In this document: piece after piece, positions 1 through 64,000 of the stretch
Layout of the letters: every line of letters starts with the position of its first letter
How positions within the stretch are numbered: position 1 is the stretch's first letter
Source of the DNA: Minisyncoccota bacterium
GTDB lineage: Bacteria > Patescibacteriota > Minisyncoccia > Phycocordibacterales > UBA1006
NCBI GenBank assembly: GCA_036405175.1
Contig: DASWYC010000002.1
Coordinates: 321,700-385,699, forward strand
Direction: 5' to 3'
DNA: 64,000 bases
Notes under the pieces: generated by a model
Database searches by the model: none
Seen by the model: only the letters and a program-made list of their open reading frames with translations
What the model was told of the DNA's origin: nothing
Translations under genes and position numbers: made by a program

Positions 1-48
1 AGTATCCGGTAATTCAAATGTTTTAAATTCTTCCAACGTCATACGCGC

Positions 49-1137
49 TTACTTTCTAAGATCGTTGATCACGCCTACCACCGCAAGCGCTAATATGATG
101 AGCATTCCGATACCATTCAAAATAGCTTGTGCATTGGTTGAGATTTTCTTACCACGAGCAGCTTCAAACAATACTACCAAGATGCGCCCTCCATCTAAAA
201 TTGGGAGTGGCAAAATATTGAGCACGGCAAGGTTGATTGAGATGATGGCAACCAATACCAAAAAGAGTGAAAATCCTTCTGCTAAGGTATTACCTAAAAT
301 GCGCACAATACCAATTGGTCCCGAAACGGATGCATCACCAGCCGTTGAAACACCTGGTTCATCTGGTGTCACCACATTAACCACAGCATGAACAAATCCC
401 ATAAATGTTTCCTTGGTTAAAAATGCAGTGTATGAAAATGAGTCACCTACAGCACGTATGAAGTTTTCTTTAACATGAATATCTTCAAGGAGCACCACAC
501 CTACGCGATACTTTCCATCACTCATCACCGGCGTCAACGTTACTGGCTCATCTACACCTTCAAAACTAATAGCAAGAGGTGCGCCAATCTGTACAATTTG
601 CCCAAACATTTCTTGTGTAGGGTTAGCAACAATATTGTCCTGCACCACCACTTGGGTTACTTTCTTTTTAGTTGGAACGTTTGCTAAATCTGCAGGAGAG
701 TCCGGAGCTACTTCAAAAAATGAAAGCGTTGGTGCATTTGTTTGAAACTCTGCGCGAAGCTTCTGCGGCAACGATTCTGCCGGCAAACTTACGCCACGTG
801 TAAAGAGCATGGCAAACAAAAACCAAGCGGCCAACAAATTCATTACCACACCGGCAATTAAAATAATCAACTTACGCCCCGTAGTTGTTCCACTCAATGA
901 GTCCTTAGACGTATCATCTGCCTCTGCACCATCACCTTTCAATTTAACAAATCCTCCCAACAATAATGCACCAAATGAGAACTTGGTTCCGCGGAAATTG
1001 GTACTCAAAATCCTCGGTGGAAATCCTACCGAGAATTCAAGCACTTTAACTCCCACTAACTTGGCAGCAAAAAAATGTCCAAGCTCATGGATAATCACGA
1101 GTGCAATAATAGCGACGAGTGGAATAACAATACTCAT
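49..1137 (-). CDS. rseP: RIP (site-2) zinc metalloprotease RseP
   Basis: HELGH zinc motif in N-terminal TM helix; PDZ-like middle region; multi-pass membrane; position next to frr as in many bacteria. Confidence 0.85.
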   Translation of the reverse strand: MSIVIPLVAIIALVIIHELGHFFAAKLVGVKVLEFSVGFPPRILSTNFRGTKFSFGALLLGGFVKLKGDGAEADDTSKDSLSGTTTGRKLIILIAGVVMNLLAAWFLFAMLFTRGVSLPAESLPQKLRAEFQTNAPTLSFFEVAPDSPADLANVPTKKKVTQVVVQDNIVANPTQEMFGQIVQIGAPLAISFEGVDEPVTLTPVMSDGKYRVGVVLLEDIHVKENFIRAVGDSFSYTAFLTKETFMGFVHAVVNVVTPDEPGVSTAGDASVSGPIGIVRILGNTLAEGFSLFLVLVAIISINLAVLNILPLPILDGGRILVVLFEAARGKKISTNAQAILNGIGMLIILALAVVGVINDLRK

Positions 1138-1143
1138 ACAAAT

Positions 1144-1695
1144 CTATACGGTCATCACCTCTTTTTCTTTAAGAGCAGCAAGCTCATCAAGTTTACGGTT
1201 AGCCGCATCAACAATGTCCTGCATGGTCTTTTTGTGGCGCTTCAAATCATCTTCATTAATTTCATTATTCTTTTTAAGCTCATCAAGCGCCTTGTCACAA
1301 TCCTGACGATTCTGACGCACCTTAATACGTGCTTCTTCTTGTTTCTTCCCAATAGTTTTGGTGAGTTCTTTGCGAGTATCCTCGGTCATGGCTGGGATTG
1401 ATACACGGATCCCTGAACTATCAGAAGATACCGACACCGGCATTCCTGATTCGCGGATAGCATTTTCAATAGCCTTTGAGGTACTTGCATCCCATGGAGA
1501 TACCTTAAGCGTATGAGCTCCTTCTGGCGCCATAGATGCACATGCTTTAATAGGCTGCATGCTTCCGTAGACAGAAACAAGCACACCATCAAGCATAGCT
1601 GGTGTGATGCGTCCTGCCTGCACTAAATTGTATTCTGAAATAAGCCAATCTTGGCTATTTTTTACCTCCTGTTCGAGTGTTTTGAGTGGTTGCAT
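1144..1695 (-). CDS. frr: ribosome recycling factor
   Basis: 183 aa, full-length similarity to RRF (KACASMAPEGAHTLKVSPWD... coiled-coil C-term). Confidence 0.9.
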   Translation of the reverse strand: MQPLKTLEQEVKNSQDWLISEYNLVQAGRITPAMLDGVLVSVYGSMQPIKACASMAPEGAHTLKVSPWDASTSKAIENAIRESGMPVSVSSDSSGIRVSIPAMTEDTRKELTKTIGKKQEEARIKVRQNRQDCDKALDELKKNNEINEDDLKRHKKTMQDIVDAANRKLDELAALKEKEVMTV

Positions 1696-1757
1696 ATAGC
1701 TAGTATACTACTACATTTTTTGAGTTTTGTCGTGGGTTGTATGAAGAAATTTTCATA

Positions 1758-1789
1758 CAAAAATTCCAGCTTTTTGGCTGGAATTTTTG
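1758..1789. terminator. bidirectional rho-independent terminator hairpin (caaaaattccagc/gctggaatttttg) downstream of pheT
   Basis: 13-bp perfect inverted repeat with T-runs on both strands. Confidence 0.6.
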
Positions 1790-1794
1790 ATTCT

Positions 1795-3699
1795 TTAGCG
1801 CATCTCGCATCCTTTTGAACGGAGCATGGTGTAGATCTTTTCAATCTCTTCGTTTACCACAGCATCGGTAAGTGTTGTCGATGCATCCTGGAAGACAAAG
1901 CGGATCAACACTGACGTTTTGTCATCTTTGGTAAAGGTATCGGCAAGATACGGTTTTTTAATGAGGTAATTAAGCTGTTCATTCATACACCAACCAAGAA
2001 CTTCTTGGGGAGTGTTGTCTGAAGGAATAAAGCATGACACATCGCGTGACACATACGGAGTGGTTCCCCATTGAGTAAATTTAGTATCACCGGTTGAGTC
2101 GCCAATAAATGCGTAATCACCTTCTGGATCAGCCTTGGTGTAATTAACTTTATACACCGTGTATCCGTCTTCATCGCTTATAAGTTCAAGCACTTTTTTA
2201 AGATGATGATCTTTAATCTGTTCATTAAATGCTTCAATCAAAGGCTTCTTTTTTGTCCCATCAAAGAGTACTACATGAAGCTCTTCAGTAGCTTCTTTGG
2301 TAAAGATAGTTCCAATTTCATACAAACAAATATTTGAAGCCTCGAGAAAATCCTTATTAAGACGTGATTGCTCAACTGAGTTTTTAAAACTTGTCACTAA
2401 CGTATCGCGAAGGAATGACTTTTCTTTTGATACCGGTGAAGCAACCTCGAGTGATCCTTGCGCAACTAAACTGTGATTTCTGATTTCATTGAATCCAACT
2501 TCACTTAAAATCTGACGCAATTGAGTAACTACGAGGGTTCGCTGATCAATGTGCGGTGTAAAGTTAAGGCGTGGCAATTCTTCTTGAATGTTATTGTAGC
2601 CATACATACGACCAACTTCTTCAATCACATCAACCGGATATACAATATCTACGCGATCAAGCGGCGGTACAACCTTATACAGTTCCCCTTCAACAACAAC
2701 TTGAAAGCCAAGTGATTTGAGGATTGATTCAATTTCTGCACTATCAATATTTGCTCCCAAGAGACGCTGGATTTCTTGCTGAGAAACTACCACTTGAGCA
2801 GAGGTTTCAACTTCACCCTTTTTAGTATCTTCTATTGTAATTACTGCGACATCCGCTTCTTCCTTTAAAAGAATTAAAAGAACTTTGAGCGCATGATCTA
2901 AGAGTGAAGACTTTCGATGCACAGAGAATCTTTTCGAAGCATCTGTAGCAAGGTTTAACCGACGTGATGTTTTACGAATATATTTTTCATCAAACACGCC
3001 AAGTTCAAAAAATGCACTGGTTGTATTCTCATCAACGATTGCGTTCTCTCCACCTTTAATTCCTGCAAGCGAAAGTACGCCGCTTTTATCTCCAAGAATA
3101 ATATTAGGGTTCTCTTTGGTTCCGTCTCGAATTACTAGATCATTTACAGTAAGATTATAATTTTTACCACCCATCATTGTAAAGATTTCACCATCATGAG
3201 CAGGAGTCACAATAAATGAACCAGTGCATTTTGACCCATCATAGACATGAACTGGTTGACCAGTAATCAACATCACCATATTAGTAATATCAACAAAAAT
3301 TGATTTTGATTGTATGCCACAAGCACTGAGAATGTTCTTCATCCACTCAGGTGTTTTTATTTGCTTTAAACCACTAACATGAACAAAGATTATTCGCGAA
3401 GAACCTTCAATAATAGCATTACCCTTTTCTCTTTTTACTTCTGGAAGATTCAGCTCCTTATTATAAACTGAATCATAGCTTTGTTTTTGAAACGCGCACA
3501 ATTCTTTTAACAGTCCTTCATGACTCAATAAATCTCCGTATCTGTTAGGAGTAATTTCAAGATCAATAACTGAATCATTGCCAACTGCTTCGATTGATTC
3601 AACTTCGCACAAATGCTCAGTGATTAATTCATCAAGTTGTTCATTTGATGGTAAAGTTTTTCCGTAAATTTTTTCAAGCAATATCTTTGAGTATTTCAT
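1795..3699 (-). CDS. pheT: phenylalanine--tRNA ligase beta subunit (short form)
   Basis: 634 aa; B3/B4 and B5 type regions; immediately downstream of pheS. Confidence 0.85.
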   Translation of the reverse strand: MKYSKILLEKIYGKTLPSNEQLDELITEHLCEVESIEAVGNDSVIDLEITPNRYGDLLSHEGLLKELCAFQKQSYDSVYNKELNLPEVKREKGNAIIEGSSRIIFVHVSGLKQIKTPEWMKNILSACGIQSKSIFVDITNMVMLITGQPVHVYDGSKCTGSFIVTPAHDGEIFTMMGGKNYNLTVNDLVIRDGTKENPNIILGDKSGVLSLAGIKGGENAIVDENTTSAFFELGVFDEKYIRKTSRRLNLATDASKRFSVHRKSSLLDHALKVLLILLKEEADVAVITIEDTKKGEVETSAQVVVSQQEIQRLLGANIDSAEIESILKSLGFQVVVEGELYKVVPPLDRVDIVYPVDVIEEVGRMYGYNNIQEELPRLNFTPHIDQRTLVVTQLRQILSEVGFNEIRNHSLVAQGSLEVASPVSKEKSFLRDTLVTSFKNSVEQSRLNKDFLEASNICLYEIGTIFTKEATEELHVVLFDGTKKKPLIEAFNEQIKDHHLKKVLELISDEDGYTVYKVNYTKADPEGDYAFIGDSTGDTKFTQWGTTPYVSRDVSCFIPSDNTPQEVLGWCMNEQLNYLIKKPYLADTFTKDDKTSVLIRFVFQDASTTLTDAVVNEEIEKIYTMLRSKGCEMR

Positions 3700-3704
3700 A
3701 TATA

Positions 3705-4403
3705 TTAGAATTGATTAACGCGTTCATCACCGGCATAAAATACACGCACATCCGGCACGCCATATTTAATAACCGCTAATCTATCAAGCCCCATTCCAAA
3801 TGCAAATCCGGTATATTTTGTTGAGTCAAAACCTCCATTTTCAATAACTTCTGGATGCACCATTCCTGCCCCAAGGAGTTCAAGCCATTTCTTTCCGGTC
3901 CACACCGCTACTTCAAAACCTGGTTCAACGAACGGAAAGAACGACGGACGCAATTTAATTTTTGCACTATCGCCATAGAGTTCTTGGAAGAATCTCGTAA
4001 GTACGCCTTTCAAGTGAGCAACATTAATTCCCTCACCAATTACCATTCCTTCAACCTGATGAAACTGCGTCTCATGTGTTGCGTCAGTAGATTCATTTCT
4101 ATACACCTTTCCAATCGTACAAAAAGCAAACGGCGGTTCAACACCCAACTCTTTAAGTTGTTTCATTCTGCGGATTTGTGTATTAGATGTATGAGTACGC
4201 ATTACCATCCCAGGAAGATTTTTGAGATAAAAGGTATCCTGCATATCACGCGCAGGATGATCTTTTTCTACGCGGAGCGCATCAAAGTTATGCCATTCGT
4301 CTTCTAATTCTTGCGCTGAGGTAATTTCAAATCCCATTCCGGTAAGAATTTTATAAACCTCGTGCTCAAGGAGCGTAATAGGATGAAGTGTTCCTGATTT
4401 CAT
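3705..4403 (-). CDS. pheS: phenylalanine--tRNA ligase alpha subunit (catalytic core only)
   Basis: class II aaRS motifs (FPFVEPGFEV, GFAFGMGLDRLAV); only 232 aa (no N-terminal extension). Confidence 0.85.
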   Translation of the reverse strand: MKSGTLHPITLLEHEVYKILTGMGFEITSAQELEDEWHNFDALRVEKDHPARDMQDTFYLKNLPGMVMRTHTSNTQIRRMKQLKELGVEPPFAFCTIGKVYRNESTDATHETQFHQVEGMVIGEGINVAHLKGVLTRFFQELYGDSAKIKLRPSFFPFVEPGFEVAVWTGKKWLELLGAGMVHPEVIENGGFDSTKYTGFAFGMGLDRLAVIKYGVPDVRVFYAGDERVNQF

Positions 4404-4407
4404 ATGA

Positions 4408-5829
4408 TTATTTTTTAGCTTCGAATAATTCTTTAAACTTGGCAGGATTGCCAGATCCTTTAGACGCTTTCATAGCCATTCCAATCATAAACTGGAGCAG
4501 CGCGTCCTTACCATTTTTATAGTCTTCCCACTGAGCAACGTTTTCTGCAATTACGGTATCAATGATTGCATTGAGCGCTGATTCATCCTGTACCTGAATA
4601 TAGCCAAGTTCTTTAGCGAGTACATCTGGCTCACGATCATCATTCATCATCACTACCAATAAATCTTTCACACCACGAGAACTGAGTGACCCTGCACGAT
4701 ATAATTTAAGCAGATTCAAAAAGCGAACAACCGGTAACTGTTTAATAATATCCTCATGTGTCATTGATTGAGAAAGTGAAAGTCCCACAAAATCAGATTT
4801 AATATAGTTAGCCATGAGCTTAATCATTTCAAGATCAGGTTCTAGTTCTGCGCCGGCTTCAAAGTATTTTCTGAGCACCGGTTCAGCCAAAAAGAATTCT
4901 CCAATTTCTGGATTGAGTTTAAGATCAACTTCATAACGAGCACGGAGCTTCCACGGTAGTTCTGGAAGTCCTGCTTTTATCTCATCAAGATTGAAAAGTT
5001 CTGAAATATAGAATTTTGGAATATCTGGATCTGGGAAGTATCGGTAGTCATCACTATTTTCTTTAGTGCGCTGAGAGAAGGTGTTTTGATTTTCATCACT
5101 CCAACCGCGGGTTTCCTGCACAATTTCATTAGCGCGCCCTTCATCATGCAATTTAGTCATACGAGCAATTTCATAATCAATTGCTTTTCCAACTACTGAG
5201 AATGAGTTAAGGTTTTTAATCTCAACTTTGGTACCAAGTTTATCCTTATCTGGAGAAATAGAAATATTTACTTCAACACGCATGTTTCCAAGTTCCATGT
5301 CGGCGTTAGATACATCAAGCTCACGCAACAAGAGGCGCAATTCTTTTGCAAATCGCATCGCATCATCAGCACTATGAAGTACCGGTTCTGTTACCAACTC
5401 CATCAGTGGCACACCAGCGCGGTTGTAATCAACAAGTGATTTTCCTTCTTGATGAATTGACGTTCCGGTGTCTTCTTCAAGGTGGATACGGGTAATATCA
5501 AACCCTAACAATGATCCATGTTGCACGAGCGGATACTTATATTGTGAAATCTGATAGCCTTTTGGAATATCCGGATAAAAATAGTTCTTGCGGTCAAACT
5601 CGGTAAAGTCTGCAATTTCCCCATCAACTGCCAAACCAACCTGAATTACCTTTTTAATAGCCTCTTTATTAGGAACCGGAAGCGTTCCAGGGTGCGCCAA
5701 ACACACCGGACATACATTAGTATTTGGTACCGTTTCGTGAGCGTCATTTTTACAGCCGCAAAACATTTTTGAGGCGGTGTTGAGCTCGGCGTGAATCTCA
5801 AGCCCGATGGTTGGATAGTAGGTTGCCAT
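4408..5829 (-). CDS. gatB: Asp-tRNA(Asn)/Glu-tRNA(Gln) amidotransferase subunit B
   Basis: MATYYPTIGLEIHAEL N-terminus typical of GatB; C-terminal YqeY/GatB domain; start taken at internal ATG 5829 (ORF track extends to 5901). Confidence 0.85.
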   Translation of the reverse strand: MATYYPTIGLEIHAELNTASKMFCGCKNDAHETVPNTNVCPVCLAHPGTLPVPNKEAIKKVIQVGLAVDGEIADFTEFDRKNYFYPDIPKGYQISQYKYPLVQHGSLLGFDITRIHLEEDTGTSIHQEGKSLVDYNRAGVPLMELVTEPVLHSADDAMRFAKELRLLLRELDVSNADMELGNMRVEVNISISPDKDKLGTKVEIKNLNSFSVVGKAIDYEIARMTKLHDEGRANEIVQETRGWSDENQNTFSQRTKENSDDYRYFPDPDIPKFYISELFNLDEIKAGLPELPWKLRARYEVDLKLNPEIGEFFLAEPVLRKYFEAGAELEPDLEMIKLMANYIKSDFVGLSLSQSMTHEDIIKQLPVVRFLNLLKLYRAGSLSSRGVKDLLVVMMNDDREPDVLAKELGYIQVQDESALNAIIDTVIAENVAQWEDYKNGKDALLQFMIGMAMKASKGSGNPAKFKELFEAKK

Positions 5830-6180
5830 GTGTACAACAGTATAGCTTTTTTTTGGGATTTTTGGTAGTATGTGAGAGAAATTCAATTCCTTAAACCGCA
5901 TGGACTTATGTCAACGTTCGACACTCTGAATGGTTTTACCCAAATCCACCCTACATTCGCAGGGATCAGTATTGTCTGCTTTCTTTTGGCCTCATATCTT
6001 TTATATGTCGCTTCGCATAACGTGTACAAGTCAGTTTCAGAACGTTACAGATTTACGAAAAGACTTCGTCTTTGGTAAATTCATTAAAACACCATCTCAA
6101 CCCAAGAGCCATTCGAATTAATTTTGAATGGTTTTTGTAATCCAGAATACTTGTAATATATTGATAAATTGTAGTACAGA

Positions 6181-6210
6181 AAAAGCCATCTAATTCTTTA
6201 GATGGCTTTC
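6181..6210. terminator. rho-independent terminator downstream of obg
   Basis: aaagccatcta/tagatggcttt hairpin followed by T-run on minus strand. Confidence 0.6.
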
Positions 6211-6211
6211 C

Positions 6212-7189
6212 TTATTCCTTTTTTAATTCTCCAACAATATTTTCTACCAACTTTTTAGTAGAAGCATCGTCATACAGCGAAACACTGTGAACTTCTTTTC
6301 CAATAGCCTTACTCAAGCCTTCAACAAGAGGTGTAATATCACCTTCAAGATTATCGATCTTACTCATAACAACAATCTCATCTTTTTGCAAAAGTGCTGA
6401 GTCAAATGCACCAAGCTCATCTCTAATTGCTTTATACGCCGCAACCAATTCCTCAACGCTTTCACGTGCTTCAATAAAATGAACGAGTACTCGCGTGCGG
6501 CGAACATGCTGCAAAAACTTATGACCAAGCCCTTTTCCTTCTGATGCTCCTTCAATGAGTCCAGGAATGTCTGCAAAGATATATTCAAAATAGACCCCAA
6601 GATTCGGCTCGATCGTTGTAAACGGATAGTTAGCAACTTTTCCTTGTGCCTGAGTTACCGCATTCAAGAATGATGTTTTACCAGCATTTGGAAAACCAAT
6701 GATTCCCACATCCGCAATAATACGAAGCTCAAAAGAAATGAGTCCTTCTTCACCTTTTCTTCCAGGAGTAGATTCTTTTGGTGTAACATTATTTGAACGC
6801 TTAAAGTGTTCATTACCAAAACCACCGTATCCACCAGTTAAGATTTGGAATCGTTCACCAACTTCAATAAGATCATAGCTTTCTCCGGTTGAAATATTTT
6901 TTACCAGCGTTCCGCGAGGAAGTTTGATCACCAAATCCTCTCCTGTTTTTCCATGCATACCAAAGTTGTCCCCGTTGCCCCCCTTTTCAGCTTCGAGCTC
7001 TTTGATGTTTCTATAGTGTTCAAGATATGAAAGGTCACCGATAGCTTCAATATATACATCGCCACCCTTTCCGCCATCACCGCCACCAGGACCAGACATT
7101 GGCTTAAACTTTTCACGACGCCATCGAACAACGCCGTCTCCACCGTCACCTGCCTTAACCTTAATTGTCACATGATCTACGAATGCCAT
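6212..7189 (-). CDS. obg: GTPase Obg
   Basis: Obg fold N-terminal Gly-rich domain (GDGGDGVVRWRREKF) plus G domain (GFPNAGKTSFLNAVT). Confidence 0.9.
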   Translation of the reverse strand: MAFVDHVTIKVKAGDGGDGVVRWRREKFKPMSGPGGGDGGKGGDVYIEAIGDLSYLEHYRNIKELEAEKGGNGDNFGMHGKTGEDLVIKLPRGTLVKNISTGESYDLIEVGERFQILTGGYGGFGNEHFKRSNNVTPKESTPGRKGEEGLISFELRIIADVGIIGFPNAGKTSFLNAVTQAQGKVANYPFTTIEPNLGVYFEYIFADIPGLIEGASEGKGLGHKFLQHVRRTRVLVHFIEARESVEELVAAYKAIRDELGAFDSALLQKDEIVVMSKIDNLEGDITPLVEGLSKAIGKEVHSVSLYDDASTKKLVENIVGELKKE

Positions 7190-7237
7190 ATTGGGTATAT
7201 CTTGACATATTTTAGAGTGAATGTCAAAAATTAATGC

Positions 7238-7261
7238 CTATACAGTTTATAACTGTATAGG
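7238..7261. terminator. perfect hairpin cctatacagtt-tat-aactgtatagg about 220 nt downstream of ychF
   Basis: 11-bp perfect stem, T-rich flank on minus strand; may terminate ychF or an unannotated small RNA. Confidence 0.45.
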
Positions 7262-7275
7262 CCTTTTCTTCTGTC

Positions 7276-7295
7276 GAGAGATTGCATAATCTCTC
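7276..7295. promoter_or_regulatory. perfect 20-bp palindrome gagagattgcataatctctc
   Basis: fully self-complementary including the loop; could be a protein-binding site or RNA hairpin in the obg upstream region. Confidence 0.3.
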
Positions 7296-7484
7296 ATGTA
7301 AGTGAATTTATGCGTACGCCACGTTGACTTTGCTTCGTATATCAACCAACCAAAGATGCTCGCTGGGAAGATGACCGCCCACACGATAATTCCTACTATT
7401 TGCATTTTCTTATATAGTGTTTATGAATTAAAAAATAAAAAACTCTCCATTTATTTATAGCACAGAGTGTGCGATTCCCCTATG

Positions 7485-8597
7485 TTACACGCGGAATTCA
7501 ACAACATCCCCATCCTGCACAATATATGTTTTCCCTTCAACTCGCAGCTTCCCTTTATTGCGTGCTTCTGTAAGCGAGCCACATTCAACCAAATCAGCAT
7601 AGCTCACCACCTCTGCTCTAATGAACTTCTTTTCAAAATCAGTATGAATTGCTGCAGCTGCAACCGGTGCAAGTGATCCAATTTTAACTGTCCACGCACG
7701 CGTCTCCGTTTCTCCGGTCGTTAAATATGACATCAACCCTAACGCTTTGTATCCGGCTTCAATAAGCCCATCAAGCCCAACACCTTCAACACCTAAATCG
7801 TTACGCATATCCGTGCGTTCTTCTTCAGAAAAAATCTTAAGCTCACCTTCTCCTTGGGCATCAATTAAAATTACTGATGCACCTAATGTAGTGTGTGCAT
7901 AGGCAACAAACTCCTCGTATAATGCAGGATTAGTATCATTCAAATTACTTCCACCACTCTTTCTGTTTCCTGCAACAATCATCTTTTTATTGGTAAGCAA
8001 ATGGAGTGCATACAAAAATCCTGGCTCATGTTCGGTTTCTGTTACAAAGGTAAATGCAGGCTTACTATTTTCTAGATGTTCTTTCAACCGCTTTAAGCAA
8101 TTTGATTCTTGCATGGCTTTTTCATCACCGCGTTTCACATCTTTCTCAATATTGGAAATGCGCTTATCTACTGTCTGAAGGTCAGCAAGAATAAGCTCCA
8201 TCATGATTACTTCAAGATCACGTTTTGGATTGGGTGAACCATACACATGAGTAATGTCGGTAGTAGCATTGTTTTCAAACAAGCGCACCACATGCACAAT
8301 TGCATCCACCTCACGAATATGTGATAAAAACTGATTTCCAAGTCCTGCGCCCGTTGATGCTCCTTCAACCAAGCCAGCAATATCAACAAACTCCACTACC
8401 GCTGGAATTACTTTTTGTGACTTTGACATCTTTGCAAGCACGTCTAAACGAGGATCCGCAACCGGAACAATCCCCACTGATGGATCAATGGTACAAAATG
8501 GGTAGTTTTCTGCCGGCACCGACTTTTCAGTAAGTGCATTAAAGAGTGTTGACTTCCCCACGTTTGGGAGACCAACGATTCCAATCGAGATATTCAT
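7485..8597 (-). CDS. ychF: ribosome-binding ATPase YchF
   Basis: MNISIGIVGLPNVGKSTLFNALT P-loop; TGS-like C-terminus; start taken at internal Met (8597). Confidence 0.9.
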   Translation of the reverse strand: MNISIGIVGLPNVGKSTLFNALTEKSVPAENYPFCTIDPSVGIVPVADPRLDVLAKMSKSQKVIPAVVEFVDIAGLVEGASTGAGLGNQFLSHIREVDAIVHVVRLFENNATTDITHVYGSPNPKRDLEVIMMELILADLQTVDKRISNIEKDVKRGDEKAMQESNCLKRLKEHLENSKPAFTFVTETEHEPGFLYALHLLTNKKMIVAGNRKSGGSNLNDTNPALYEEFVAYAHTTLGASVILIDAQGEGELKIFSEEERTDMRNDLGVEGVGLDGLIEAGYKALGLMSYLTTGETETRAWTVKIGSLAPVAAAAIHTDFEKKFIRAEVVSYADLVECGSLTEARNKGKLRVEGKTYIVQDGDVVEFRV

Positions 8598-8719
8598 GGG
8601 ACAAACTATACGATATTTTATGAGGTTTTTCAATGGGAAATACTTTGGTGGGTTGTAAATATGTTAATAGATTTAACTCTTCTATACTTATATTAGTTCT
8701 CACCTTAAAATTTAACACC

Positions 8720-9046
8720 ATGCTTATAAAAATGACTGCTCATCGTTTCTCGCTTGAAGAGATCCTTTTGGACTTCTTGGGTGCCATTTATCTTGCTGAT
8801 AAATCCTATGCCATCTTAAATACGAAAGAGCCCCTTTCAGTGCCTGATATATGGAATACAAGTAATAAAATTCTTGAAGATGTTGTCCACGTTGATTATT
8901 CAATCGATACTCAAAGCGCAATTCAGAAATGTTGGGAACAATCTGAAAGCTACAAACCTGGCGTTCTTCATTTTCCCACAATGCTTCCCATCACCTATCC
9001 AAGAAACAGTTTTATTGTTGTTGAAATTCTCCCAAAATCAAACTGA
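8720..9046 (+). CDS. hypothetical protein (about 109 aa)
   Basis: ORF-track ORF 8633..9046, likely starting at ATG 8720; no recognisable domain; co-directional with next small ORF. Confidence 0.4.
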   Translation: MLIKMTAHRFSLEEILLDFLGAIYLADKSYAILNTKEPLSVPDIWNTSNKILEDVVHVDYSIDTQSAIQKCWEQSESYKPGVLHFPTMLPITYPRNSFIVVEILPKSN

Positions 9047-9143
9047 AGGGTTCCTATCCAGAAAGACAAGAATAATCTTCTTGTCTTTACTTTTTCTACT
9101 ACTATGATTTAATTCTTTTATTCCTTATTTAAAACCTAATACA

Positions 9144-9470
9144 ATGCTGATTCAAGAAAAAATACTCAAACTCAACAGCACCATTCACCTGAACTTAGGG
9201 GTGTTCAAAGTACTGAATTCAGAACATTCAATTGCCGTCTTTGAGGCAAAGTCTGAAGTTCACGCAGAAAATATCAGAGACTTTTTTAAAGGAGGTATAG
9301 AAACTGAAATTATTCCAGTTTCTATAAGCTCTCCCGAGCTCTATGAAACTCTAAACATCATCAACCAAGAAGTTTTGAATAGGCCGTTTGTAATTATTAC
9401 AAACGACTGTTTAGAGAAAGATTTCGCCATTCCTTCTGGAGATATCATGGTTTTCATGAACGCAGCATAA
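9144..9470 (+). CDS. hypothetical protein (108 aa)
   Basis: intact ORF followed by strong terminator hairpin; no recognisable domain. Confidence 0.45.
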   Translation: MLIQEKILKLNSTIHLNLGVFKVLNSEHSIAVFEAKSEVHAENIRDFFKGGIETEIIPVSISSPELYETLNIINQEVLNRPFVIITNDCLEKDFAIPSGDIMVFMNAA

Positions 9471-9471
9471 G

Positions 9472-9507
9472 AAAAAGGTTGGAAGAAATTAATCTTCCAA
9501 CCTTTTT
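9472..9507. terminator. bidirectional terminator between + strand small-ORF pair and dnaJ
   Basis: aaaggttggaaga/tcttccaaccttt 13-bp stem, T/A runs on both sides. Confidence 0.6.
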
Positions 9508-9519
9508 ACATTCCTGCTT

Positions 9520-10383
9520 TTACCACTTCTGCCCTTCGAGTTCTTCAAGAATCTTTTTGGTTTCTTTGGTAAGTTTTCCGTATTCAACCGTCACTACTAC
9601 CAAAAGATCACCCTTTGGCTTAGTGTGGGCGCCAAGTCCCCGCACAGTGATTACATCTTTATGTTTGGTGAGTTCTGGAATACTAATTTCAATATCACCA
9701 TCCCATCCTTTCAGAACATGCTTACCTCCTAGCAATGCCTGCGACAATGGAATTTTAACTTCAGTAATAATATGTTGACCTTCTTTTCTAAATCCTTTTA
9801 CCTGAGCAACCTTGGCGTATACCACCAAGTCTCCAGGATTTCCATTACTGAGCTCTTCTCCATAACCACGGAACTTTAATCGTGATCCATTATCAACTCC
9901 TGGTGGAATAGTTACGTTTACTTTACGCGAACCAACCTTCTTTCCATCTTTATACGTTGGGATTTCAATTTCTTTTGAAACCCCTTCAAGTGATTCTTTA
10001 AACGTAATTGAAACATCGGCTTCAATAGAGCGTCCTTTGCGCACACCACCAAATCCTTCAAAGATTCCCGAGAAAATATCTCCCATATCAAAATCTTCAA
10101 AGTTCACATGGAATCCGCCAGCTCCTCCCCCAAATGGATTAAAGCCACCGCCACCAAAGCCATCAAATCCTTGCGCGCCTGCTGAACCGTACATATCATA
10201 CTGCTTGCGCTTTTGCTCATCGCTTAAGGTTTGATACGCCTCATTCACTTCTTTAAACCTTGCTTCATCACCTCCTTTATCTGGATGATGAGTACGAGCG
10301 TGTTCATAGAACGCTTTTTTGATTTCAGCTTGTGATGCAGTTTTTGGAACACCTAACACTTCGTAATAATCTTTCATGCGCAT
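9520..10383 (-). CDS. dnaJ: J-domain co-chaperone, DnaJ/CbpA type lacking the Cys-rich zinc-finger domain
   Basis: J domain with HPD (DYYEVLGV...HHPDKGG), G/F-rich region, C-terminal substrate-binding domains; no CxxCxGxG repeats. Confidence 0.85.
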
Positions 10384-12254
10384 TAGGCATTGGTGCCTGA
10401 CTCAACCTCATCAGGTGCAATATCTGGTGTTGGAGTATCTTCCTGCTTCATATCTTCAGGTTTTACTTCTGAATAGATTTTCATCATTGCCTCAGAGAGT
10501 GTTTGAGTTTTTGCATCAATCTCCGCACCATCAGTCCCATCCTTAACTGCTTTTAAGTCACTAATTCCTGTTTCAATAGCAGTCTTAGTTTCTGGAGTTA
10601 ACTTTTCTCCATACTCTTTAAGATTCTTTTCTGCAGTAAAGATGGTGTGTTCTGCGGTGTTCTTTTTATCAACAAGATCGCGCTTCTTCTCATCCTCATC
10701 CTTATATGTCTCTGCTTCTTGCTTCATGCGCTCAATATCTTCTTTTGAAAGTCCTGATGAACCCGCGATAGTGATGTTTGCTTCTTTGTTGGTTGCTTTA
10801 TCTTTTGCAGAAACTTTAAGAATTCCGTTGGCATCAATATCAAAGGTAACTTCAATCTGAGGAACCCCCATAGGAGCTGGCGCGATACCATCAAGTGTAA
10901 ACATACCAAGGCTTTTGTTATTAGCTGCCATTGGACGCTCTCCTTGCACCACGTGAATCTCTACCGATGTTTGATTATCCGCAGCAGTAGAAAATACTTG
11001 TGATTTTGATGCTGGAATAGTGGTATTCTTTTCAATCAATTTAGTGGCAATACCCCCACGGGTTTCAAGTCCAAGTGAAAGTGGCGTAACATCCAGCAAG
11101 AGAATGTCTTTAACATCTCCCTGAAGAACTCCCGCCTGAATTGCAGCTCCTTGTGCAACCACCTCATCTGGGTTGATTGATTTGTTTGGATCTTTTCCAA
11201 ATACTTTTTTAACTTCTTCCAAAATGCGTGGCATGCGAGTTTGTCCTCCTACCATCACAATTTCATTAATTTCAGAAGCTGAAAGTTTTGCATCAGCAAG
11301 TACTGACTTAGTGATTTCGATTGAGCGATTTATATATTGCTCTGCAAGTGTTTCAAGTTGTGCACGGGTTACCTTAAGGGCCAAGTGTCGAGGACCTGAT
11401 GCATCAGAGGTGATAAATGGAATGTTAACCTCTGTTTCAAGCGCGGTTGAAAGTTCAATCTTTGCTTTTTCTGCAGCCTCATCAAGACGCTGAAGTGCAA
11501 GTGGATCGTTAATAATAGTGATTCCTGAATCTTTCTTAAATTCGTTAGCAATGTGATTGATGAGTGCTTGGTCAATGTCGCGTCCTCCCATAAATGAGTC
11601 TCCGCCTGTTGCCTTTACTTCAACAACACCATCACCTACTTCAAGAACAGAAACATCAAAGGTTCCTCCTCCAAAGTCAAAAACCACAATTTTCTCGTTA
11701 GTCTTTTTATCAAGACCGTATGCGAGTGCTGCAGCGGTTGGTTCGTTAATGATGCGCTTAACATCAAGTCCTGCGATCTTTCCTGCATCGGCAGTCGCTT
11801 TACGCTGATCATCGTTAAAGTATGCTGGCACCGTAATAACGGCCTCAGTTACAGTTTCACCCAACTTTGCTTCTGCATCAGCTTTAAGTTTTGCCAAAAT
11901 CATTGCAGAAATTTCTTCTGGACGATAATCTTTTCCATCAATTATTACCACAACGCCACCGCTTTCGCCTTGCTTAATGGTGTATGCTGCAGTTTCTTGC
12001 GCTTTTTGAACTTCTGGATCTTTATAAAGATGTCCCATGAAGCGCTTAATTCCATAAATAGTATTTTGAGGATTGGTTACCGCTTGGCGCTTTGCCAAAA
12101 CTCCTACCAATCGTTCTCCATTTTTAGAAATACCAACAATAGACGGCGTTGTGCGAGCGCCTTCGCTGTTTTCAAGAATTTCAGCCTTTCCTCCTTTAAT
12201 GATTGATACTGCTGAGTTGGTAGTTCCAAGATCAATTCCAATTATTTTTGCCAT
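10383..12254 (-). CDS. dnaK: chaperone DnaK (Hsp70)
   Basis: [18 protein letters not shown] and VTPLSLGIET-type motifs ([10 protein letters not shown]); 623 aa. Confidence 0.95.
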
Positions 12255-12272
12255 ACAATTATATATTTAAAT

Positions 12273-12837
12273 TTATTGTTGATAATTTCCGATAATAACT
12301 TGCGCGGGGCGAACAACCGTATTGCCAATCTTCCACCCACTTCGTCCTACTCCAATAACTTTGTGATGAAGTGATTCATCAGTTACGGATTCTTCCTTAA
12401 GAATTTCCTGTGTCGCATGGTCAGGCTCAGCATGGAGCGTAACCGGAATTTGTGCAAGCTGATTATTTTCAAAAATAGTGTTCAGCTGCTTGGCGATGTA
12501 TTCAATACCAGTGCGCCAGTTAGCAGGAACTGATTCCCACACTTCTTTGTTACTCATTGCTGATTCAAAGCTGTCTGAGATGGTAAGAAATTCTTCTAGA
12601 AGGGCTTGCCTGGTCCGTTTGCGGACCTTATCGGTTTCATCCTTCATTTCTTGTTCCCGGTTAATATAGTCAGCTTTTGAGCGCTGCCAACCTTCCAGAT
12701 ACTCCTGGCGTTCTTTTTTAAGGGCTTTCATTTCGGTTTTGAGGCGCTTAACCGTTTGCTGAAGATCTTCTTCAATAAACTCATCGTCGGCTTCAAAATC
12801 GGGATCCTGATCGTTAAATTCATCGGTATTCGACATA
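12273..12837 (-). CDS. grpE: nucleotide exchange factor GrpE
   Basis: coiled-coil N-term, C-terminal beta domain (VIGVGRSGWKIGNTVVRPAQV); ORF track begins at an alternative start 12869, the second MSN... ATG at 12837 fits the promoter spacing better. Confidence 0.85.
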
Positions 12838-12860
12838 GGTAATTCAAAGGTACTACTTGT

Positions 12861-12905
12861 ATTTGACAATTATATAACGGGCGTTTTTACTTTGTCAAAT
12901 ATATG
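12861..12905 (-). promoter_or_regulatory. grpE-dnaK-dnaJ promoter (TTGACA-N16/18-TATATA/TATAAT on minus strand) overlapping a conserved element ATTTGACAAT-N5-AACGGGCGTT
   Basis: read directly; same 25-nt element found upstream of groES (63713-63737). Confidence 0.5.
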
Positions 12906-13077
12906 AATTGAGAGGCTGTGAATATCAAAAAGTCATTAATTATTGAGCTTTTTGAGGCATCTAAGCCTAGTATTGACATAGTTATAGTAGTATGCTATAC
13001 TATTCCTATCTTATTTACTAATCAAAAACACTCAATATATGGCCTGACGAGCCAAAAACCCGTCGCTTACTAAAACA

Positions 13078-14541
13078 ATGAGAAATTCATCTATTATCCG
13101 CTTTGCGATCCTTGCAGGATTTGCAGCATATTGTTTAGTGGTTATCGCTGGCCTTAGCCTAAACGGTTACAGCGAAAATATTAACCTTGTTCAAAGAGTA
13201 TGGGTCAATGACTCATTTCAATGGAAAGGCTTGATAACTCCATTGCAAATCGAAGGAACCAAATTTGAAAGTACCTCACAAAAAATTGCTTTCACCGTAC
13301 CTTGTATGTATGGAGGAAAGAAGTTTGATGTGATTAAAAACACTCCTACCGGGAACAGAATGACAAAGGAAGTGGCCGATTCATTAAGAACTGCTCTTTC
13401 AAGACTCATCTATCCTAAAACGGATTATTTTTACGGAGCTGGAGAATTAAACATTCTTGCTCATAATGCTGATGAAGACCTACAAGCTCTTCTTGGCAAA
13501 GTGCAAGTAAACAAGTTTCATGTGGAGGGCTCAGCCTCTCCAGAAGCCGGTGATGAACTAAGCATTTATCCTAATAAGCTCGAAGATGCAAACCATTCTT
13601 TAGCAGTTAATAGGGGAAAACTCGGTTTTGACATACTTTCAAACATATTCATCAACAATGGTGTAAATCTAAAGAAAGTAAAAGGAACGCACAATGGGCA
13701 CGAAGCTCAGTTGACTTCTCAACAAGCAGACTTGATTGATTTTAAATCAATCATCGATGCTAATCGCGAGAATACAGAGCACGCTACAATGTCACCTCTT
13801 CGTAACTGGAAGGCAGACATTAGTTTAACGATACCAACCAACAAGACTATGTCAGTAACAGTTCCATATCTATGGCTACTATTACTACTATTGCCTTGGC
13901 GTCGTTGGATTGATAGAGCACGCGAGAGTATTCCTTCCTTGAACTTCAAAAAAAGAAGTACTCAGGAGCAACCTCAACACGCGTACTCTGTAGCGCTTCC
14001 CTTCATCCCATGGATTAAGGCTGAATACTTGAAAAGAAAGTTCAGCTTCTCGTGGGAAAAACTTTGGGAAAAGGTTAGTGACTGGTTCTCTGCCCAAAGA
14101 GATGCTGTCAGATTATTCTTCCACGAACTCTCAGTTCGCGTCCGATTCTGGTTTGGCAAACAAGCCGCCAGATGGAGAAGAATAAAGTTATGGTGGTCAG
14201 AGACCTATGCAACCATTAGACCAAGGGTTACTCCTTGTACCGTCTTCTGGCTGTCTCTTCCTCCATTAACTCTTACCATGGCCTCAGGGTACTGGCTGAA
14301 TTCTTGGTTCTTAGTCATAACCTCGCTAATTACATTAGCAGGAGTCGGTATCTATGCTTTCCTTAATTGCCCAAAGGCACAAGGAGTCAAATATACCGAG
14401 TTCGAGGAGGTTGAAGCTGTCGAGGAGAAACCTCGTATGGAACCTATTCAACAATCATGCACTGTAACCGTGCCATGTTGGGTAGCGTACACTGGAGTAC
14501 TAATTATTGTTTCAATGGCGCTTTACATTCTGAGCCATTAA
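13078..14541 (+). CDS. hypothetical membrane protein (N-terminal signal/TM, extracytoplasmic domain, second TM, W/R-rich C-terminal region)
   Basis: 487-aa intact ORF; no recognisable catalytic motif; C-terminal half compositionally odd (W/R/F-rich). Confidence 0.5.
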   Translation: MRNSSIIRFAILAGFAAYCLVVIAGLSLNGYSENINLVQRVWVNDSFQWKGLITPLQIEGTKFESTSQKIAFTVPCMYGGKKFDVIKNTPTGNRMTKEVADSLRTALSRLIYPKTDYFYGAGELNILAHNADEDLQALLGKVQVNKFHVEGSASPEAGDELSIYPNKLEDANHSLAVNRGKLGFDILSNIFINNGVNLKKVKGTHNGHEAQLTSQQADLIDFKSIIDANRENTEHATMSPLRNWKADISLTIPTNKTMSVTVPYLWLLLLLLPWRRWIDRARESIPSLNFKKRSTQEQPQHAYSVALPFIPWIKAEYLKRKFSFSWEKLWEKVSDWFSAQRDAVRLFFHELSVRVRFWFGKQAARWRRIKLWWSETYATIRPRVTPCTVFWLSLPPLTLTMASGYWLNSWFLVITSLITLAGVGIYAFLNCPKAQGVKYTEFEEVEAVEEKPRMEPIQQSCTVTVPCWVAYTGVLIIVSMALYILSH

Positions 14542-14640
14542 GCAACCCGTTTTTTAAGTTTTAAATTAAAAAATAAATTGATTTTGTCTCTCGATTATGT
14601 TATAGAGGCACCATGAAATTTATTTTGATATATAACAAGA

Positions 14641-14670
14641 TCCCTTACTATGTTGGTAAGGGATTTTTGA
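14641..14670 (+). terminator. terminator hairpin (atcccttac/gtaagggat + T-run)
   Basis: hairpin followed by TTTTTG on plus strand between convergent genes. Confidence 0.5.
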
Positions 14671-14674
14671 TTAT

Positions 14675-16396
14675 CTATTTTTTATATAACAACCGTGCAA
14701 CTTTAATTTCATCATAGGAATACTTGCCTCCTCCAGCATCATATGCTGATTTGAGTGATCCCAAGGCACCCTGCCTATTAAACAGCTTATGAATTGCTGC
14801 TATATTTTTAAGCAGCTTTTTATCAAATGATTGTTCTATTGAACGCTTGAGTGGATGCTCGGCAGGATTTTCAAGAATCTTTTCAATATGACTGAGGATT
14901 GTTCCAAAGACCATTCCCCGCTTTTTAATAATCTCTTCAACAGAAAATCCTTCGTTTAATAAATCATACGTAATAGTCACCGTTGATACCTTGGTGGTAC
15001 CAAAACTATCTTCGCCCATCACGGTTCGTGCCTTTACACTTCCGCCACACGCAAGAATAAAGTTAACATGCATTTGATTAAGTTCTTCATTGGTCATTTT
15101 TCCAAAGAGATCCTCGGCGATATCTGATGCATCCCTAAAGACTCCATCTTGCATTAAAATCTGCGGATGCACCTCAAGTGCGCGTTCGTTGAAACCTAAT
15201 AGATAAATTCCTTTTAATGTCCGCACGCGTGAAAGCGCCACATATCCTTGACCATACTCAAATACTCGCGACAAGTCCATAATTGCTCCGTCCAAGCTCA
15301 TTCCTTGGCTTTTATGAATGGTAATCGCCCATGCTAAGCGAAGTGGGATCTGCGCTAATCGTGCTTTTACTTTACCATCTTCTTCAACGGTCCATTCCAT
15401 CTCCTCGACTTCAATCAACTCACCGTTATGTGTTTTTACCACCGGCGTAGTATTTTTAAATTCAATTATCTCACCCAAGGTGCCATTCATATACTTTTCT
15501 GTAGGGTTATTTTTTGTGAACATAACTTTTGCACCCACTTTAAGTTCTAATACTTCTGGAGACAAACATCCTTTTTTAAGATTTTCAATTAACGCTTTAT
15601 TTCCTGTAGTGGTCATTTCATATTTTTTAGTGAATCCAGGAAGCTTGGTGAGCTCTCCTCCATTCAACGTATCCACATCATAATTATGTGAATAGAGTTT
15701 AGTTACCGGAGGCAAGCGTGTTCTATCTTTGTGGATGCGTTCTGTTAAAAACTCATGCGCTTCAAACAAGCGTTCACCGTTACGAAGTGTAGTAAGAATC
15801 TGAAGCAAATCATCATCTGATTGACGATGTTGCTCACTTAAGTAGCACACTACCGGAGCAGCTTGTTCCCATGCTTTACTATTAAATGCAAAAAAAGTTG
15901 GAATCTCACTTTCATCAAATATGTCATTAGGATCCATCTGCATGCGGCGCTGAATTGGTGGTAGCTGAAAAAAGTCTCCCACAAAAATTATTTGAAGCCC
16001 ACCAAATGATTCATCTTTTCCACGCACTGCTCTGCACACGCTATCAATCGTATCAAGCATAGTATTGCTGAGCATAGAGATCTCATCAATAATCAATACA
16101 CTTGTTTTTTGAATACGCTTCACCACATATTCTTTTTGTGCAAGCATATCAAGTTCATATTCTGAAAGACGATCACGAATACCAACTCCACTCCATGAAT
16201 GAATCGTCATACCTCCAATATGAGTTGCTGCGATTCCAGTACTTGCGGTGATTGCATGGCTAATACCGTGCTCTTTAAGATAGGTCACGTATTGATTGAT
16301 CGTATAACTTTTTCCGGAGCCAGGCTCTCCGGTTAAAAAAACATTGGCACCAGTTTTAAGAATAGTAAGTGCTTCTGCCTGAGTCATACTGCTCAT
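14675..16396 (-). CDS. PIF1-family (RecD-like SF1B) 5'-3' DNA helicase with C-terminal HTH-like domain
   Basis: Walker A TGEPGSGKSY, Walker B LIIDEISML, Pif1 signature-like region, SF1B motifs (WAITIHKSQGMS, GYVALSRV). Confidence 0.8.
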   Translation of the reverse strand: MSSMTQAEALTILKTGANVFLTGEPGSGKSYTINQYVTYLKEHGISHAITASTGIAATHIGGMTIHSWSGVGIRDRLSEYELDMLAQKEYVVKRIQKTSVLIIDEISMLSNTMLDTIDSVCRAVRGKDESFGGLQIIFVGDFFQLPPIQRRMQMDPNDIFDESEIPTFFAFNSKAWEQAAPVVCYLSEQHRQSDDDLLQILTTLRNGERLFEAHEFLTERIHKDRTRLPPVTKLYSHNYDVDTLNGGELTKLPGFTKKYEMTTTGNKALIENLKKGCLSPEVLELKVGAKVMFTKNNPTEKYMNGTLGEIIEFKNTTPVVKTHNGELIEVEEMEWTVEEDGKVKARLAQIPLRLAWAITIHKSQGMSLDGAIMDLSRVFEYGQGYVALSRVRTLKGIYLLGFNERALEVHPQILMQDGVFRDASDIAEDLFGKMTNEELNQMHVNFILACGGSVKARTVMGEDSFGTTKVSTVTITYDLLNEGFSVEEIIKKRGMVFGTILSHIEKILENPAEHPLKRSIEQSFDKKLLKNIAAIHKLFNRQGALGSLKSAYDAGGGKYSYDEIKVARLLYKK

Positions 16397-16457
16397 AAGT
16401 ATATCCTGGTAACGATATTTCCCCTATTATTTCTTGACCAATTATATGGTGAAATAC

Positions 16458-16970
16458 CTATAGCTTTTTATAGTAATTCATACCGTACAGCGTATCACAG
16501 GTTGGACAACAGGTGCCATCGGTGGGTCCATCCACAAAACGAGGCTCACCGTACAAGCTTGCATATACATATACTTCACCGTTGCAGTGATATTTCATAT
16601 AGGCATGATTATTAGGAGAACTTGGACCGGAGGTACGAGCACCGCTTGGATCAAGGATTTCGGCGGGCAATGCCCCTGCACCGACCAAACATGAGCTAAT
16701 GGTTGCAGGATAACCGCTCCCTGTATAGTTAAACCATCCATTGCCATCACCATTCCACCCACATCCACTTCCTGCTTCTACATAATTACCATGTGATAAG
16801 TTATACATCATGAGTGCATTCACAATAGAATTAACATCGCTCACACGTCGAGCATCTTGTGCGCGCTTACGAGCACCACTCAAACTTGCCAGTGCAACAC
16901 TCGCAAGGATCCCTATAATCGCAACTACAACGAGCAGCTCAATCAGGGTAAACCCTCGGCTTCGCTTCAT
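16458..16970 (-). CDS. type IV pilin / pseudopilin (prepilin N-terminal cleavage-methylation domain)
   Basis: MKRSRGFTLIELLVVVAIIGILA class III signal; Cys-containing C-terminal region. Confidence 0.8.
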   Translation of the reverse strand: MKRSRGFTLIELLVVVAIIGILASVALASLSGARKRAQDARRVSDVNSIVNALMMYNLSHGNYVEAGSGCGWNGDGNGWFNYTGSGYPATISSCLVGAGALPAEILDPSGARTSGPSSPNNHAYMKYHCNGEVYVYASLYGEPRFVDGPTDGTCCPTCDTLYGMNYYKKL

Positions 16971-17024
16971 TAAAACCATATTCTATTTATTGTATCATGC
17001 CTTATTTTCTTGAGAATATTTTAA

Positions 17025-17046
17025 AACACCGCAGCACTACGGTGTT
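17025..17046 (-). terminator. terminator hairpin overlapping ftsI stop codon
   Basis: aacaccg/cggtgtt stem followed by T-rich tract on minus strand; pilin promoter (TACAAT) immediately downstream. Confidence 0.5.
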
Positions 17047-18761
17047 TGTTTTTTAGAAGCTTGCTCTGCTTCTTCAACAACCTTTGGTGGAATACTATAA
17101 TACGAGATTAAGAACTTTACCATATTCATAAACGGCAAGCTTAACGTCTGCGCAGAGAATTTAACATTTGCCGGACGCTTAAGATACATAAAGATCAAAA
17201 ATCGAGGCTCTTCCGCTGGAAAGTATCCAAAGAATGAGTGGAGGTTTCTATCGGTCATATATCCTCCCGTACGTGGATCCGGAATCTGTGCAGTTCCTGT
17301 TTTTGCCGCAATGTCATATCCTTTTGGTGGCTCAACATACTTTACCAAACTTTGACTCACAATCTTGGTCAGAATCTTTGTCATTTCTTCGGTAGTTTCT
17401 TTTTTTACCACACGCGATTGCAGTGGAATCACATTATCAAGATCGGTCTTTTTAATAAGTGTTGGATTTACCACATACCCTCCATTAGCAATCACAGAAA
17501 GTGCCTTAACCGTTACCATTGGTGAAAGTGCAATTCCTTGTCCGAATGATGCATTGGCAAACGCAACGTCATTATTTTTATCAAGGTTTTTCATAATACT
17601 TGACGCCTCATACGGAAGTTCAACATTAGTTTTATCATAGAGTCCAAACTCATGGAGATAGTCACGCATTTTCTGTTTTGGAACTTTTGATGTTGCAAAA
17701 TACATTCCGGTGTTGAGTGATTCAATCAATACACGCTCCATCGTAGTTCCCGGTCCACGTCCAAGACGATCAAAGTTACGAATAGTTCGATCACGTACGT
17801 TTACAAATCCTTTATCATCATAGGTAGTAGTTGGCGTTACCACGCCTTCATTAAATGCAATAGACATCATGATTGGTTTGATGATTGATCCCATTTCAAA
17901 CACATGTTCAACCAGTGGATTTGAATATACTGACGCATTAGGTACATTTGAAAAATTATTTGGATCAAATGATGGCACGCTATCAAGGGCTAAAATCTCT
18001 CCAGTATTTGGATCAATCACAATTCCTCCCGCTTCATCTGCTCCCCACTTTTCTTTTACCGTCATCAACTCTTTTTGAAGCATACGTGATACCGTTGGCT
18101 CAATGGTTGTCTCAACATCTGATGAGAGCATGTTCTTAGCATCGATCACACTTTTAACATCAGAAAAGAGTTGGCTAAACGGATTTACCAATGCACTGCT
18201 AGAATCTTTATCGAGCTTATCATTGAAATACTTTTCCAAACCATAAATTCCTTCTTTATTATTTTTATTGTATCCAACAAATCCGAGTGTTTGGGCAGCT
18301 AGCTCCCCTCCCGGATAAAAGCGACGTCGTTCACGAATGATTTGAAGTCCTCCAATTTTATATGATGACAAAATATCTGCCTGTTCTTTAGTAAGCGATA
18401 CACTCAATTCTTCATACGGATCATTTTGTTTGTTTGCCTTAGCAAAAAACTCACCACGATCCAACTTTACAAGTGTATTAATAACAGAAAATACGCGTTC
18501 ACGATTTTTATCCAAGTGCATTGGATTGAATGCAACTTTATAATTTTCAGAAAGTGTAGCCGCCGGAATGCGAACACCAGATTTATCTGAGAAATAAATG
18601 GTACCACGATGAAGCAAGGTGTTTGAGTTAGAAATATATTGACGATCCGCTAAAATTGCAAAATCTTCATGTCCCCTAATTTGAAGTACATATAATTTAT
18701 ACACCATCAAGAGGAAGATGACGCCAAAAGCAAGAATAATAACATTCGTCCGTGAATTCAT
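17037..18761 (-). CDS. ftsI: penicillin-binding protein 2/3 family D,D-transpeptidase (FtsI-like)
   Basis: N-terminal TM, dimerisation domain, transpeptidase motifs S-I-I-K (GSIIKP), S-L-N (IESLNTG), K-T-G (KTGTA). Confidence 0.85.
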   Translation of the reverse strand: MNSRTNVIILAFGVIFLLMVYKLYVLQIRGHEDFAILADRQYISNSNTLLHRGTIYFSDKSGVRIPAATLSENYKVAFNPMHLDKNRERVFSVINTLVKLDRGEFFAKANKQNDPYEELSVSLTKEQADILSSYKIGGLQIIRERRRFYPGGELAAQTLGFVGYNKNNKEGIYGLEKYFNDKLDKDSSSALVNPFSQLFSDVKSVIDAKNMLSSDVETTIEPTVSRMLQKELMTVKEKWGADEAGGIVIDPNTGEILALDSVPSFDPNNFSNVPNASVYSNPLVEHVFEMGSIIKPIMMSIAFNEGVVTPTTTYDDKGFVNVRDRTIRNFDRLGRGPGTTMERVLIESLNTGMYFATSKVPKQKMRDYLHEFGLYDKTNVELPYEASSIMKNLDKNNDVAFANASFGQGIALSPMVTVKALSVIANGGYVVNPTLIKKTDLDNVIPLQSRVVKKETTEEMTKILTKIVSQSLVKYVEPPKGYDIAAKTGTAQIPDPRTGGYMTDRNLHSFFGYFPAEEPRFLIFMYLKRPANVKFSAQTLSLPFMNMVKFLISYYSIPPKVVEEAEQASKKQTP

Positions 18762-18762
18762 A

Positions 18763-19053
18763 CTATCTCGTCACCACGTATGATGTGTCTTTGTCTGAAA
18801 TATCTACGTACACACGTGACAGTGGCGCTGCAAAGCCAGCTGTTGCACCGTCTTTGTCATCAACAGCTCCTTGCACTGCGTAATAATCAGATGTTTGTGT
18901 TGAAATTTTTGAGGTAACTTCCTCAATCTTACGATTAATTTTTTTAGTCTCGTTTACCACCACCACCATGTTAAAAAGATAGACAAAGAATAATAACCCC
19001 GTCACCACGAGCGAACCAGAACAGATGTTTTTGAGCACGATGAGATATTTCAT
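18763..19053 (-). CDS. ftsL: small bitopic membrane protein, FtsL-like by position
   Basis: 96 aa, single TM, between rsmH and ftsI as in dcw clusters; 4-bp overlap with rsmH stop. Confidence 0.5.
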   Translation of the reverse strand: MKYLIVLKNICSGSLVVTGLLFFVYLFNMVVVVNETKKINRKIEEVTSKISTQTSDYYAVQGAVDDKDGATAGFAAPLSRVYVDISDKDTSYVVTR

Positions 19054-19940
19054 AGAATTTCGATGACACGAAGTCGTGCGCTACGCGAGCGCGGGTTGGC
19101 TAATAATTCTTCGTCAGTTGCAGTGGCACCGCCATAGTTGATGTCCATTGCAGTTCCGTCCTTAATAAGATCACGGAAATAATGTTTTACGATCCGATCC
19201 TCAAGTGAATGAAATGTAATGATTCCAATGCGTGTTCCCTTTGTTGAAACCGTCAGCATATTGGCAAGAAATTCTTGTAAATCACCTAATTCGTTATTCA
19301 CCGTAATACGGAGCGCTTGAAAAACTTTTGTTGCGGGATGAATCTTTTTTCCTCGTCGAGGAATCACTGATTCAATAAAGTCCGCCAGTTCTTTTCCTGA
19401 AGTGAACGGCTTTGTTGCGCGCCGCTCCCTGATAGTACGTGCAATCTTTTTTGCATTTGGTTCTTCACCGTATGCATTAAAGAGTGTCACGAGCGTGTCT
19501 TCAGACCACTCATTGATAATATCTGAAGCACTGATGCCATCTCCTTTGTGGTACCGCATATCAAGCGCACTACTCACAAAAGAAAATCCACGGTCATCTT
19601 GTTTAAACTGATCAGAATTCCATCCAAGATCAGCCAAGATGACATTGGCATGATGAATACCTTCTTGTGAAAGTACGTCACCAATATTTTTAAATGATGT
19701 GGTGTGAACGTGTAGGTTTGACCACTCTGGAAGCGAAGCCGCTACGCGATTACTACTTTCCGCATCCAAGTCAGTCGCAATGTACTGACCAGTTAGTCCG
19801 ATGCGTGGAAGTATTAATCGTGCATGTCCTCCTCCGCCGAGGGTTCCATCAAACACAATGTCTCCTTGTTGAGGATTGAGGTATTCAAGCACTTCTTGTG
19901 CGAGTACGGGAATGTGAGTAATTTCAGTCATAGTGGTCAT
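19050..19940 (-). CDS. rsmH: 16S rRNA (cytosine1402-N4)-methyltransferase RsmH (MraW)
   Basis: FDGTLGGGGHARLIL SAM motif; full-length RsmH similarity. Confidence 0.9.
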   Translation of the reverse strand: MTTMTEITHIPVLAQEVLEYLNPQQGDIVFDGTLGGGGHARLILPRIGLTGQYIATDLDAESSNRVAASLPEWSNLHVHTTSFKNIGDVLSQEGIHHANVILADLGWNSDQFKQDDRGFSFVSSALDMRYHKGDGISASDIINEWSEDTLVTLFNAYGEEPNAKKIARTIRERRATKPFTSGKELADFIESVIPRRGKKIHPATKVFQALRITVNNELGDLQEFLANMLTVSTKGTRIGIITFHSLEDRIVKHYFRDLIKDGTAMDINYGGATATDEELLANPRSRSARLRVIEIL

Positions 19941-19962
19941 TCAGAATTGAAGTGGATGATTT

Positions 19963-20400
19963 TTAAATCATTCCAATCTCTCCAAGGAGTGCTGCGTGTT
20001 CTACGGAATTCTTAATTACGCCTTCGCGATAATTGTTCCACACGTTTTGACTCCACAATTCAAGACGGTTAACCATACCAATCACCATAAGGCTTTGCTC
20101 AGCAATATGAGCGAATTCTTTAAGGTGGTCGGGGATAAGAATGCGTCCACTGCTATCTACCGAAGTCTCCACGGCACCTCCAATAATGAAACGTGCAAAT
20201 GAGCGAGATTCCGGCTTACCTATTGAGAGCTCCGAGAGCTTGCTAACGAACTTTTCCCATTCAGACTTAGTGTAGAGAAAGATACAGGTGTCGAGGCCTC
20301 GACAAAGTACCACTGTTTCACCAAGTTCTTTACGCATTTTTGCGGGGAGCGAGACTCGTTTTTTCTCATCAATAGTGTGAACGTGCTCTCCGATTAACAT
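19963..20400 (-). CDS. mraZ: transcriptional regulator MraZ
   Basis: two MraZ/SpoVT-AbrB-like repeats (DEKKRVSLP..., DSSGRILIP...); start taken at internal Met. Confidence 0.85.
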   Translation of the reverse strand: MLIGEHVHTIDEKKRVSLPAKMRKELGETVVLCRGLDTCIFLYTKSEWEKFVSKLSELSIGKPESRSFARFIIGGAVETSVDSSGRILIPDHLKEFAHIAEQSLMVIGMVNRLELWSQNVWNNYREGVIKNSVEHAALLGEIGMI

Positions 20401-20601
20401 ATCTATCAAACGTAAGGGTTTGAAATAAAGGGTTTTTATCGGTTTCCCAATTTTATGCCACTTTATCCCACTTCTTACCACTTTATTGTACACCAGTGGG
20501 ATTGCGATGGTTTTTCGGGGATGTGAATAACTTTATCGGAAATTTATCCGATTATTTAAATACGAGGTTTCACTGCTGTTTATATTAGATTTGTAAAAAA
20601 A

Positions 20602-20632
20602 AGAGCCGGAAAAGCTTCGCTTTTCCGGCTCT
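20602..20632. terminator. bidirectional terminator downstream of lysS
   Basis: agagccggaaaag/cttttccggctct 13-bp stem flanked by A- and T-runs. Confidence 0.65.
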
Positions 20633-20647
20633 TTTTTAAAAATATCT

Positions 20648-22111
20648 TTATTCCTCAATCTTTTGCTTTACTAACGGAAACAACGTAACATCACGCAAGG
20701 TCTTTCCTTCTAAAATTGCAAAGAGGCGTTCTCCAAATCCAAACCCACAGGTTGGCGGCATGCCGTATTCAAGCATATCCACAAATTCCCATTCAGGCAT
20801 CATTGCTTCATCATCACCCCGTTCAATCAACTGCTGCTGTTCTTCAAAACGAGCACGCTGATCAATGGGATCATTCAACTCAGAAAATCCATTTCCCACT
20901 TCTGTTCCCGCAATGATTGGCTGGAATCGTTCTGTTTTGCGAGGATCAGATTCTAGGCGCTTTGAAAGCGGAGAAACTAATACTGGATGATGCACTAAAA
21001 ATGCTGGTCCAGAAATTTGCTTGCGGCAATACTTCCACAATGAATCAATCATTCTTTCGCGAGTAGTTCCATCAAACTTTACCCCAAGCTCTTTGAGTTT
21101 TTCTAAAATAATTTCGTCCGCATCGTCAAAAATATTAATGCCGGTTCGTTTTTGAACTTCTTCTGCATAATCAAGTTCAACCCATTCATCTGCTAAATTA
21201 AATGTGTGACCTTTTGATTCAAATTGAGTAGTTCCCCAAACTTCTTGTGCAAGTTTAAGGTACAAATCACGTACCACTTTCATTCCTTTTTTATAGTCGC
21301 TATATGCCTCGTAGTATTCAAGGTTAGTAAATTCCTGCAAGTGATCTGGGCTACTTCCTTCATTTCTATACACACGTCCAATTTCAAACGTCTTTGGCAG
21401 CATTCCCGCCATCAAACGCTTTTGCCACAATTCTCCCACGGAAATTCTTAAATATACATCAACATCATAATCTTTATGATGCGTTTTAAATGGATTTGCT
21501 TCTGCTCCTCCAGTGGTTACTTCTAACGTTGGTGTTTCAACTTCGGTAAAATTTTTATCCAAAAAGAACTGGCGGGTCACATTCCAAAACTTTGAACGGC
21601 GCGCAAACATGGCGCGCATCTCCGGATCAATAGCCAAAGAAAGATAGCGCTTACGAAGCTGCTCTTCTTGATCAGCAAGTCCATACCAAGAATCAGGTAA
21701 CGGCATAAGCGACTTGGTAAGCATATTCCAATTTGAAATCATCAAACTTTGTTCACCGCGTTTAGTAACAAATACTGTTCCGGTAACTTCAATAAAGTCA
21801 CTCGTGTCAACCGTATTTACAAATAAATCAAAAACTTGTTCTTCAATTTCGTCCTTTTTTAATACCGCCTGAAATTGTGCAGTTCCATCACTTAGTACCA
21901 CAAACAAAATTCCTCCTTGTCCGCGGATTGCCACTACACGTCCAGCTAACACTACAATGTCTTGAGAAGATTCAAGTGTTGAAAATTGTTCAATCACTTC
22001 AGCAAGTGTATGAGTCATGTCAGTATGTGCCTGATACGGATTCATACCCGCCTGCTTAAGGAGTTCAAGTTTAGGAATACGCGCGTCGATAATTTCTTGC
22101 TTTGATGCCAT
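20648..22111 (-). CDS. lysS: lysine--tRNA ligase (class II)
   Basis: OB anticodon-binding N-term, class II motifs incl. FEIGRVYRNEG. Confidence 0.9.
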   Translation of the reverse strand: MASKQEIIDARIPKLELLKQAGMNPYQAHTDMTHTLAEVIEQFSTLESSQDIVVLAGRVVAIRGQGGILFVVLSDGTAQFQAVLKKDEIEEQVFDLFVNTVDTSDFIEVTGTVFVTKRGEQSLMISNWNMLTKSLMPLPDSWYGLADQEEQLRKRYLSLAIDPEMRAMFARRSKFWNVTRQFFLDKNFTEVETPTLEVTTGGAEANPFKTHHKDYDVDVYLRISVGELWQKRLMAGMLPKTFEIGRVYRNEGSSPDHLQEFTNLEYYEAYSDYKKGMKVVRDLYLKLAQEVWGTTQFESKGHTFNLADEWVELDYAEEVQKRTGINIFDDADEIILEKLKELGVKFDGTTRERMIDSLWKYCRKQISGPAFLVHHPVLVSPLSKRLESDPRKTERFQPIIAGTEVGNGFSELNDPIDQRARFEEQQQLIERGDDEAMMPEWEFVDMLEYGMPPTCGFGFGERLFAILEGKTLRDVTLFPLVKQKIEE

Positions 22112-22114
22112 ATA

Positions 22115-22570
22115 TTATGAGATTGAAATAATTTCGTAAATAGTTTCTCCTGAGGGAGACTGAACCGAGAATCGTTCACCTTCTCCACGACCTTTCATTG
22201 CTGCACCAATTGGTGACGCTAATGAAATACGCCCCGTAGCAACATCAACTTCCTCTTGTCCAACAATAGTAAAATCACGGGTGGTGCCATCAGTAGTTTT
22301 CTTCACCGTAACCACCGCACCATAGGCAACAGAGGTATTCTTTTTTCCAGCAGCAATAACTTTTGCCTCCTTAATCATCTGCTCAAGCTCACCAATGCGA
22401 AACTCATTAGCTTTTTGTTGGTCTAATGCACCGTGGTATTCAGAATTTTCCTTCAAATCACCGTATTCTTTTGCAGTACGAACACTATCACTAATTTTTG
22501 CACGTACAACTTCTTTACGATTACGCAATTCATCTTTAAGTGTATCGAGATGCTCCTGAGACATTTCCAT
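22115..22570 (-). CDS. greA: transcription elongation factor GreA
   Basis: coiled-coil N-term with conserved D/E tip region (DLKENSEYH), FKBP-like C-term. Confidence 0.9.
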   Translation of the reverse strand: MEMSQEHLDTLKDELRNRKEVVRAKISDSVRTAKEYGDLKENSEYHGALDQQKANEFRIGELEQMIKEAKVIAAGKKNTSVAYGAVVTVKKTTDGTTRDFTIVGQEEVDVATGRISLASPIGAAMKGRGEGERFSVQSPSGETIYEIISIS

Positions 22571-22604
22571 AATGCTTACATCATAATAATTTTACAGAAT
22601 CAAG

Positions 22605-23819
22605 TCAATGAAGAGTATTATCAATCACAATGCGTATATCCTCAGCATTATCCGGCACATTGGTAAGCCAAAACGGCTGCAATTGAACACGAACACTTTC
22701 TATTGGAAAGTTTTTAGCACTCAAAAGACTGCGAATACGAGCAATTGGTTGGCCATTAATAGCTGCAACAATTGCCTGTTCATCAGGCTTTCGCACAAAT
22801 ACGGTTTCACTTTGCTGAACAATATATGGCTGACTACCATCAAATGTCAGAATAAATTCCGGCAGCGATTTTTCTAATTGACGAACCATTACGTTACGCA
22901 CCGTCTCAATTGGCAATGTTGATTGGTTGTATACATATGAATACCAATCGTTCTTTTTCATAAGATAAATTTGATATGTTCCACGGAGTGAAATCTCGGG
23001 AGTTTTTAATAGTGTATTGATATTTGGCTCATCATATGCGAGTGAGCTTTTATTATCGATCTTAAACGCACCCGTAAGTGATAACGAGTACGCTTTTTCT
23101 TGGAGAACAAATTGAAGTTCTTTTTTAAGCTCCTCAACAATCTTATCTTCTGCAGCATCATTCATGAGTGGCTTATCTCCCACAAATCCTCCAGCAATTC
23201 CATTTTCTTGTACGATAGCATATTGAAGCGATATGCGAGGATCATTACGCTCATACCATGCGTTCACCTGAAGGGTTGTATCTTTTTTTAGATTATATTC
23301 TTGCCCCGGTTCGAGTGCCTCAATCGTTGCTAATGTTTTTGAAGGTGCAGCAGGTGTTCCTGATGGAAGTACGATCTTTTCTCCCACCAATGCGTAGAGC
23401 TTCTTCGTGGTTGGATTAATGAACTTTGTCCCCTCGGTAAAAAGTTGCGTGGTTGGATTGGTATTGGTGATAGAAATCACTCCCCTACTTTTTGTTGAAA
23501 CGTATTCTGTTGGAAGATTTTCAATGGCACGTTTTGCCGTGTATTCAAAATTTACGGGAACAATTGGGATGGTAGTAAGCGCCGGTTGATTCTCCATGTT
23601 AATAGAAGCCACTTCATATGCCGGTGCCTGATTATTGCTGTCAAACGGAACTTTTTCTGGGGTGATAATCAGGGTGATTTTTTGATAGTGATTTCCTAAA
23701 TAATAACAACCGGACAAGATTGCAAGTGTTCCAAGAATGATGGCCCATGTGCGTGTTCGAGAGCGAACAACTTTTGCTTCCTGATCACGAGTCTTTTTGA
23801 GAGGCGTATTCGTGCGCAT
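22605..23819 (-). CDS. hypothetical bitopic membrane protein (about 400 aa, N-terminal TM, large extracytoplasmic domain)
   Basis: intact ORF; no recognisable motif; start probably at internal MRTNTPLKK. Confidence 0.5.
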   Translation of the reverse strand: MRTNTPLKKTRDQEAKVVRSRTRTWAIILGTLAILSGCYYLGNHYQKITLIITPEKVPFDSNNQAPAYEVASINMENQPALTTIPIVPVNFEYTAKRAIENLPTEYVSTKSRGVISITNTNPTTQLFTEGTKFINPTTKKLYALVGEKIVLPSGTPAAPSKTLATIEALEPGQEYNLKKDTTLQVNAWYERNDPRISLQYAIVQENGIAGGFVGDKPLMNDAAEDKIVEELKKELQFVLQEKAYSLSLTGAFKIDNKSSLAYDEPNINTLLKTPEISLRGTYQIYLMKKNDWYSYVYNQSTLPIETVRNVMVRQLEKSLPEFILTFDGSQPYIVQQSETVFVRKPDEQAIVAAINGQPIARIRSLLSAKNFPIESVRVQLQPFWLTNVPDNAEDIRIVIDNTLH

Positions 23820-23916
23820 AATCGTAGTACAGTATACAATAATCCCGACTGGGCGGACATACAAAAGAGCACCTTTTACCATAAAGGTGCTCCTGAAACG
23901 GGTAAATTGAATACCC

Positions 23917-24417
23917 CTAACTAAAACCTAATTTATTTGCCCAGGACTCATTCATGTCAAATAAATCATCCAGCTTAAATCTTTCTGAGCGTGGAAAGAA
24001 TATTTTTTCCAAGATATGCAACACTATGTACACAATGTTGAAAACTAAAACACAGACCCATGCAGTCACGAACATAGAGATTGCAAGCCCTACGAGAGTT
24101 CCTAAGAAGCCGACCACAATATAAGGAAAGAACAATGACACTACTGGATCATTAGGGTATAACCAATAAGGACCCGTGCACACCATTTCGATCTTTATGA
24201 TAGATGCAATGAATATACAGAATCCCGTCACCATAAAACCATCAGGTATCTCGCATACTGTGGCGATAACTAAAGCTGCTCCCAAAATTATCCCCTGCCA
24301 TTTTGCAAACCGTTCTATCTCAGTAACGTACGTAAAGTCTATTCCTGTGTAAAATAGATAGTTAACCAAAAGTAACCCTACAATGAGGAGAAACTCCACT
24401 ATTGGATTTGGTTTCAT
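23917..24417 (-). CDS. hypothetical polytopic membrane protein (about 5 TM)
   Basis: 166 aa dominated by hydrophobic helices. Confidence 0.5.
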   Translation of the reverse strand: MKPNPIVEFLLIVGLLLVNYLFYTGIDFTYVTEIERFAKWQGIILGAALVIATVCEIPDGFMVTGFCIFIASIIKIEMVCTGPYWLYPNDPVVSLFFPYIVVGFLGTLVGLAISMFVTAWVCVLVFNIVYIVLHILEKIFFPRSERFKLDDLFDMNESWANKLGFS

Positions 24418-24478
24418 TTTTCTTAATTTGGTTTAGTAAAAAAATAAGTTTATTTAAACTAACTATACTAACCAAAAA

Positions 24479-26365
24479 TTAGTCAGTCAATGACGCTTTG
24501 ATTCTTCGCACGCCTTGTGATGAAGCTTCTTCTTTCAAAATCTTAAACGTTCCCAAATCAGCAGTATTGGTTGCATGTGGTCCTCCACAGAATTCTTTAC
24601 TAATTGCATGCTCAATATCATTTCCAATCACATATACAGAAACAACCTCCGGATATTTTGCACCAAATTCCATTTCTGCTCCAATCTTTTCCGCCTCTTC
24701 TTTTTTCATTTCATGACGCGTCATCGGCAAACCTTCTTTGATCCATGTATTCACAAGTTCTTCAACTTCTTTTAGTTGCTCAGCGGTAACTTTTTCTGGA
24801 TGAGAAAAATCAATACGTAAACGCTCCTCGGTAATATTTGAACCTTTTTGATGAACATGTGATCCCAAAACTTTTTGCAGCGCTGCCAACAACAGGTGAT
24901 GAGCAGTGTGCAGTTTAATAGTTGCTTCTTTTGAATCTTCAAGTCCACCCTTAAAGCGCGCTTCTCCTCCCACGCGAGACATTTCCTGGTGAGCAGCTTT
25001 TGCCTTTTCAAATTCTTCTTTATTAATTGAAATTCCGTTCTCTTTAAGAAGTTCTTCGGTTAACTCATACGGAAATCCGTGTGTCTCATACAATTCAAAC
25101 ACAAGAGCTCCTGACGCCATACCAGAATGTGAAAGATCTTTAATATGTTCAAGTTCCTTCATTCCTTTTACAATAACTTTTCTAAAGCGCTCTTCTTCAA
25201 GAAGCAATTCATTCAAAATTGATTCTTTATTAGTTTTAAGGAAGTCGTAATAATCCCCGAATGAGCTAATAATTTCTTCTGCAATTAATTTGATAGCTCC
25301 TTCGCCTGCACCAATCACATCAAGGTAACGCACCACGCGACGAATCAATCGACGGGTAAAATATCCCTGATCTTTTTTTGAAGGAATCACACCTTGCCCA
25401 AGCAAAAAGGTTGCTCCACGAATATGATCAAGAATGATTCTGTATGATTTAGTGTATTGTTCATTGTGATAGCTGGTTCCAGAAATTTTTTCAAGTACTT
25501 CAATACCATTTCCAAATGCATCAGTCTCAAATACATCTGCAATATTATTGATTGCTGCCGTCATGCGCTCAAGCCCTCCTCCAAAATCAACATTCTTGTT
25601 TTTTAATTCTTCAAAACCGTTTTCAGTTTTAATGAATTGCATAAACACATTGTTTCCAATTTCAATAAAGCGTCCACAGTCACAGTTTGGATGACAAGGC
25701 TCATCTTTCCATTCACTATTAGCATGCAAACCTTTTTCAAGAGTTGGATCAAAATCAAAAAACATTTCTGTGTCTCCTCCTCCCGGTTCACCGTTTGGCA
25801 TATTAGCTGGTGCACCTACGCGACTCCACCAGTTCTTTCTATCTCCATAAAAGAAAATTCTTTCACCTTCTTTCATACCATTAGTTGGAGTTTCAGAAAT
25901 TTCAGCAGTAATTCCTACTGATGCAAAGAGCTCCTTCCACAATGCTGCAGCTTCATTATCTTTTGGAAGTCCGAGCGATTCGTTTCCGCTGTAACAAGAA
26001 ATATATAAATTATGAGGATCAAGACCTTGTTCTTGTATCAAAAATTCAAACATCCAGTTGATCTGTTCGGTTTTAAAATATTCTCCAAAACTCCAGTTAC
26101 CAAGCATTTCAAAAAATGTGGTGTGACGATTATCTCCAATCTCTTCAATATCTTCCGCACGGAAACAAATTTGGGAATCTGAAATTCGAGTACCCATTGG
26201 ATGTTTTTCTCCCAGCAAGTACGGAAGCATTGGCTGCATTCCTGATCCGGTAAAAAGGGTTGTTGGATCGTTATTAGGAACAATAGACGAAGAAGGCACA
26301 ATCACATGCCCTTTTGACGCCATAAAATCAAGATATTTTGAACGAATAGTATGTACGGAAATCAT
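24479..26365 (-). CDS. alaS: alanine--tRNA ligase, short form lacking C-Ala domain
   Basis: catalytic core motifs (FTGSGM, RHTTFFEMLGNWSFGEYFK), editing-domain HxxxH (HTAHHLL) and CxxxH (CGGPHA); about 630 aa. Confidence 0.85.
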   Translation of the reverse strand: MISVHTIRSKYLDFMASKGHVIVPSSSIVPNNDPTTLFTGSGMQPMLPYLLGEKHPMGTRISDSQICFRAEDIEEIGDNRHTTFFEMLGNWSFGEYFKTEQINWMFEFLIQEQGLDPHNLYISCYSGNESLGLPKDNEAAALWKELFASVGITAEISETPTNGMKEGERIFFYGDRKNWWSRVGAPANMPNGEPGGGDTEMFFDFDPTLEKGLHANSEWKDEPCHPNCDCGRFIEIGNNVFMQFIKTENGFEELKNKNVDFGGGLERMTAAINNIADVFETDAFGNGIEVLEKISGTSYHNEQYTKSYRIILDHIRGATFLLGQGVIPSKKDQGYFTRRLIRRVVRYLDVIGAGEGAIKLIAEEIISSFGDYYDFLKTNKESILNELLLEEERFRKVIVKGMKELEHIKDLSHSGMASGALVFELYETHGFPYELTEELLKENGISINKEEFEKAKAAHQEMSRVGGEARFKGGLEDSKEATIKLHTAHHLLLAALQKVLGSHVHQKGSNITEERLRIDFSHPEKVTAEQLKEVEELVNTWIKEGLPMTRHEMKKEEAEKIGAEMEFGAKYPEVVSVYVIGNDIEHAISKEFCGGPHATNTADLGTFKILKEEASSQGVRRIKASLTD

Positions 26366-26451
26366 TGCTTTATTGTACAGATTTTTGGGAATAAAAAAAG
26401 AGCCATCTGAATTATTCCAGAATGGCCCAAGCAAGAAATAGTCGAAAGAAC

Positions 26452-26970
26452 TTACCCTAAACGCCTATAGAAAAATGCAACGTGCGTTGCCACTTCCAGA
26501 ACTTTCTCATTCTTGATAATTGTGGAGTCTGTAAGAACTTTCCAATGAATATGAGTATCAGTCACCAATGACTTTCTCACTATAGCCCTTCCTTTTGTGG
26601 AGTTCATCATAACTATACCCTCTGGAAGATCTCCTGCATTATGAGGGTCTCCAAATATTATATTTATTTCACTCAGGGTTAAGTCGCAAGCCTCTTTGTC
26701 CTTTTGTGTAATAAATTCCTCCAATGTATCCATAGAAACAAAATGAGGAATTAAATACACTTGTATCACTCCCTTAAATCCAGTGCCTGCTGAAGATAAA
26801 TCAAATGCAGACGCAAGCCTAAAATCTTTAAGTGTGATCTGATTGGTAAGTTGTTCAGTTAGTTGCCTAACCTTATTTCTTAAACGATAGATAACACAAC
26901 CTGCACCTAAACCTAAAAAGAAGACAACAATGCCTGCTGTCAGAATAATACCCAAAGTATCCTTATCCAT
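26452..26970 (-). CDS. hypothetical membrane-anchored protein
   Basis: 172 aa, N-terminal TM; no recognisable motif. Confidence 0.45.
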   Translation of the reverse strand: MDKDTLGIILTAGIVVFFLGLGAGCVIYRLRNKVRQLTEQLTNQITLKDFRLASAFDLSSAGTGFKGVIQVYLIPHFVSMDTLEEFITQKDKEACDLTLSEINIIFGDPHNAGDLPEGIVMMNSTKGRAIVRKSLVTDTHIHWKVLTDSTIIKNEKVLEVATHVAFFYRRLG

Positions 26971-27186
26971 AATATGTAATTGTTTAAATTGTGAACGATA
27001 GTAAATTTATACCATAAAATATTAAAATATCAAGACTACCATATATCTTGTAAAAACCAGCTTTTTATGCCATACTAATCCCACTCTTACATATTGTTTT
27101 AAAGGCTTTTTACAAGCTTTTGCCCCACCAAGGGTTCATGAGGAGCCTCGCGCTCACCTCAGCAAGATGAAAGAAAATTAATCATA

Positions 27187-27894
27187 ATGAGCTCGGCACG
27201 TATTACGTGCTGCAACTCACCATACATTTCTACTATGTTAGAAAAACTCTACGAAGCAGGAGCACAGTACGGCTACTCAAAATCACGCCGTCACCCTTCT
27301 ACCACCAATTTCATTTTTGGTTCACGCAACCGATTTGATATTATCAACCTTGAAAAAACCGAGGAGCAACTCAAAAGTGCAATCAACTTCTTGAAATCAA
27401 TCCGTTCAACCGGAAAGCTCATGGTGCTTGTTGGAACCAAGCCAGAATCTCGCAATATTATTAAGAACATTGCAGAACGCGTTAACGCACCGTTTGTTAA
27501 TGAACGATGGATTGGAGGAACTCTTACCAACTTCTCAGAAATCCAGCGCCGTATTGCTATCTTGAATGATCTTGAAGCAAAGAAGGCTTCTAACGATTTG
27601 GTATTCAAGACTAAAAAGGAAAAGCTTATGCTTCTCCGTAAGATTGATAACCTTAACGTAACCTTTGGAGGACTTCGCTCAATGCAAGCTGTTCCAGGTG
27701 TACTTATTGTTGTTGATCCAAAGAAAGAATCTATTGCCGTTGAAGAAGCTCGTCGTAAGAATATTCCGGTTATTGCAATTGCAAACACCGACTGCGATAT
27801 TTCAACGCTCGACTTCCCAATCGTAATGAACGATGCATCAAAGAAGTCTGTTGAAGCAGCGCTCAATCTTCTTATCAACGAGGTAGTACAATAG
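27187..27894 (+). CDS. rpsB: 30S ribosomal protein S2
   Basis: full-length S2 similarity (MLEKLYEAGAQYGYSKSRRHP...); followed by tsf. Confidence 0.9.
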   Translation: MSSARITCCNSPYISTMLEKLYEAGAQYGYSKSRRHPSTTNFIFGSRNRFDIINLEKTEEQLKSAINFLKSIRSTGKLMVLVGTKPESRNIIKNIAERVNAPFVNERWIGGTLTNFSEIQRRIAILNDLEAKKASNDLVFKTKKEKLMLLRKIDNLNVTFGGLRSMQAVPGVLIVVDPKKESIAVEEARRKNIPVIAIANTDCDISTLDFPIVMNDASKKSVEAALNLLINEVVQ

Positions 27895-27925
27895 ACCTAC
27901 CATATTCGTAACCATACATATATTT

Positions 27926-28381
27926 ATGTCAATTTCAGTTGAAGATATTAAAACCCTTCGTGATGAGACCGGAATCTCAATGCAGAAATGCAAAGAAGCG
28001 CTTGAAAAAACCAATGGAAACATTGACGAAGCTCGCGCACTTTTGAAAGAAGAATCAGGAAAAGCAGCTGCTAAAAAAGCAGATCGCGAGTTTGGAGCAG
28101 GAGCCATCTTTACCTATGTTCATGCAACCAAAACTATTGGAACCATGATTGAACTCCTTTGCGAAACCGACTTTGTTGCAAAGAACGAAGTATTTGAAGA
28201 ACTCGGCAACAACATTGCGCTTCATGTAACAGCAATGAGCTCTACCGAGGAATCAATTCGTTCAGAAGGATTTGTGAAGGATCCAGAAACTACCATTGAA
28301 ACCTTGCTTGCTCAGGCAACTCAAAAGCTTGGAGAGCGTGTTGACATTGGACGCATTGCTCGTTTTGCAGTGCTCGACTAA
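27926..28381 (+). CDS. tsf: elongation factor Ts (short, 151 aa)
   Basis: UBA-like N-term (TLRDETGISMQKCKEALEKTNGNIDEARALLKE) and partial dimerisation core; classic rpsB-tsf order. Confidence 0.85.
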   Translation: MSISVEDIKTLRDETGISMQKCKEALEKTNGNIDEARALLKEESGKAAAKKADREFGAGAIFTYVHATKTIGTMIELLCETDFVAKNEVFEELGNNIALHVTAMSSTEESIRSEGFVKDPETTIETLLAQATQKLGERVDIGRIARFAVLD

Positions 28382-28386
28382 TTAGT

Positions 28387-28680
28387 ATGATGATCGTGTG
28401 GATAGCGCTTTTGGTGTTGTGGCTTACGCTGATAATTATGGGCGTAATGATCTATCAACAACCGGGCGCTATGCCGCATGAACGTCATTCACTTCACGAA
28501 TATCGCTTTGGAAACTATTGGTTTTCGGTTGACTATCTAAGGATTTTTACTACAATAAGAACACATCTCAAACGAATACAGCGTTTCTGGAAACGAGTGC
28601 TGGTCATCAATAGCCACAAAGTTGTTGATAAGCTGCATAAAGTTTCTAAGAAGCACGTTGATATTCTTGAGCAGCAATAA
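28387..28680 (+). CDS. hypothetical small membrane protein
   Basis: 97 aa, N-terminal TM, basic C-terminus. Confidence 0.4.
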   Translation: MMIVWIALLVLWLTLIIMGVMIYQQPGAMPHERHSLHEYRFGNYWFSVDYLRIFTTIRTHLKRIQRFWKRVLVINSHKVVDKLHKVSKKHVDILEQQ

Positions 28681-28694
28681 TTTGCTGAAAACGC

Positions 28695-28770
28695 GCCGGC
28701 GTAGCTCAGTTGGTAGAGCAACGGTTTTGTAAACCGTAGGTCATCGGTTCGAGCCCGATCTCCGGCTCCA
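28695..28770 (+). tRNA. tRNA-Thr (anticodon UGU)
   Basis: cloverleaf read by hand: D-arm gctcagttggtagagc, anticodon stem acggt/accgt with loop ttTGTaa, T-arm atcggttcgagcccgat, CCA encoded. Confidence 0.85.
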
Positions 28771-28773
28771 TTG

Positions 28774-28805
28774 AAAAATTCCCCAATTTCTGTTGGGGAA
28801 TTTTT
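28774..28805 (+). terminator. rho-independent terminator after tRNA-Thr
   Basis: aaaaattccccaa/ttggggaattttt 13-bp perfect stem. Confidence 0.65.
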
Positions 28806-28872
28806 CAATTGACTTTTGATCTGTTTAAATATACAGTTCAAGTGAATTTGTCACCTTCTAAACTTTACAACA

Positions 28873-29331
28873 ATGTTAAATCTCATTAAAAGGGATAGAC
28901 CCGTATCTTCTGGTCGCGCGCCCTATGCTTTACCTGTTAACGATAGTGAGAAAAAAGAAATGACCGCAAGAATGTTCGAACTCATCAAAAAGCAATTCCC
29001 ATTATTTTTTAGCGAACAATACACAGTGGGGGGATTTGCATTCCGCATCCTCAAAAAACCATGTTCGTTTGATCAGCTAGAAACTTTTCTACAAATTTCC
29101 ACCCGACTAATTTCGGAAAAGAATGAATCTCAACTACTAGAGCTTGTCCAACTCTTAAAAAGAGAAAATATTATCACTTCGCGAAACACCATCTATTTAA
29201 TTTCAGGCAAACCTCCGACAAAGAATTTTTCTTACTTTGACAAGAATGGTCTTCAAGTTTTATTCTTTGGAGATACTTCTAACGTTGGAAGCTACCAAAT
29301 ACCCTCCGGTTCAATAATTTTTCTCACGTAG
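28873..29331 (+). CDS. hypothetical protein (152 aa)
   Basis: intact ORF in AT-rich segment; no recognisable domain. Confidence 0.5.
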   Translation: MLNLIKRDRPVSSGRAPYALPVNDSEKKEMTARMFELIKKQFPLFFSEQYTVGGFAFRILKKPCSFDQLETFLQISTRLISEKNESQLLELVQLLKRENIITSRNTIYLISGKPPTKNFSYFDKNGLQVLFFGDTSNVGSYQIPSGSIIFLT

Positions 29332-29343
29332 TTTTGGGTTAAG

Positions 29344-29379
29344 TATAAATACCGCTTTTAAATTAAAGCGGTATTTATA
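29344..29379. terminator. bidirectional terminator between convergent genes
   Basis: tataaataccgcttt/aaagcggtatttata 15-bp perfect stem. Confidence 0.55.
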
Positions 29380-29396
29380 ATCTTGTTGATGCAGAT

Positions 29397-29687
29397 TTAT
29401 TTTTTGTTTTCTTTATTCTTCCATCCACACCATTTGATCAGATGGATGATTAATTTATATACTGCCGCAACCCCGAACAGTCCATAAACAACCTTTGCTA
29501 AAAATCCATAACCAAACAAAAATTCTACAAGATTAAAATTCCACAATCCGTAAAGCGACCAATTGATTCCTCCAATAACTAAGATAATAAGTGTTACGCG
29601 TTTGAGCACATGCCAATGCGAGTGGCATCCGCATGCGCCACATTCTTTACATTCCCCTTCTTTGCAAATTTCACAGGTGTTTTTCAT
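29397..29687 (-). CDS. DUF378-family small membrane protein with N-terminal Cys-rich (CxxC x4) extension
   Basis: C-terminal 65 aa match the DUF378 pattern (GGINWSLYGL..NLVE.LFG....VYGLFGVAAVY); N-term CEICKEGECKECGACGCHSH. Confidence 0.6.
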   Translation of the reverse strand: MKNTCEICKEGECKECGACGCHSHWHVLKRVTLIILVIGGINWSLYGLWNFNLVEFLFGYGFLAKVVYGLFGVAAVYKLIIHLIKWCGWKNKENKK

Positions 29688-29711
29688 ATATTACAAGTAT
29701 ATAACAAAAAA

Positions 29712-29742
29712 TAAGACCTCTTCTAATTTAGAAAAGGTCTTA
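29712..29742 (-). terminator. terminator downstream of kinase gene
   Basis: taagacctcttcta/tagaaaaggtctta stem followed by T-run on minus strand. Confidence 0.55.
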
Positions 29743-29773
29743 CACTTAAAACTTTTTACTTTCTTCTAATAAA

Positions 29774-30535
29774 TTAAATATTAAGCCCCTGACCTATTTG
29801 AACAGCCTGTAAGATTAAAGGAAATATTCTTTCATTTGTTTCTTCGATAGTATCAGTAGGGTTACATTTAATTTTCATAACCGAAACTCCATAGGCCTGC
29901 ATTGCTCCTAAAACAATACCTATTTCATTTTTATCTCTTAAAATTCTCTTATCCACAGCAGTATCAGAGGCATCATCAGGTCTATTTAGAAGCTCTGCAC
30001 GCGCCTTAATTCTTTTACGACATTCTTCCTCCTCTAATTCAAGATAAATAGCGGTTCTCAGAATATTCTTTTTAAAGAATTTAGGTCGCCTTTTAGCATC
30101 TTCCTGAAGAGATTTAAAAAATTGAACGGGAATTTGAACCTGTTCAAAGTTTCTTTCAAATCCAACATTAAAAACAACCTCCGGATTATATACTTGCAAT
30201 GCTCCTGCATAAACATTGTATATAAAACTATTTGATAACATTGTTCCAGAATTTTTAACTTCTGCTGAATTAGAACGAGCAAATTCAGTCTGAAGCAAAA
30301 ACATAGCTTCTTCTTTATTGGTATATTCTGACCTGGACATTTTTTCAAAAATAATACCACTTCCTAAGTGCGCAGAGTTGCGCCCCATACTTATTAGTTT
30401 TTCATTAGCAAGTTTTGCTTGAGTATCTTTTCCAGAACCAGACATACCTATAATAGATATTTGAGTTTCCAGATTAAGCAAATCTAAATTGTCTATAAAA
30501 AACTTTGGTCGGAGTTTAATGTCTTGTAATTCCAT
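29774..30535 (-). CDS. divergent adenylate-kinase-like P-loop nucleoside-monophosphate kinase
   Basis: P-loop ISIIGMSGSGKDTQA (cf. adk GxPGxGKGTQ), downstream RPDD...R motif resembling AK core; 253 aa with extra N-terminal 25 aa; low GC. Confidence 0.55.
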   Translation of the reverse strand: MELQDIKLRPKFFIDNLDLLNLETQISIIGMSGSGKDTQAKLANEKLISMGRNSAHLGSGIIFEKMSRSEYTNKEEAMFLLQTEFARSNSAEVKNSGTMLSNSFIYNVYAGALQVYNPEVVFNVGFERNFEQVQIPVQFFKSLQEDAKRRPKFFKKNILRTAIYLELEEEECRKRIKARAELLNRPDDASDTAVDKRILRDKNEIGIVLGAMQAYGVSVMKIKCNPTDTIEETNERIFPLILQAVQIGQGLNI

Positions 30536-30538
30536 TTT

Positions 30539-30709
30539 CTAAATTTGATTGTTTTTTAGTTTTACATACTCTTCTTTAATAGCGACTACTTCATCTTCTC
30601 CAAAATTATCAATCGAATCAAAGAACTCCTGTTCTGTGATTTGATTCTCCTGTATTTTTTGAAAATATGTAGCGGCAATCTTGGCGGGGTCAATTGGATT
30701 ATCGTCCAT
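30539..30709 (-). CDS. unannotated 56-aa acidic ORF translationally coupled (3-nt spacer) to the kinase gene
   Basis: hand-translated: MDDNPIDPAKIAATYFQKIQENQITEQEFFDSIDNFGEDEVVAIKEEYVKLKNNQI; below the ORF-track length cut-off. Confidence 0.4.
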   Translation of the reverse strand: MDDNPIDPAKIAATYFQKIQENQITEQEFFDSIDNFGEDEVVAIKEEYVKLKNNQI

Positions 30710-30761
30710 AATCTATAAGGGTTTTTAAGTGAATTGATTGCTCAAATTTAGCACAAATTAA

Positions 30762-30787
30762 GAAAACGGTCAATTACGACCGTTTTC
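30762..30787 (-). terminator. rpoD terminator
   Basis: gaaaacggtc-aattac-gaccgttttc perfect 10-bp stem just downstream of rpoD stop. Confidence 0.6.
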
Positions 30788-30801
30788 TTGCGCCAAGCTT
30801 C

Positions 30802-32196
<1,395 letters not shown>

Positions 32197-32225
32197 AAAG
32201 TTAGAATAATACTGATAATATAACG

Positions 32226-33920
32226 CTATTTCGACAAATCGTCAATAAGACGTGATACGGTGGCAATTCTTTCAAGAAGGGTCCGGTCATCTGTTTTAAT
32301 AGCAATCTGCTTAAGAAGCTCTTTGCGCTCCTTTACGAGTGATTCCCGATACGCCTTTTGCACCATTTCTATAAAATATTCATGCGTGATCTCTCCCCCA
32401 AAGATAATCTGGATTTTGGTGAAATTCTGCTCATATATCTCATCTTCTGCTGGGATTTGGGTAATCAGACCTTCAATATATGGTTGATAAACCTGGGGCA
32501 GATTAGCTTGGTAGTCTGGATAGCCATAAAGACACAACTTGACCATTTCCTCGGCTCCTAGGGCATTTTTTTGCTGCTGAGGAGGCATAAATGGAGCTGG
32601 TTCAGAGTGACTACTAATCTGACGCCGCTTTTTATTAAATGTCTCAAATTCTTGATCCAAGATCTCCTTTGACACCTGGGTATGCTGAGCGAGCGAGCGC
32701 ATAAAACCTTCACGTAAGAGTGGCACATAAACCTCAATAATCGGGAAGATTTTTTTATGAAGGGTTGTGCGGACATTTTCCATATCCTGAACGTTCTGGA
32801 AGAGTTCTCCTAAAAACTCGCCCACAGAAATAGTCTTGGTTAAAATGTCTTCCATCTTGCCACCTTCAAGCAAATAATCTGCAGGGTCTTTTCCTGATGA
32901 AATACGTCCAATAGAAATATTTAGACTGTGTGGAATGAGGAGTTTTACGGCATTTTCAATTGCTTTACGTCCAGCTGCATCACTATCAAATAAAATAATT
33001 ACATTGTCAGAAAGCTGACTAATGAGTTTTGCATGAGCTTCGGTAAATGCTGTTCCCGATACTCCCACTGCTTCTGGATAACCATGCTGATGCATCATAA
33101 TCACATCCAGCTGACCTTCTACTAAGATCACTCTTCCTTTTTTAACAATCTCACGCTGAGCAAATTCAATACCATACAGGACGCGCTGTTTTTGATAGAG
33201 CGGCGTCTCGCGAGTGTTCACGTACTTTCCTACTTTATCTGCATCAGTAGTTGATCCGTGTAATGGAAAGATGCGTCCGGTAAATCCGATGATTTCATTT
33301 CTCCGATCACGAATGGGAAACATAATACGCTCACGGAAGGTGTCATAATATGAACCCCGATCATTTTTATTAATCACACCAGCCTCAACTGCTTTATTTA
33401 AATCAACTTTTTTTGCAATCAATTCGTTAGCTAATTGATTGATTTGATTTGCTGTATATCCAATTCTAAATTTTTCAATTGACTCTTTTGTTAGTCCACG
33501 TTTTTTAGTAAGGTAGTCAATCGCTTGTGGAGTTTTATTTAAATTGCGTTCATAGATTTTAGTACTAAACTCCAAAATCTTTTTATACATTTCTGTTTCA
33601 TCTTTTCCGCGAAAGTTTTCATCCTTCCCGCCAAACTCAACAGTAATGCCAACTTGTGTTGCAAAATCTTTTACCGCATCAACAAATGATAGTCCTTCAA
33701 TTTCTTGAATGAATGAAATCACATCGCCACTTTTAGCGCAGCCAAAACAGTGATAGCGCCCTCGGTCAGGAGTTACGTAAAAGGAAGGCGTCCGCTCGCT
33801 ATGGAACGGACACCTCCCCCGTAAGTTACGGCCCGATTTCTCGAGCGCAACATACTTAGCTACAACATCTTCGATGGCAATCTTTTCTTTTATCACAGAG
33901 AGTGCATCGCGGATATTCAT
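32226..33920 (-). CDS. dnaG: DNA primase DnaG
   Basis: CHC2 zinc finger ([13 protein letters not shown]...[10 protein letters not shown]), TOPRIM ([11 protein letters not shown]...DSDAAG). Confidence 0.9.
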
Positions 33921-33932
33921 ATGGTTATCATC

Positions 33933-36900
33933 TTACATCTGGCTGGTTTCTTCGTCAAAAATTTCTTCTTGATCAAGACCCATGTCAATAAAGTCATCAG
34001 CAAATCCGGTTCCTGCTGGAATAAGATTTCCAACAATAACGTTTTCCTTGAGACCACGAAGGAGATCTGAGTCACCACGGATCGCATTAGAAATGATCAT
34101 ACGAGGTGTGTGCTGGAATGACGCTGCGGCCAACCAAGACTTAGTGGTATGCACAACTTCTGAGATTCCCATGAGCACAGTCTTTCCTTCTGCTGGCTTA
34201 CCGCCCAACTTTTCAGTACGCATGTTCTCAAGATTAAGATCAAGAAGTTCCACAACTTCTCCTGAGGTAAAGCGAGTATCTCCCTGATCAACAATCTTAC
34301 GGCGTGCAAACATCTGACGAATAATAAGTTCAAGATGTTTTGCTGCTACTGATGCTGAGTTGAGTTCGTATACGCGGCGGATTTCTGAAAGGATGTAATT
34401 TTCTGTTACTTCTCGTCCAGCGTGTTCCATAAGATCCTGAAGATCGGCAGAACCGTCGGTAAGGATTTGTCCTTTTTCTACGCGTGATCCAATCTTGAAT
34501 TTTGGAAGGATTACACGGCGAGCATCAACTTTCAACATTACCATTCCTGATTTCTTACCACCCTTTGGTGAATCTGGAGCAACTTCGATTACGGTCATCT
34601 GATCTGCATCTTGAGTAATGCTCATGATTTCTCCATCAGTTGGACACACAACAGCTGGTGCTTTTACCGCACGGCGCTCAAAGATTTCTTCAACACGAGG
34701 AAGTCCCTGTGTAATATCGCGTCCTGCAACTCCTCCTGAGTGGAAGGTTCGAAGGGTAAGCTGTGTTCCTGGTTCTCCAATCGCTTGTGACGCAATCGTT
34801 CCTACCGCTTCTCCCACTTTTACTAAGTGGTTGCGTCCAAGGTCGATTCCGTAACACTTCTGACAAATTCCGTAGAGTGATTCGCAGCGAAGTGGTGACT
34901 TAACAGCAACTTCTTTTACGCCAGCTTTTTCAATTTCATCAGCAACATATTTAGTGATGAGTTCATTCTTTTTAACAAGAACTTTTCCTGCTTCATCTTT
35001 AACATCTTGAGCCGCAACGCGTCCCCAAATGTTTGCCGCAAGAGAAATTACCAATCCATCAATATTGTCTTCCTTGGCAAGAATAAATTTCTTGGTGCCA
35101 CAATCTTCTTCACGAATGATCACATCGTGTGCAACGTCATGAAGACGACGGGTAAGGTATCCTGCCTTTGCGGTGTTAAGCGCAGTATCGGCGAGTCCTT
35201 TACGTGCTGTTGTGGTGTTGATGAAGTACTCAAATGGGGTATACCCTTCAATGTATGAAGACGTAATTGGGAATTCAAGAATTTGTCCGGTTGCGTTTTG
35301 AATTGCCCCCTTCATTCCTGATGCCTGGTTGAGGTTTTCCATGTTTCCACGAGCTCCAGACTTAATGATGTCTGAAATTGATTCGGTTTGAGAAAGAATT
35401 CCAGCAAGCGTCTTTTCAACATCCGCCTTAGCTTTTTCCCACGTTTGAATTACCTTCAAGTAGCGTTCGCGATCAGAAATAAATCCTTCTGCAAACTCTT
35501 CGTGAATTTTTACAATTTCCTTGCGAGCTTCTTCAATGATTTCATGCTTTTGTTCTGGAACCGGAACATCACTAAATCCGAAAGTGGTTCCTGAAAGTGT
35601 CATGTACTTAAATCCAAAGTTCTTCATTGCATCAAGAATCTTAGAAGTTTCATCTACTCCGTAGTTGTTGATCATATCGGTCACAAGACGTGAAAGATCT
35701 TTCTTCTTAAGTTCTTTGTTGATGAATGGATTCTCGCTTGGCAACATTGAGTTGAACAAAAGGCGTCCAACCGTAGTTTTGAATGGCTTTCCTTCAAATT
35801 CAGCATACTTTTTCTTTTGTGTTCCCATCACATAAATTTCTGCGCGGAAATCAAGTACACCGTAATCGTACGCAAGAATTGCTTCGTTAGGAGATGAGAA
35901 TGACTTTCCTTCTCCGCGAGCTCCCGGTACTGATTTGGTCATCCAGTAACATCCAAGCACAATATCCTGTGCAGGTGTTGCAATAGGTTCTCCGGTTGCA
36001 GGTTTAAGAATGTTCTTGTTTGCAGCCATCAAAAGACGAGCTTCTGCTTGTGCTTCAAGAGACAAAGGAACATGAACCGCCATCTGGTCTCCATCGAAGT
36101 CCGCGTTAAACGCTGAACATACCAATGGATGAACTTGGATTGCTTTTCCTTCAATAAGCATCGGCTTGAACGCCTGGATTGAAAGACGGTGAAGTGTTGG
36201 CGCACGGTTCAAAAGAACGTACTTTCCAGCAATTACCTTTTCAAGCATTTCCCAAACTTCCGCTGATCCTTCTTCAATAAACTTACTTGCTCCACGGATG
36301 TTAAATGCAAGTCCACGCTTAATAACTTCTGCAATCACAAACGGACGGAAAAGTTCAAGCGCCATGTATTTTGGAAGTCCACATTCATCAATATTAAGAC
36401 GAGGTCCAACCACAATTACTGAACGTCCAGAATAATCTACACGCTTTCCAAGAAGGTTTTGGCGGAAGATTCCCTGCTTTCCTTTAAGATGATCAGAAAG
36501 TGATTTAAGACTGCGGCGTTGTCCCATAGACATTGCCTGGGTTCCGTTTGATTTCTTGATTGAGTTATCAAAGAGTGCGTCGATAGCTTCCTGAAGAATA
36601 CGTTTTTCGTTGCGCAAAATAACATCCGGTGCTGGAATTTCAATCAATTTCTTAAGACGGTTGTTGCGGTTGATAACACGACGATAGAGATCGTTAATAT
36701 CTGATGTTGCATGACGGTTTCCTTCAAGCGCAACCATTGGGCGAAGTGCTGGAGGAATAACAGGAAGCACGGTCACAAACATCCACTCTGGACGTGAGTT
36801 AGTGCGGATCAAAGAACGGATCAAAGAAATGCGCTTTTCAATCTTTGCCTTATTGGCGAGTACTTCTGTTTTATCAAGAGACTCAACCACTTCTGCTTCA

Positions 36901-37589
36901 AGTTGAAGAAGGTCAATATTTTTGAAGATATCATATACCGCTTCTGCTCCGGTTGCTGCTTCAAATACGGTACTAAACTTCAATGAGTATACCTTGTATT
37001 GTGCCTCATTAAGCACCATAAACTTTTGAATAGAAGCAACTTCTGATTTAATTTCTGCAAGACGCTTGCGGAGCTTATCTTTCTCGGCTTCGTCAGTAAG
37101 TGACCCTACGCGAGACTTAAATTCTGCATCAATGTCTTTAAGAACACGTCCACGTTCTTCTTCATCAACTGATTTAACAATGTATCCTGCAAAGTAGATT
37201 ACACTTTCAAGTTTTTGTGCAGGTACGCCAAGAAGCGATGCCATGCGTGATGGAATTCCGCGAAGGAACCAAATGTGTGCAACAGGCGACGCAAGTTCAA
37301 TGTGCCCCATACGTTCACGACGAACGATAGAACGAGTAACTTCAACGCCACATTTATCACACACGACACCGTTGTAGCGGATACGCTTGTATTTTCCACA
37401 ATAACATTCGTAATCTTTTTCTGGCCCAAACACGCGCTCATCAAAGAGTCCGCCGCGTTCGCTGCGTCCAGTACGATAGTTAATCGTTTCTGGCTTTTGA
37501 ATTTCTCCATGTGACCATGAACGGATGGTATCTGGCGATGAAAGTCGCAATCCAACCGAGGTATCAAAGTGTTCGTGAGTAGTATGCAT
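33933..37589 (-). CDS. rpoC: DNA-directed RNA polymerase subunit beta'
   Basis: NADFDGD catalytic motif, zinc-binding CxxC N-term, 1218 aa. Confidence 0.95.
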   Translation of the reverse strand: MHTTHEHFDTSVGLRLSSPDTIRSWSHGEIQKPETINYRTGRSERGGLFDERVFGPEKDYECYCGKYKRIRYNGVVCDKCGVEVTRSIVRRERMGHIELASPVAHIWFLRGIPSRMASLLGVPAQKLESVIYFAGYIVKSVDEEERGRVLKDIDAEFKSRVGSLTDEAEKDKLRKRLAEIKSEVASIQKFMVLNEAQYKVYSLKFSTVFEAATGAEAVYDIFKNIDLLQLEAEVVESLDKTEVLANKAKIEKRISLIRSLIRTNSRPEWMFVTVLPVIPPALRPMVALEGNRHATSDINDLYRRVINRNNRLKKLIEIPAPDVILRNEKRILQEAIDALFDNSIKKSNGTQAMSMGQRRSLKSLSDHLKGKQGIFRQNLLGKRVDYSGRSVIVVGPRLNIDECGLPKYMALELFRPFVIAEVIKRGLAFNIRGASKFIEEGSAEVWEMLEKVIAGKYVLLNRAPTLHRLSIQAFKPMLIEGKAIQVHPLVCSAFNADFDGDQMAVHVPLSLEAQAEARLLMAANKNILKPATGEPIATPAQDIVLGCYWMTKSVPGARGEGKSFSSPNEAILAYDYGVLDFRAEIYVMGTQKKKYAEFEGKPFKTTVGRLLFNSMLPSENPFINKELKKKDLSRLVTDMINNYGVDETSKILDAMKNFGFKYMTLSGTTFGFSDVPVPEQKHEIIEEARKEIVKIHEEFAEGFISDRERYLKVIQTWEKAKADVEKTLAGILSQTESISDIIKSGARGNMENLNQASGMKGAIQNATGQILEFPITSSYIEGYTPFEYFINTTTARKGLADTALNTAKAGYLTRRLHDVAHDVIIREEDCGTKKFILAKEDNIDGLVISLAANIWGRVAAQDVKDEAGKVLVKKNELITKYVADEIEKAGVKEVAVKSPLRCESLYGICQKCYGIDLGRNHLVKVGEAVGTIASQAIGEPGTQLTLRTFHSGGVAGRDITQGLPRVEEIFERRAVKAPAVVCPTDGEIMSITQDADQMTVIEVAPDSPKGGKKSGMVMLKVDARRVILPKFKIGSRVEKGQILTDGSADLQDLMEHAGREVTENYILSEIRRVYELNSASVAAKHLELIIRQMFARRKIVDQGDTRFTSGEVVELLDLNLENMRTEKLGGKPAEGKTVLMGISEVVHTTKSWLAAASFQHTPRMIISNAIRGDSDLLRGLKENVIVGNLIPAGTGFADDFIDMGLDQEEIFDEETSQM

Positions 37590-37607
37590 ATAGATGAGTG
37601 CTAATGA

Positions 37608-40600
37608 TTAAGCAATAATATCGAGGCTTGTATCGACGTTAGTAAGCGCATCAAGTTCGCCAATCGGTGGCAAATCCTCACGGTAGAAGTCATCAATTTC
37701 ATTTGTGGTATCAAAGGTTCCGCTTTCTGCTTCAAGAAGTTCAGTCAAATTATCATCACGTTTAATCGTGTGCAAGTGAACATCAAGTGCAAGTCCACGA
37801 AGGTAGTTAAGCAATACATGGAATGATGCAGGGCGAGCTGAAACTTTTACGTTATCTCCCTTAATGATTGAATCAAAGGCAGCTGAACGTCCAACAATAT
37901 CATCAGACTTAACGGTCAACATTTCACGCAATACGTGTGCCGCTCCATATCCTTCAAGTGCCCACACCTCCATTTCTCCAAAGCGCTGTCCTCCAAATTG
38001 AGATTTTCCAGAAAGAGGCTGCTGGGTAATGAGTGAGTATGGTCCAATTGAACGGGCGTGCATTTTGTCATCAACCATGTGGTGAAGACGAAGCATATAC
38101 ATGTATCCAACTGAAACATCTTGTTGGAACTTTTCTCCGGTGCGTCCGTCAAAGAGTTTAACTTTTCCGGTTTTATCAAATCCTCCCTTTTCAAGTTCGG
38201 TTTCAATTTCTGCACGTGTTGCTCCCATGAATGGAGGAACAATTGCCTGGTAATCAAGTGAGTTTGCTGCAAGTCCAAGGTGAAGTTCAAGAATCTGTCC
38301 GAGGTTCATACGACTTGGTACTCCAAGTGGTGTAAGAACAATATCAACAGGAGTTCCGTCTGCGGTGTATGGCATATCTTCTTCTGGAAGAATAACCGAG
38401 ATAACACCTTTGTTTCCGTGACGTCCTGCAAGTTTATCTCCCACGGCAACTGGGCGTACGTGTGCAACTTCAACAAAGATCTTTTTAATAACACCTGATT
38501 CAAGCTGGTGTCCTTGTTCGCGCGAAAATACTTTCACACTTACAACACGACCACGTTTTCCGTGTCCAAGGCGAAGTGACGTATCTTTAACATCGCGTGC
38601 TTTTTCTCCAAAGATTGATCGAAGAAGACGCTCTTCTGGAGTAAGTTCGGTTTCACCCTTTGGTGTAATCTTTCCAACCAAAATATCTCCTTCGCGAACA
38701 TCTGCTCCTACGCGAACAATTCCTTCTTCATCAAGATTCTTAAGCTTAGCTTCTCCAACGTTAGGAATATCAGGCGTCATTTGCTCAGCACCAAGTTTGG
38801 TATCGCGAACAACACATTCATATTCTTCAATGCGAACGGTTGAGAATTTATTATTCTTAACGAGTCTTTCAGATACCACAATCGCATCCTCATAGGTGTT
38901 TCCACGCCATGCCATAAATGCAACAAAGATGTTCTGTCCGATTGCCAATTCTCCATTTACGGTTGTTGGACAGTCAGCAATAATATCTCCGGCTTTAACG
39001 GTTTGACCAAGTGAAACAGAAGGACGTTGGTGATACACGGAGTCATTATTAGTACGTGCATATCCCATCAATTCGTATGAACGAATCTTTCCATTTTCTT
39101 GCTTGATAGAAATAGCTTTTCCATCAACATGGCAAATTGTTCCATCAACATCAGCAACCACCACACGTCCCGTGTAGCGCGCTGCCTGAATTTCCATTCC
39201 TGTTGCAACAATAGGAGCTTCTGGAACCAAACAAGGAGTCGCCTGTTTCTGCATGTTAGAACCCATGAGTGCGCGGTTTGCTGCATCTGAGTCCATAAAT
39301 GGAATCAAGTTCGTTGCCAATGAGAACATTTGGTTTGAAGACACATCAATATATTGAACATCCTGTTTTGGCACAAAGGTTGGCATCCCAAATTTGCGCA
39401 CTTCAACAAGATCCTGAGTAATGTTCATTTTGTCATCAAACGGCGTAAGAGAGTGAGCAATATTGCTACGCTCTTCTTCTGCAGCCGTCATATATACTAC
39501 CTCCTTGGTAATTTTTCCATCCTTAACTTTTACATAAGGAGTTTCAATCATTCCAAACTCGTTGATCTTTGCGTAGATTGCAATAGAAAGCACAAGTCCA
39601 ATGTTTGGACCTTCTGGGGTATGAATAGGACAAATACGTCCATAGTGTGAAGGATGAACGTCACGCACTTCAAAGCCGGCGCGTTCACGAGTGAGTCCTC
39701 CCGGTCCAAGCGCAGACAAGCGGCGCAAGTGCTCAATTTCTGTAAGCGCATTTTCCTGGTCCATGAATTGAGACAGCTGGTTGGTTGCAAAGAATTCACG
39801 AATACGTGCCTGAAGCGGACGCTGGTTAATAAGCACAATAGGAAGGGTCGTTTCTGCATCAATCGTAGACATTTTGTCTTGAATGTTGCGCTTCATCTGC
39901 ATCATTCCTTTACGTACCGATTGTTCAAGAAGTTCACCAACGTAGCGAACACGGCGCATTCCCAAGTGGTCAATATCGTCAGCCTTTGCTCCCGAAACAG
40001 CCATCATTTCTCCAATGTGGTTGATGATTGTTGCAATATCCTGTGCATCAACAACGCGCTTCTCAAGATCTTTTGATCCGAGCGGCAAATCAAAACGTTT
40101 ATTAAACTGGAAGCGTCCTACATCAGAAATATCGTAACGCTCAGCACTAAACATAGACATCACAAATTCGCGAGCTTGTTCTGGAGTTGCAAGATCACCG
40201 TCACGAAGACGCTTGTGAATTTCGATGAATGCTTCATCGGTTGTAGTGGTTGGATCTTTTGCAAGTGAGGTTGCCGCAATTTTCATTGCGTTTTCGTTTG
40301 TCAAAAGCGCCATGATTTTTTCTTTGGTTTCTGCTCCAAATACTTTAAAGAGTACTGATACTGGGAACTTACGCTTCTTATCTACGCGTACATACATTCC
40401 TCCATCTGGCTCAACATCAAGCTCAACCCATACTCCACGTGATGGAATGATTTTAGCACCATAAAACACACCTTTTTTGGTGTCATTTTGGGTAAAGTAA
40501 ATACCATATGAGCGTGCAAGCTGTGGTACCACAACACGTTCTACTCCGTTAATAATGAAGGTTCCGTGTTCGGTCATGATTGGAACTTCGGTAAGAGTAA

Positions 40601-40919
40601 TTTCTTGCTCTTGTTCGGTTCCGAGAATTTTATTCTTGAGAACAAATGAGGTTTTAATATTTGCCTCGTAGGTTAATTTATTCTCTTTTGCATAGTATTC
40701 ATCTTGATCTGGATATTCAATTCTAAAATCTGAAATCGTGAGATCAAATTTCTTACCTGCGTAATCTGAAATTGGAGCGTACCCTTTAATAACTGATTCA
40801 AAACTTTTCGTAAGAAACTTACGATATGATTCCACTTGGTTCTCTACCAAGTTTGGAACCGGAAGGAATGATTCCTTGTAGCGTGAAAAATATTTCTTAG
40901 GACGGACGTTACTTTGCAT
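37608..40919 (-). CDS. rpoB: DNA-directed RNA polymerase subunit beta
   Basis: 1103 aa, conserved rif-region and C-terminal motifs. Confidence 0.95.
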   Translation of the reverse strand: MQSNVRPKKYFSRYKESFLPVPNLVENQVESYRKFLTKSFESVIKGYAPISDYAGKKFDLTISDFRIEYPDQDEYYAKENKLTYEANIKTSFVLKNKILGTEQEQEITLTEVPIMTEHGTFIINGVERVVVPQLARSYGIYFTQNDTKKGVFYGAKIIPSRGVWVELDVEPDGGMYVRVDKKRKFPVSVLFKVFGAETKEKIMALLTNENAMKIAATSLAKDPTTTTDEAFIEIHKRLRDGDLATPEQAREFVMSMFSAERYDISDVGRFQFNKRFDLPLGSKDLEKRVVDAQDIATIINHIGEMMAVSGAKADDIDHLGMRRVRYVGELLEQSVRKGMMQMKRNIQDKMSTIDAETTLPIVLINQRPLQARIREFFATNQLSQFMDQENALTEIEHLRRLSALGPGGLTRERAGFEVRDVHPSHYGRICPIHTPEGPNIGLVLSIAIYAKINEFGMIETPYVKVKDGKITKEVVYMTAAEEERSNIAHSLTPFDDKMNITQDLVEVRKFGMPTFVPKQDVQYIDVSSNQMFSLATNLIPFMDSDAANRALMGSNMQKQATPCLVPEAPIVATGMEIQAARYTGRVVVADVDGTICHVDGKAISIKQENGKIRSYELMGYARTNNDSVYHQRPSVSLGQTVKAGDIIADCPTTVNGELAIGQNIFVAFMAWRGNTYEDAIVVSERLVKNNKFSTVRIEEYECVVRDTKLGAEQMTPDIPNVGEAKLKNLDEEGIVRVGADVREGDILVGKITPKGETELTPEERLLRSIFGEKARDVKDTSLRLGHGKRGRVVSVKVFSREQGHQLESGVIKKIFVEVAHVRPVAVGDKLAGRHGNKGVISVILPEEDMPYTADGTPVDIVLTPLGVPSRMNLGQILELHLGLAANSLDYQAIVPPFMGATRAEIETELEKGGFDKTGKVKLFDGRTGEKFQQDVSVGYMYMLRLHHMVDDKMHARSIGPYSLITQQPLSGKSQFGGQRFGEMEVWALEGYGAAHVLREMLTVKSDDIVGRSAAFDSIIKGDNVKVSARPASFHVLLNYLRGLALDVHLHTIKRDDNLTELLEAESGTFDTTNEIDDFYREDLPPIGELDALTNVDTSLDIIA

Positions 40920-41179
40920 AGTTAAAAACTACAAAAAATTATGATGACGACGTGCCGAAACGTTAGTAATAGGTATCACGAGCATTACTCAATCGTGGGT
41001 TGTGATAGACGCAAGCATAGCACATTTCTTAAGAAAAACAAGGGATTTATGGGTAAAGTTGGGGAAAACTCTTACCTTAACCACCCCTTCTCTCCAACCT
41101 ATACATTTTCTTACTTTCATGGTAAATTTGAGAAAATTATTTTTTAAAATTATTCATTTAAAACTCAAAATAAAAACTA

Positions 41180-42730
41180 ATGGAAACAGAAGAAAAAGTA
41201 CTCTTTGAGATTACCTGCGATGGCAAACTTATTGAAGATTCTTATTTTGAAGGCGCTGACGCGACACTTATGATGTCACTAGCGCTCAACGAAGAACTCA
41301 TGAATACTTGCCTGGAAAAGGACGTTATACCCAAATTTGCTTTGGTTTTGGCAATACCTATTGATAAAGTGGATACAGATGATAAAAGCTACTATAGCTA
41401 CGAAGATTCTCGCTTCATATATAGGGTTGATAGAATGCCTTTTGTTTTAAATGTAACTAAGACAGGGGTTCACCGCGTTATCATTTGCCTATTCTCCGAT
41501 AAAACTACACTTGGAAGCTTAAGAGCTCTGTACTTGAAAGAGGGTGAATACAATAAATATCACTATTCAGTTACAAAACACATTCTTGAAACTCATCCTT
41601 TTGCCGTAGCCTATCGAGAATTCGACTTTGTCGTACCACAGGATGCCTTGGCTAAAAAACCTCAGGAAAACCCTATTGCAAAGTTCTTCTTTAAATGGGT
41701 TAACGAATGGATGAAATTACCCTACGATGAATGTCAATATCGTCGTCGAGCACTGTGGGTTACTCCGCTTAAATTTACATTAGTGGAGGTGCCGCTTTTT
41801 ACCCTACGGATAATATTTACGCTGTTTCTATTTAGCATGAATGCTCTCTATAAAACCATATCGCTGATTTTTGGATTTCAGCACGATCGTCTTCTTAAAG
41901 GTATTCAGGTCTTGCATCCTTTATTTATCCTACGACGCTCAGGGTTTAGTGAGATATTTGAACTTTCAGAAACATTCGGCATATTCCGCAATAATGAGTC
42001 CTACGGCCACCGCATATTTAAGTTTGGAGACAAGACGGTTATGTTTTGGTTTTCACCTATCGGATTAGCAATAAGCCTTGCGCTGTTCAAGCTCGCAGTT
42101 GAGGCTTGGAATCCTTCAGATATATCCTCAATGCTATTTAGATTCGGAATACTGGGCAATATAATCTTCTGCATACTTCTCCATCAAATAGCACAGACGA
42201 TCTTTAGGCGGAGAAGTTCTGATTTTAGAAAAGCAATGTCAGAAAACTTTTTAGTGGGCTGCATACTCATAATAGTAGTAAGCTTACTTATAATTGGCGG
42301 CATAGCTTCGAAGAACTTTGTGACAACACTTCCAACCCCAACAAGAAATAATCTTTTTTCGGGATTAATGACATTTGTAGGTTGCGTTGTTATTGCAGGG
42401 CTCATATATAGATATAGAGGCTTTTTGGGAATCCAACTTGGAACTATTGCTAAAAAAGCATCTAGCTTATTTAAAAAATCTCCAAAAGAAATGTCGATTA
42501 ACGAGGCACCCATATTGAATAAAAAGAATAGTGGGAAGTTTCAGAAAAGTGAGAGCGTATCATATAATTTACTTTCTCAAAAAGAAAGTCGCAGATTAGT
42601 ACTACAATCTCTTGCAGGAGCTCCCGCAATTACCAATAAAAATACATCGGGTATTAGAAAGCTACTCTCTGATTTTAAGGTCTTCTTTGTACAAACAAAG
42701 CGCACTGTATGTAAACCATACGAGCGTTAA
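41180..42730 (+). CDS. hypothetical polytopic membrane protein (about 200-aa soluble N-domain + about 7 TM)
   Basis: 516-aa intact ORF, AT-rich, no recognisable motif; inserted between rpoB and gyrA. Confidence 0.5.
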   Translation: METEEKVLFEITCDGKLIEDSYFEGADATLMMSLALNEELMNTCLEKDVIPKFALVLAIPIDKVDTDDKSYYSYEDSRFIYRVDRMPFVLNVTKTGVHRVIICLFSDKTTLGSLRALYLKEGEYNKYHYSVTKHILETHPFAVAYREFDFVVPQDALAKKPQENPIAKFFFKWVNEWMKLPYDECQYRRRALWVTPLKFTLVEVPLFTLRIIFTLFLFSMNALYKTISLIFGFQHDRLLKGIQVLHPLFILRRSGFSEIFELSETFGIFRNNESYGHRIFKFGDKTVMFWFSPIGLAISLALFKLAVEAWNPSDISSMLFRFGILGNIIFCILLHQIAQTIFRRRSSDFRKAMSENFLVGCILIIVVSLLIIGGIASKNFVTTLPTPTRNNLFSGLMTFVGCVVIAGLIYRYRGFLGIQLGTIAKKASSLFKKSPKEMSINEAPILNKKNSGKFQKSESVSYNLLSQKESRRLVLQSLAGAPAITNKNTSGIRKLLSDFKVFFVQTKRTVCKPYER

Positions 42731-42786
42731 TATTAAAAAGTTGAGGTACTAAAAATCCAACACGTTATAGTGTTGGATTTTTTGTG

Positions 42787-45252
42787 CTAGATAATCGCAA
42801 TACTTGCCACTCTATCTCCTTCTTTTGCTTTCATTACCCGTACCCCTTGTGTTGCACGTCCGAGTGTTGGGATTTCTTTGAGCGATGTTCTCATTGCCTG
42901 CCCTTTCTTAGACATAGTAAGTACATCATGTTCATCATCAACCACAATTGCAGCCCCAACAACAACACCGGTTTTGTCGGTAACATTTAAGGTTTTAATT
43001 CCTCCTCCACCACGATTTTGTGTCTTGTATTCTTCAAGTGATGATTTCTTTCCATAGCCGTGTTCGGTTAAAATCAACAACTCAGCTTTTTTAAAGTTAT
43101 CTTTTGCAACCACATCAGCACCAATAACAATATCTGCTTTATCAAGATCAATTCCTCTCACTCCTCCTGCAGTACGTCCCATTGCACGAACATCAGATTC
43201 TTTAAAGCGAATTGATTGTCCATCTTGAGATACCAACATGATTTCATCGGTTGGATTAACAATGTGCGCACTTAACAATACCTCATCTTTATCAAGTCCC
43301 ATTGCAGCAATTCCGCTTCTGCGAACATGCGCAAATTGATCAAGCATCATTTTCTTCACCGCACCTTTATTGGTCACACATACTACCGCAGCTTCCTTAA
43401 GCTGACGCGCTTCTTTGGGAACGGTGAGCACAGAGGTCACCCTATCTGTATCAGCAAGTGAGATGTAGTTATTGATTGATTTTCCTTTGGTTGCTTTTGA
43501 AGCTTCTGGAATATCATACATTTTAATTTGATATACCTTTCCTTCTGCGGTAAAGAAGAGCAAATCACTCTTGGTACTTGCAATCGTTACGTGCATCACC
43601 GCGTCTTCTTCTTTAGTCTCAAGATCAGAAACTCCTTGTCCTCCACGGCGTTGTGCACGATATTCTGCAGGATCAGTACGCTTTACGTATCCTCCAGCAG
43701 TTAACAACAACGCAGTATCTTTTTCTGGAATCAAATCTTCATCAGAAATTGCACCGGCAGCACGTGCCATAATTTTTGTTCTGCGTGCATCACCATATGC
43801 TTCTTTAATAGCAGCAAGCTCACCAGAAATAACTGCCAACATTTTCTTGCGTGATGCAAGGAGTGCCTCAAGCTCTCCAATATATTTAAGCACAGCTTTA
43901 AGTTCATCTTCAATTGCCTTGCGCTCAAGACCAGCAAGCTTTTGAAGGCGCATATCCAAAATTGCTTGTGCTTGGATTTCGGTAAACTTAAATTTTTTAA
44001 TCAAGTTAAGTTTTGCTTCTGGAGTATCTTTAGATTTTTTGATGATTTGAATTACCTCATCAATATGATCAAGTGCCTTTTTAAGTCCCTCCAAAATATG
44101 TGCACGAGCTTTTGCTTTTGCAAGATCAAATTCGGTGCGGCGCTTTACCACTTCTTCACGATGAGAAATAAATGTTGAAAGAATGTCACGGAGTGTCAAA
44201 AGCTGAGGAACACCATCAACCAATCCGGTCATATTGTAATTAAATGCTGATTCAAGCTCGGTATGCTTATACAAATAATTCAAAACACGCTGTGGTTCCA
44301 TGCCAGGCTTAATATCAATAACAATACGCGTTTCTTCATCAGATTCATCACGTAAATCTTTAATTCCTTGTATCTTCTTTTCTTGTACGAGTGATGCAAT
44401 CTTTACCACCAAGTTAGCGCGGTTTACACGATATGGAATTGAACTAATAACAATCTGGAATTTACCAGCTTTATCTTCAATAATTTCAGCATCTCCTCTG
44501 CAAACAACTCCACCACGCCCGGTTGAATACGCATGAATAATATCTTTTTTATTAAACGCAACTCCACCAAGTGGAAAATCTGGACCTTTCACATGTTCAA
44601 GAAGGTCCTCATTGGTTGCATCAGGATTATCAATCAGATGCACCGTTGCATCCACTACTTCAGAAAGATTATGAGGAGGAATATTAGTTGCCATTCCTAC
44701 CGCAATTCCTAAACAACCATTCAATAACAAGTTTGGAATAGCAGCCGGCAATACTTTTGGTTCTTTAATAGACCCGTCAAAGTTTGGTACAAAAAGTACC
44801 GTTTCCTTTTCAATATCTCTCAAAAGCTCGTCAGAAAGCTTGGACATTTTTGCCTCGGTATAACGATACGCCGCTGCACTATCTCCATCAAGAGAACCAA
44901 AGTTTCCCTGTCCTAACACCAATGGATAGCGTGAAGAAAATTCCTGCGCCATATTTACCATAGAATCATATACCGATACATCTCCGTGCGGGTGATACTT
45001 TCCGAGCACTTCTCCAACAACGGTTGCAGACTTTCTAAATTTTGCACCCGAGGTAAGTCCAGTGGTTTTCATTGCATACAAAATTCTACGATGTACCGGC
45101 TTAAGACCATCGCGCACATCAGGGAGTGCACGTGAAGTAATCACGGACATTGAATACTCAATGAATGATTTACGCATTTCTTCAGAAATGTTTTGCACGA
45201 GTACTTTTTCGTTTGAAATATCCCATGGTTTTTTATCTTCTTTCTTTGCCAT
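42787..45252 (-). CDS. gyrA: DNA gyrase subunit A
   Basis: active-site region [11 protein letters not shown] with Tyr, six-blade C-terminal beta-pinwheel, 821 aa. Confidence 0.95.
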
Positions 45253-45253
45253 A

Positions 45254-45700
45254 TTATTGCTGTGATTCAGGAGTTACAGTTGTGTTTGGCTCGACTGGAT
45301 ATGCTTCCGTTTCAGGCGTTGGAGCCGGAAGCTCTTGTTCTGAAGCTGGTGATGATTCATCAAAATATTCATTAGGTGGAACTTCTTCGGAGGTCTTTGT
45401 AGTTGTTTTTGATGTCTTTGACGTTTCGATAGTCTCCTTAACAACATTGCCTGCTTCCTTTCCCACAAAGATAAGTGATTTGATGAGCTCTTGAGCTGGG
45501 CTTTTTGTTTCTACTTTTGACACCTGGTTTTGATTGGCAAGAATTTTATTCGTAAAAACAGAATAAAAATACACCGCTGCAATCAAAAAAGTTGCAGCCC
45601 CAGCCCCAATGTGCACAATGAGCTTGCGATGATCCGGATGCTTTTCACGGAGTCTGTCTAACATTGCTACTATTATACAACTTTCTAGGGCGAATACCAA
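45254..45700 (-). CDS. hypothetical membrane protein with Thr/Ser/Pro/Glu-rich extracytoplasmic tail
   Basis: single TM then low-complexity [14 protein letters not shown]...; stop abuts gyrA start. Confidence 0.4.
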
Positions 45701-45753
45701 GCCTCTTGTCTCCTCATTTCATCAAAAAAGAGCCCTATTCTGGACTCTTTTTT

Positions 45754-46377
45754 CTACATCTCCAACAACACCACCTCTGCTTCTTTTCCTTCAATATCTT
45801 TGCGCTTTACCGTGAGCTTCTCGAGCGGTGAAACGTCTTTAGCTCCTGCTTCTTTCAAAAAAAGCGTCATGTCTTCTTTTTCAAACATTCCTACGGGGAT
45901 AATGATATTTGGTGAAAGCGAGTGTGCAAATTTATACACATCGTGAGAATTCATTCCCCCTGGTTCGCCCAATGAAACAATAGCAATATTAGTGGTATCA
46001 ATTTCTTCGCGTGCTTCAACAGAAATACTCTCGAGTGATTCAAGCGAACCACTTATCACCACATTCATATCATCCAACTTAAGGAAGTAAATAATATTTG
46101 AATAGCCGCTTTGATCAGTTACATTAGTTTGAAATCCACGTACCCACAAATTTCCCACCTCATATTCTCCTGCAGCATCAATCACAAATGGCTCACTACC
46201 GCCATAAGTCACCGTATCAACTCCATGCACTGATGGATGAAATGATGAGCACAACACTACATCTGCCTTAAAGCGAGAAGCTTTTGGATCGGTTGCGAGT
46301 ATCGGCGGATTAACCGCAACGGTAAAATCTCCAACCTGTAATTTAACAAAGTGTTTTCCAAGGGCGGTGATAATCAT
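45754..46377 (-). CDS. putative MBL-fold metal-dependent hydrolase (UPF0173-like)
   Basis: overall pattern of short beta-lactamase-fold hydrolases (MIITALGKHFVKLQ...VVLCSSFHPSVHG...); canonical HxHxDH not obvious. Confidence 0.45.
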   Translation of the reverse strand: MIITALGKHFVKLQVGDFTVAVNPPILATDPKASRFKADVVLCSSFHPSVHGVDTVTYGGSEPFVIDAAGEYEVGNLWVRGFQTNVTDQSGYSNIIYFLKLDDMNVVISGSLESLESISVEAREEIDTTNIAIVSLGEPGGMNSHDVYKFAHSLSPNIIIPVGMFEKEDMTLFLKEAGAKDVSPLEKLTVKRKDIEGKEAEVVLLEM

Positions 46378-46417
46378 TGATAGAATTATACCTGAAATAA
46401 AAAAATCCTCAAAATCA

Positions 46418-46684
46418 TTACGGTTCTGAGGCTTCTTTTAAAATTTCGTCGTCTTGCTTTTTAAGCTCTGCATCAAGTTCAGCGATATCCTTGTCCAATT
46501 GTTCAGACCATACTCTCCAGTACTCGTTAGGATTCGCCACCTTAAGACTATCCATTTTTCTTTTCTCACGTATACGTGCAGCCTGCCTTTGCATAGAGGC
46601 CTTGTGCCGTTTATTAAGAATGATAATACAATACACTTCTACGCCTATCACAATTAATAAGCATACAAATAAGATCTTTTTCAT
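46418..46684 (-). CDS. small bitopic protein with coiled-coil (septum-formation-initiator-like architecture)
   Basis: 88 aa: TM then charged coiled-coil. Confidence 0.4.
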   Translation of the reverse strand: MKKILFVCLLIVIGVEVYCIIILNKRHKASMQRQAARIREKRKMDSLKVANPNEYWRVWSEQLDKDIAELDAELKKQDDEILKEASEP

Positions 46685-46923
46685 GATGAATATATAAGCT
46701 TGAATTTTAAGGAATGATTTTACATATATATTATATCATATTATAAATAGTATGTCAATAATACCCATAAATCCTCAAATATGGTACAGTTTGTGGGCTG
46801 GAAACAGCTTTATTTTATTAGTTCACACCACTGGGTTAACCTCACTTTTCTACCCTTAAAAGTAGTTAATTAAGCCCCTTTGGGACTATTTACAAATAGT
46901 CATGTGCTCACATAAACCTATAT

Positions 46924-48006
46924 ATGCGAATTGACAAAGAACTTCAGGATTCAGAGATCATGAGAAATTTGATCACTCCTGATAACACTCGCGATATTCA
47001 AACTGATGACATTGTTGAAGGAAACGTTGTTGCCATTAAGGATAACTGCGTGTACATCGACATTGCACCATTTGGAACCGGAATCATTTTCGGTCGCGAA
47101 TACCTTCAGGCTAAGGAACTCATCAAGAACCTTAACATTGGAGACATTATCCGTGGAAAGATTGTTGAGCGTGAAAACGAAGATGGATACATCGAACTTT
47201 CACTTAAAGAAGCTCGCCAAGCACTTACCTGGCACGAGGCTGATCGCCTTATGCACAGCAAGACTCTTATTGACCTTCCCATCAAGGAAGCAAACAAAGG
47301 AGGACTTATTCTTGAATGGCAGGGTCTTCAGGGATTCCTTCCTTCATCACAGCTTCGTGCTGACCACTACCCTCGCGTAGATGATGGAAACAAGGAAGAA
47401 ATCTTCAAGGAGCTCAAGAAGCTTGTTGGACAAACTATTTCTGTTGCGATCATCGGCATCAATCCTAAAGAAGGTAAATTGATCTTCTCAGAAAAGGGTG
47501 GCGAAGTATCACAAAAGAAAGAAATGATTACCAAGTACGCACCTGGCGATGAAATCGAAGGAGTTGTTACCGGAGCGGTAGACTTTGGAGTATTCGTTCA
47601 GATTGAAGAAGGTCTTGAAGGACTCGTGCACATTTCAGAACTCGACTGGGGACTTGTTGAAGATCCTCGTAAGATGTTCCGCGCAGGAGACAAGATCAAG
47701 GCTAAAGTTATTGGTGTTTCTGATGAGAAAATTTCACTCTCAATCAAAGCACTCAAGCAAAACCCTTGGAAAGCTGCGGCTGACAAATACAAGAAGGGTG
47801 ATGTTGTTGAAGGAGTTGTTATTAAATACAACAAGCACGGCGCACTCGTAGCGATTGAAGAAGGAGTTTCTGGACTCATTCACGTTTCTGAATTTGCTTC
47901 AGAAGCTGAACTTAAACAGAAGCTTGAACTTGGAAAGAGTTATTCATTCTCAATTACCCTCTTTGAACCAAAGGATCAAAGAATGACATTGGTGATTAAG
48001 CAGTAA
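46924..48006 (+). CDS. rpsA: 30S ribosomal protein S1 (four S1 domains)
   Basis: repeated S1 OB-fold signatures (GxV....FGxFV...GLxH.SE). Confidence 0.85.
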   Translation: MRIDKELQDSEIMRNLITPDNTRDIQTDDIVEGNVVAIKDNCVYIDIAPFGTGIIFGREYLQAKELIKNLNIGDIIRGKIVERENEDGYIELSLKEARQALTWHEADRLMHSKTLIDLPIKEANKGGLILEWQGLQGFLPSSQLRADHYPRVDDGNKEEIFKELKKLVGQTISVAIIGINPKEGKLIFSEKGGEVSQKKEMITKYAPGDEIEGVVTGAVDFGVFVQIEEGLEGLVHISELDWGLVEDPRKMFRAGDKIKAKVIGVSDEKISLSIKALKQNPWKAAADKYKKGDVVEGVVIKYNKHGALVAIEEGVSGLIHVSEFASEAELKQKLELGKSYSFSITLFEPKDQRMTLVIKQ

Positions 48007-48019
48007 TTGCATAAAAGAA

Positions 48020-48049
48020 AAAAGCCGCTTCTTAATTGAAGCGGCTTTT
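48020..48049. terminator. bidirectional terminator after rpsA
   Basis: aaaagccgcttc-ttaatt-gaagcggctttt. Confidence 0.6.
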
Positions 48050-48073
48050 CTTTTAGATTAATTTCTATTTTGT

Positions 48074-48646
48074 TTATTCAAAAGAGATTCCTTGGGTTTT
48101 CCAAATGATTTTCTCTCCCCTCAGTGTGGATACTTTCGTAATATCCAGCTTCCCATTGGGCAGGGCTTTTGCGGTTATTTCAATGTTGTTTATTTGGGAT
48201 TTACCCAACTCTCTTAAACGATTTTTAAACCGATCAATATCATTAATACCATTTAAGGGTCCGTCATGATTATTTAATACCTCTTCCATATTTGTAACCC
48301 TTAAGACATAAGAGACCTTCTTCCCCTTATAGTTGAAGGTAATTTCACAACTACCAATTTGATCATAGTTAGGCTTGCTGGCTGCCTGAAAAGAGTATTC
48401 TCCAAATGCAACTTTTTCAGGGTACAAAATAACGATACTGTCGCAGACTTTCTGTTCCACACTATCTAAAACGAACCTTTTTACCTCTTTAGCAATTGCC
48501 AAAGAGTCTGACTTTGATGCTTCATTGTAAGATGTACCTAAAAAATAAGGCAGTACAACAAATAATCCGAAAACTATTACGAGAATAATCGCGAACGGTT
48601 TCCAAAAGTTTTTTGAATCGGACTGACGTTGATTTTTGATTTCCAT
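48074..48646 (-). CDS. hypothetical membrane-anchored secreted protein
   Basis: 190 aa, N-terminal TM, no recognisable motif. Confidence 0.5.
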   Translation of the reverse strand: MEIKNQRQSDSKNFWKPFAIILVIVFGLFVVLPYFLGTSYNEASKSDSLAIAKEVKRFVLDSVEQKVCDSIVILYPEKVAFGEYSFQAASKPNYDQIGSCEITFNYKGKKVSYVLRVTNMEEVLNNHDGPLNGINDIDRFKNRLRELGKSQINNIEITAKALPNGKLDITKVSTLRGEKIIWKTQGISFE

Positions 48647-48815
48647 TTTGACTTGGTTTTGATTAAATGAATTATTTTTTAAATTTTAAATATTATAATA
48701 ACCCATCTATTTAAGTTTGTCAACTACTCCCCCTGCCGAGAAAGGGCACTCGATTTCTCACACTCAAGAAGATATTCAATAACGATTAAGTTTTATTGTT
48801 ATACTAGTATCAATC

Positions 48816-50864
48816 ATGGAAAAGCACCCTCTCCACTTGAAAGCCCCTGAATTCCAAGCCTCTCCTGAAGTAACTAAGGCAGTGGAATCAAAAGAACGCG
48901 CAGCACGAGTATTAAATGAAAAACTTACGGAAGCTGAACACGAAGGACCTTTATTAAAAGAAAAAGTTGCAGCTGATCCCACCAGACGTATTGAGGCATA
49001 TATGGATCGTCTTGAAAATATTTTTCTTAACCCCGATGAACGAGTGCGCAAACGCAATCTCAAGTTACTAAAGAGCGCAATCTACGATGCACTCATAATC
49101 AAAAGAGAGAATTTCTCAGAAAGCTATTTTGAATTTGAAAAAAAGCTTCTATGTGAGCGTGGAGAATACATAGAAGAACTTTCTGAAGACAAAAAGGAAG
49201 AGCTCATGAATACGGCAATTCTCAATCAGGAAGAGTCTTTGGACGAATGGATGAACTTCCTCACATCAGAAGAGAACACCTACCCTACATGGTTTAAGTA
49301 TTATACATGGACTCAAATTATTAAACTTTCCCAGCTCGATAAAGAGCGCGGTCAATATAAAAATAGAACAGAATCCACAGTGGCACCCTTTCCAGATATT
49401 TACAACGAACCTCTTGCAGAAATTGCTGACTTATACGAAAAATATCCGGAAATACTTAAAGAAGTCCAGTCAAAGGATGAACAACTTCGCTCAGAAAAAA
49501 ATACCTTAAAAAAATCACTCAGCAGTGCAAGCAGCAAAGAAGAGAAAGCGCTAATTAAGGAAGCAATTTCTGAAATAACCCAAAAGATAGAAGAAGTTTC
49601 TGAACCTACGCGAGTATTTGATACAAAATTTTCAACCTTATATGCACAAAAGGCACTGAACTCACTAGTGAATTCAATAGAAAATGCCCAAGAAACTGCG
49701 GGTACTTGGGTGAAATATAATCAGGGTGATATGGAAGCCCTTGAAGAGCTTTTTAATTCAGTTAAAGGAAAAGGTACCGGATGGTGCACCACAGGAAGAG
49801 CAACAGCACGGCAACAACTTGAGAATGGTGATTTTTATGTTTTCTACAGCAATGACTCGTCTAACCAGCCTACACAACCTCGTCTTGCCATCCTGATGTT
49901 AGGTGATCAAATTAAGGAGGTTCGAGGTATTTTACCTAATCAAGCTGTTGAAACACCAATGCAAGAAATCCTAGACGACAAGCTTAAAGAATTTGGTCCG
50001 AAAGCCGAGCAATATAGCAAGAAAAGTCACGACATGCGATTACTCAAAAGCTTATCTGAAAAGCAAGATGCGGGCAAGGATTTTACAAAAGATGAACTAG
50101 TGTTTTTATATGAACTTCATAGACCTATTGAAAGCTTTGCGGGAGCAAGAGATCTTAGAATTGAGGAACTCCAGAAGCGTCGAAATATCGATGATGACAT
50201 CAAAAAACTTTTTGAATGTGAACCAGAACAAATCGCACGATCTTCAAAGGATATTACGGATACTACAAAAGTTTATATTGGAGCTTTAGATACTGATATT
50301 TTTACAAAATTCCCAAAAAATCTTGAACATATCTATTCATCATTTCCTGATGGAAGAATTCACATAACAACCATTAATCCTGAGCAAAGAACTGTTGGAG
50401 AGCTTACTTCCAAAGTGGAAGAAAATAACATAAAGATTTCTCCCTTGGCTTCAAGTATGTTTATGAATAAAAAAGAATTTATACCTGGTAAATATATGGA
50501 AAGCGTATCTTTGGTGCAAATTACCGCGAGCGATTTAGGGTTTACTAAAGGTGCAACTTTTAAGAAAATAATAGAGAAAGCCCAGAAACTTGGACTGGAA
50601 CTTTGTTCTCACGACATAGCACTTCAGCTTGCACTAAATGGTGAATCAAAGACGGTAAAAAGTGAAATCTCTATTGGTATGAATCCAATTTCAGATTCCA
50701 CAGGACATAAGTCTATCTTTGATCTTGCCGTCGATGACCTTGGTATATCTGTAAGTAATTCTTGGACAGATAAAAATACGGCTATTGGGCCTAATCAGAC
50801 TTTCCTGTTTTGCAAAAGAGAGTCTTCCGCAAAAAAGCCACGACGCTTTTGGTTTTTCTCTTAA
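48816..50864 (+). CDS. large hypothetical soluble protein (682 aa), charged/coiled-coil N-half
   Basis: intact ORF, no TM, no recognisable catalytic motif. Confidence 0.5.
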   Translation: MEKHPLHLKAPEFQASPEVTKAVESKERAARVLNEKLTEAEHEGPLLKEKVAADPTRRIEAYMDRLENIFLNPDERVRKRNLKLLKSAIYDALIIKRENFSESYFEFEKKLLCERGEYIEELSEDKKEELMNTAILNQEESLDEWMNFLTSEENTYPTWFKYYTWTQIIKLSQLDKERGQYKNRTESTVAPFPDIYNEPLAEIADLYEKYPEILKEVQSKDEQLRSEKNTLKKSLSSASSKEEKALIKEAISEITQKIEEVSEPTRVFDTKFSTLYAQKALNSLVNSIENAQETAGTWVKYNQGDMEALEELFNSVKGKGTGWCTTGRATARQQLENGDFYVFYSNDSSNQPTQPRLAILMLGDQIKEVRGILPNQAVETPMQEILDDKLKEFGPKAEQYSKKSHDMRLLKSLSEKQDAGKDFTKDELVFLYELHRPIESFAGARDLRIEELQKRRNIDDDIKKLFECEPEQIARSSKDITDTTKVYIGALDTDIFTKFPKNLEHIYSSFPDGRIHITTINPEQRTVGELTSKVEENNIKISPLASSMFMNKKEFIPGKYMESVSLVQITASDLGFTKGATFKKIIEKAQKLGLELCSHDIALQLALNGESKTVKSEISIGMNPISDSTGHKSIFDLAVDDLGISVSNSWTDKNTAIGPNQTFLFCKRESSAKKPRRFWFFS

Positions 50865-51240
50865 TAATTTCTTATACTCATCAAACGGACTTAAGTGAAC
50901 CAAGTTGTTCTTATTGAGAATTTATGCAACAAAAAAATCCACTTCTTAATTGAAATGGATTCCTTACTAATGAATAAGTACTGAATAAATACTTACCTCG
51001 CACAATGATAAATAGATCTTACTATCCATCTTCCAAACTCATACCCAAGAACATATCCAAGTAGTGTAAGTATGTCACCCAAGGTAACAGATATCTCAAA
51101 TTGGCGAGCTACTCTTAGTGCAAGAAATAGCGCAATTGATACAACGCTGATTATTACTAATGATTTTCTTTTCATTGTAGATAGAGTGTTTGTTTTAAAT
51201 GAATTTAATATATTATATCATATCGAATTAATATTGTCAA

Positions 51241-51792
51241 CTATTTGCCTTGCCGAGAAAGTGCGCCGTCTTTTCCGTATTTTAAAAGATTTTTTATATA
51301 GTTAAACGCGGTTTGTGTTGCCTTTTCAAGCGTTTTCAACTCATCATCAGAAAACTTTCCCAATACATGATCCGCCATAGCTGCTCCCGAGACGCGTTCA
51401 ATACCAATACGGAGTCGTCCAAAATCCTGCGTACCTAATGCATTTGCAATCGAGGTAATTCCATTATGCCCTGCTGCCCCACGATTAAATTGCAATTTCA
51501 CCTCACCCAAAGAAACATCCTGATCATCATGAATTACCACCAATTGTTCTGGCTTAAATTTAAGATTCTTCTGTGCCTTTTTAACATACTCACCAGAAAG
51601 ATTCATGAATGAGGCTGAGAACATAAAGCAGCAATGTTTGCCGTCGATCATAACGTTATACATATAATTACCAATTTCTTCTGCGTCACATTCCGACATA
51701 TTCATAATCTTTTTAAGCACAAAAGCCCCCACGTTGTGTCGTGTGAGCTCATACTCTTTTCCTGGATTTGCAAGAGCAACAAAGTACCACAT
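51241..51792 (-). CDS. pth: peptidyl-tRNA hydrolase
   Basis: VALANPGKEYELTRHNVG N-terminal signature with catalytic His. Confidence 0.85.
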   Translation of the reverse strand: MWYFVALANPGKEYELTRHNVGAFVLKKIMNMSECDAEEIGNYMYNVMIDGKHCCFMFSASFMNLSGEYVKKAQKNLKFKPEQLVVIHDDQDVSLGEVKLQFNRGAAGHNGITSIANALGTQDFGRLRIGIERVSGAAMADHVLGKFSDDELKTLEKATQTAFNYIKNLLKYGKDGALSRQGK

Positions 51793-51796
51793 AGGT

Positions 51797-53026
51797 TTAT
51801 TGTGCTACTTCTGTAGTTGTTGACTGTTCGGTGATACTAATCATTACACCTTTGACTCCTGTTCCAACGCGGTCTTCGTCAAAGATAGTACGATTGAGTC
51901 CAATGTATACATCTTTGCGTTCTTTGAGTGGAGTTTCAAATACAAAAAGATTTTTATCTTTTACCATCACTGGTTTATCATTCTTAGTGATGAGTTCAAA
52001 TGTTCCTTGAGAAATTTTCATTTCTGCATCTTGGATTGAGTTTGAAATATCACGTGCAAAGAGGGTCTTTGCTCCAGTTATGATTTTGTTATCATTATCT
52101 CCCTTAAATACGCCAAGGATTCCATCGATAATTTGAAATTCTGCGTTGTATGGGTCTTGAGCAGATCCTCCTCCCCATCCATCATTAAATTTACTATTCC
52201 CAACGTTCAACATCCACTTTGAAGCTTTTCCTTCAATAATTGGCTTAATAGAGATTACCGAATTTGCGGTCAGATTTTTTGCAAAGATGCGTACAACTGC
52301 TTTCTTATTTTGAACTTTTCCAACGTATTCAAGGAATGCTCCGTCAGTATCACATTCAATAATTGCATCAACGGCAGATACAAAACAGGTACGAACAACT
52401 GGCTGAGTAGCTTCTGGTTCTACACTGTCTCCGCTAACCACTTGCTGAGCTGCAATTTGAGTATCGGCAGTCATCATACGAGCTTCTGGAGCTCCAACTG
52501 AGGGCGTAGTTGCAAGATTTGCAGCTACCGGCGCAACGGTAAGATTTGCAGTAGGGGTTGTGGTTACATTTTGAACAACTGGCGCAGTAGTTGTAGCGGT
52601 CTTGAGTGATGCATCTGCAGACTTTTTCTTTTCTCCATTATCAAAGACAAGTTCAGCTGATGAAATTTCATCAAGAGCAACAAGTGTTGCTTGATCTACA
52701 ATACCGTTTGTTGGAAGGTTGTGGGTCTTCTTGAATGTATTAATAGTGGTGGTGGTTTTAGGTCCAAAGATACCAGTATTAAGCCCGGTATAGAGTTTCA
52801 TATCGGTCAGGATATTTTGAAGATTGTAGACATCCTTTCCATACATTCCTTGTTTAAGGATACGATTAAAGGTGTATATTTCTACTTTCTTTTCTTCAGT
52901 CTTAGTGGCTGAAGTTGAGGTTTTTTCCTGTGCAAACGACACGCTTGGGGCGATCAAAGCGATCCCCATCAACAGCATAGGAATAAGGGTTTTTTGTGAA
53001 TTCATATTACAGCGATATTGTACCAT
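51797..53026 (-). CDS. secreted protein with peptidoglycan-binding (PG_binding_1-like) domain
   Basis: signal peptide; LKQGMYGKDVYNLQNILTDMKLY...TGIFGPKTTTTINTFKKTHNLPTNGIVDQATLVAL; Thr/Ala/Val-rich linker; about 200-aa C-terminal domain of unknown function. Confidence 0.6.
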   Translation of the reverse strand: MVQYRCNMNSQKTLIPMLLMGIALIAPSVSFAQEKTSTSATKTEEKKVEIYTFNRILKQGMYGKDVYNLQNILTDMKLYTGLNTGIFGPKTTTTINTFKKTHNLPTNGIVDQATLVALDEISSAELVFDNGEKKKSADASLKTATTTAPVVQNVTTTPTANLTVAPVAANLATTPSVGAPEARMMTADTQIAAQQVVSGDSVEPEATQPVVRTCFVSAVDAIIECDTDGAFLEYVGKVQNKKAVVRIFAKNLTANSVISIKPIIEGKASKWMLNVGNSKFNDGWGGGSAQDPYNAEFQIIDGILGVFKGDNDNKIITGAKTLFARDISNSIQDAEMKISQGTFELITKNDKPVMVKDKNLFVFETPLKERKDVYIGLNRTIFDEDRVGTGVKGVMISITEQSTTTEVAQ

Positions 53027-53083
53027 AGTTTCCTGACATCGTCATTACTAGATATGACGGATTTGGTTGTGAATTATTACAAT

Positions 53084-53108
53084 AAGCCCCGGCCTTCGGC
53101 CGGGGCTT
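53084..53108 (-). terminator. secF terminator (GC-rich hairpin aagccccggcc-ttcg-ggccggggctt)
   Basis: perfect GC-rich stem with tetraloop and T-rich tail on minus strand. Confidence 0.6.
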
Positions 53109-53121
53109 ATTTTCATGATTA

Positions 53122-54018
53122 CTATTTCTTTTTACTAAATCTTTCTGAAAGCATTACCAAGGCTGGTGATGCAAAGAAGATTGATGAGTAGGTTCCGGCA
53201 ATCATTCCAATCAAGAGTACCTCTGCAAGACTCATGGTTGATTCTGGTCCAACTACCACCAATGAGATCAATACAGCAATAACCGCCAATGAGGTTGCCA
53301 GTGAACGGACCACAGTCTGTGATAATGATCGCCCAACGATTCCCTGGAAGTTAGTATCAGCTTCATTTTGATTAGCACGAGAAAGATTTTCACGAATACG
53401 GTCGAATACCACAATTGAGTCGTTTACTGAAAGTCCAACAACTGAAAGGAGCCCAACCACAAAGAGGGTATCAACTTCTTTACCAAAGAAGGCAAAGATA
53501 GCTGCTGGAATCACTACGTCGTGAACAATCGCAAGCACAATAGCAAGTCCATAGTACCATGATGAAACGGTTCCCTGAACTTTTCTAAATGAGTATGCAA
53601 TGTAGCAAACAATAAATGCTGAAACTAGGATGAGCGCAATAATTGACTTGGTCTTAAGTTCTTTACTTACCGATGGACTAATCGTATCAAATCGCTCAAC
53701 AGTTGGTGCTTGTTCGCCAATCGTAAATTCATCCAAGAATGCGGTGCGATTCTCTTCTGAAATTTCTGTACTACGCACTAATACCTTATTGGTTCCAAGT
53801 GCTTGTACTTTTGCTCCTTCAAATCCATTAGCGGCAAGTTGCTCGCCAAGCGTAATCGTATCAATCTTAGTTCCTTCTGGATATGAAAGTTCTGCTACGG
53901 TTCCTCCCTGAAAATCAATACCAAGTTTGAATCCTTTAATAAAGATAATAGCAAGTGAAGCAACCACAAGAAGGATTGAGAATCCAACAAACCATTTTTT
54001 ATGCTTAATTACGAACAT
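53122..54018 (-). CDS. secF: protein translocase subunit SecF
   Basis: 6-TM SecF topology and conserved periplasmic domain (GIDFQGGT). Confidence 0.9.
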   Translation of the reverse strand: MFVIKHKKWFVGFSILLVVASLAIIFIKGFKLGIDFQGGTVAELSYPEGTKIDTITLGEQLAANGFEGAKVQALGTNKVLVRSTEISEENRTAFLDEFTIGEQAPTVERFDTISPSVSKELKTKSIIALILVSAFIVCYIAYSFRKVQGTVSSWYYGLAIVLAIVHDVVIPAAIFAFFGKEVDTLFVVGLLSVVGLSVNDSIVVFDRIRENLSRANQNEADTNFQGIVGRSLSQTVVRSLATSLAVIAVLISLVVVGPESTMSLAEVLLIGMIAGTYSSIFFASPALVMLSERFSKKK

Positions 54019-54022
54019 ACAA

Positions 54023-55438
54023 TTATGAGTTTACGCGAGTAAATCCCGACCAATACATCCATCTGGTAAATTTTGAGTTTGAATCTGAGAATGCAATCAA
54101 ATACACATTAGTGATCACCAAGGTTACCAATACGGCAACCAAAGTTCCCAATCCAAAGGTCACAGCAAATCCTTTAATCAAGGTTGTTCCAAACCAGAAC
54201 AAGATGATTGATGAGGCAAGTGAGGTTACGTTTGCATCACGGATTGAAGGCCACGCACGCTGTACTCCATCGTGAACTGCCTGTTTTACCGTCTTTCCAT
54301 CACGAAGCTCTTCCTTAATACGTTCAAAGATCAGAATATTCCCATCAACGGCAATTCCAAGAGAGATAATGAATCCAACAATACCTGCAGCAGTGAGCGT
54401 TACTGGAACAAGCTTGAAGAGTGCCAACATGATAATGGCATACGAGATGAGTGAAAGCACACCGAGGAACCCACTAAAGCGATACCAAATGAGCATACCG
54501 AGCGCGATGATGATAAGCCCAAGTGCACCTGCACGGATTCCAGCATCAATTGCCCCACTTCCAAGTGATGGTCCGATGGTTGATGTTGATACCAATGTTA
54601 CCGGAACCGGAAGCGCTCCCGAGTTAAGACGTCCCACTAATTCTTTTGCTTCTTCAAAGGTAAAGTTTCCACTAATGATTGCTTCACCGTTGGTAATTTC
54701 TGTTTGTACGGTTGGTGCAGAAATAATATTACCGTCCAAATAGATTGCAATAGATTTTCCAATATTTTCTTTGGTCATCTTTGCAAAGAGTTCAGATCCT
54801 TCTTTATTAAATGCAATTGAAACGGTTGGAGATCCAGGAATCATTTGCTGTCCAACTTGTGAACCTTGCGTAAATTGAACGACTGCAGATTTAAGATACT
54901 TTCCCGTAAGTTCAGTAGTGAGGTAGGGATCTTTAAGATCTTCCATGTTTACTGAATTAAAACTTTGAGTTTCTTGAATCTTTCTAATAGCAGCATCGTA
55001 TTTTGCTTGATCAAAATTTGGATTTTCTGTTTTAAATTCAAGAAGCGGTGTTTGACCAATGGTTTTGTTTGCTTCTGCAACATCAGTAACTCCTGGAAGC
55101 TCTACCACCAAACGATATTCTTTTCCTGATCCAGGAAGGTTTACCGTTTCTGTCTGAATGCTTGGTTCAGAAACACCAAAGGCATTAATGCGACGCTCAA
55201 TAACATCACGAAGTGCTGCCATTGAATCACCGACATTTTTGCTGTCGATCTTTGAAACGTCAGCCTTGTATACCAAGTATGACCCTCCCGCAAGATCAAG
55301 CCCGAGGCGGAACTTTTTACCGTCTGGACGTTGCTGCCCCTGATAAATAAAGGTCGCAATCCCAAGTGTGGCTACAATGAAAAAAACAGCCCACAATTTT
55401 GGCATAATCGACTTCCAATTAAATGTAAATTTCTTCAT
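54023..55438 (-). CDS. secD: protein translocase subunit SecD
   Basis: LGLDLAGGSYLVY, large periplasmic domain then 6 TM; secDF order. Confidence 0.9.
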   Translation of the reverse strand: MKKFTFNWKSIMPKLWAVFFIVATLGIATFIYQGQQRPDGKKFRLGLDLAGGSYLVYKADVSKIDSKNVGDSMAALRDVIERRINAFGVSEPSIQTETVNLPGSGKEYRLVVELPGVTDVAEANKTIGQTPLLEFKTENPNFDQAKYDAAIRKIQETQSFNSVNMEDLKDPYLTTELTGKYLKSAVVQFTQGSQVGQQMIPGSPTVSIAFNKEGSELFAKMTKENIGKSIAIYLDGNIISAPTVQTEITNGEAIISGNFTFEEAKELVGRLNSGALPVPVTLVSTSTIGPSLGSGAIDAGIRAGALGLIIIALGMLIWYRFSGFLGVLSLISYAIIMLALFKLVPVTLTAAGIVGFIISLGIAVDGNILIFERIKEELRDGKTVKQAVHDGVQRAWPSIRDANVTSLASSIILFWFGTTLIKGFAVTFGLGTLVAVLVTLVITNVYLIAFSDSNSKFTRWMYWSGFTRVNS

Positions 55439-55546
55439 AAGAATAGTAGAATTTTATGCCCATTTAGGCTGTTTTGCAAGGTTTTAATGGGTTGAAAGTA
55501 TTGCGTGATATTTTGGTGAAGATATTCGGAGAGGGTTTAATAATAT

Positions 55547-55575
55547 AAAGAGCGGCGCCTACGGCGCCGCTCTTT
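55547..55575. terminator. GC-rich palindromic terminator, repeat copy A (aaagagcggcgcc-tac-ggcgccgctcttt)
   Basis: identical to 61670-61700. Confidence 0.6.
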
Positions 55576-55584
55576 ATATCCACT

Positions 55585-56085
55585 CTATTTCCCCACCTTT
55601 TCCTTTTTAGCCTGACACGTAGCGCACAAGCATCCTCCGTGCGGCTTAATGATTTCATCAAAGTACTCCTTTCCATAATCATAGGTAAGTTCGTCACCCT
55701 TTTTGATCTTTTTCCATGAGTAGATAAATACGCGACCCTTTTCAAGATTTGCCTCACAATTCGGTTTGCATTGATGATTAATGTATCGCGCAAGATTCTT
55801 GCGATCCTTTCCATCAATCGTTACCTTACTATTGATTTCAAAGAGATACTTTCCACCTCGAATATCTGCCTCTGCAGGAGTGATTCTTTCTCCGGTATAT
55901 TCAATGATGCGCTGACCAGGTTGAATATCCTGATCCGCAAAAAGTCCCATACCTGCATATGATTTTCCAATACGAACTTTTACATGCGGCTCGGCAAGCC
56001 ATTGCGATGGTTTTTGTGTTTCAGAATTTTTAGCAGACTTCTGAGTATCTGATTTTTTTGTGATCGTTGCTGATTTCGTAGTCAT
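55585..56085 (-). CDS. SET-domain protein-lysine methyltransferase
   Basis: GxG region (RIGKSYAGMGLFA), YLFEIN, NHQCKPNCE (NHSCxPN), ELTYDYG, post-SET CLCATC; Lys/Ser/Thr-rich N-terminal 40 aa. Confidence 0.8.
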   Translation of the reverse strand: MTTKSATITKKSDTQKSAKNSETQKPSQWLAEPHVKVRIGKSYAGMGLFADQDIQPGQRIIEYTGERITPAEADIRGGKYLFEINSKVTIDGKDRKNLARYINHQCKPNCEANLEKGRVFIYSWKKIKKGDELTYDYGKEYFDEIIKPHGGCLCATCQAKKEKVGK

Positions 56086-56174
56086 TGTTGAATATTGTAA
56101 GTGCGGGAGAATTTTTTTGCAAATAAAAAAGCTACTCCGACGGAGAGTAGCCTATGAACCGAGAACATCCTTGC

Positions 56175-56762
56175 TCAAACAACCTTGTAATCTTTTACAA
56201 CATGTGTGGCAATACCCAACTCAATGATTTGCTTATGAGTTAACAATCTATCTTTGTAAAAGAGATTCCCATCAAATAAGTAATTAAGGGCGGCTTCAGT
56301 TAATCCAATCCTTGAATAATATTTCTTTTGTATATCGTCATACGATTGCAGTTCTTCCACCATTTCTAAAAGCTCTTGCTTGTTTCTTGAGCCGGAAACA
56401 GTACGCATCGTTGCATGAAATACCATATTAGCTCCAGGATATAACACTCTCTTATCTCCCAGTAGAGCAATAATAATTGCTGCGCTTGAGCAGTTACCTG
56501 TTAGGTGAGTAATGATTTCAAACTTCTTTCTTTTACGTAGATTATCAAAGTAGTCATAGATACCAGTTGATACTCCAATTGTTCCGCCAAGAGATTCAAG
56601 ATAAATATTCAAGGCACTCGAACTCTGGAGTTGATTCAACTGAGGAGAGAGCTGATTCTGAATATTTCTTGGAGTATCATTTTGATCTAAGCTACCAGAT
56701 ATGAACACATCGATCATATGATGGTCTGCATATTCCTCAATATTAAATTCTTGTATTTCCAT
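56175..56762 (-). CDS. ClpP-family (S14) serine peptidase-like protein, standalone
   Basis: LESLGGTIG (cf. INSPGG), GNCSSAAIIIALLG (Ser), MVFHAT (His), KDRLLT (Asp) align to ClpP catalytic triad; no clpX nearby. Confidence 0.6.
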   Translation of the reverse strand: MEIQEFNIEEYADHHMIDVFISGSLDQNDTPRNIQNQLSPQLNQLQSSSALNIYLESLGGTIGVSTGIYDYFDNLRKRKKFEIITHLTGNCSSAAIIIALLGDKRVLYPGANMVFHATMRTVSGSRNKQELLEMVEELQSYDDIQKKYYSRIGLTEAALNYLFDGNLFYKDRLLTHKQIIELGIATHVVKDYKVV

Positions 56763-56810
56763 TTTTTATAGAAAGATTTAATGTTTATGATGAGTTTCAA
56801 TTTAGTACAT

Positions 56811-57869
56811 TTACCGTATCTTGTCAATAATCCCTCCCCATACAATTCTTTCGCCTTGATATACCACTAGCATCTGCCCTTCAGTTGGGCGTTCTAAAGA
56901 TTGAATGGTCACGGTTTGCGTATCGGTATCAAAACTTTTTACCATATACCGTGTCCCATGATAACGCACTTGAGCTTCAAGTTTTTTAACGTACTTAATT
57001 CGGGTAATTCCGTGATTTACCGTATTGCGAAGCTGCACCTCATACTTTTTAGGTTTTTCATTCTGCACAAATTGTGTACTCACTTTCAAAATATTTTTTT
57101 CAATATCTCTATCAATCACATACCACGCATGAGACTTTTTGAATTCATCAAACACGGTAAATCCGTGACGTTCACCTAATGTATATAAACGTGCGTCATC
57201 ATGTTTTCCAATTACCTCGCCTTGCTCATTTACCACATACCCCGGAATAAAATCAATATAATGTGCAAGAAAGTCCTTCATATCAATCATTCCCAAGAAG
57301 CACACACCTTGTGAATCTTTTTTTGCACGTGTTGGCAAGCTATACTTTTGAGCTAATTTGCGCGTTTCTGTTTTATGAAGTCCACCGAGCGGGAAAATCA
57401 CCTCTTTTAAAATCTTTGATTCTACGCCTGCCAAAAAATATGACTGATCTTTAAGAGGATCAAGGGCACACAAAAGTTTTCCGTTATCTGTTTGCGCGTA
57501 GTGTCCCGTTGCAATGAGTCCACCGCCATGCTCATCTACCCACTGTTTAAAAATACCAAACTTAATTTCTTTATTACACAAAATATCCGGATTTGGTGTG
57601 ATACCGTTTTTGTATCCATCGATCATATATTGCACCACCTCATTTTTGTATGCCTCACTCGTATCAAGATCAAGAAATGGAATAGCAAGATGAGCTGCAA
57701 CACGCATTGCATCTCTGCGATCCTCGCGCCACGTACATGGGATAAAATCCGGCTGCCATGGGCGAAGATAGACGCCAATAACCTCAAAACCCTTGTCTTT
57801 GAGCAAGGCTGCGGTTACGGAACTATCAACACCTCCTGAGAGGCCAACATAGACGCGACGGTTTTTCAT
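56811..57869 (-). CDS. mnmA: tRNA-specific 2-thiouridylase MnmA
   Basis: PP-loop VGLSGGVDSSV, catalytic Cys residues. Confidence 0.9.
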   Translation of the reverse strand: MKNRRVYVGLSGGVDSSVTAALLKDKGFEVIGVYLRPWQPDFIPCTWREDRRDAMRVAAHLAIPFLDLDTSEAYKNEVVQYMIDGYKNGITPNPDILCNKEIKFGIFKQWVDEHGGGLIATGHYAQTDNGKLLCALDPLKDQSYFLAGVESKILKEVIFPLGGLHKTETRKLAQKYSLPTRAKKDSQGVCFLGMIDMKDFLAHYIDFIPGYVVNEQGEVIGKHDDARLYTLGERHGFTVFDEFKKSHAWYVIDRDIEKNILKVSTQFVQNEKPKKYEVQLRNTVNHGITRIKYVKKLEAQVRYHGTRYMVKSFDTDTQTVTIQSLERPTEGQMLVVYQGERIVWGGIIDKIR

Positions 57870-57962
57870 GGTGTAGTTATATCAGAAATTTGCGTTTGCG
57901 TCATCAAAAAATCTCTAGCAAAGTTGCCAGAGATTTAAAGAGGAACAAACTTAGGGGATCAC

Positions 57963-58568
57963 TTATTTTTCTTTATAAAGAATACTGAGCACCTCTTTCT
58001 CGTCCATATCAAATGATAAACCGTATCGCTCAAGCGACTTTTGTATTACGTCTATAGTACTAAGCCCTAAGCCAGCTACCGCACGGCGCGTATCAGTGTT
58101 TTTGTCGACTTTAAATAACACATGACCGTTGTCACTGAGAGATAGCGAGGCAATATCTGAGAGCCTCTTTACTTTAATCCTATCTAAAGCAGTTTTTGCA
58201 CGTGAATCTAAGCCTTCAACATTTGACAAAAGAGGATTTGCTTTAAGTTCAATCTTTTTTTGATTGATAATACCCATTGCATCTTCCCGACTCATTGCAA
58301 AAGCTAAATCAAACTCCTTTAATAATTCATAGATTTCTTCATAGGTCTTTTTGATAACAAGTTTTTTATTCTGTTTACCTTCTTCCAAGTTAGTGTCGAT
58401 GAGCAAAACCTTGTCTGCACCCACCTCAACAAGCAACATTGCCACATCTGAAAGACCTGGTAGGCCTAAATGTCTTACAAGAGGCTTATATGCCCTAATA
58501 CTCATCGAAACGTCATGGAGCGATATATCTCCTTCGGTGATCGGCTTTGGGATTACTATATTTTTCAT
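57963..58568 (-). CDS. hypothetical protein with tandem helix-hairpin-helix-like C-terminal segments
   Basis: 201 aa; segments LDSRAKTALDRIKVKRLSDI and GLGLSTIDVIQKSLERYGL resemble HhH / RNAP alpha-CTD-like motifs. Confidence 0.4.
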   Translation of the reverse strand: MKNIVIPKPITEGDISLHDVSMSIRAYKPLVRHLGLPGLSDVAMLLVEVGADKVLLIDTNLEEGKQNKKLVIKKTYEEIYELLKEFDLAFAMSREDAMGIINQKKIELKANPLLSNVEGLDSRAKTALDRIKVKRLSDIASLSLSDNGHVLFKVDKNTDTRRAVAGLGLSTIDVIQKSLERYGLSFDMDEKEVLSILYKEK

Positions 58569-59277
58569 TTTTAAATATGAGTTTTTAATTTTTAATTAGT
58601 ATATTTGAATAGCATTAAAGTATCACATATTCAGCGTACTGTCAATCTGATTGCCCCAATAGAAAAGCCGCTTCCAGAGGTTGCGGTTCTATAGTATGTT
58701 TTGCTGTGACTAAAAAAGTTTCTTAAATATTTTTTGACAATTCAAAGAGTAAAAATTGGGACATCTTTTCTCTCATATAGCGAATTGTCGATTTGATCTT
58801 TAGATCATCTTAGATGATCCTTATTCCAGACTATTTCCCGAAAGAAAAAATCTGGAATAAGAACCACCTGTTAAGACGATGCTTATGAGATTATCTCCCT
58901 AGCAAGCTAGTTAAATAATCTCATGAGCACCACCTTGTGCAAGATAATCCTGATCGAGAGTATTTCCGAAGATCTACTCTCGATCAGAACTACCTTGTAT
59001 CAGATTGACCAGGTGGACACAATTTGCAAGCAAATTACGTCCACGCGATCAACCTAACAAAATCAGTATATATCTACTCTATAAATATGTCAAGACTTAA
59101 GAATGCTTAGTTGCTCCGTCCTACGGCGCGTAATCGTTTAGTAGAAAAACTTATTGATTACCACGTCTTTGCTTATAGTATCGCTGCTATAAGAGCGAGT
59201 ACGCTTTGAAAACAAGTACTATTGTTTCTATCTGTAAAAAGAAGATCGACGCTACTGAAATCTTACGATTTCATTCC

Positions 59278-60800
<1,523 letters not shown>

Positions 60801-61027
60801 ACTGGAAAACTCTTCTTCTCATCTTTATCAATCACGTTGTGAAAGATTTTATTGTGAGAGAAAGTTCATAGAACAGAACAACTAAACATTCTTGTTTGTT
60901 GTCTTAATAATTGCACATTTAAGTAGATATTTAATTTGTAAGATGGGCAGTTAAAAAAGCTAACTGCAGTGCATCCTATAATGAGGCATCGCGATTAAAA
61001 AGTCAAGCGATTGTGGAAAAACCGCAA

Positions 61028-61612
61028 TTATGAATTTCGGGCGTCAAATAAAAGCTTTTTGAGGGCTTCGTGGAGTGGTTTATCTGCCACTGAATCCTGG
61101 GGTAAATTGAGTGCTTTTTTGAGTGTATTTACCTGGGCAACAAAGGCATCTCCTGCTTCTGCAACGATAGGCAATTTTTGATTGAGTGTAAGGTTAATAA
61201 TTTCACGATATTCACTTACACGCTTACCCATTGATTCTTTTTTAATCGTCACTGACTCACCAATAAGATCATCAAGGCGACGCATAAATCTATCAAAGTC
61301 TGCTTGTTTAATAGCCTGAATACGCGCAATGTCTTGTTGTGTTAAAAATGATTTTGTAATCGCTGGAGTCGTTGTTTGTTCTTCTGGTTGTGACTGAGAT
61401 TCTTCTGGGGTTTGTTGAGTGGTATTTGATGCTTGCACAGGATTTGAAGATGCTGGAGTTGGCGCTCCTTTAACATCTTTAAGGAGTGGACTCTGACTAT
61501 CAAATGCCATAGTACCGTGATTCTGAAGGAGTGATGTATAGGCAACATACACACCGTAAATAGCCGCAGCTACGAGGATAATCCAAATGAGTGAATCTGC
61601 AATGCGATTCAT
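61028..61612 (-). CDS. hypothetical membrane-anchored protein with Gln/Thr/Pro-rich linker
   Basis: 194 aa, N-terminal TM. Confidence 0.45.
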   Translation of the reverse strand: MNRIADSLIWIILVAAAIYGVYVAYTSLLQNHGTMAFDSQSPLLKDVKGAPTPASSNPVQASNTTQQTPEESQSQPEEQTTTPAITKSFLTQQDIARIQAIKQADFDRFMRRLDDLIGESVTIKKESMGKRVSEYREIINLTLNQKLPIVAEAGDAFVAQVNTLKKALNLPQDSVADKPLHEALKKLLFDARNS

Positions 61613-61669
61613 AATTCTTTTATTATATCAAATGAGGATACGAGGGGTGTGGAATTGTTTGAGAAGTAT

Positions 61670-61700
61670 AAAAGAGCGGCGCCTACGGCGCCGCTCTTTT
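61670..61700. terminator. GC-rich palindromic terminator, repeat copy B, downstream of groEL
   Basis: aaaagagcggcgcc-tac-ggcgccgctctttt; identical core to 55547-55575. Confidence 0.6.
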
Positions 61701-61720
61701 CTTATTTACTATACTTTTTA

Positions 61721-63352
61721 CTAGTACTCCATTCCACCCATCCCCATTGGTTGCTGTGGTTTTTCTTCAGGTTCTTCAACAATTGCCACGTCAGTAGTAA
61801 GGAATGTTCCTGCGGCAGATGCTGCATTTAAGAGTGCATTACGTGTCACTTTTACTGGATCAATAATTCCTGCACTAACCATATCATCGACAAACATGTC
61901 ATTGCGTGCATCATAGCCAGCAGATTCTAGCATTTCCTGCACCTTGTAGACCACCATTGATCCATCGCCTTTACCACCATTAATAGCAATTTGCTTAAGC
62001 GGTGCCTCACAGGCTGCACATACAATTTTATACGCCATCTCTTCTTCTTGAGACACAAATTCTTTTTTGGCATTCTGCACAGCTTGAGCAGCCTTAATAA
62101 GTGCACTTCCTCCCCCCGCAACAATTCCTTCTTCAAGTGCAGCTTTGGTTGCATTTACTGCATCTTCAATCTTGAGCTTAAGATATTTCATTTCAGTTTC
62201 AGTAGCTGCACCTACGCGGATTACGGCAATGCCACCGGTCATTTTTGCAATACGTTCTTGAAACTTTTCTTTGTCATAGACTGAATCAGTATTCGTCATG
62301 AGTGCCTTGAGCTGACCAACGCGTGATTGAATATCTGATTGAGAGCCTTTACCGCCAACAATAATTGTTTCATCTTTTTTCACCACAATTCTGTCAGCCT
62401 TTCCAAGAACTTCAAGCCCTTGCTCATCAAGCTTCATACCTTTCTCTTCTGATACAACCGTCGCACCCACCATAGTGGCAATATCATCAAGAAGCTCTTT
62501 TTTACGATCACCAAATCCTGGCGATTTAATAGCCACCACATTGAGTGATCCACGAATCTTATTCAGCACGAATGTTGCAAGTGCTTCACCGGTTACATCA
62601 TCAGCAATAATTACTAAATCCTTACGTCCTGTCTGTGAAAGTTTTTCAAGAATAGGAAGGATTACTTTAATACTTGAAATCTTTGCATCAGTAATAAGTA
62701 CTGGCGCAGATTCAACAATAGCTTCCATACGTTCCGTATCGCTTACCATGTAGGCAGAAACATATCCTTTATCAAAAGACATTCCTTCAACCACGTCACT
62801 CGTTAGTTCTGTGCCACGAGACTCTTCAACGGTCACCACACCCTCTTTACCAACTTTTTCAATGGTTTCAGCAATAATTGCACCGAGTTCTTCTGATTCA
62901 GCAGAAATGGTTGCTACTTGTTTGGTTTCTTCTGGGGTTGAAATTGGTTTTGACATCTTTTTGAGCTCATCAACAACATCATTGGTTGCGCGCTCAATAC
63001 CATGTTTAATAGCCATCACCTCAAGCCCTGACTCAACATATTTAAGCCCTTCATTAACAATAGCTTGCACTAATACCGTTGCGGTTGTGGTTCCGTCTCC
63101 CGCTTTTTCATTAGTTTTTGAGGCAACTTCTTTAACAATCTCTGCCCCCATGTTTTCAAATTTATCTTTGAGCGAAATTTCTTTTGCAATTGAAACACCG
63201 TCATTGGTGATAGTTGGTGATCCATACCCCTTATCAAGTGCAATATTGCGTCCACGAGGACCAATGGTTACTTTTACCGCATCAGCTACCACATCCATTC
63301 CAGTCTTAATAGCTCTGCGTGCGTCAGCATGAAAAAGAATTTGCTTTGCCAT
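61721..63352 (-). CDS. groL: chaperonin GroEL
   Basis: 543 aa, AAVEEGIV/GGG motifs, C-terminal GGM repeats. Confidence 0.95.
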   Translation of the reverse strand: MAKQILFHADARRAIKTGMDVVADAVKVTIGPRGRNIALDKGYGSPTITNDGVSIAKEISLKDKFENMGAEIVKEVASKTNEKAGDGTTTATVLVQAIVNEGLKYVESGLEVMAIKHGIERATNDVVDELKKMSKPISTPEETKQVATISAESEELGAIIAETIEKVGKEGVVTVEESRGTELTSDVVEGMSFDKGYVSAYMVSDTERMEAIVESAPVLITDAKISSIKVILPILEKLSQTGRKDLVIIADDVTGEALATFVLNKIRGSLNVVAIKSPGFGDRKKELLDDIATMVGATVVSEEKGMKLDEQGLEVLGKADRIVVKKDETIIVGGKGSQSDIQSRVGQLKALMTNTDSVYDKEKFQERIAKMTGGIAVIRVGAATETEMKYLKLKIEDAVNATKAALEEGIVAGGGSALIKAAQAVQNAKKEFVSQEEEMAYKIVCAACEAPLKQIAINGGKGDGSMVVYKVQEMLESAGYDARNDMFVDDMVSAGIIDPVKVTRNALLNAASAAGTFLTTDVAIVEEPEEKPQQPMGMGGMEY

Positions 63353-63355
63353 ACA

Positions 63356-63664
63356 TTAATTATTTTCAACTACAATTGCTAAAATCGACTCTTCGCGGAG
63401 AATCAAGAGATTCTCATCATTTATTTTTACCTCCTCAGGAGTGAATTTTGAAAAAAGTACGGTGTCTCCAACGCTTACTGACATCGGAATAATTTCACCT
63501 TTGTCATTACGCGATCCTGGACCAACCGCAATGACTACCCCCTGTTCTGGTTTTTCTTGGGAAGCAGTATCAGGGATATAAATTCCTGAAGCCGTAACTT
63601 GATCCCTGGTGAGGGCTTTTACGACTACTCTGTTTGAAATTGGCTGTAAATGAACATCATTCAT
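63356..63664 (-). CDS. groS: co-chaperonin GroES
   Basis: 102 aa, mobile-loop and roof-hairpin pattern. Confidence 0.9.
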   Translation of the reverse strand: MNDVHLQPISNRVVVKALTRDQVTASGIYIPDTASQEKPEQGVVIAVGPGSRNDKGEIIPMSVSVGDTVLFSKFTPEEVKINDENLLILREESILAIVVENN

Positions 63665-63696
63665 AGCTACTACTTATCTTGAATTACTAATATGAT

Positions 63697-63745
63697 TCTA
63701 TTGTAGAAAAGTTTTGACAATAGTCAAACGGGCGTTATCGGTGTG
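63697..63745 (-). promoter_or_regulatory. groESL promoter (TTGACT-N16-TACAAT on minus strand) overlapping conserved element TTTTGACAAT-N5-AACGGGCGTT
   Basis: read directly; 20/25 nt identical to element upstream of grpE. Confidence 0.5.
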
Positions 63746-63767
63746 ACAAAAATATCAGATATTCTTG

Positions 63768-64000
63768 TTATTTCAGCAACGATTCAATAAACTTTTTAAG
63801 CGCAAGCTCAAGTTGATTTGGTTGAAATTGTTCATTTGTTCCTACCGGTGCTTCACTAAATGATAATTCTTTAAGCGACGCAAACACCGTACGCATTTGA
63901 TTAACTACCTCATCCTGCAGCGATGAATCAATATGAAGCGTATACTGACTTGGTGTTTCTGGATTGCTGTTATTAATAAAGTAGAGCGCGTTGGTAATGA
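63768..64000 (-). CDS. 3' end of a hypothetical protein (partial, continues beyond window)
   Basis: hand translation ...LHIDSSLQDEVVNQMRTVFASLKELSFSEAPVGTNEQFQPNQLELALKKFIESLLK*. Confidence 0.35.
   Translation of the reverse strand, partial: ITNALYFINNSNPETPSQYTLHIDSSLQDEVVNQMRTVFASLKELSFSEAPVGTNEQFQPNQLELALKKFIESLLK

Follow-up and report, generated by a model that had tools for sequence, protein, structure and literature searches.

The two chaperone operons, grpE-dnaK-dnaJ and groES-groEL, found on the stretch of DNA analysed here (64 kb, hereafter the window) are each preceded by one copy of a 38-bp dyad, TTTGACAA-N6-AACGnnCGTT-N6-TTGTCAAA, in which the arms TTTGACAA and TTGTCAAA lie 22 bp apart and share one common axis with the inner palindrome AACGnnCGTT. 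The dyad is genuine and conserved, a cis-regulatory element specific to chaperone operons, and a plausible cognate regulator family goes with it. Judged from the sequence, the dyad is very probably a regulatory site bound by a protein, and the reading that is modestly favoured is that of an operator occupied by a PaaX-like protein, which would act as a repressor over sigma-70 promoters. The broader proposal, namely that in the Paceibacteria (Parcubacteria, CPR) a truncated PaaX-like protein may control grpE-dnaK-dnaJ, groES-groEL and its own promoter through the 38-bp dyad, as an undescribed system in the role of HrcA/CIRCE, HspR/HAIR or sigma-32, seems to us evenly poised. The GrpE encoded in the window is identical to HEY1041477.1, an NCBI entry from the metagenome-assembled genome of a 'Candidatus Paceibacterota bacterium'. 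The positions of the predicted operators, genes and promoters are collected in Table 1.

Table 1. Predicted operators, presumed controlled operons, promoters and PaaX-like genes of sister lineages; positions refer to the window unless a locus is named.
Feature	Position	Strand	Description
grpE operator (predicted)	12862..12899	-	TTTGACAA-AGTAAAA-ACGCCCGT-TATATAA-TTGTCAAA, 38-bp dyad
grpE dyad, distal arm	12899-12892	-	
grpE dyad, centre	12885-12876	-	AACGCCCGTT
grpE dyad, proximal arm	12869-12862	-	
groES operator (predicted)	63713..63750	-	TTTGTCAC-ACCGATA-ACGCCCGT-TTGACTA-TTGTCAAA, same architecture as grpE
groES dyad, distal arm	63750-63743	-	
groES dyad, centre	63736-63727	-	
groES dyad, proximal arm	63720-63713	-	
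grpE-dnaK-dnaJ, presumed controlled operon	9520..12836	-	Pfam GrpE, HSP70, DnaJ/DnaJ_C
grpE	12273-12836	-	
dnaK	10383-12254	-	
dnaJ	9520-10383	-	
groES-groEL, presumed controlled operon	61721..63664	-	Pfam Cpn10, Cpn60_TCP1
groES	63356-63664	-	
groEL	61721-63352	-	
grpE sigma-70-type promoter	12869..12898	-	TTGACA (12898-12893)-N18-TATAAT (12874-12869), 12/12 consensus
groES sigma-70-type promoter	63700..63727	-	TTGACT (63727-63722)-N16-TACAAT (63705-63700), 10/12 consensus
PaaX-like gene, L094	5001-5519		ribosomal-cluster synteny
PaaX-like gene, L095	5001-5546		ribosomal-cluster synteny
PaaX-like gene, L097	5001-5564		ribosomal-cluster synteny
PaaX-like gene, L014	2331-2891		ribosomal-cluster synteny

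The first-pass annotation of this DNA had described a 25-nt element common to the two chaperone promoters and identical at 20 of its 25 positions, and the same identity is obtained when the sequence is read again: the plus strand is ATTTGACAATTATATAACGGGCGTT at 12861-12885, upstream of grpE, and TTTTGACAATAGTCAAACGGGCGTT at 63712-63736, upstream of groES. The coordinates originally given for the grpE copy stand, while those for the groES copy (63713-63737) have to be moved down by one base; likewise the element exists as described, but its extent was underestimated, since it amounts to about two thirds of the 38-bp dyad. On the minus (transcribed) strand, positions 12862-12885 at grpE and 63713-63736 at groES both read exactly AACGCCCGTT-N5-ATTGTCAAA, a pattern of 19 specified bases for which about 0.01 matches per 64 kb are expected by chance. 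When up to three mismatches were allowed, a search of the 64-kb window with this pattern recovered the two operon sites and the symmetric half of the grpE site and nothing else, and none of 100 shuffles gave three; chance does not account for the two copies. The grpE dyad (minus strand 12901-12860, TA-TTTGACAA-AGTAAAA-ACGCCCGT-TATATAA-TTGTCAAA-TA) has 8-bp arms that are perfect inverted repeats of each other, and the half-site pattern matches both strands there, as it does at grpE in two relatives (L083 and L086). At groES the distal arm is degenerate, with 6 of its 8 positions matching. The shared element is best explained as the better-conserved half plus the centre of a putative dyad operator, TTTGACAA-N6-(A)ACGnnCGT(T)-N6-TTGTCAAA.

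Both dyads overlap promoters of the sigma-70 type, each in its own register. The groES promoter had been read earlier as TTGACT-N16-TACAAT, and the promoter scan returned it unchanged; the earlier reading of the grpE promoter, TTGACA-N16-TATATA, gives way to a better one with an N18 spacer and the -10 box TATAAT, which agrees with the consensus throughout. With transcription starts inferred at 7 nt after each -10 box, the grpE promoter lies wholly within the dyad, its -35 box coinciding with the distal arm, its -10 box falling in the variable N6 and its inferred start in the proximal arm, and the groES promoter has its -35 box in the variable N6 of the operator, with the proximal arm filling its spacer. 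Relative to the inferred starts, the dyad spans about -37 to +1 at grpE and about -57 to -20 at groES, so that its centre lies at about -18.5 in the former and about -38.5 in the latter, some two helical turns apart. This difference in register counts against the repressor reading, and the groES position, centred at about -38.5, would also suit an activator.

Other features of the same regions were recorded on the way. Upstream of grpE, a near-perfect promoter with a TG extension (TTGACA-N17-TATACT, 12973-13001, plus strand) serves the divergent gene 13078-14541, which encodes a 487-aa membrane-like protein and is not conserved at this place in L083 and L086; a gene for a PIF1-like helicase with a C-terminal HTH_40 (14675-16396, minus strand) is kept near the grpE region in both of these relatives. 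The motif AAGTAGTA occurs in both chaperone leaders (12851-12858 and 63668-63675, minus strand), 14 nt before the start codon at grpE and 3 nt before the ATG at groES, and is also found in L083, L086 and L093. A complete 16S rRNA gene stands alone at 59279-60807 (minus strand), the window containing neither a 23S nor a 5S gene; it has GGATCACTTCCAAA at its 3' end, and the anti-Shine-Dalgarno core is CACTTCC rather than CACCTCC. Because the complement of ACTTCC is GGAAGT, AAGTAGTA may be the ribosome-binding variant of this lineage. A SET-domain protein, a putative lysine methyltransferase, is encoded at 55585-56085 (minus strand) and adjoins a divergent ClpP-like gene at 56175-56762.

Conservation of the element was followed in relatives identified by protein search, whose GrpE homologues are 82, 72 and 67% identical and whose GroES homologues are 93, 83 and 79% identical to those of the window; the grpE comparison comprised the window together with L083, L086 and L088, and the groES comprised the window with L089, L091 and L093. 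This footprinting, which had been set beforehand as a check on the first reading, found the element kept upstream of both operons and the flanks diverged. Upstream of grpE, the four species do not differ in TTGACAA or in the 24-nt run CGCCCGTTATATAATTGTCAAATA, and the 8 nt between them, plus everything outside, have diverged. Upstream of groES, CG(C/T)(C/T)CGTTTGACTATTGTCAAA and TTTTCTACAAT are invariant in the four species, as are the promoter hexamers and most of the spacer, and the relatives retain the distal arm TTGnCA. Among the invariant bases are some that are dispensable for a sigma-70 promoter, namely the GC-rich CGyyCGTT, the arm TTGTCAAA, which lies at +1 at grpE and in the spacer at groES, and most of the groES spacer itself; the inner AACG is not conserved in L086, L091 and L093, which, like the weak distal arm at groES, counts against the preferred reading. 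L083 and L089 derive from a single sample, and L086 and L091 likewise share one, so that in the relatives, too, the element seems to be present at both operons. Farther away, the groES locus L098 (GroES 64% identical) has a variant dyad, TTGACTAAAA-N16-TTTTAGTCAA, at 196-236, which keeps the TTGAC-N26-GTCAA spacing and in which the base change is symmetric in both arms, and no dyad was found at the groES locus L099 (GroES 60% identical). At L098 a TTGACA-N16-TATAAT promoter precedes the dyad, which is therefore placed as a roadblock or leader element would be. Among related CPR, many grpE genes (L018-L038) look leaderless, with TATAAT followed after 6 nt by the start codon; in these lineages the dyad is absent and no PaaX-like gene adjoins grpE.

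In the DNA examined, the motif is confined to chaperone and regulator promoters. With at most one mismatch, CGnnCGT-N7-TTGTCAAA occurs in 380 kb only at the promoters of grpE, groES or the regulator gene, and exact TTGAC-N26-GTCAA gives 11 matches (8 distinct sequences) in 439 kb, against about 0.5 expected from base composition, every one of them 37-105 nt upstream of grpE, groES or the regulator gene; both searches covered the window and loci picked independently of the motif. A collection of 185,579 reference genomes, which excludes this genome and its close relatives, yielded 39 matches to the half-site AACGSSCGTT-N5-WTTGTCAAA where about 35 are expected by chance, distributed among unrelated phyla and in no case beside a chaperone gene. 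One match of this chance-level kind, in an Ignavibacteriales MAG (L045, 945-968), reads AACGCCCGTTGACTATTTGTCAAAAAATG and is much like the groES copy; the bases after it, TTAGTGCACTC, recall a CIRCE half-site. The 8 kb examined there showed no chaperone gene. Other identities considered for the two window sites were set aside: a repeat or mobile element, as there are two copies only and their position is kept in relatives; a terminator of the upstream gene, as no terminator-like site was found; and a known RNA family, as none overlaps either site and the Rfam hits in the window are the 16S rRNA and one tRNA only.

The candidate regulator was met in sister lineages. A metagenome scan with GrpE returned distant relatives only, at most 43% identical, and revealed a PaaX-like neighbour: at L001/3, L014/31, L016/17 and L025 (GrpE 31-43% identical), a conserved protein of about 180 aa is encoded divergently from grpE. 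In seven distant Paceibacteria lineages (L001, L014, L016, L025, L094, L095 and L097) the dyad is located between grpE and the divergent PaaX-like gene, with the same arms 22 bp apart and often with a central ACGnnCGT, and in L097 it forms a perfect or near-perfect 17-bp inverted repeat, TTTTGACAAGTTTTTCA-N5-TGAAAAACTTGTCAAAA. In the sister lineages, then, the dyad goes with the PaaX-like gene. The consensus of 15 operators is TTTGACAA-nnTTnTn-ACGnnCGT-nAnAnAn-TTGTCAAA, and the promoter-proximal arm is identical in 14 of the 15. The two arms coincide in the sister lineages with the -35 boxes of two back-to-back promoters, so that part of the dyad there could reflect the needs of the promoters and not an operator; the fact that the lineage of the window has the same dyad in another register speaks for a protein site.

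The product of the grpE-adjacent gene matches Pfam PaaX_M (PF20803, E=3e-23) and, weakly, N-terminal winged-helix models, has no PaaX_C match, and scores 36 against the TIGR02277 cut-off of 265; family members are 172-196 aa long. Foldseek searches with its AlphaFold model (pLDDT 84) gave PaaX of E. coli W (8a39) and the PaaX-like 3l09 as best matches, and the N-terminal domain of the model matches the winged helices of MarR, PadR and RosR. The family comprises 2274 members at E below 1e-5, and all three members picked blind to context (P0134, P0181 and P0207) are divergent from grpE-dnaK-dnaJ. In several Paceibacteria the PaaX-like gene sits between the divergent grpE-dnaK-dnaJ operon and the rpsI-rplM-rplQ-rpoA ribosomal cluster; the PaaX-like regulator genes have grpE-dnaK-dnaJ and ribosomal protein genes as neighbours, and no paa gene was seen beside them. 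Against a PaaX-like binder in this genome, searches by tblastn and HMM found no PaaX-like gene in the window or in the 10 kb past its end (74 kb of this genome), nor in about 60 kb from its three closest relatives, and none of the best 120 of the 2274 PaaX-family matches lies on the contig of this genome. Viral contigs, scanned for this genome's regulator, gave a negative result as well, and Pfam recognised no DNA-binding domain in the small unknown proteins that are encoded beside the operons in this lineage; the neighbour beyond the end of the window, upstream of groES, is a UvrD/PD-(D/E)XK helicase.

Among characterized systems, the closest operator in structure is that of PaaX, which in E. 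coli is TGATTC-N27-GAATCA (PMC9493321). The likeness lies in an unusual geometry, short inverted arms about three helical turns apart, represented here by TTGACA-N24-TGTCAA (that is, TTGAC-N26-GTCAA) at grpE. The PaaX-type arrangement of 6-bp inverted arms some 26-27 bp apart over the regulated promoter is present at grpE, and the spacing is also found at groES and in 15 operators from relatives. In both systems the operator overlaps promoters and the regulator gene, here the candidate of the sister lineages, is at or near the regulated operon; this candidate combines the Cas2-like PaaX_M domain with a winged helix and has 8a39 as its best structural match. The arm sequence, however, is unrelated to that of PaaX, the arms are 30 bp apart from centre to centre rather than 33 bp, and the conserved central ACGnnCGT is an addition; the candidate, of about 180 aa, is devoid of the C-terminal domain with which PaaX binds phenylacetyl-CoA, and it would act on chaperone operons, whereas PaaX of E. 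coli and Pseudomonas acts on the phenylacetate catabolon.

With HrcA/CIRCE the system shares an inverted-repeat operator placed over the sigma-70 promoters of both the groE and the dnaK operons, and one repressor would coordinate both; the arms, however, are 22 bp apart as opposed to 9 bp in CIRCE, and the candidate belongs to an unrelated protein family. CIRCE (TTAGCACTC-N9-GAGTGCTAA) was absent from the window with up to three mismatches and from every grpE or groES locus examined with up to four. No hrcA, which usually heads an hrcA-grpE-dnaK operon, lies upstream of grpE, where the 487-aa membrane-like protein is encoded, and the domain scan of 58 window ORFs detected no HrcA, HspR, CtsR or RpoH domain; genes for the primary sigma factor, DnaG, RpoB and RpoC are present in the window. 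HspR/HAIR is comparable in that, in many lineages, the repressor gene is linked to the dnaK operon and autoregulated through an inverted repeat at the operon promoter, but the candidate described here is divergent from grpE and not the last gene of the operon, and has a winged-helix/Cas2-like fold and not that of MerR. No HAIR (CTTGAGT-N7-ACTCAAG) was found in the window with up to two mismatches, nor at the chaperone promoters of relatives, and no MerR-domain gene follows dnaJ. The CtsR operator contains GTCAAA, and in some Firmicutes CtsR also controls groE and dnaK. GTCAAA is present in the operator studied here too, but the CtsR box is a direct repeat, RGTCAAA-NAN-RGTCAAA, whereas the GTCAA arms of the dyad are inverted and 26 bp apart; no CtsR box with up to one mismatch was found at any chaperone promoter examined. 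The window search and the scan of 58 ORFs thus bear out the first-pass annotation, which had reported neither CIRCE nor HAIR in either region and no adjoining hrcA; a canonical CIRCE/HrcA system that might have been missed, named at that time as an argument against a new operator, was not found, and HAIR and CtsR boxes are likewise absent. The system resembles HrcA/CIRCE in function and the PaaX operator in structure, and it is a member of neither family as defined.

The operator may be truly shared and nevertheless be bound in this lineage by a regulator other than the PaaX-like protein. This is rather unlikely, even with about 134 kb from this lineage devoid of a PaaX-like gene, with small unknown proteins beside the operons that show no DNA-binding domain, and with a centre motif, CGyyCGTT, that is specific to the lineage: the arms TTGACAA/TTGTCAA and the 22-bp spacing are the same as in the seven lineages in which a PaaX-like gene is adjacent, the wide-dyad geometry matches that of the E. 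coli PaaX operator, and the genome measures at least 668 kb, of which about 10% was inspected. It is improbable that the conserved blocks are the promoter of an alternative stress sigma factor, ECF- or sigma-32-like, overlapping the housekeeping promoter, with TTGnCA as its -35 and CGyyCGTT as its -10. Many ECF sigma factors have a -10 motif similar to CGTT, which speaks for such a promoter together with the conservation of TTGnCA-N9-CGyyCGTT at both operons; yet the roughly 13 nt from TTGnCA to CGTT are short for promoters of this kind, a primary sigma factor is the only one seen in the window, and the dyad symmetry, the invariant downstream TTGTCAAA, the inverted repeat of L097 and the linkage to a winged-helix gene would all be left unexplained.

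A shade less probable again is the absence of any separate regulator, two strong sigma-70 promoters being merely alike in their -35 boxes and AT-rich context and conserved for promoter strength. The arms do contain the -35-like hexamers TTGACA/TTGTCA, and in the sister lineages they do serve as -35 boxes, but the shared block stands in different promoter registers at the two operons, CGyyCGTT and TTGTCAAA (at +1 at grpE and in the spacer at groES) are non-promoter elements that are nonetheless invariant across species, and the pattern is missing from every other promoter in 439 kb. A hairpin in the leader RNA, acting on mRNA stability or as a thermometer in place of a DNA site, is very improbable. 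The grpE dyad folds at -8.9 kcal/mol (z = -3.8) and the L098 dyad lies downstream of a -10 box, as such a hairpin would; but the inferred grpE start is inside the proximal arm and the groES element is upstream of the inferred start, so that, with starts inferred from consensus promoters, the hairpin would not be transcribed. Moreover, the distal arm is poor at groES, and the stem of 10 bp encloses a 22-nt loop and is far from the start codon.

In the reading preferred here, a PaaX-like protein would repress both operons from the dyad. The binder would be an oligomeric short PaaX-like repressor, consisting of a winged helix-turn-helix and the Cas2-like PaaX_M and lacking the PaaX C-terminal effector domain. 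We infer that a protein does bind the dyad, and that in this genome it would be the orthologue of the product of the grpE-divergent gene of the sister lineages, encoded elsewhere in the genome. The effect would be repression and not activation, the bound protein keeping RNA polymerase off both chaperone promoters, and in the sister lineages the PaaX-like protein would act on its own promoter in the same way. The signal that releases the repressor would, on the analogy of HrcA, HspR and CtsR, be heat or proteotoxic stress; we infer likewise the heat responsiveness of the operons and the direction of their regulation. The initial suggestion that a lineage-specific repressor operator was plausible gains support from the conservation of the element, from the absence of CIRCE/HrcA and of HAIR and CtsR boxes, and from the candidate PaaX-like regulator.

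Gene regulation is almost entirely uncharted in the Candidate Phyla Radiation, a large bacterial branch most of which is uncultivated, and full-text searches of the literature gave no description of a CPR heat-shock operator or of chaperone-linked PaaX-like proteins. If the proposed system holds true, it would be the first regulon and operator defined for the Paceibacteria, and it would add a fourth family of chaperone-operon repressors to HrcA, HspR and CtsR. It would also mean that a PaaX-type scaffold has been reused without its ligand-binding domain, and how the stress signal is sensed would then become the question. In addition, the motif could serve to mark stress genes in CPR genomes.

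Follow-up and report, generated by a model that had tools for sequence, protein, structure and literature searches.

A divergent adenylate-kinase-family gene and a Cys6-headed DUF378 gene in a probably conserved spacer between two blocks of core genes in a Candidatus Paceibacterota genome

The segment described here (positions 28774-30800) belongs to a 64-kb stretch of DNA, referred to below as the window, from a Candidatus Paceibacterota (CPR) genome. It appears to separate two core gene blocks, rpsB-tsf-ORF97-tRNA-Thr on the left and, converging from the right, rpoB-rpoC-dnaG-rpoD. Calls of open reading frames, tRNA genes and hairpins reproduced the layout that an original prediction had read from the sequence, with three units following tRNA-Thr(UGU), their terminators, and a kinase gene with the P-loop GMSGSGKDTQ (Table 1). 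Five terminator-like hairpins were found in the segment, against 1.8 +/- 1.1 in shuffled versions, and the tRNA was the sole match in an Rfam scan of positions 28300-31000. The promoter-like site of the micro-ORF/kinase unit reads TTGACC-17-TAAATT, with TG in front, and its -35 element lies inside the rpoD terminator hairpin.

Table 1. Features of the segment and its borders in window coordinates; L001 is one of the two related genomes used for comparison.
Feature	Position	Strand	Evidence
tRNA-Thr(UGU)	28695..28770	+	ARAGORN; Rfam RF00005, 67.9 bits; alignment
Terminator hairpin directly 3' of tRNA-Thr	28770..28809	+	Hairpin search; alignment
Hypervariable tRNA-proximal spacer	28771..29396	.	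MAFFT; blastn; L010 sequence
ORF152, 152 aa	28873..29331	+	
Bidirectional terminator between convergent ORF152 and DUF378, perfect hairpin with 15-bp stem	29344..29379	.	
DUF378 membrane protein, 96 aa	29397..29687	-	PF04070, 57.5 bits; alignment; synteny
DUF378 codons 1-26, Cys6 extension CxxC-x4-CxxC-x2-CxC	29610..29687	-	
Terminator hairpin 3' of kinase, 100% conserved in L001	29711..29743	-	
Divergent adenylate-kinase-family NMP kinase, 253 aa	29774..30535	-	
Acidic micro-ORF, 56 aa, pI 4.1	30539..30709	-	
Promoter-like site of micro-ORF/kinase unit	30745..30773	-	Consensus match only
rpoD terminator hairpin, right boundary of segment, one loop change in L001	30760..30789	-	

The fall in GC content that had been described over about 2 kb past tRNA-Thr was borne out. 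The segment has a GC content of 0.337, compared with 0.400 for the window (the standard deviation of 2-kb windows being 0.021), and this is the minimum among all 2-kb windows of the 64 kb. It is chiefly the kinase gene (0.331), the micro-ORF (0.333) and four AT-rich spacers that lower the value; ORF152 and the DUF378 gene are compositionally ordinary, with GC3 values of 0.353 and 0.361. The kinase gene is the lowest-GC gene of the 52 in the window, and its GC3 of 0.213 (0.224 in L001) is 2.8 standard deviations below the window mean of 0.34, with the other genes in those two genomes at 0.31-0.45. Values of 0.20-0.25, resembling that of the window kinase, are found in the type of genome to which the second relative, L010, belongs. 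The GC3 of the micro-ORF is not low (0.316 and 0.382).

Conservation is judged here on three genomes: the window genome, L001, whose core proteins share about 90-97% identity with those of the window, and L010, for which the figure is 81-88%. L010 came from a genome scan with Tsf, in which two further loci, one in a Parachlamydiales MAG and one in a Phytoplasma, were irrelevant; metagenome scans with the DUF378 alignment and with the ORF97 alignment produced no further relatives. A candidate relative, L013, turned out to be spurious: it is a surface protein of Bacteroidota type with ‘WFSVDYL’ in common. The order in L001 is rpoD, a 54-aa ORF, a 253-aa kinase, DUF378, approximately 300 bp of filler, tRNA-Thr, ORF94 and tsf. 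In L010 it is tRNA-Thr, a 50-bp hairpin, a 105-aa Cys6-DUF378, a 208-aa kinase, an 80-bp terminator, rpoD, dnaG and rpoC. Both relatives carry a kinase gene and a Cys6-DUF378 gene between rpoD and tRNA-Thr, and in L010 this pair lies right against the tRNA. Identity between the window genome and L001 is 93% for the kinase, 91% for the micro-ORF and 78% for DUF378, a divergence comparable to that of the flanking core genes (rpoD 90%, tsf 93% and rpsB 90%). The tRNA is 100% identical across the three genomes and forms the fixed left edge of a variable spacer of about 625 bp in the window genome, 300 bp in L001 and 50 bp in L010. These spacers could not be aligned with MAFFT, the L001 filler has no blastn similarity to the window spacer, and the hairpin 3' of the tRNA has a different sequence in each lineage.

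The segment is probably a conserved spacer of CPR core blocks that carries a kinase gene and a DUF378 gene, rather than an island integrated at a tRNA. The original prediction had raised an old, decayed island or a lineage-specific cassette. The proposal that the whole 2 kb is a decayed island, or an acquired accessory cassette integrated at the tRNA-Thr 3' end, is largely refuted by the synteny with L001 and L010 and is highly improbable, notwithstanding that the segment has the lowest 2-kb GC of the window, lies directly 3' of a tRNA gene and contains hypothetical and orphan genes. As in tRNA-associated islands, the variable DNA starts exactly at the tRNA 3' end, is truly hypervariable and holds an orphan gene in one lineage. 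Unlike such islands, the segment has no mobility genes: its four ORFs matched no integrase, recombinase, transposase or phage family in family profile searches. Nor does it have an att-like repeat, since searches of the 64 kb with the tRNA 3' end (a 25-mer with up to 3 mismatches and a 15-mer with up to 2) returned the tRNA itself only, and a direct-repeat search gave no relevant match; both absences had been noted in the original prediction. The genes shared with L001 have diverged as far as core genes, ORF152 and DUF378 have native composition, and the unique part amounts to approximately 0.6 kb, the remainder being syntenic.

Gene order beside tRNA-Thr is kept in the relatives for two of the three units, which is the pattern that the original prediction had named as arguing for a core region. 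The block as a whole is not subject to presence and absence among the two relatives; the ORF152 spacer alone differs. The term lineage-specific cassette suits ORF152 (the window genome) and the micro-ORF with the kinase N-terminal extension (the window genome and L001). The spacer has two resident genes in every available relative, one for an AK-family NMP kinase and one for a DUF378 membrane protein, with the kinase position, just downstream of rpoD, serving as the putative ‘adk slot’ of the clade; the micro-ORF, the N-terminal extension and ORF152 would be lineage-restricted additions. For genome scanning, the case cautions that low GC beside a tRNA is insufficient for an island call: what is truly accessory here is 0.6 kb with one ORFan. 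Overall, the locus is ordinary with a modest twist.

ORF152 is the sole genome-specific gene of the segment. It encodes a basic (pI 9.5), soluble protein, is absent from L001 and L010, and matched only itself among 5.8e9 clusters. It belongs to no Pfam, NCBIfam, PHROG or PADLOC family and had no match in phages, plasmids or IMG/VR. ORFs of at least 152 codons arose in none of 500 segment shuffles, and a single-sequence AF2 model of the protein had a pLDDT of 48. Its gain would have taken place in the spacer adjoining the tRNA 3' end, a stretch that appears to turn over completely between lineages. All ORF152-bearing Logan contigs terminate within the tRNA and run uninterrupted through DUF378 and the kinase. 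Strain-level presence and absence of ORF152 was rejected as the cause of these contig ends; a generic assembly tangle at the tRNA is more likely, because the contigs are continuous through the DUF378 and kinase genes and the tRNA is identical among co-occurring relatives.

The search with the PF04070 profile confirmed the predicted DUF378 assignment, with residues 27-80 scoring 57.5 bits against a Pfam gathering cut-off of 25, and the NCBI product name is DUF378 domain-containing protein. The protein has the typical size and hydrophobic pattern of the family and is 78% identical to its counterpart in L001 and 58% to that in L010. It differs from the family in its 26-aa CxxC-x4-CxxC-x2-CxC head, the most conserved part of the protein, in which six Cys residues and S23-H24 are invariant in the three lineages. 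The motif had been described as CxxC-x4-CxxC-x2-CGC-HSH; the cysteines and S23-H24 hold, while the ‘HSH/HWH’ histidines vary. It had also been called unusual, and the extension is left uncovered by all 72 DUF378 homologues from plasmids or phages. DUF378 is predicted to be a two-helix membrane protein with the Cys6 motif facing the cytoplasm, an orientation suggested by the flanking Lys and Arg residues, and the most likely ligand of the motif is zinc or an iron-sulfur cluster. To our knowledge, no function has been assigned to the DUF378 family, for which the invariant head offers a testable handle in the form of metal binding. A literature match to ‘DUF378’ in a BREX paper actually concerned DUF3780.

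The kinase had no match to PF00406 at E <= 0.1, and its best NCBIfam adk score was 26.4 bits against a cut-off of 187; it fails every curated family threshold. Its positional counterpart in L010 passes the Pfam ADK threshold (50.6 bits against 26.8) and fails that of NCBIfam adk (73.8 against 187), so the PF00406 search that had been proposed as a check succeeded for the L010 kinase only. Word-index searches with the window kinase returned only itself or its L001 orthologue, and a phmmer scan of 1.84e9 representatives gave four marginal matches, the detectable distant relatives including PF00406 proteins; among 15 billion proteins the kinase is represented by two sequences. The window and L010 kinases are recognisably related (BLASTP E = 2e-7) and about 25-30% identical, compared with 81-88% for neighbouring core proteins, and unrelated ADKs are, overall, at least as close to the window kinase as the L010 kinase is.

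The description of the protein as adenylate-kinase-like was nonetheless upheld by its motifs and fold. The P-loop (G30-M-S-G-S-G-K36-D-T-Q) is invariant in the alignment, with Asp replacing the usual Gly after the Lys, and the GF-x-R...Q motif is present as G125-F-E-R128-N-F-E-Q132, its Arg and Gln corresponding to what we take to be R97 and Q101 of AK1. LID residues R175, R179, R185, D187-D188 and R197 have a spacing identical to that of AK1 R128, R132, R138, D140-D141 and R149, and the correspondence with AK1 is one-to-one for LID and core residues. The NMP-site Arg of the G-x-L-L-R motif, presumably AK1 R44 and E. coli R36, is missing: the stretch H56-L-G-S-G-I-I-F-E64-K65 has Glu in the window genome and L001, whereas the L010 kinase retains Arg at this position. 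The protein also has a 22-aa N-terminal extension, found in the window genome and L001 only, and three insertions, of which a 13-residue insertion in the NMP domain is common to the window and L010 kinases and absent from P0003, P0005, AK1 and E. coli Adk. An AF2 model of moderate confidence (pLDDT 66) has the three-domain NMP-kinase fold, and its best Foldseek matches are short adenylate kinases (3cm0, E = 7.6e-7). Codon differences from L001 (31 synonymous and 17 non-synonymous) reveal purifying selection.

The closest system comprises the PF00406 short-type AK and UMP-CMP kinases (AK1 3adk, Thermus Adk 3cm0 and yeast Ura6 1ukz). The window kinase shares with these the P-loop G-x-x-G-x-G-K, the H-x-x-x-G NMP motif, G-F-x-R...Q, the LID pattern R-x3-R-x5-R-x-D-D...R and the predicted CORE, NMP and LID domains. 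It differs in the Glu at AK1 R44, the Asp after the P-loop Lys, a length of 253 aa rather than roughly 185-215, the 22-aa extension, and the clade-specific 13-aa insertion plus two more. Its gene also differs from a typical adk in lying after rpoD, with a micro-ORF upstream, and not in the spc operon past secY. No canonical adk P-loop was found elsewhere in the 64-kb window, which is part of a 668-kb contig, and no spc operon (secY-adk) within 10 kb beyond either window end. In the proposed mechanism, ATP would bind at the P-loop, which is intact (K36), arginines R175, R179, R185 and R197 of the short, AK1-type LID would close over the ATP together with D187-D188, and the gamma-phosphate would pass to a nucleoside monophosphate in the enlarged NMP-binding domain (R128 and Q132). 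The acceptor site appears to have been remodelled in the window genome and its closest relative, with Glu64 for the NMP-phosphate Arg and extra insertions. As the equivalent of AK1 R44 is Glu64, AMP-kinase activity is not assured, and judging from the sequence the acceptor preference may differ from AMP.

The kinase start lies 3 nt past the stop of the acidic 56-aa ORF, as had been predicted, in frame in the window genome (TAG-AAA-ATG). The ORF had been thought unannotated; the public record holds it as hypothetical protein HEY1041497.1 (VGE63_02110). The putative micro-ORF is present in the window genome and L001 and absent from L010, and a word-index search returned its L001 orthologue only. 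In L001 the gap to the kinase is 16 nt and the frames differ, so the spacing is not conserved; fusion to the kinase by stop-codon read-through, for which the window genome has the frame, was rejected on this ground. Length alone is no evidence of coding, because 56 codons were reached in 60% of segment shuffles, and the two versions of the ORF differ by 5 synonymous and 5 non-synonymous codons. A structured-RNA reading of the micro-ORF and leader was dropped (RNA-fold z = -1.08).

It is possible, if somewhat doubtful, that a cassette of micro-ORF and kinase (about 29774-30709) was swapped in situ into the adk slot of the ancestor of the window genome and L001. Such a xenologous replacement would have proceeded by homologous recombination in the rpoD and DUF378 sequences on either side, displacing an L010-like adk, and the donor would have been a lower-GC Paceibacterota lineage with the same AK subfamily. 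The low GC3 of the kinase, resembling that of an L010-type genome, fits replacement better than simple vertical descent; also consistent with it are the ~30% identity to the positional counterpart, a LID architecture unlike that of L010, and the co-occurrence of the micro-ORF and N-terminal extension with this kinase allele. A tract (29683-30130) that is 98-100% identical between the window genome and L001 suggests that the locus recombines. However, the GC3 of a single gene of 253 codons carries little statistical weight, the micro-ORF does not share the low value, no donor-like sequence was found in 1.84e9 representatives or 5.8e9 clusters, and the 13-aa insertion and local similarity to the L010 kinase point to the same gene lineage. 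The anomalous GC3 of the kinase gene may mean that this one gene was exchanged; if so, it would have been swapped inside the conserved slot and not brought in by integration at the tRNA.

That the kinase is a degenerating or dead adenylate-kinase relic, and the micro-ORF an untranslated leader open by chance, is improbable. The loss of the NMP-phosphate Arg (E64), the extreme divergence, the third-position AT-drift, and the shuffle frequency and codon differences of the micro-ORF would all fit this reading; yet the kinase has an uninterrupted ORF in two lineages, is under purifying selection, keeps all ATP-site and LID residues with exact AK1 spacing, and has its own promoter-like site and conserved terminator, and the leader does not stand out in RNA structure (z = -1.1). 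It is very unlikely that the micro-ORF and the kinase constitute an epsilon/zeta (PezAT)-like toxin-antitoxin or defence pair, in which the micro-ORF would be a translationally coupled acidic antitoxin. The resemblance lies in a small acidic ORF (pI 4.1) that immediately precedes a P-loop phosphotransferase of roughly 250 aa, with PezT (2p5t) among the Foldseek matches (E = 7.9e-5) and a weak PADLOC match to VakA (E = 0.002). PezT, however, ranks far behind NMP kinases as a fold match, the kinase has no PF06414 Zeta_toxin match and carries an AK1-type LID and the GF-x-R/Q NMP motif, and the L010 counterpart is a bona fide ADK with no ORF upstream. The micro-ORF, for its part, has no homologue beyond its own orthologue, and neither the spacing nor the frame of the pair is conserved.

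CPR bacteria depend on scavenged nucleotides, and much of their metabolism rests on the few NMP kinases that they have. In one cultivated CPR bacterium, Adk has been counted as part of the core of nucleotide salvage (bioRxiv 10.64898/2026.06.21.733656). The changed NMP-site residue, the anomalous codon composition and the near-orphan status in a conserved slot make the window kinase a concrete candidate for altered acceptor specificity. A bolder reading, which we consider unlikely, is that a re-specialised NMP kinase took over the housekeeping adk slot of the window genome and L001, with an intact ATP site, an acceptor site rebuilt through the Arg-to-Glu change and an enlarged NMP domain, and a de novo acidic 56-aa partner, encoded immediately upstream, that cooperates with it or regulates it. 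If true, the pair might shift or broaden nucleotide-salvage specificity, for example to GMP or other NMPs, in a bacterium that lives on scavenged nucleotides. It would also be a rare visible instance in which a core metabolic enzyme was re-invented and a small protein arose de novo alongside it, across a divergence so short that RpoC keeps 88% identity. Automated annotation can lose core functions of CPR bacteria in such cases; the NCBI pipeline labels the kinase ‘hypothetical’.

The window belongs to a metagenome-assembled genome of Candidatus Paceibacterota (CPR), and its proteins match NCBI records HEY1041493-97 (locus tags VGE63_02085-02110) exactly. Gene, terminator and family scans confirmed the anatomy in the original prediction for the segment downstream of tRNA-Thr(UGU), including a kinase gene that starts 3 nt past the stop codon of a 56-aa ORF (the micro-ORF). 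Five terminator-like sites were found in the segment, against 1.8 +/- 1.1 in shuffled sequences. The predicted drop in GC content 3' of the tRNA was also observed: GC was 0.337 in the segment and 0.400 in the window, and the segment was the minimum among all 2-kb windows. The dip arose from the kinase gene (GC 0.331, GC3 0.213), the micro-ORF and four AT-rich spacers; the GC3 values of ORF152, a 152-aa hypothetical gene (0.353), and of the DUF378 gene (0.361) were inside the normal range of the window (0.337 +/- 0.045).

Features of the segment downstream of tRNA-Thr (window coordinates)
Feature	Position	Strand	Remark
tRNA-Thr(UGU)	28695-28770		
Hairpin terminator after tRNA-Thr	28770-28809		
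ORF152	28873-29331	+	
Perfect hairpin	29344-29379		between ORF152 and the convergent DUF378 gene
DUF378 gene	29397-29687	-	PF04070 match, 57.5 bits
Terminator	29743-29711		between kinase and DUF378 genes
P-loop kinase, 253 aa	29774-30535	-	
Micro-ORF, 56 aa, acidic	30539-30709	-	TAG stop, AAA, then kinase ATG
rpoD terminator	30789-30760		

The segment had been proposed to be an old island or lineage-specific cassette. Gene order was compared with two relatives, all that searches across collections yielded: L001, a 63-kb contig with core proteins 90-97% identical to those of the window, and the more distant L010 (JAYVHO010000010.1; core proteins 81-88% identical). The order in L001 was rpoB, rpoC, dnaG, rpoD, a 54-aa ORF, a 253-aa kinase, DUF378, about 300 bp of unrelated DNA, tRNA-Thr, ORF94, tsf and rpsB; in L010 it was rpsB, tsf, ORF96, tRNA-Thr, a 50-bp hairpin, a 105-aa DUF378 protein with the six-cysteine motif, a 208-aa kinase, an 80-bp terminator, rpoD, dnaG, rpoC and rpoB. 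All three genomes therefore had a kinase and a Cys-rich DUF378 gene at the same site, the outcome named beforehand as refuting the island. The three shared genes had diverged between the window and L001 (kinase 93% identity, micro-ORF 91%, DUF378 78%) to an extent similar to their core neighbours (rpoD 90%, tsf 93%, rpsB 90%), and the kinase genes differed at 31 synonymous and 17 non-synonymous codons. Family profile searches of the segment found no integrase or phage-type family, and no second copy of the tRNA-Thr 3' end was present anywhere in the 64 kb, even with mismatches allowed; both absences had been noted originally. An island interpretation is thus not supported, except for the insertion of one ORFan (0.6 kb) into a spacer with complete turnover. 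Overall, the region is well explained and mostly ordinary, with one enzyme, the kinase, that merits biochemical attention.

That spacer, which runs from the 3' end of the tRNA to the stop codon of DUF378, could not be aligned among the three genomes; it measured about 625 bp in the window, 300 bp in L001 and 50 bp in L010, and the terminator after the tRNA also differed among them. ORF152 lies within it and is a strict ORFan, matching only itself among 5.8e9 clusters and nothing in phages, plasmids or IMG/VR. Its composition is native-like, and chance does not account for its length: none of 500 shuffles gave an ORF as long. A single-sequence structure model was unusable (pLDDT 48). ORF152 may have arisen de novo or been acquired from a source not yet sampled. 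The four listed Logan contigs that carry it (L006-L009, from four different runs) all stop at the same base, window 28713, inside tRNA-Thr. A presence/absence polymorphism read from these ends was rejected, as the ends most likely stem from a tangle in the assembly graph, where co-occurring relatives share an identical tRNA.

The kinase had been described as adenylate-kinase-like and divergent, and both elements of that description stood. It did not match PF00406, its best NCBIfam adk score was 26 bits against a cut-off of 187 bits, and NCBI annotates it as hypothetical. phmmer, run exhaustively against 1.84e9 representatives, gave only the L001 orthologue and four marginal matches, three of which were checked and were all PF00406 proteins. 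The kinase was aligned with PF00406 matches, using as landmarks the sequences of E. coli Adk and of AK1, a short-type adenylate kinase in which Arg44 is the NMP-phosphate arginine. In the alignment, the kinase has the P-loop G30-x-x-G-S-G-K36, together with G125-F-E-R128 and Gln132, and its LID residues (Arg175, Arg179, Arg185, Asp187-Asp188 and Arg197) follow the AK1 spacing exactly. The position of AK1 Arg44 is occupied by Glu64 in the window and L001 kinases; the arginine is kept in the L010 kinase, which passes the Pfam ADK model (50.6 bits). As judged from these motifs, the ATP site is intact and the acceptor site remodelled, and the protein looks like a functional NMP kinase of the adenylate/UMP-CMP kinase family, with its activity and acceptor specificity predicted. 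It descends from that family and would share its function, although it misses the curated thresholds and one defining residue. No other adk-type P-loop was found within the 64-kb window, and no spc operon within 10 kb beyond either window end. Adk belongs to the salvage core of a cultivated CPR bacterium (bioRxiv 10.64898/2026.06.21.733656).

Three anomalies separate the kinase from a quietly inherited housekeeping gene. The window kinase and the L010 kinase at the corresponding position share only about 25-30% identity, far below both core proteins (RpoC 88%, Tsf 85%, RpoD 83%, RpsB 81%) and fast-evolving ones (DnaG 62%, DUF378 58%, the neighbouring ORF97 45%). Its gene has the lowest overall GC among the 52 genes of the window and a GC3 2.8 sd under their mean; this GC3, 0.224 in L001, resembles the 0.20-0.25 of an L010-type genome. 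Finally, a tract of about 450 nt (approximately 29683-30130), spanning the 3' part of the kinase gene with its terminator and the promoter and start of DUF378, is 98-100% identical between the window and L001. Mean identity over the 21-kb syntenic block is 87.8 +/- 7.9%, and no other such tract in it is as long, which suggests recent recombination or gene conversion at the kinase locus.

Two origins for the kinase were weighed against these observations, and tRNA-site integration plays no part in either. An insertion of 13 residues in the NMP-binding domain is common to the window, L001 and L010 kinases and missing from every reference adenylate kinase. It is also where their BLASTP alignment (E = 2e-7) matches best, and it is taken as evidence that the three kinases form one gene lineage. 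Vertical descent with a phase of rapid divergence is the somewhat favored origin; replacement through homologous flanks by a distant allele, from a relative of lower GC, is less probable but a serious contender.

The micro-ORF was found in the window and L001 only and is absent from L010; it appears together with a 22-aa N-terminal extension of the kinase. Support for its translation is weak, because a 56-codon ORF appears in 60% of segment shuffles, the window and L001 copies differ at just 10 codons (5 synonymous, 5 non-synonymous), the gap to the kinase ATG changes from 3 nt in frame in the window to 16 nt out of frame in L001, and searches found no family, PDB match or homologue other than the L001 orthologue. 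The region showed no notable RNA structure (z = -1.1) and no Rfam match. In its favor, both genomes keep the start codon and have the ORF among their predicted genes, and it exactly occupies the space from a promoter-like site to the kinase. It is a probable small protein or leader peptide. The -35 element of the promoter-like site, TTGACC, which is a consensus match only, sits inside the rpoD terminator hairpin, and this compact overlap (30745-30789, minus strand) is kept in L001.

The DUF378 assignment held on a PF04070 search. Of the Cys-rich N-terminal extension originally described, the cysteines were upheld: C5, C8, C13, C16, C19 and C21, together with S23-H24, are invariant in all three lineages, but the 'HSH' histidines vary. 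Conservation is lower in the membrane domain, which has drifted (58% identity), and all 72 plasmid and phage homologues align to residues 22-85 only. The two hydrophobic helices are flanked on either side by basic residues (K29 and R30; C-terminal KNKENKK), which suggests a cytoplasmic location for both termini and hence for the six-cysteine motif, a possible ligand for zinc or an Fe-S cluster. No matching solved structure was found, and the literature searched gave no functional information on DUF378.

Several observations concern the surrounding genes. The single-strand order rpoB-rpoC-dnaG-rpoD (30802-40919, minus strand) is unusual, and the three genomes all keep it; of its products, DnaG (62% identity to L010) evolves at a much higher rate than RpoC (88%) or RpoD (83%). 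The primary sigma factor RpoD carries an N-terminal, histone-H1-like tail of about 100 aa rich in Lys, Ala and Pro (31900-32196, minus strand), with a weak match to PF07382 HC2 (E = 0.003); the tail is hypervariable between relatives (63-67% nucleotide identity, against about 93% for the remaining rpoD). Elongation factor Ts (27926-28381, plus strand) is only 151 aa long and matches the first ~76 of 204 EF_TS model positions plus the UBA/N-terminal domain, a truncated form common to the relatives. Most L010 genes have a GC3 of 0.20-0.25 (range 0.20-0.31), against 0.31-0.45 in the window and L001, while core proteins are still 81-88% identical, indicating a rapid genome-wide GC shift inside this Paceibacterota clade. 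ORF97 (28387-28680, plus strand), between tsf and tRNA-Thr, is a lineage-specific single-TM protein to which family profile searches assigned no family, and its start differs among public gene calls (97 or 77 aa). The three genomes share its motif EYRFGN-WFSVDYL-IF-TIRT without change, although overall ORF97 is only 45% identical to its L010 counterpart.

Follow-up and report, generated by a model that had tools for sequence, protein, structure and literature searches.

The 64-kb window analysed here, that is, the whole stretch of 64,000 nucleotides, encodes a SET-domain protein-lysine methyltransferase and, next to it, a standalone ClpP-fold serine peptidase. The two genes are probably independent and lie side by side in this lineage alone, the first encoding an active cytoplasmic methyltransferase and the second a dispensable peptidase. 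Both ORFs were confirmed on the minus strand where the initial annotation had placed them: the SET CDS at 55585–56085 (166 aa, a SET core and a short post-SET cysteine cluster with C106, C152, C154 and C157) and the ClpP-like CDS at 56175–56762 (195 aa, a non-canonical ClpP with Ser93, His116 and Asp171). They are separated by 89 nt, and the locus is neighboured by mnmA and secDF. The ClpP-like gene, which had been described as downstream of the SET gene, lies upstream of it in the direction of transcription.

The 166-aa product had been regarded as a genuine SET-domain lysine methyltransferase, and this is borne out by the HMM match, the conserved residues and the fold prediction. It scored 86.6 bits against PF00856 (E = 1.9e-24; gathering score 22.4) over profile positions 1–105 of 105, and the SAM-binding and catalytic residues are kept on alignment. 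In a 34-sequence family alignment, the motifs G45-M-G47, Y80-L-F82, N103-H-Q-C106-K-P-N109-C-E and E132-L-T-Y135-D-Y137-G are invariant or nearly so, and the invariant residues include G45, G47, Y63, G65, N103, H104, C106, N109, E132, Y137, C152 and C154. The SAM-binding motifs (G45-M-G47, Y63-T-G65 and N103-H104-Q-C106-K-P-N109) are invariant in the 34 homologs and align to those of MLL1, MLL4 and Set1. Mutation of Y967, N1016, H1017 or Y1054 in Set1 abolishes activity (PMC3585878); their counterparts in the SET protein are Y63, N103, H104 and Y137, and all four are invariant. In the catalytic-tyrosine motif, Y137 corresponds to Set1 Y1054, and Y135 to Y1052, the Phe/Tyr switch residue. Lys139 occupies the position of Set1 F1056 (SET7/9 Y337) in the wall of the lysine channel, and the channel may therefore differ from those of characterised SET enzymes. 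The AF2 model had an overall pLDDT of 85.8, with means of 82–97 for blocks over residues 31–166, and the top Foldseek matches of this predicted structure were the SET domains of MLL4, MLL1, COMPASS and G9a (probability 1.00). Sequence identity of the core to MLL and G9a SET domains is 33–36%. The post-SET cysteines, initially read as CxCxxxxC, are in fact C152-x-C154-x-x-C157 (CxCxxC). The family keeps four cysteines (C106, C152, C154 and C157) with the spacing CxCx2C, in contrast to the CxCx4C of the canonical zinc cluster.

The SET protein adds to a large bacterial family whose members NCBI and JGI already annotate routinely: compact prokaryotic enzymes (~130 aa) with a SET core and a short post-SET cysteine cluster. 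The view that bacterial SET proteins are uncommon fails for this family, which comprises 1079 protein clusters from at least 583 GTDB species. It spans Patescibacteria as well as free-living Proteobacteria and Bacteroidota, and members at 47–55% identity are found in cultured free-living Microvirga and in Caulobacterales, Xanthobacteraceae and Chitinophagales. A literature search for SET domains in Patescibacteria found no study, and the one paper found for SET domains and the Candidate Phyla Radiation deals, by its title and abstract, with bacterial death and TRADD-N domains. The substrate is known for no compact member. Since hundreds of Patescibacteria species and the culturable Microvirga carry such proteins, identifying the substrate of a culturable member would annotate more than 1000 proteins together. 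Clustering of the SET neighbours over 80 species loci, with antisense stop-to-stop ORFs overlapping SET trimmed because they had confounded the clusters, gave no conserved neighbour as a clue to function, as no neighbour family occurred in more than 14 of the 80 loci. The commonest neighbour was a 208-aa protein without a Pfam match, and an F420-ligase-like protein neighboured SET in six loci. Membership in a defence system was considered for the SET protein, the ClpP-like protein, a 201-aa protein and the M16 peptidase, and was rejected for lack of a PADLOC match at E ≤ 0.01.

The ClpP-like protein was described in the initial annotation as a divergent ClpP-fold neighbour with an intact triad, and PF00574, the fold and the residues agree with this. 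It scored 42.5 bits against PF00574 (gathering score 20.2), and Ser93, His116 and Asp171 align with Ser111, His136 and Asp185 of E. coli ClpP. The AF2 model (pLDDT 91.9) had ClpP1, ClpP2 and ClpP as its top Foldseek matches (TM 0.72–0.75), and a full ClpP fold was predicted, including the long handle helix (residues 128–150). A PDB sequence search yielded no match at E ≤ 0.01, and the fold search alone gave matches. Homologs are few: a word-index search returned only the protein itself, with no copy of 50–99% identity in 5.8 billion clusters, and an exhaustive search of 1.84 billion representatives gave five at E ≤ 1e-10, only two of them orthologs besides itself. The protein would be a fast-evolving and dispensable ClpP-fold serine peptidase in a tiny clade, with phage ClpP-related head-maturation proteases as its next relatives.

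This affinity raises the possibility that the ClpP-like protein derives from a phage ClpP-related head-maturation protease, as a remnant or a domesticated copy without the scaffold domain, a minority explanation that we nevertheless take seriously. In NCBIfam and PHROG it matches head-maturation proteases best (NF045542, 53.4 bits; phrog_1684, 1.7e-13), the next representatives after the two orthologs are 280–390 aa long and match families of this kind, the matching proteins of phage genomes are annotated as capsid maturation proteases, and the gene is patchily present and evolves fast. However, the NF045542 score is below the family cut-off of 120, and the adjacent genes are mnmA, SET and secDF, with none for a capsid, portal or terminase protein. 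The GC content of the gene (0.35–0.37) is also the same as that of the neighbouring genes, and a horizontal-transfer signal was rejected on the same ground. Three lineages retain the triad and the full fold at 30–36% identity, a point in favour of a cellular function of the protein.

We consider it improbable that the protein is the working ClpP of the organism, acting together with a ClpX or ClpC from another part of the genome. The full predicted fold, the intact triad and the PF00574 score above the gathering score would fit such a role, and the window covers 64 kb of ~668 kb, which leaves room for a partner ATPase in the remainder. As noted initially, no ClpX or ClpA partner was detected in the window: no Clp ATPase was found among the ORFs of at least 325 aa that were scanned, a set that left aside an 821-aa ORF identified as GyrA only through the closest relative. 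Against this role, the canonical ClpP model TIGR00493 gave 17.7 bits (cut-off 308.6), and even the best ClpP model, NF009205, gave 33.7 (cut-off 228), so that all ClpP equivalog models are far under their cut-offs. The PF00574 match begins at profile position 19, which leaves the N-terminal axial-loop region unmatched. The closest relative has no such gene, and the ClpP-like sequence has changed much more quickly than the housekeeping genes beside it; the lack of 50–99% identical copies and of a PDB match at the sequence level also counts against a working ClpP. The NCBI name "ATP-dependent Clp protease proteolytic subunit" is probably an over-annotation.

Returning to the SET protein, codons 1–35 (55981–56085, minus strand) encode a disordered, basic, Lys/Ser/Thr-rich N-terminal tail. 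Residues 1–30 had a pLDDT of 47–64 in the AF2 model; the tail has a pI of 10 and contains no hydrophobic segment, and the pI of the whole protein is 9.3. Only the closest relatives have the tail: P0001, P0002 and P0003 carry it, and most homologs of 125–145 aa lack it. N- or C-terminal extensions were present in 29 of 117 aligned homologs, and most of them are net basic. We picture the protein as an active, cytoplasmic, SAM-dependent protein-lysine methyltransferase whose basic tail may anchor it on nucleic acid or on the protein that it modifies. The substrate would most likely be a single endogenous protein or a few, basic and associated with nucleic acid, a class suggested by basic tails and by analogy with two prokaryotic enzymes: cpnSET of Chlamydia pneumoniae methylates Hc1, and Go1-SET of Methanosarcina mazei methylates MC1-alpha (PMC3980110).

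Action on the organism's own lysine-rich proteins is more plausible than the effector role suggested in the initial annotation, which gained no support. A secreted episymbiont effector would methylate proteins of the host cell, as the nucleomodulins NUE, RomA/LegAS4 and BaSET do. The organism belongs to Paceibacterota (CPR) and has a small genome, with an identical ClpP-like protein on a 668-kb contig, and secreted effectors are among the characterised bacterial SET proteins (PMC3980110). The similarity to the SET region of LegAS4 is weak: the model for the Dot/Icm effector AnkI/LegAS4 (NF043024) gave 36.8 bits with a cut-off of 550, and the match is confined to the SET region. We judge an effector very unlikely, as no signal peptide or hydrophobic N-terminal segment was found, the housekeeping synteny with secDF is stable, secretion-system genes are absent nearby, and close relatives occur in free-living bacteria. 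CPR hosts are, moreover, usually histone-free prokaryotes.

A more specific version of the endogenous reading is that the enzyme methylates histone-H1-like Lys/Ala/Pro-rich tails of the organism's own proteins, mainly the N-terminal tail (~95 residues) of RpoD, the primary sigma factor, whose gene is 24 kb from SET in the same window. In the same reading, the basic tail of the enzyme itself may be a second target. We judge this reading very unlikely. If it is true, lysine methylation would act as a switch on transcription machinery or nucleoid in a minimal-genome bacterium.

The relation between the two genes was assessed by their arrangement in related genomes. In the closest relative (L001), SET, MnmA and SecD are 89%, 92% and 94% identical to those of the window and the order is mnmA-SET-secDF; the ClpP-like gene is absent, with SET and its promoter-like sequence intact. 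In L008/L009, the next relative, the order is ClpP-like, M16 peptidase, SET, a 92-aa ORF and secDF, and in L089 the ClpP-like gene is followed by an M16 gene, so that it is the M16 peptidase, and not SET, that directly follows the ClpP-like gene in the lineages of both known orthologs. In the window itself, tblastn detected no M16 peptidase elsewhere. Since ClpP-like, M16 and SET are co-oriented and closely spaced in L008 and L009, an ancestral three-gene cluster is possible. The ClpP-like protein and its M16 partner in related genomes mark a tiny uncharacterised peptidase clade. A profile search over 80 species loci found a ClpP-like ortholog near SET in one (L009) and none in the other 79. 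Evolutionary rates also differ: between L008 and the present lineage, the ClpP-like proteins are 32% identical, while SET is 64% and SecD 82% identical. The adjacency of SET and ClpP-like in the window is a lineage-specific accident.

Each gene is surrounded by promoter-like and terminator-like sequences. All of these were called by their match to a consensus, and the 11 promoter-like sites in the region equal the shuffle expectation of 10.3. The ClpP-like gene is preceded by a promoter-like site TTGACA-17-TAAATT (56799–56827, minus strand; 10 of 12 consensus positions), which overlaps the 3′ end of mnmA. An intrinsic-terminator-like hairpin (56129–56153, minus strand) found by the terminator scan marks the putative end of its transcription unit, with an RNA fold of −12.7 kcal/mol (z = −2.8), followed by a U-run, UUUUUUAUUU. 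The SET gene then has a promoter-like site TTGCAA-17-TACAAT (56094–56122, minus strand) from the consensus scan, with the −10 hexamer ending 8 nt before the ATG; this sequence is conserved in the closest relative, where it lies directly after the mnmA stop codon. Downstream of SET is a terminator-like perfect palindrome (55543–55579, minus strand; 17-nt arms and a 3-nt loop; pair I2 of the repeat finder), with an RNA fold of −33.4 kcal/mol (z = −7.3), whose stem is preserved in the closest relative with a compensating change. An identical 21-nt core recurs at 61675–61695, giving two copies where none is expected by chance; the repeated palindromic terminator flanking the genes, noted initially, was recovered. 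If these elements work, SET would be read as a single-gene transcript that starts at its own promoter and stops at a strong hairpin terminator, its mRNA would probably be leaderless or near-leaderless, and the two genes would form separate transcription units, each with its own promoter-like and terminator-like elements.

The initial annotation proposed to judge the pairing by whether the two genes are neighbours in related genomes, and in this respect a two-gene module is close to refuted. Such a module, in which methylation would mark proteins for proteolysis or the peptidase would mature the methyltransferase, is scarcely credible: the genes share a strand at a short distance here, and in L008/L009 a single gene separates the co-oriented ortholog from SET, but synteny and the intergenic promoter-like and terminator-like sequences led us to reject an operon or module.

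Canonical ClpP (MEROPS S14; TIGR00493) has the same predicted fold as the ClpP-like protein over ~179 residues, and the triad is retained. The ClpP-like protein differs in its low identity to canonical ClpP (16–21%), in the unmatched axial-loop region, in being dispensable in the closest relative, and in the lack of a Clp ATPase among the scanned ORFs (at least 325 aa) of the window. Phage head-maturation proteases (NF045542; phrog_1684, phrog_94 and phrog_2976) are its top-scoring families, from which it is set apart by a score under the cut-off, by the absence of the C-terminal scaffold domain and by the absence of a phage gene context.

For the SET protein, the best sequence and fold matches are MLL/Set1 (KMT2) and G9a/GLP, with which it has the GxG, YxG, NHxCxPN and ELTYDY motifs in common. 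[quoted passage not shown] Unlike these enzymes, it lacks the SET-N, SET-I and pre-SET elaborations and the partner-binding regions, has a post-SET CxCx2C instead of CxCx4C, and carries Lys139 in place of the aromatic residue at Set1 F1056; it also occurs in an organism without histones. The secreted effectors NUE, RomA/LegAS4, BtSET and BaSET have the catalytic SET domain in common with it, whereas ankyrin repeats, a nuclear localisation signal and a recognised secretion signal are absent from the present protein. cpnSET and Go1-SET, as prokaryotic SET proteins acting on their own basic DNA-binding proteins, represent the mode of action proposed here, a likeness of functional analogy that does not establish family membership. 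The closest comparison is with the compact "SET domain-containing protein-lysine N-methyltransferase" proteins of Paceibacterota, Nomurabacteria, Kaiserbacteria, Microvirga and others, which have 50–66% core identity, the same invariant motifs, the same CxCxxC cluster and the same single-domain organisation. What sets the SET protein of the window and its three closest relatives apart from these is an additional N-terminal tail of 25–50 residues, basic and disordered.

The 166-aa SET ORF (55585-56085) and the 195-aa ClpP-like ORF (56175-56762) share the minus strand. The window comes from a Patescibacteria (CPR) bacterium and consists of housekeeping DNA, also encoding 16S rRNA, GroEL, DnaK, RpoB, RpoC, RpoD, DnaG, Obg, YchF, several aminoacyl-tRNA synthetases, and an 821-aa ORF that was called GyrA through the annotation of the closest relative, locus L001. 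In transcription order, the minus-strand genes are a 201-aa ORF without family match (57963-58568), mnmA (56811-57869), the ClpP-like ORF, the SET ORF, secD (54023-55438), secF (53122-54018) and a peptidoglycan-binding protein gene (51797-53026). Therefore, the ClpP-like gene is upstream of the SET gene; the initial annotation was right about the common orientation and wrong in placing it downstream. The 16S rRNA gene is complete at 59279-60807 (minus strand). Neither a 23S nor a 5S gene nor a spacer tRNA was found with it across the whole 64 kb, which suggests that the rRNA genes are unlinked. Six sizeable ORFs in the window (194-682 aa) showed no significant Pfam match: 13078-14541, 41180-42730 and 48816-50864 on the plus strand, and 22605-23882, 61028-61612 and the 201-aa ORF adjoining mnmA on the minus strand. 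Conservation of the 201-aa ORF was limited to identical contigs. Amid the housekeeping genes, 14675-16396 (minus strand) encodes a PIF1-like helicase whose C-terminus carries an HTH_40 domain.

The SET domain is genuine, as had been proposed. The ORF scored 86.6 bits against PF00856 (gathering score 22.4) and covered the entire profile. In an alignment of 34 homologues, residues G45, G47, Y63, G65, Y80, F82, R100, N103, H104, C106, N109, E132, Y137, C152 and C154 were invariant. An AlphaFold2 model built from the family alignment had a mean pLDDT of 85.8 (82-97 by 10-residue block for residues 31-166, with residues 1-30 disordered), and Foldseek matched its fold to the SET domains of MLL4, MLL1, COMPASS and G9a/GLP at 33-36% identity. 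The best-supported reading is that the gene is predicted to encode an active, cytoplasmic lysine methyltransferase.

Bacterial SET proteins had been described as uncommon. A word-index search with this protein returned 1079 protein clusters, mostly of 125-145 aa and 50-66% identical across the core, and at least 583 confirmed SET loci came from scanning GTDB species at one genome each. Therefore, the description does not hold for the compact SET family. Among the matches listed, the majority of loci were from Patescibacteria (Paceibacteria, Nomurabacteria, Kaiserbacteria, Wolfebacteria, Vogelbacteria and Moranbacteria), and those outside included cultured Microvirga strains. Carriers labelled Caulobacterales, Xanthobacteraceae, Hyphomonadaceae, Chitinophagales, Spirochaetia and Pyrinomonadaceae were MAGs, the taxon labels of which may be mistaken, as those of isolate genomes cannot. 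SET genes are also present in free-living and environmental bacteria according to a 2014 review (PMC3980110). Many clusters already carry the name "SET domain-containing protein(-lysine N-methyltransferase)" at NCBI or JGI, and our search of the literature found no paper on SET enzymes in CPR bacteria. The compact family is thus common and already annotated, and the SET gene described here is one more member.

The SET protein begins with a disordered tail (residues 1-35, MTTKSATITKKSDTQKSAKNSETQKPSQ...) that is basic and Lys/Ser/Thr-rich and is common only to its closest relatives, P0001 (89% identical), P0002 and P0003, and the full-length pI is 9.3. Terminal extensions, N- or C-terminal and mostly net basic, were present in 29 of 117 aligned homologues, for example MARTKKKTVKKKTKKKLVAKK in homologue P0053. 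Such extensions would fit an enzyme working on or near nucleic acids. Two prokaryotic enzymes, cpnSET and Go1-SET, methylate Hc1 and MC1-alpha, respectively (PMC3980110); by analogy, the substrates here are most probably endogenous basic proteins. A plausible candidate is RpoD (30802-32196, minus strand), the N-terminus of which is a histone-H1-like tail of about 95 residues rich in Lys, Ala and Pro; no other ORF in the window reaches 9 Lys in 30 residues. The possibility that the enzyme is an effector has nothing specific in its favour, and it is weakened by the housekeeping synteny, by close homologues in free-living bacteria and by the lack of a Sec-type signal peptide in the first 45 residues, where the most hydrophobic 10-residue stretch had a Kyte-Doolittle mean of only 0.18.

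The ClpP-like protein belongs to the ClpP family as suggested (PF00574: 42.5 bits, threshold 20.2) and retains the catalytic Ser/His/Asp, its Ser93, His116 and Asp171 aligning with Ser111, His136 and Asp185 of E. coli ClpP. Its AlphaFold2 model (pLDDT 91.9) has a long handle-like helix at 128-150 and, across about 179 columns, superposed on structures of ClpP1, ClpP2 and ClpP (TM 0.72-0.75, 16-21% identity). The NCBI database has an identical protein from "Candidatus Paceibacterota bacterium", named "ATP-dependent Clp protease proteolytic subunit". This name is probably an over-annotation and unwarranted at present, as the score was far under the cut-off of every ClpP equivalog model (e.g. 17.7 against 308.6 for TIGR00493, clpP). 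The best NCBIfam match was NF045542, "head maturation protease, ClpP-related", also below its cut-off (53.4 vs 120). The protein is nearly an orphan: a word-index search matched itself alone, and when 1.84 billion representatives were searched exhaustively, five proteins passed E<=1e-10, two of which are standalone orthologues (204 and 198 aa, 30-36% identity). The next matches, including longer proteins of 279-390 aa, strongly matched phage head-maturation protease families, and comparison with phage genomes gave at most 25-27% identity, to capsid maturation proteases. The GC content of the gene was not distinct from that of the flanking genes. The protein is best read as a predicted dispensable, fast-evolving ClpP-fold serine peptidase, possibly derived from a phage head protease.

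The proposed pairing of the two genes was not conserved across related genomes. Locus L001 (MnmA 92%, SET 89%, SecD 94% and SecF 95% identical) has the order mnmA, 45-nt spacer, SET and secDF, with the ClpP-like gene absent. No ClpP-like copy at 50-99% identity was found in a collection of 5.8 billion clusters; therefore, this lineage appears to be without the gene. In the next relative, L008/L009 (SET 64%, SecD 82% identical), the gene order is ClpP-like (32% identical), M16 peptidase, SET, 92-aa ORF and secDF. The third ClpP-like orthologue, in locus L089, also adjoins an M16 peptidase, 73% identical to that of L008. The M16 (HxxEH) metallopeptidase is thus directly 3′ of both known orthologues on the same strand, and is the recurrent neighbour of the ClpP-like gene; no M16 gene was found in the window. 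These two genes form a small uncharacterised two-peptidase cluster (L008 206-2075; L009 161-~2030; L089 196-1541). Taking L008/L009 as the outgroup, the most parsimonious history would start from adjacent ClpP-like and M16 genes upstream of SET; the window lineage would then have lost M16 alone and the L001 lineage both genes, with SET and its promoter-like site remaining intact throughout. A profile search of the 8-kb flanks in 80 species-level loci found the ClpP-like orthologue near SET only in L009; three other loci had unrelated ClpP-fold ORFs, 2-5.5 kb from SET on the opposite strand. No companion family of SET occurred in more than 14 of the 80 loci. Among the 80 loci (L010-L088), the commonest neighbour was a 208-aa family without Pfam match (14 loci), within 500 bp of SET in six of these 14 and of inconsistent strand. 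The SET and ClpP-like genes are best regarded as two independent genes.

The promoter-like and terminator calls are consensus matches only, promoter-like sites being as numerous in the region as expected from shuffling; from these matches, the layout is that of two putative separate transcription units, all signals lying on the minus strand. The ClpP-like gene has TTGACA-17-TAAATT (56827-56799) and a hairpin with a U-run (56153-56129, -12.7 kcal/mol). The SET gene has TTGCAA-17-TACAAT (56122-56094), the -10 hexamer of which stops 8 nt short of the ATG; the element and this position are both kept in L001. The secD site (55438-55479) stops 12 nt short of its ATG, and no obvious Shine-Dalgarno sequence was seen in 56085-56122 or 55438-55479, so both mRNAs may be leaderless or very short-leadered; a leaderless or near-leaderless mRNA is suggested for SET. 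The SET gene is followed by a perfect palindrome with 17-nt arms (55543-55579, RNA fold -33.4 kcal/mol, z -7.3), the stem of which is preserved in L001 via a compensating insertion, with a different loop. The repeated palindromic terminator previously reported was recovered: its 21-nt core, AGCGGCGCCTACGGCGCCGCT, occurs in identical copies after SET (55551-55571) and groEL (61675-61695), folding at -33 and -26 kcal/mol, respectively.

Overall, the initial observation was confirmed with two corrections, to the gene order and to the post-SET spacing, and its interpretation was partly supported. In alignments to MLL1, MLL4 and yeast Set1, residues Y63, N103, H104 and Y137 lie opposite Set1 Y967, N1016, H1017 and Y1054, mutation of which abolishes activity (PMC3585878). 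There are hints of a low methylation state, by a rule that fails for some SET enzymes (PMC3585878). The post-SET cysteines C152, C154 and C157 form CxCxxC, in contrast to the textbook CxCxxxxC originally assigned to them, and Lys139 occupies the place of Set1 F1056 in the wall of the lysine channel.
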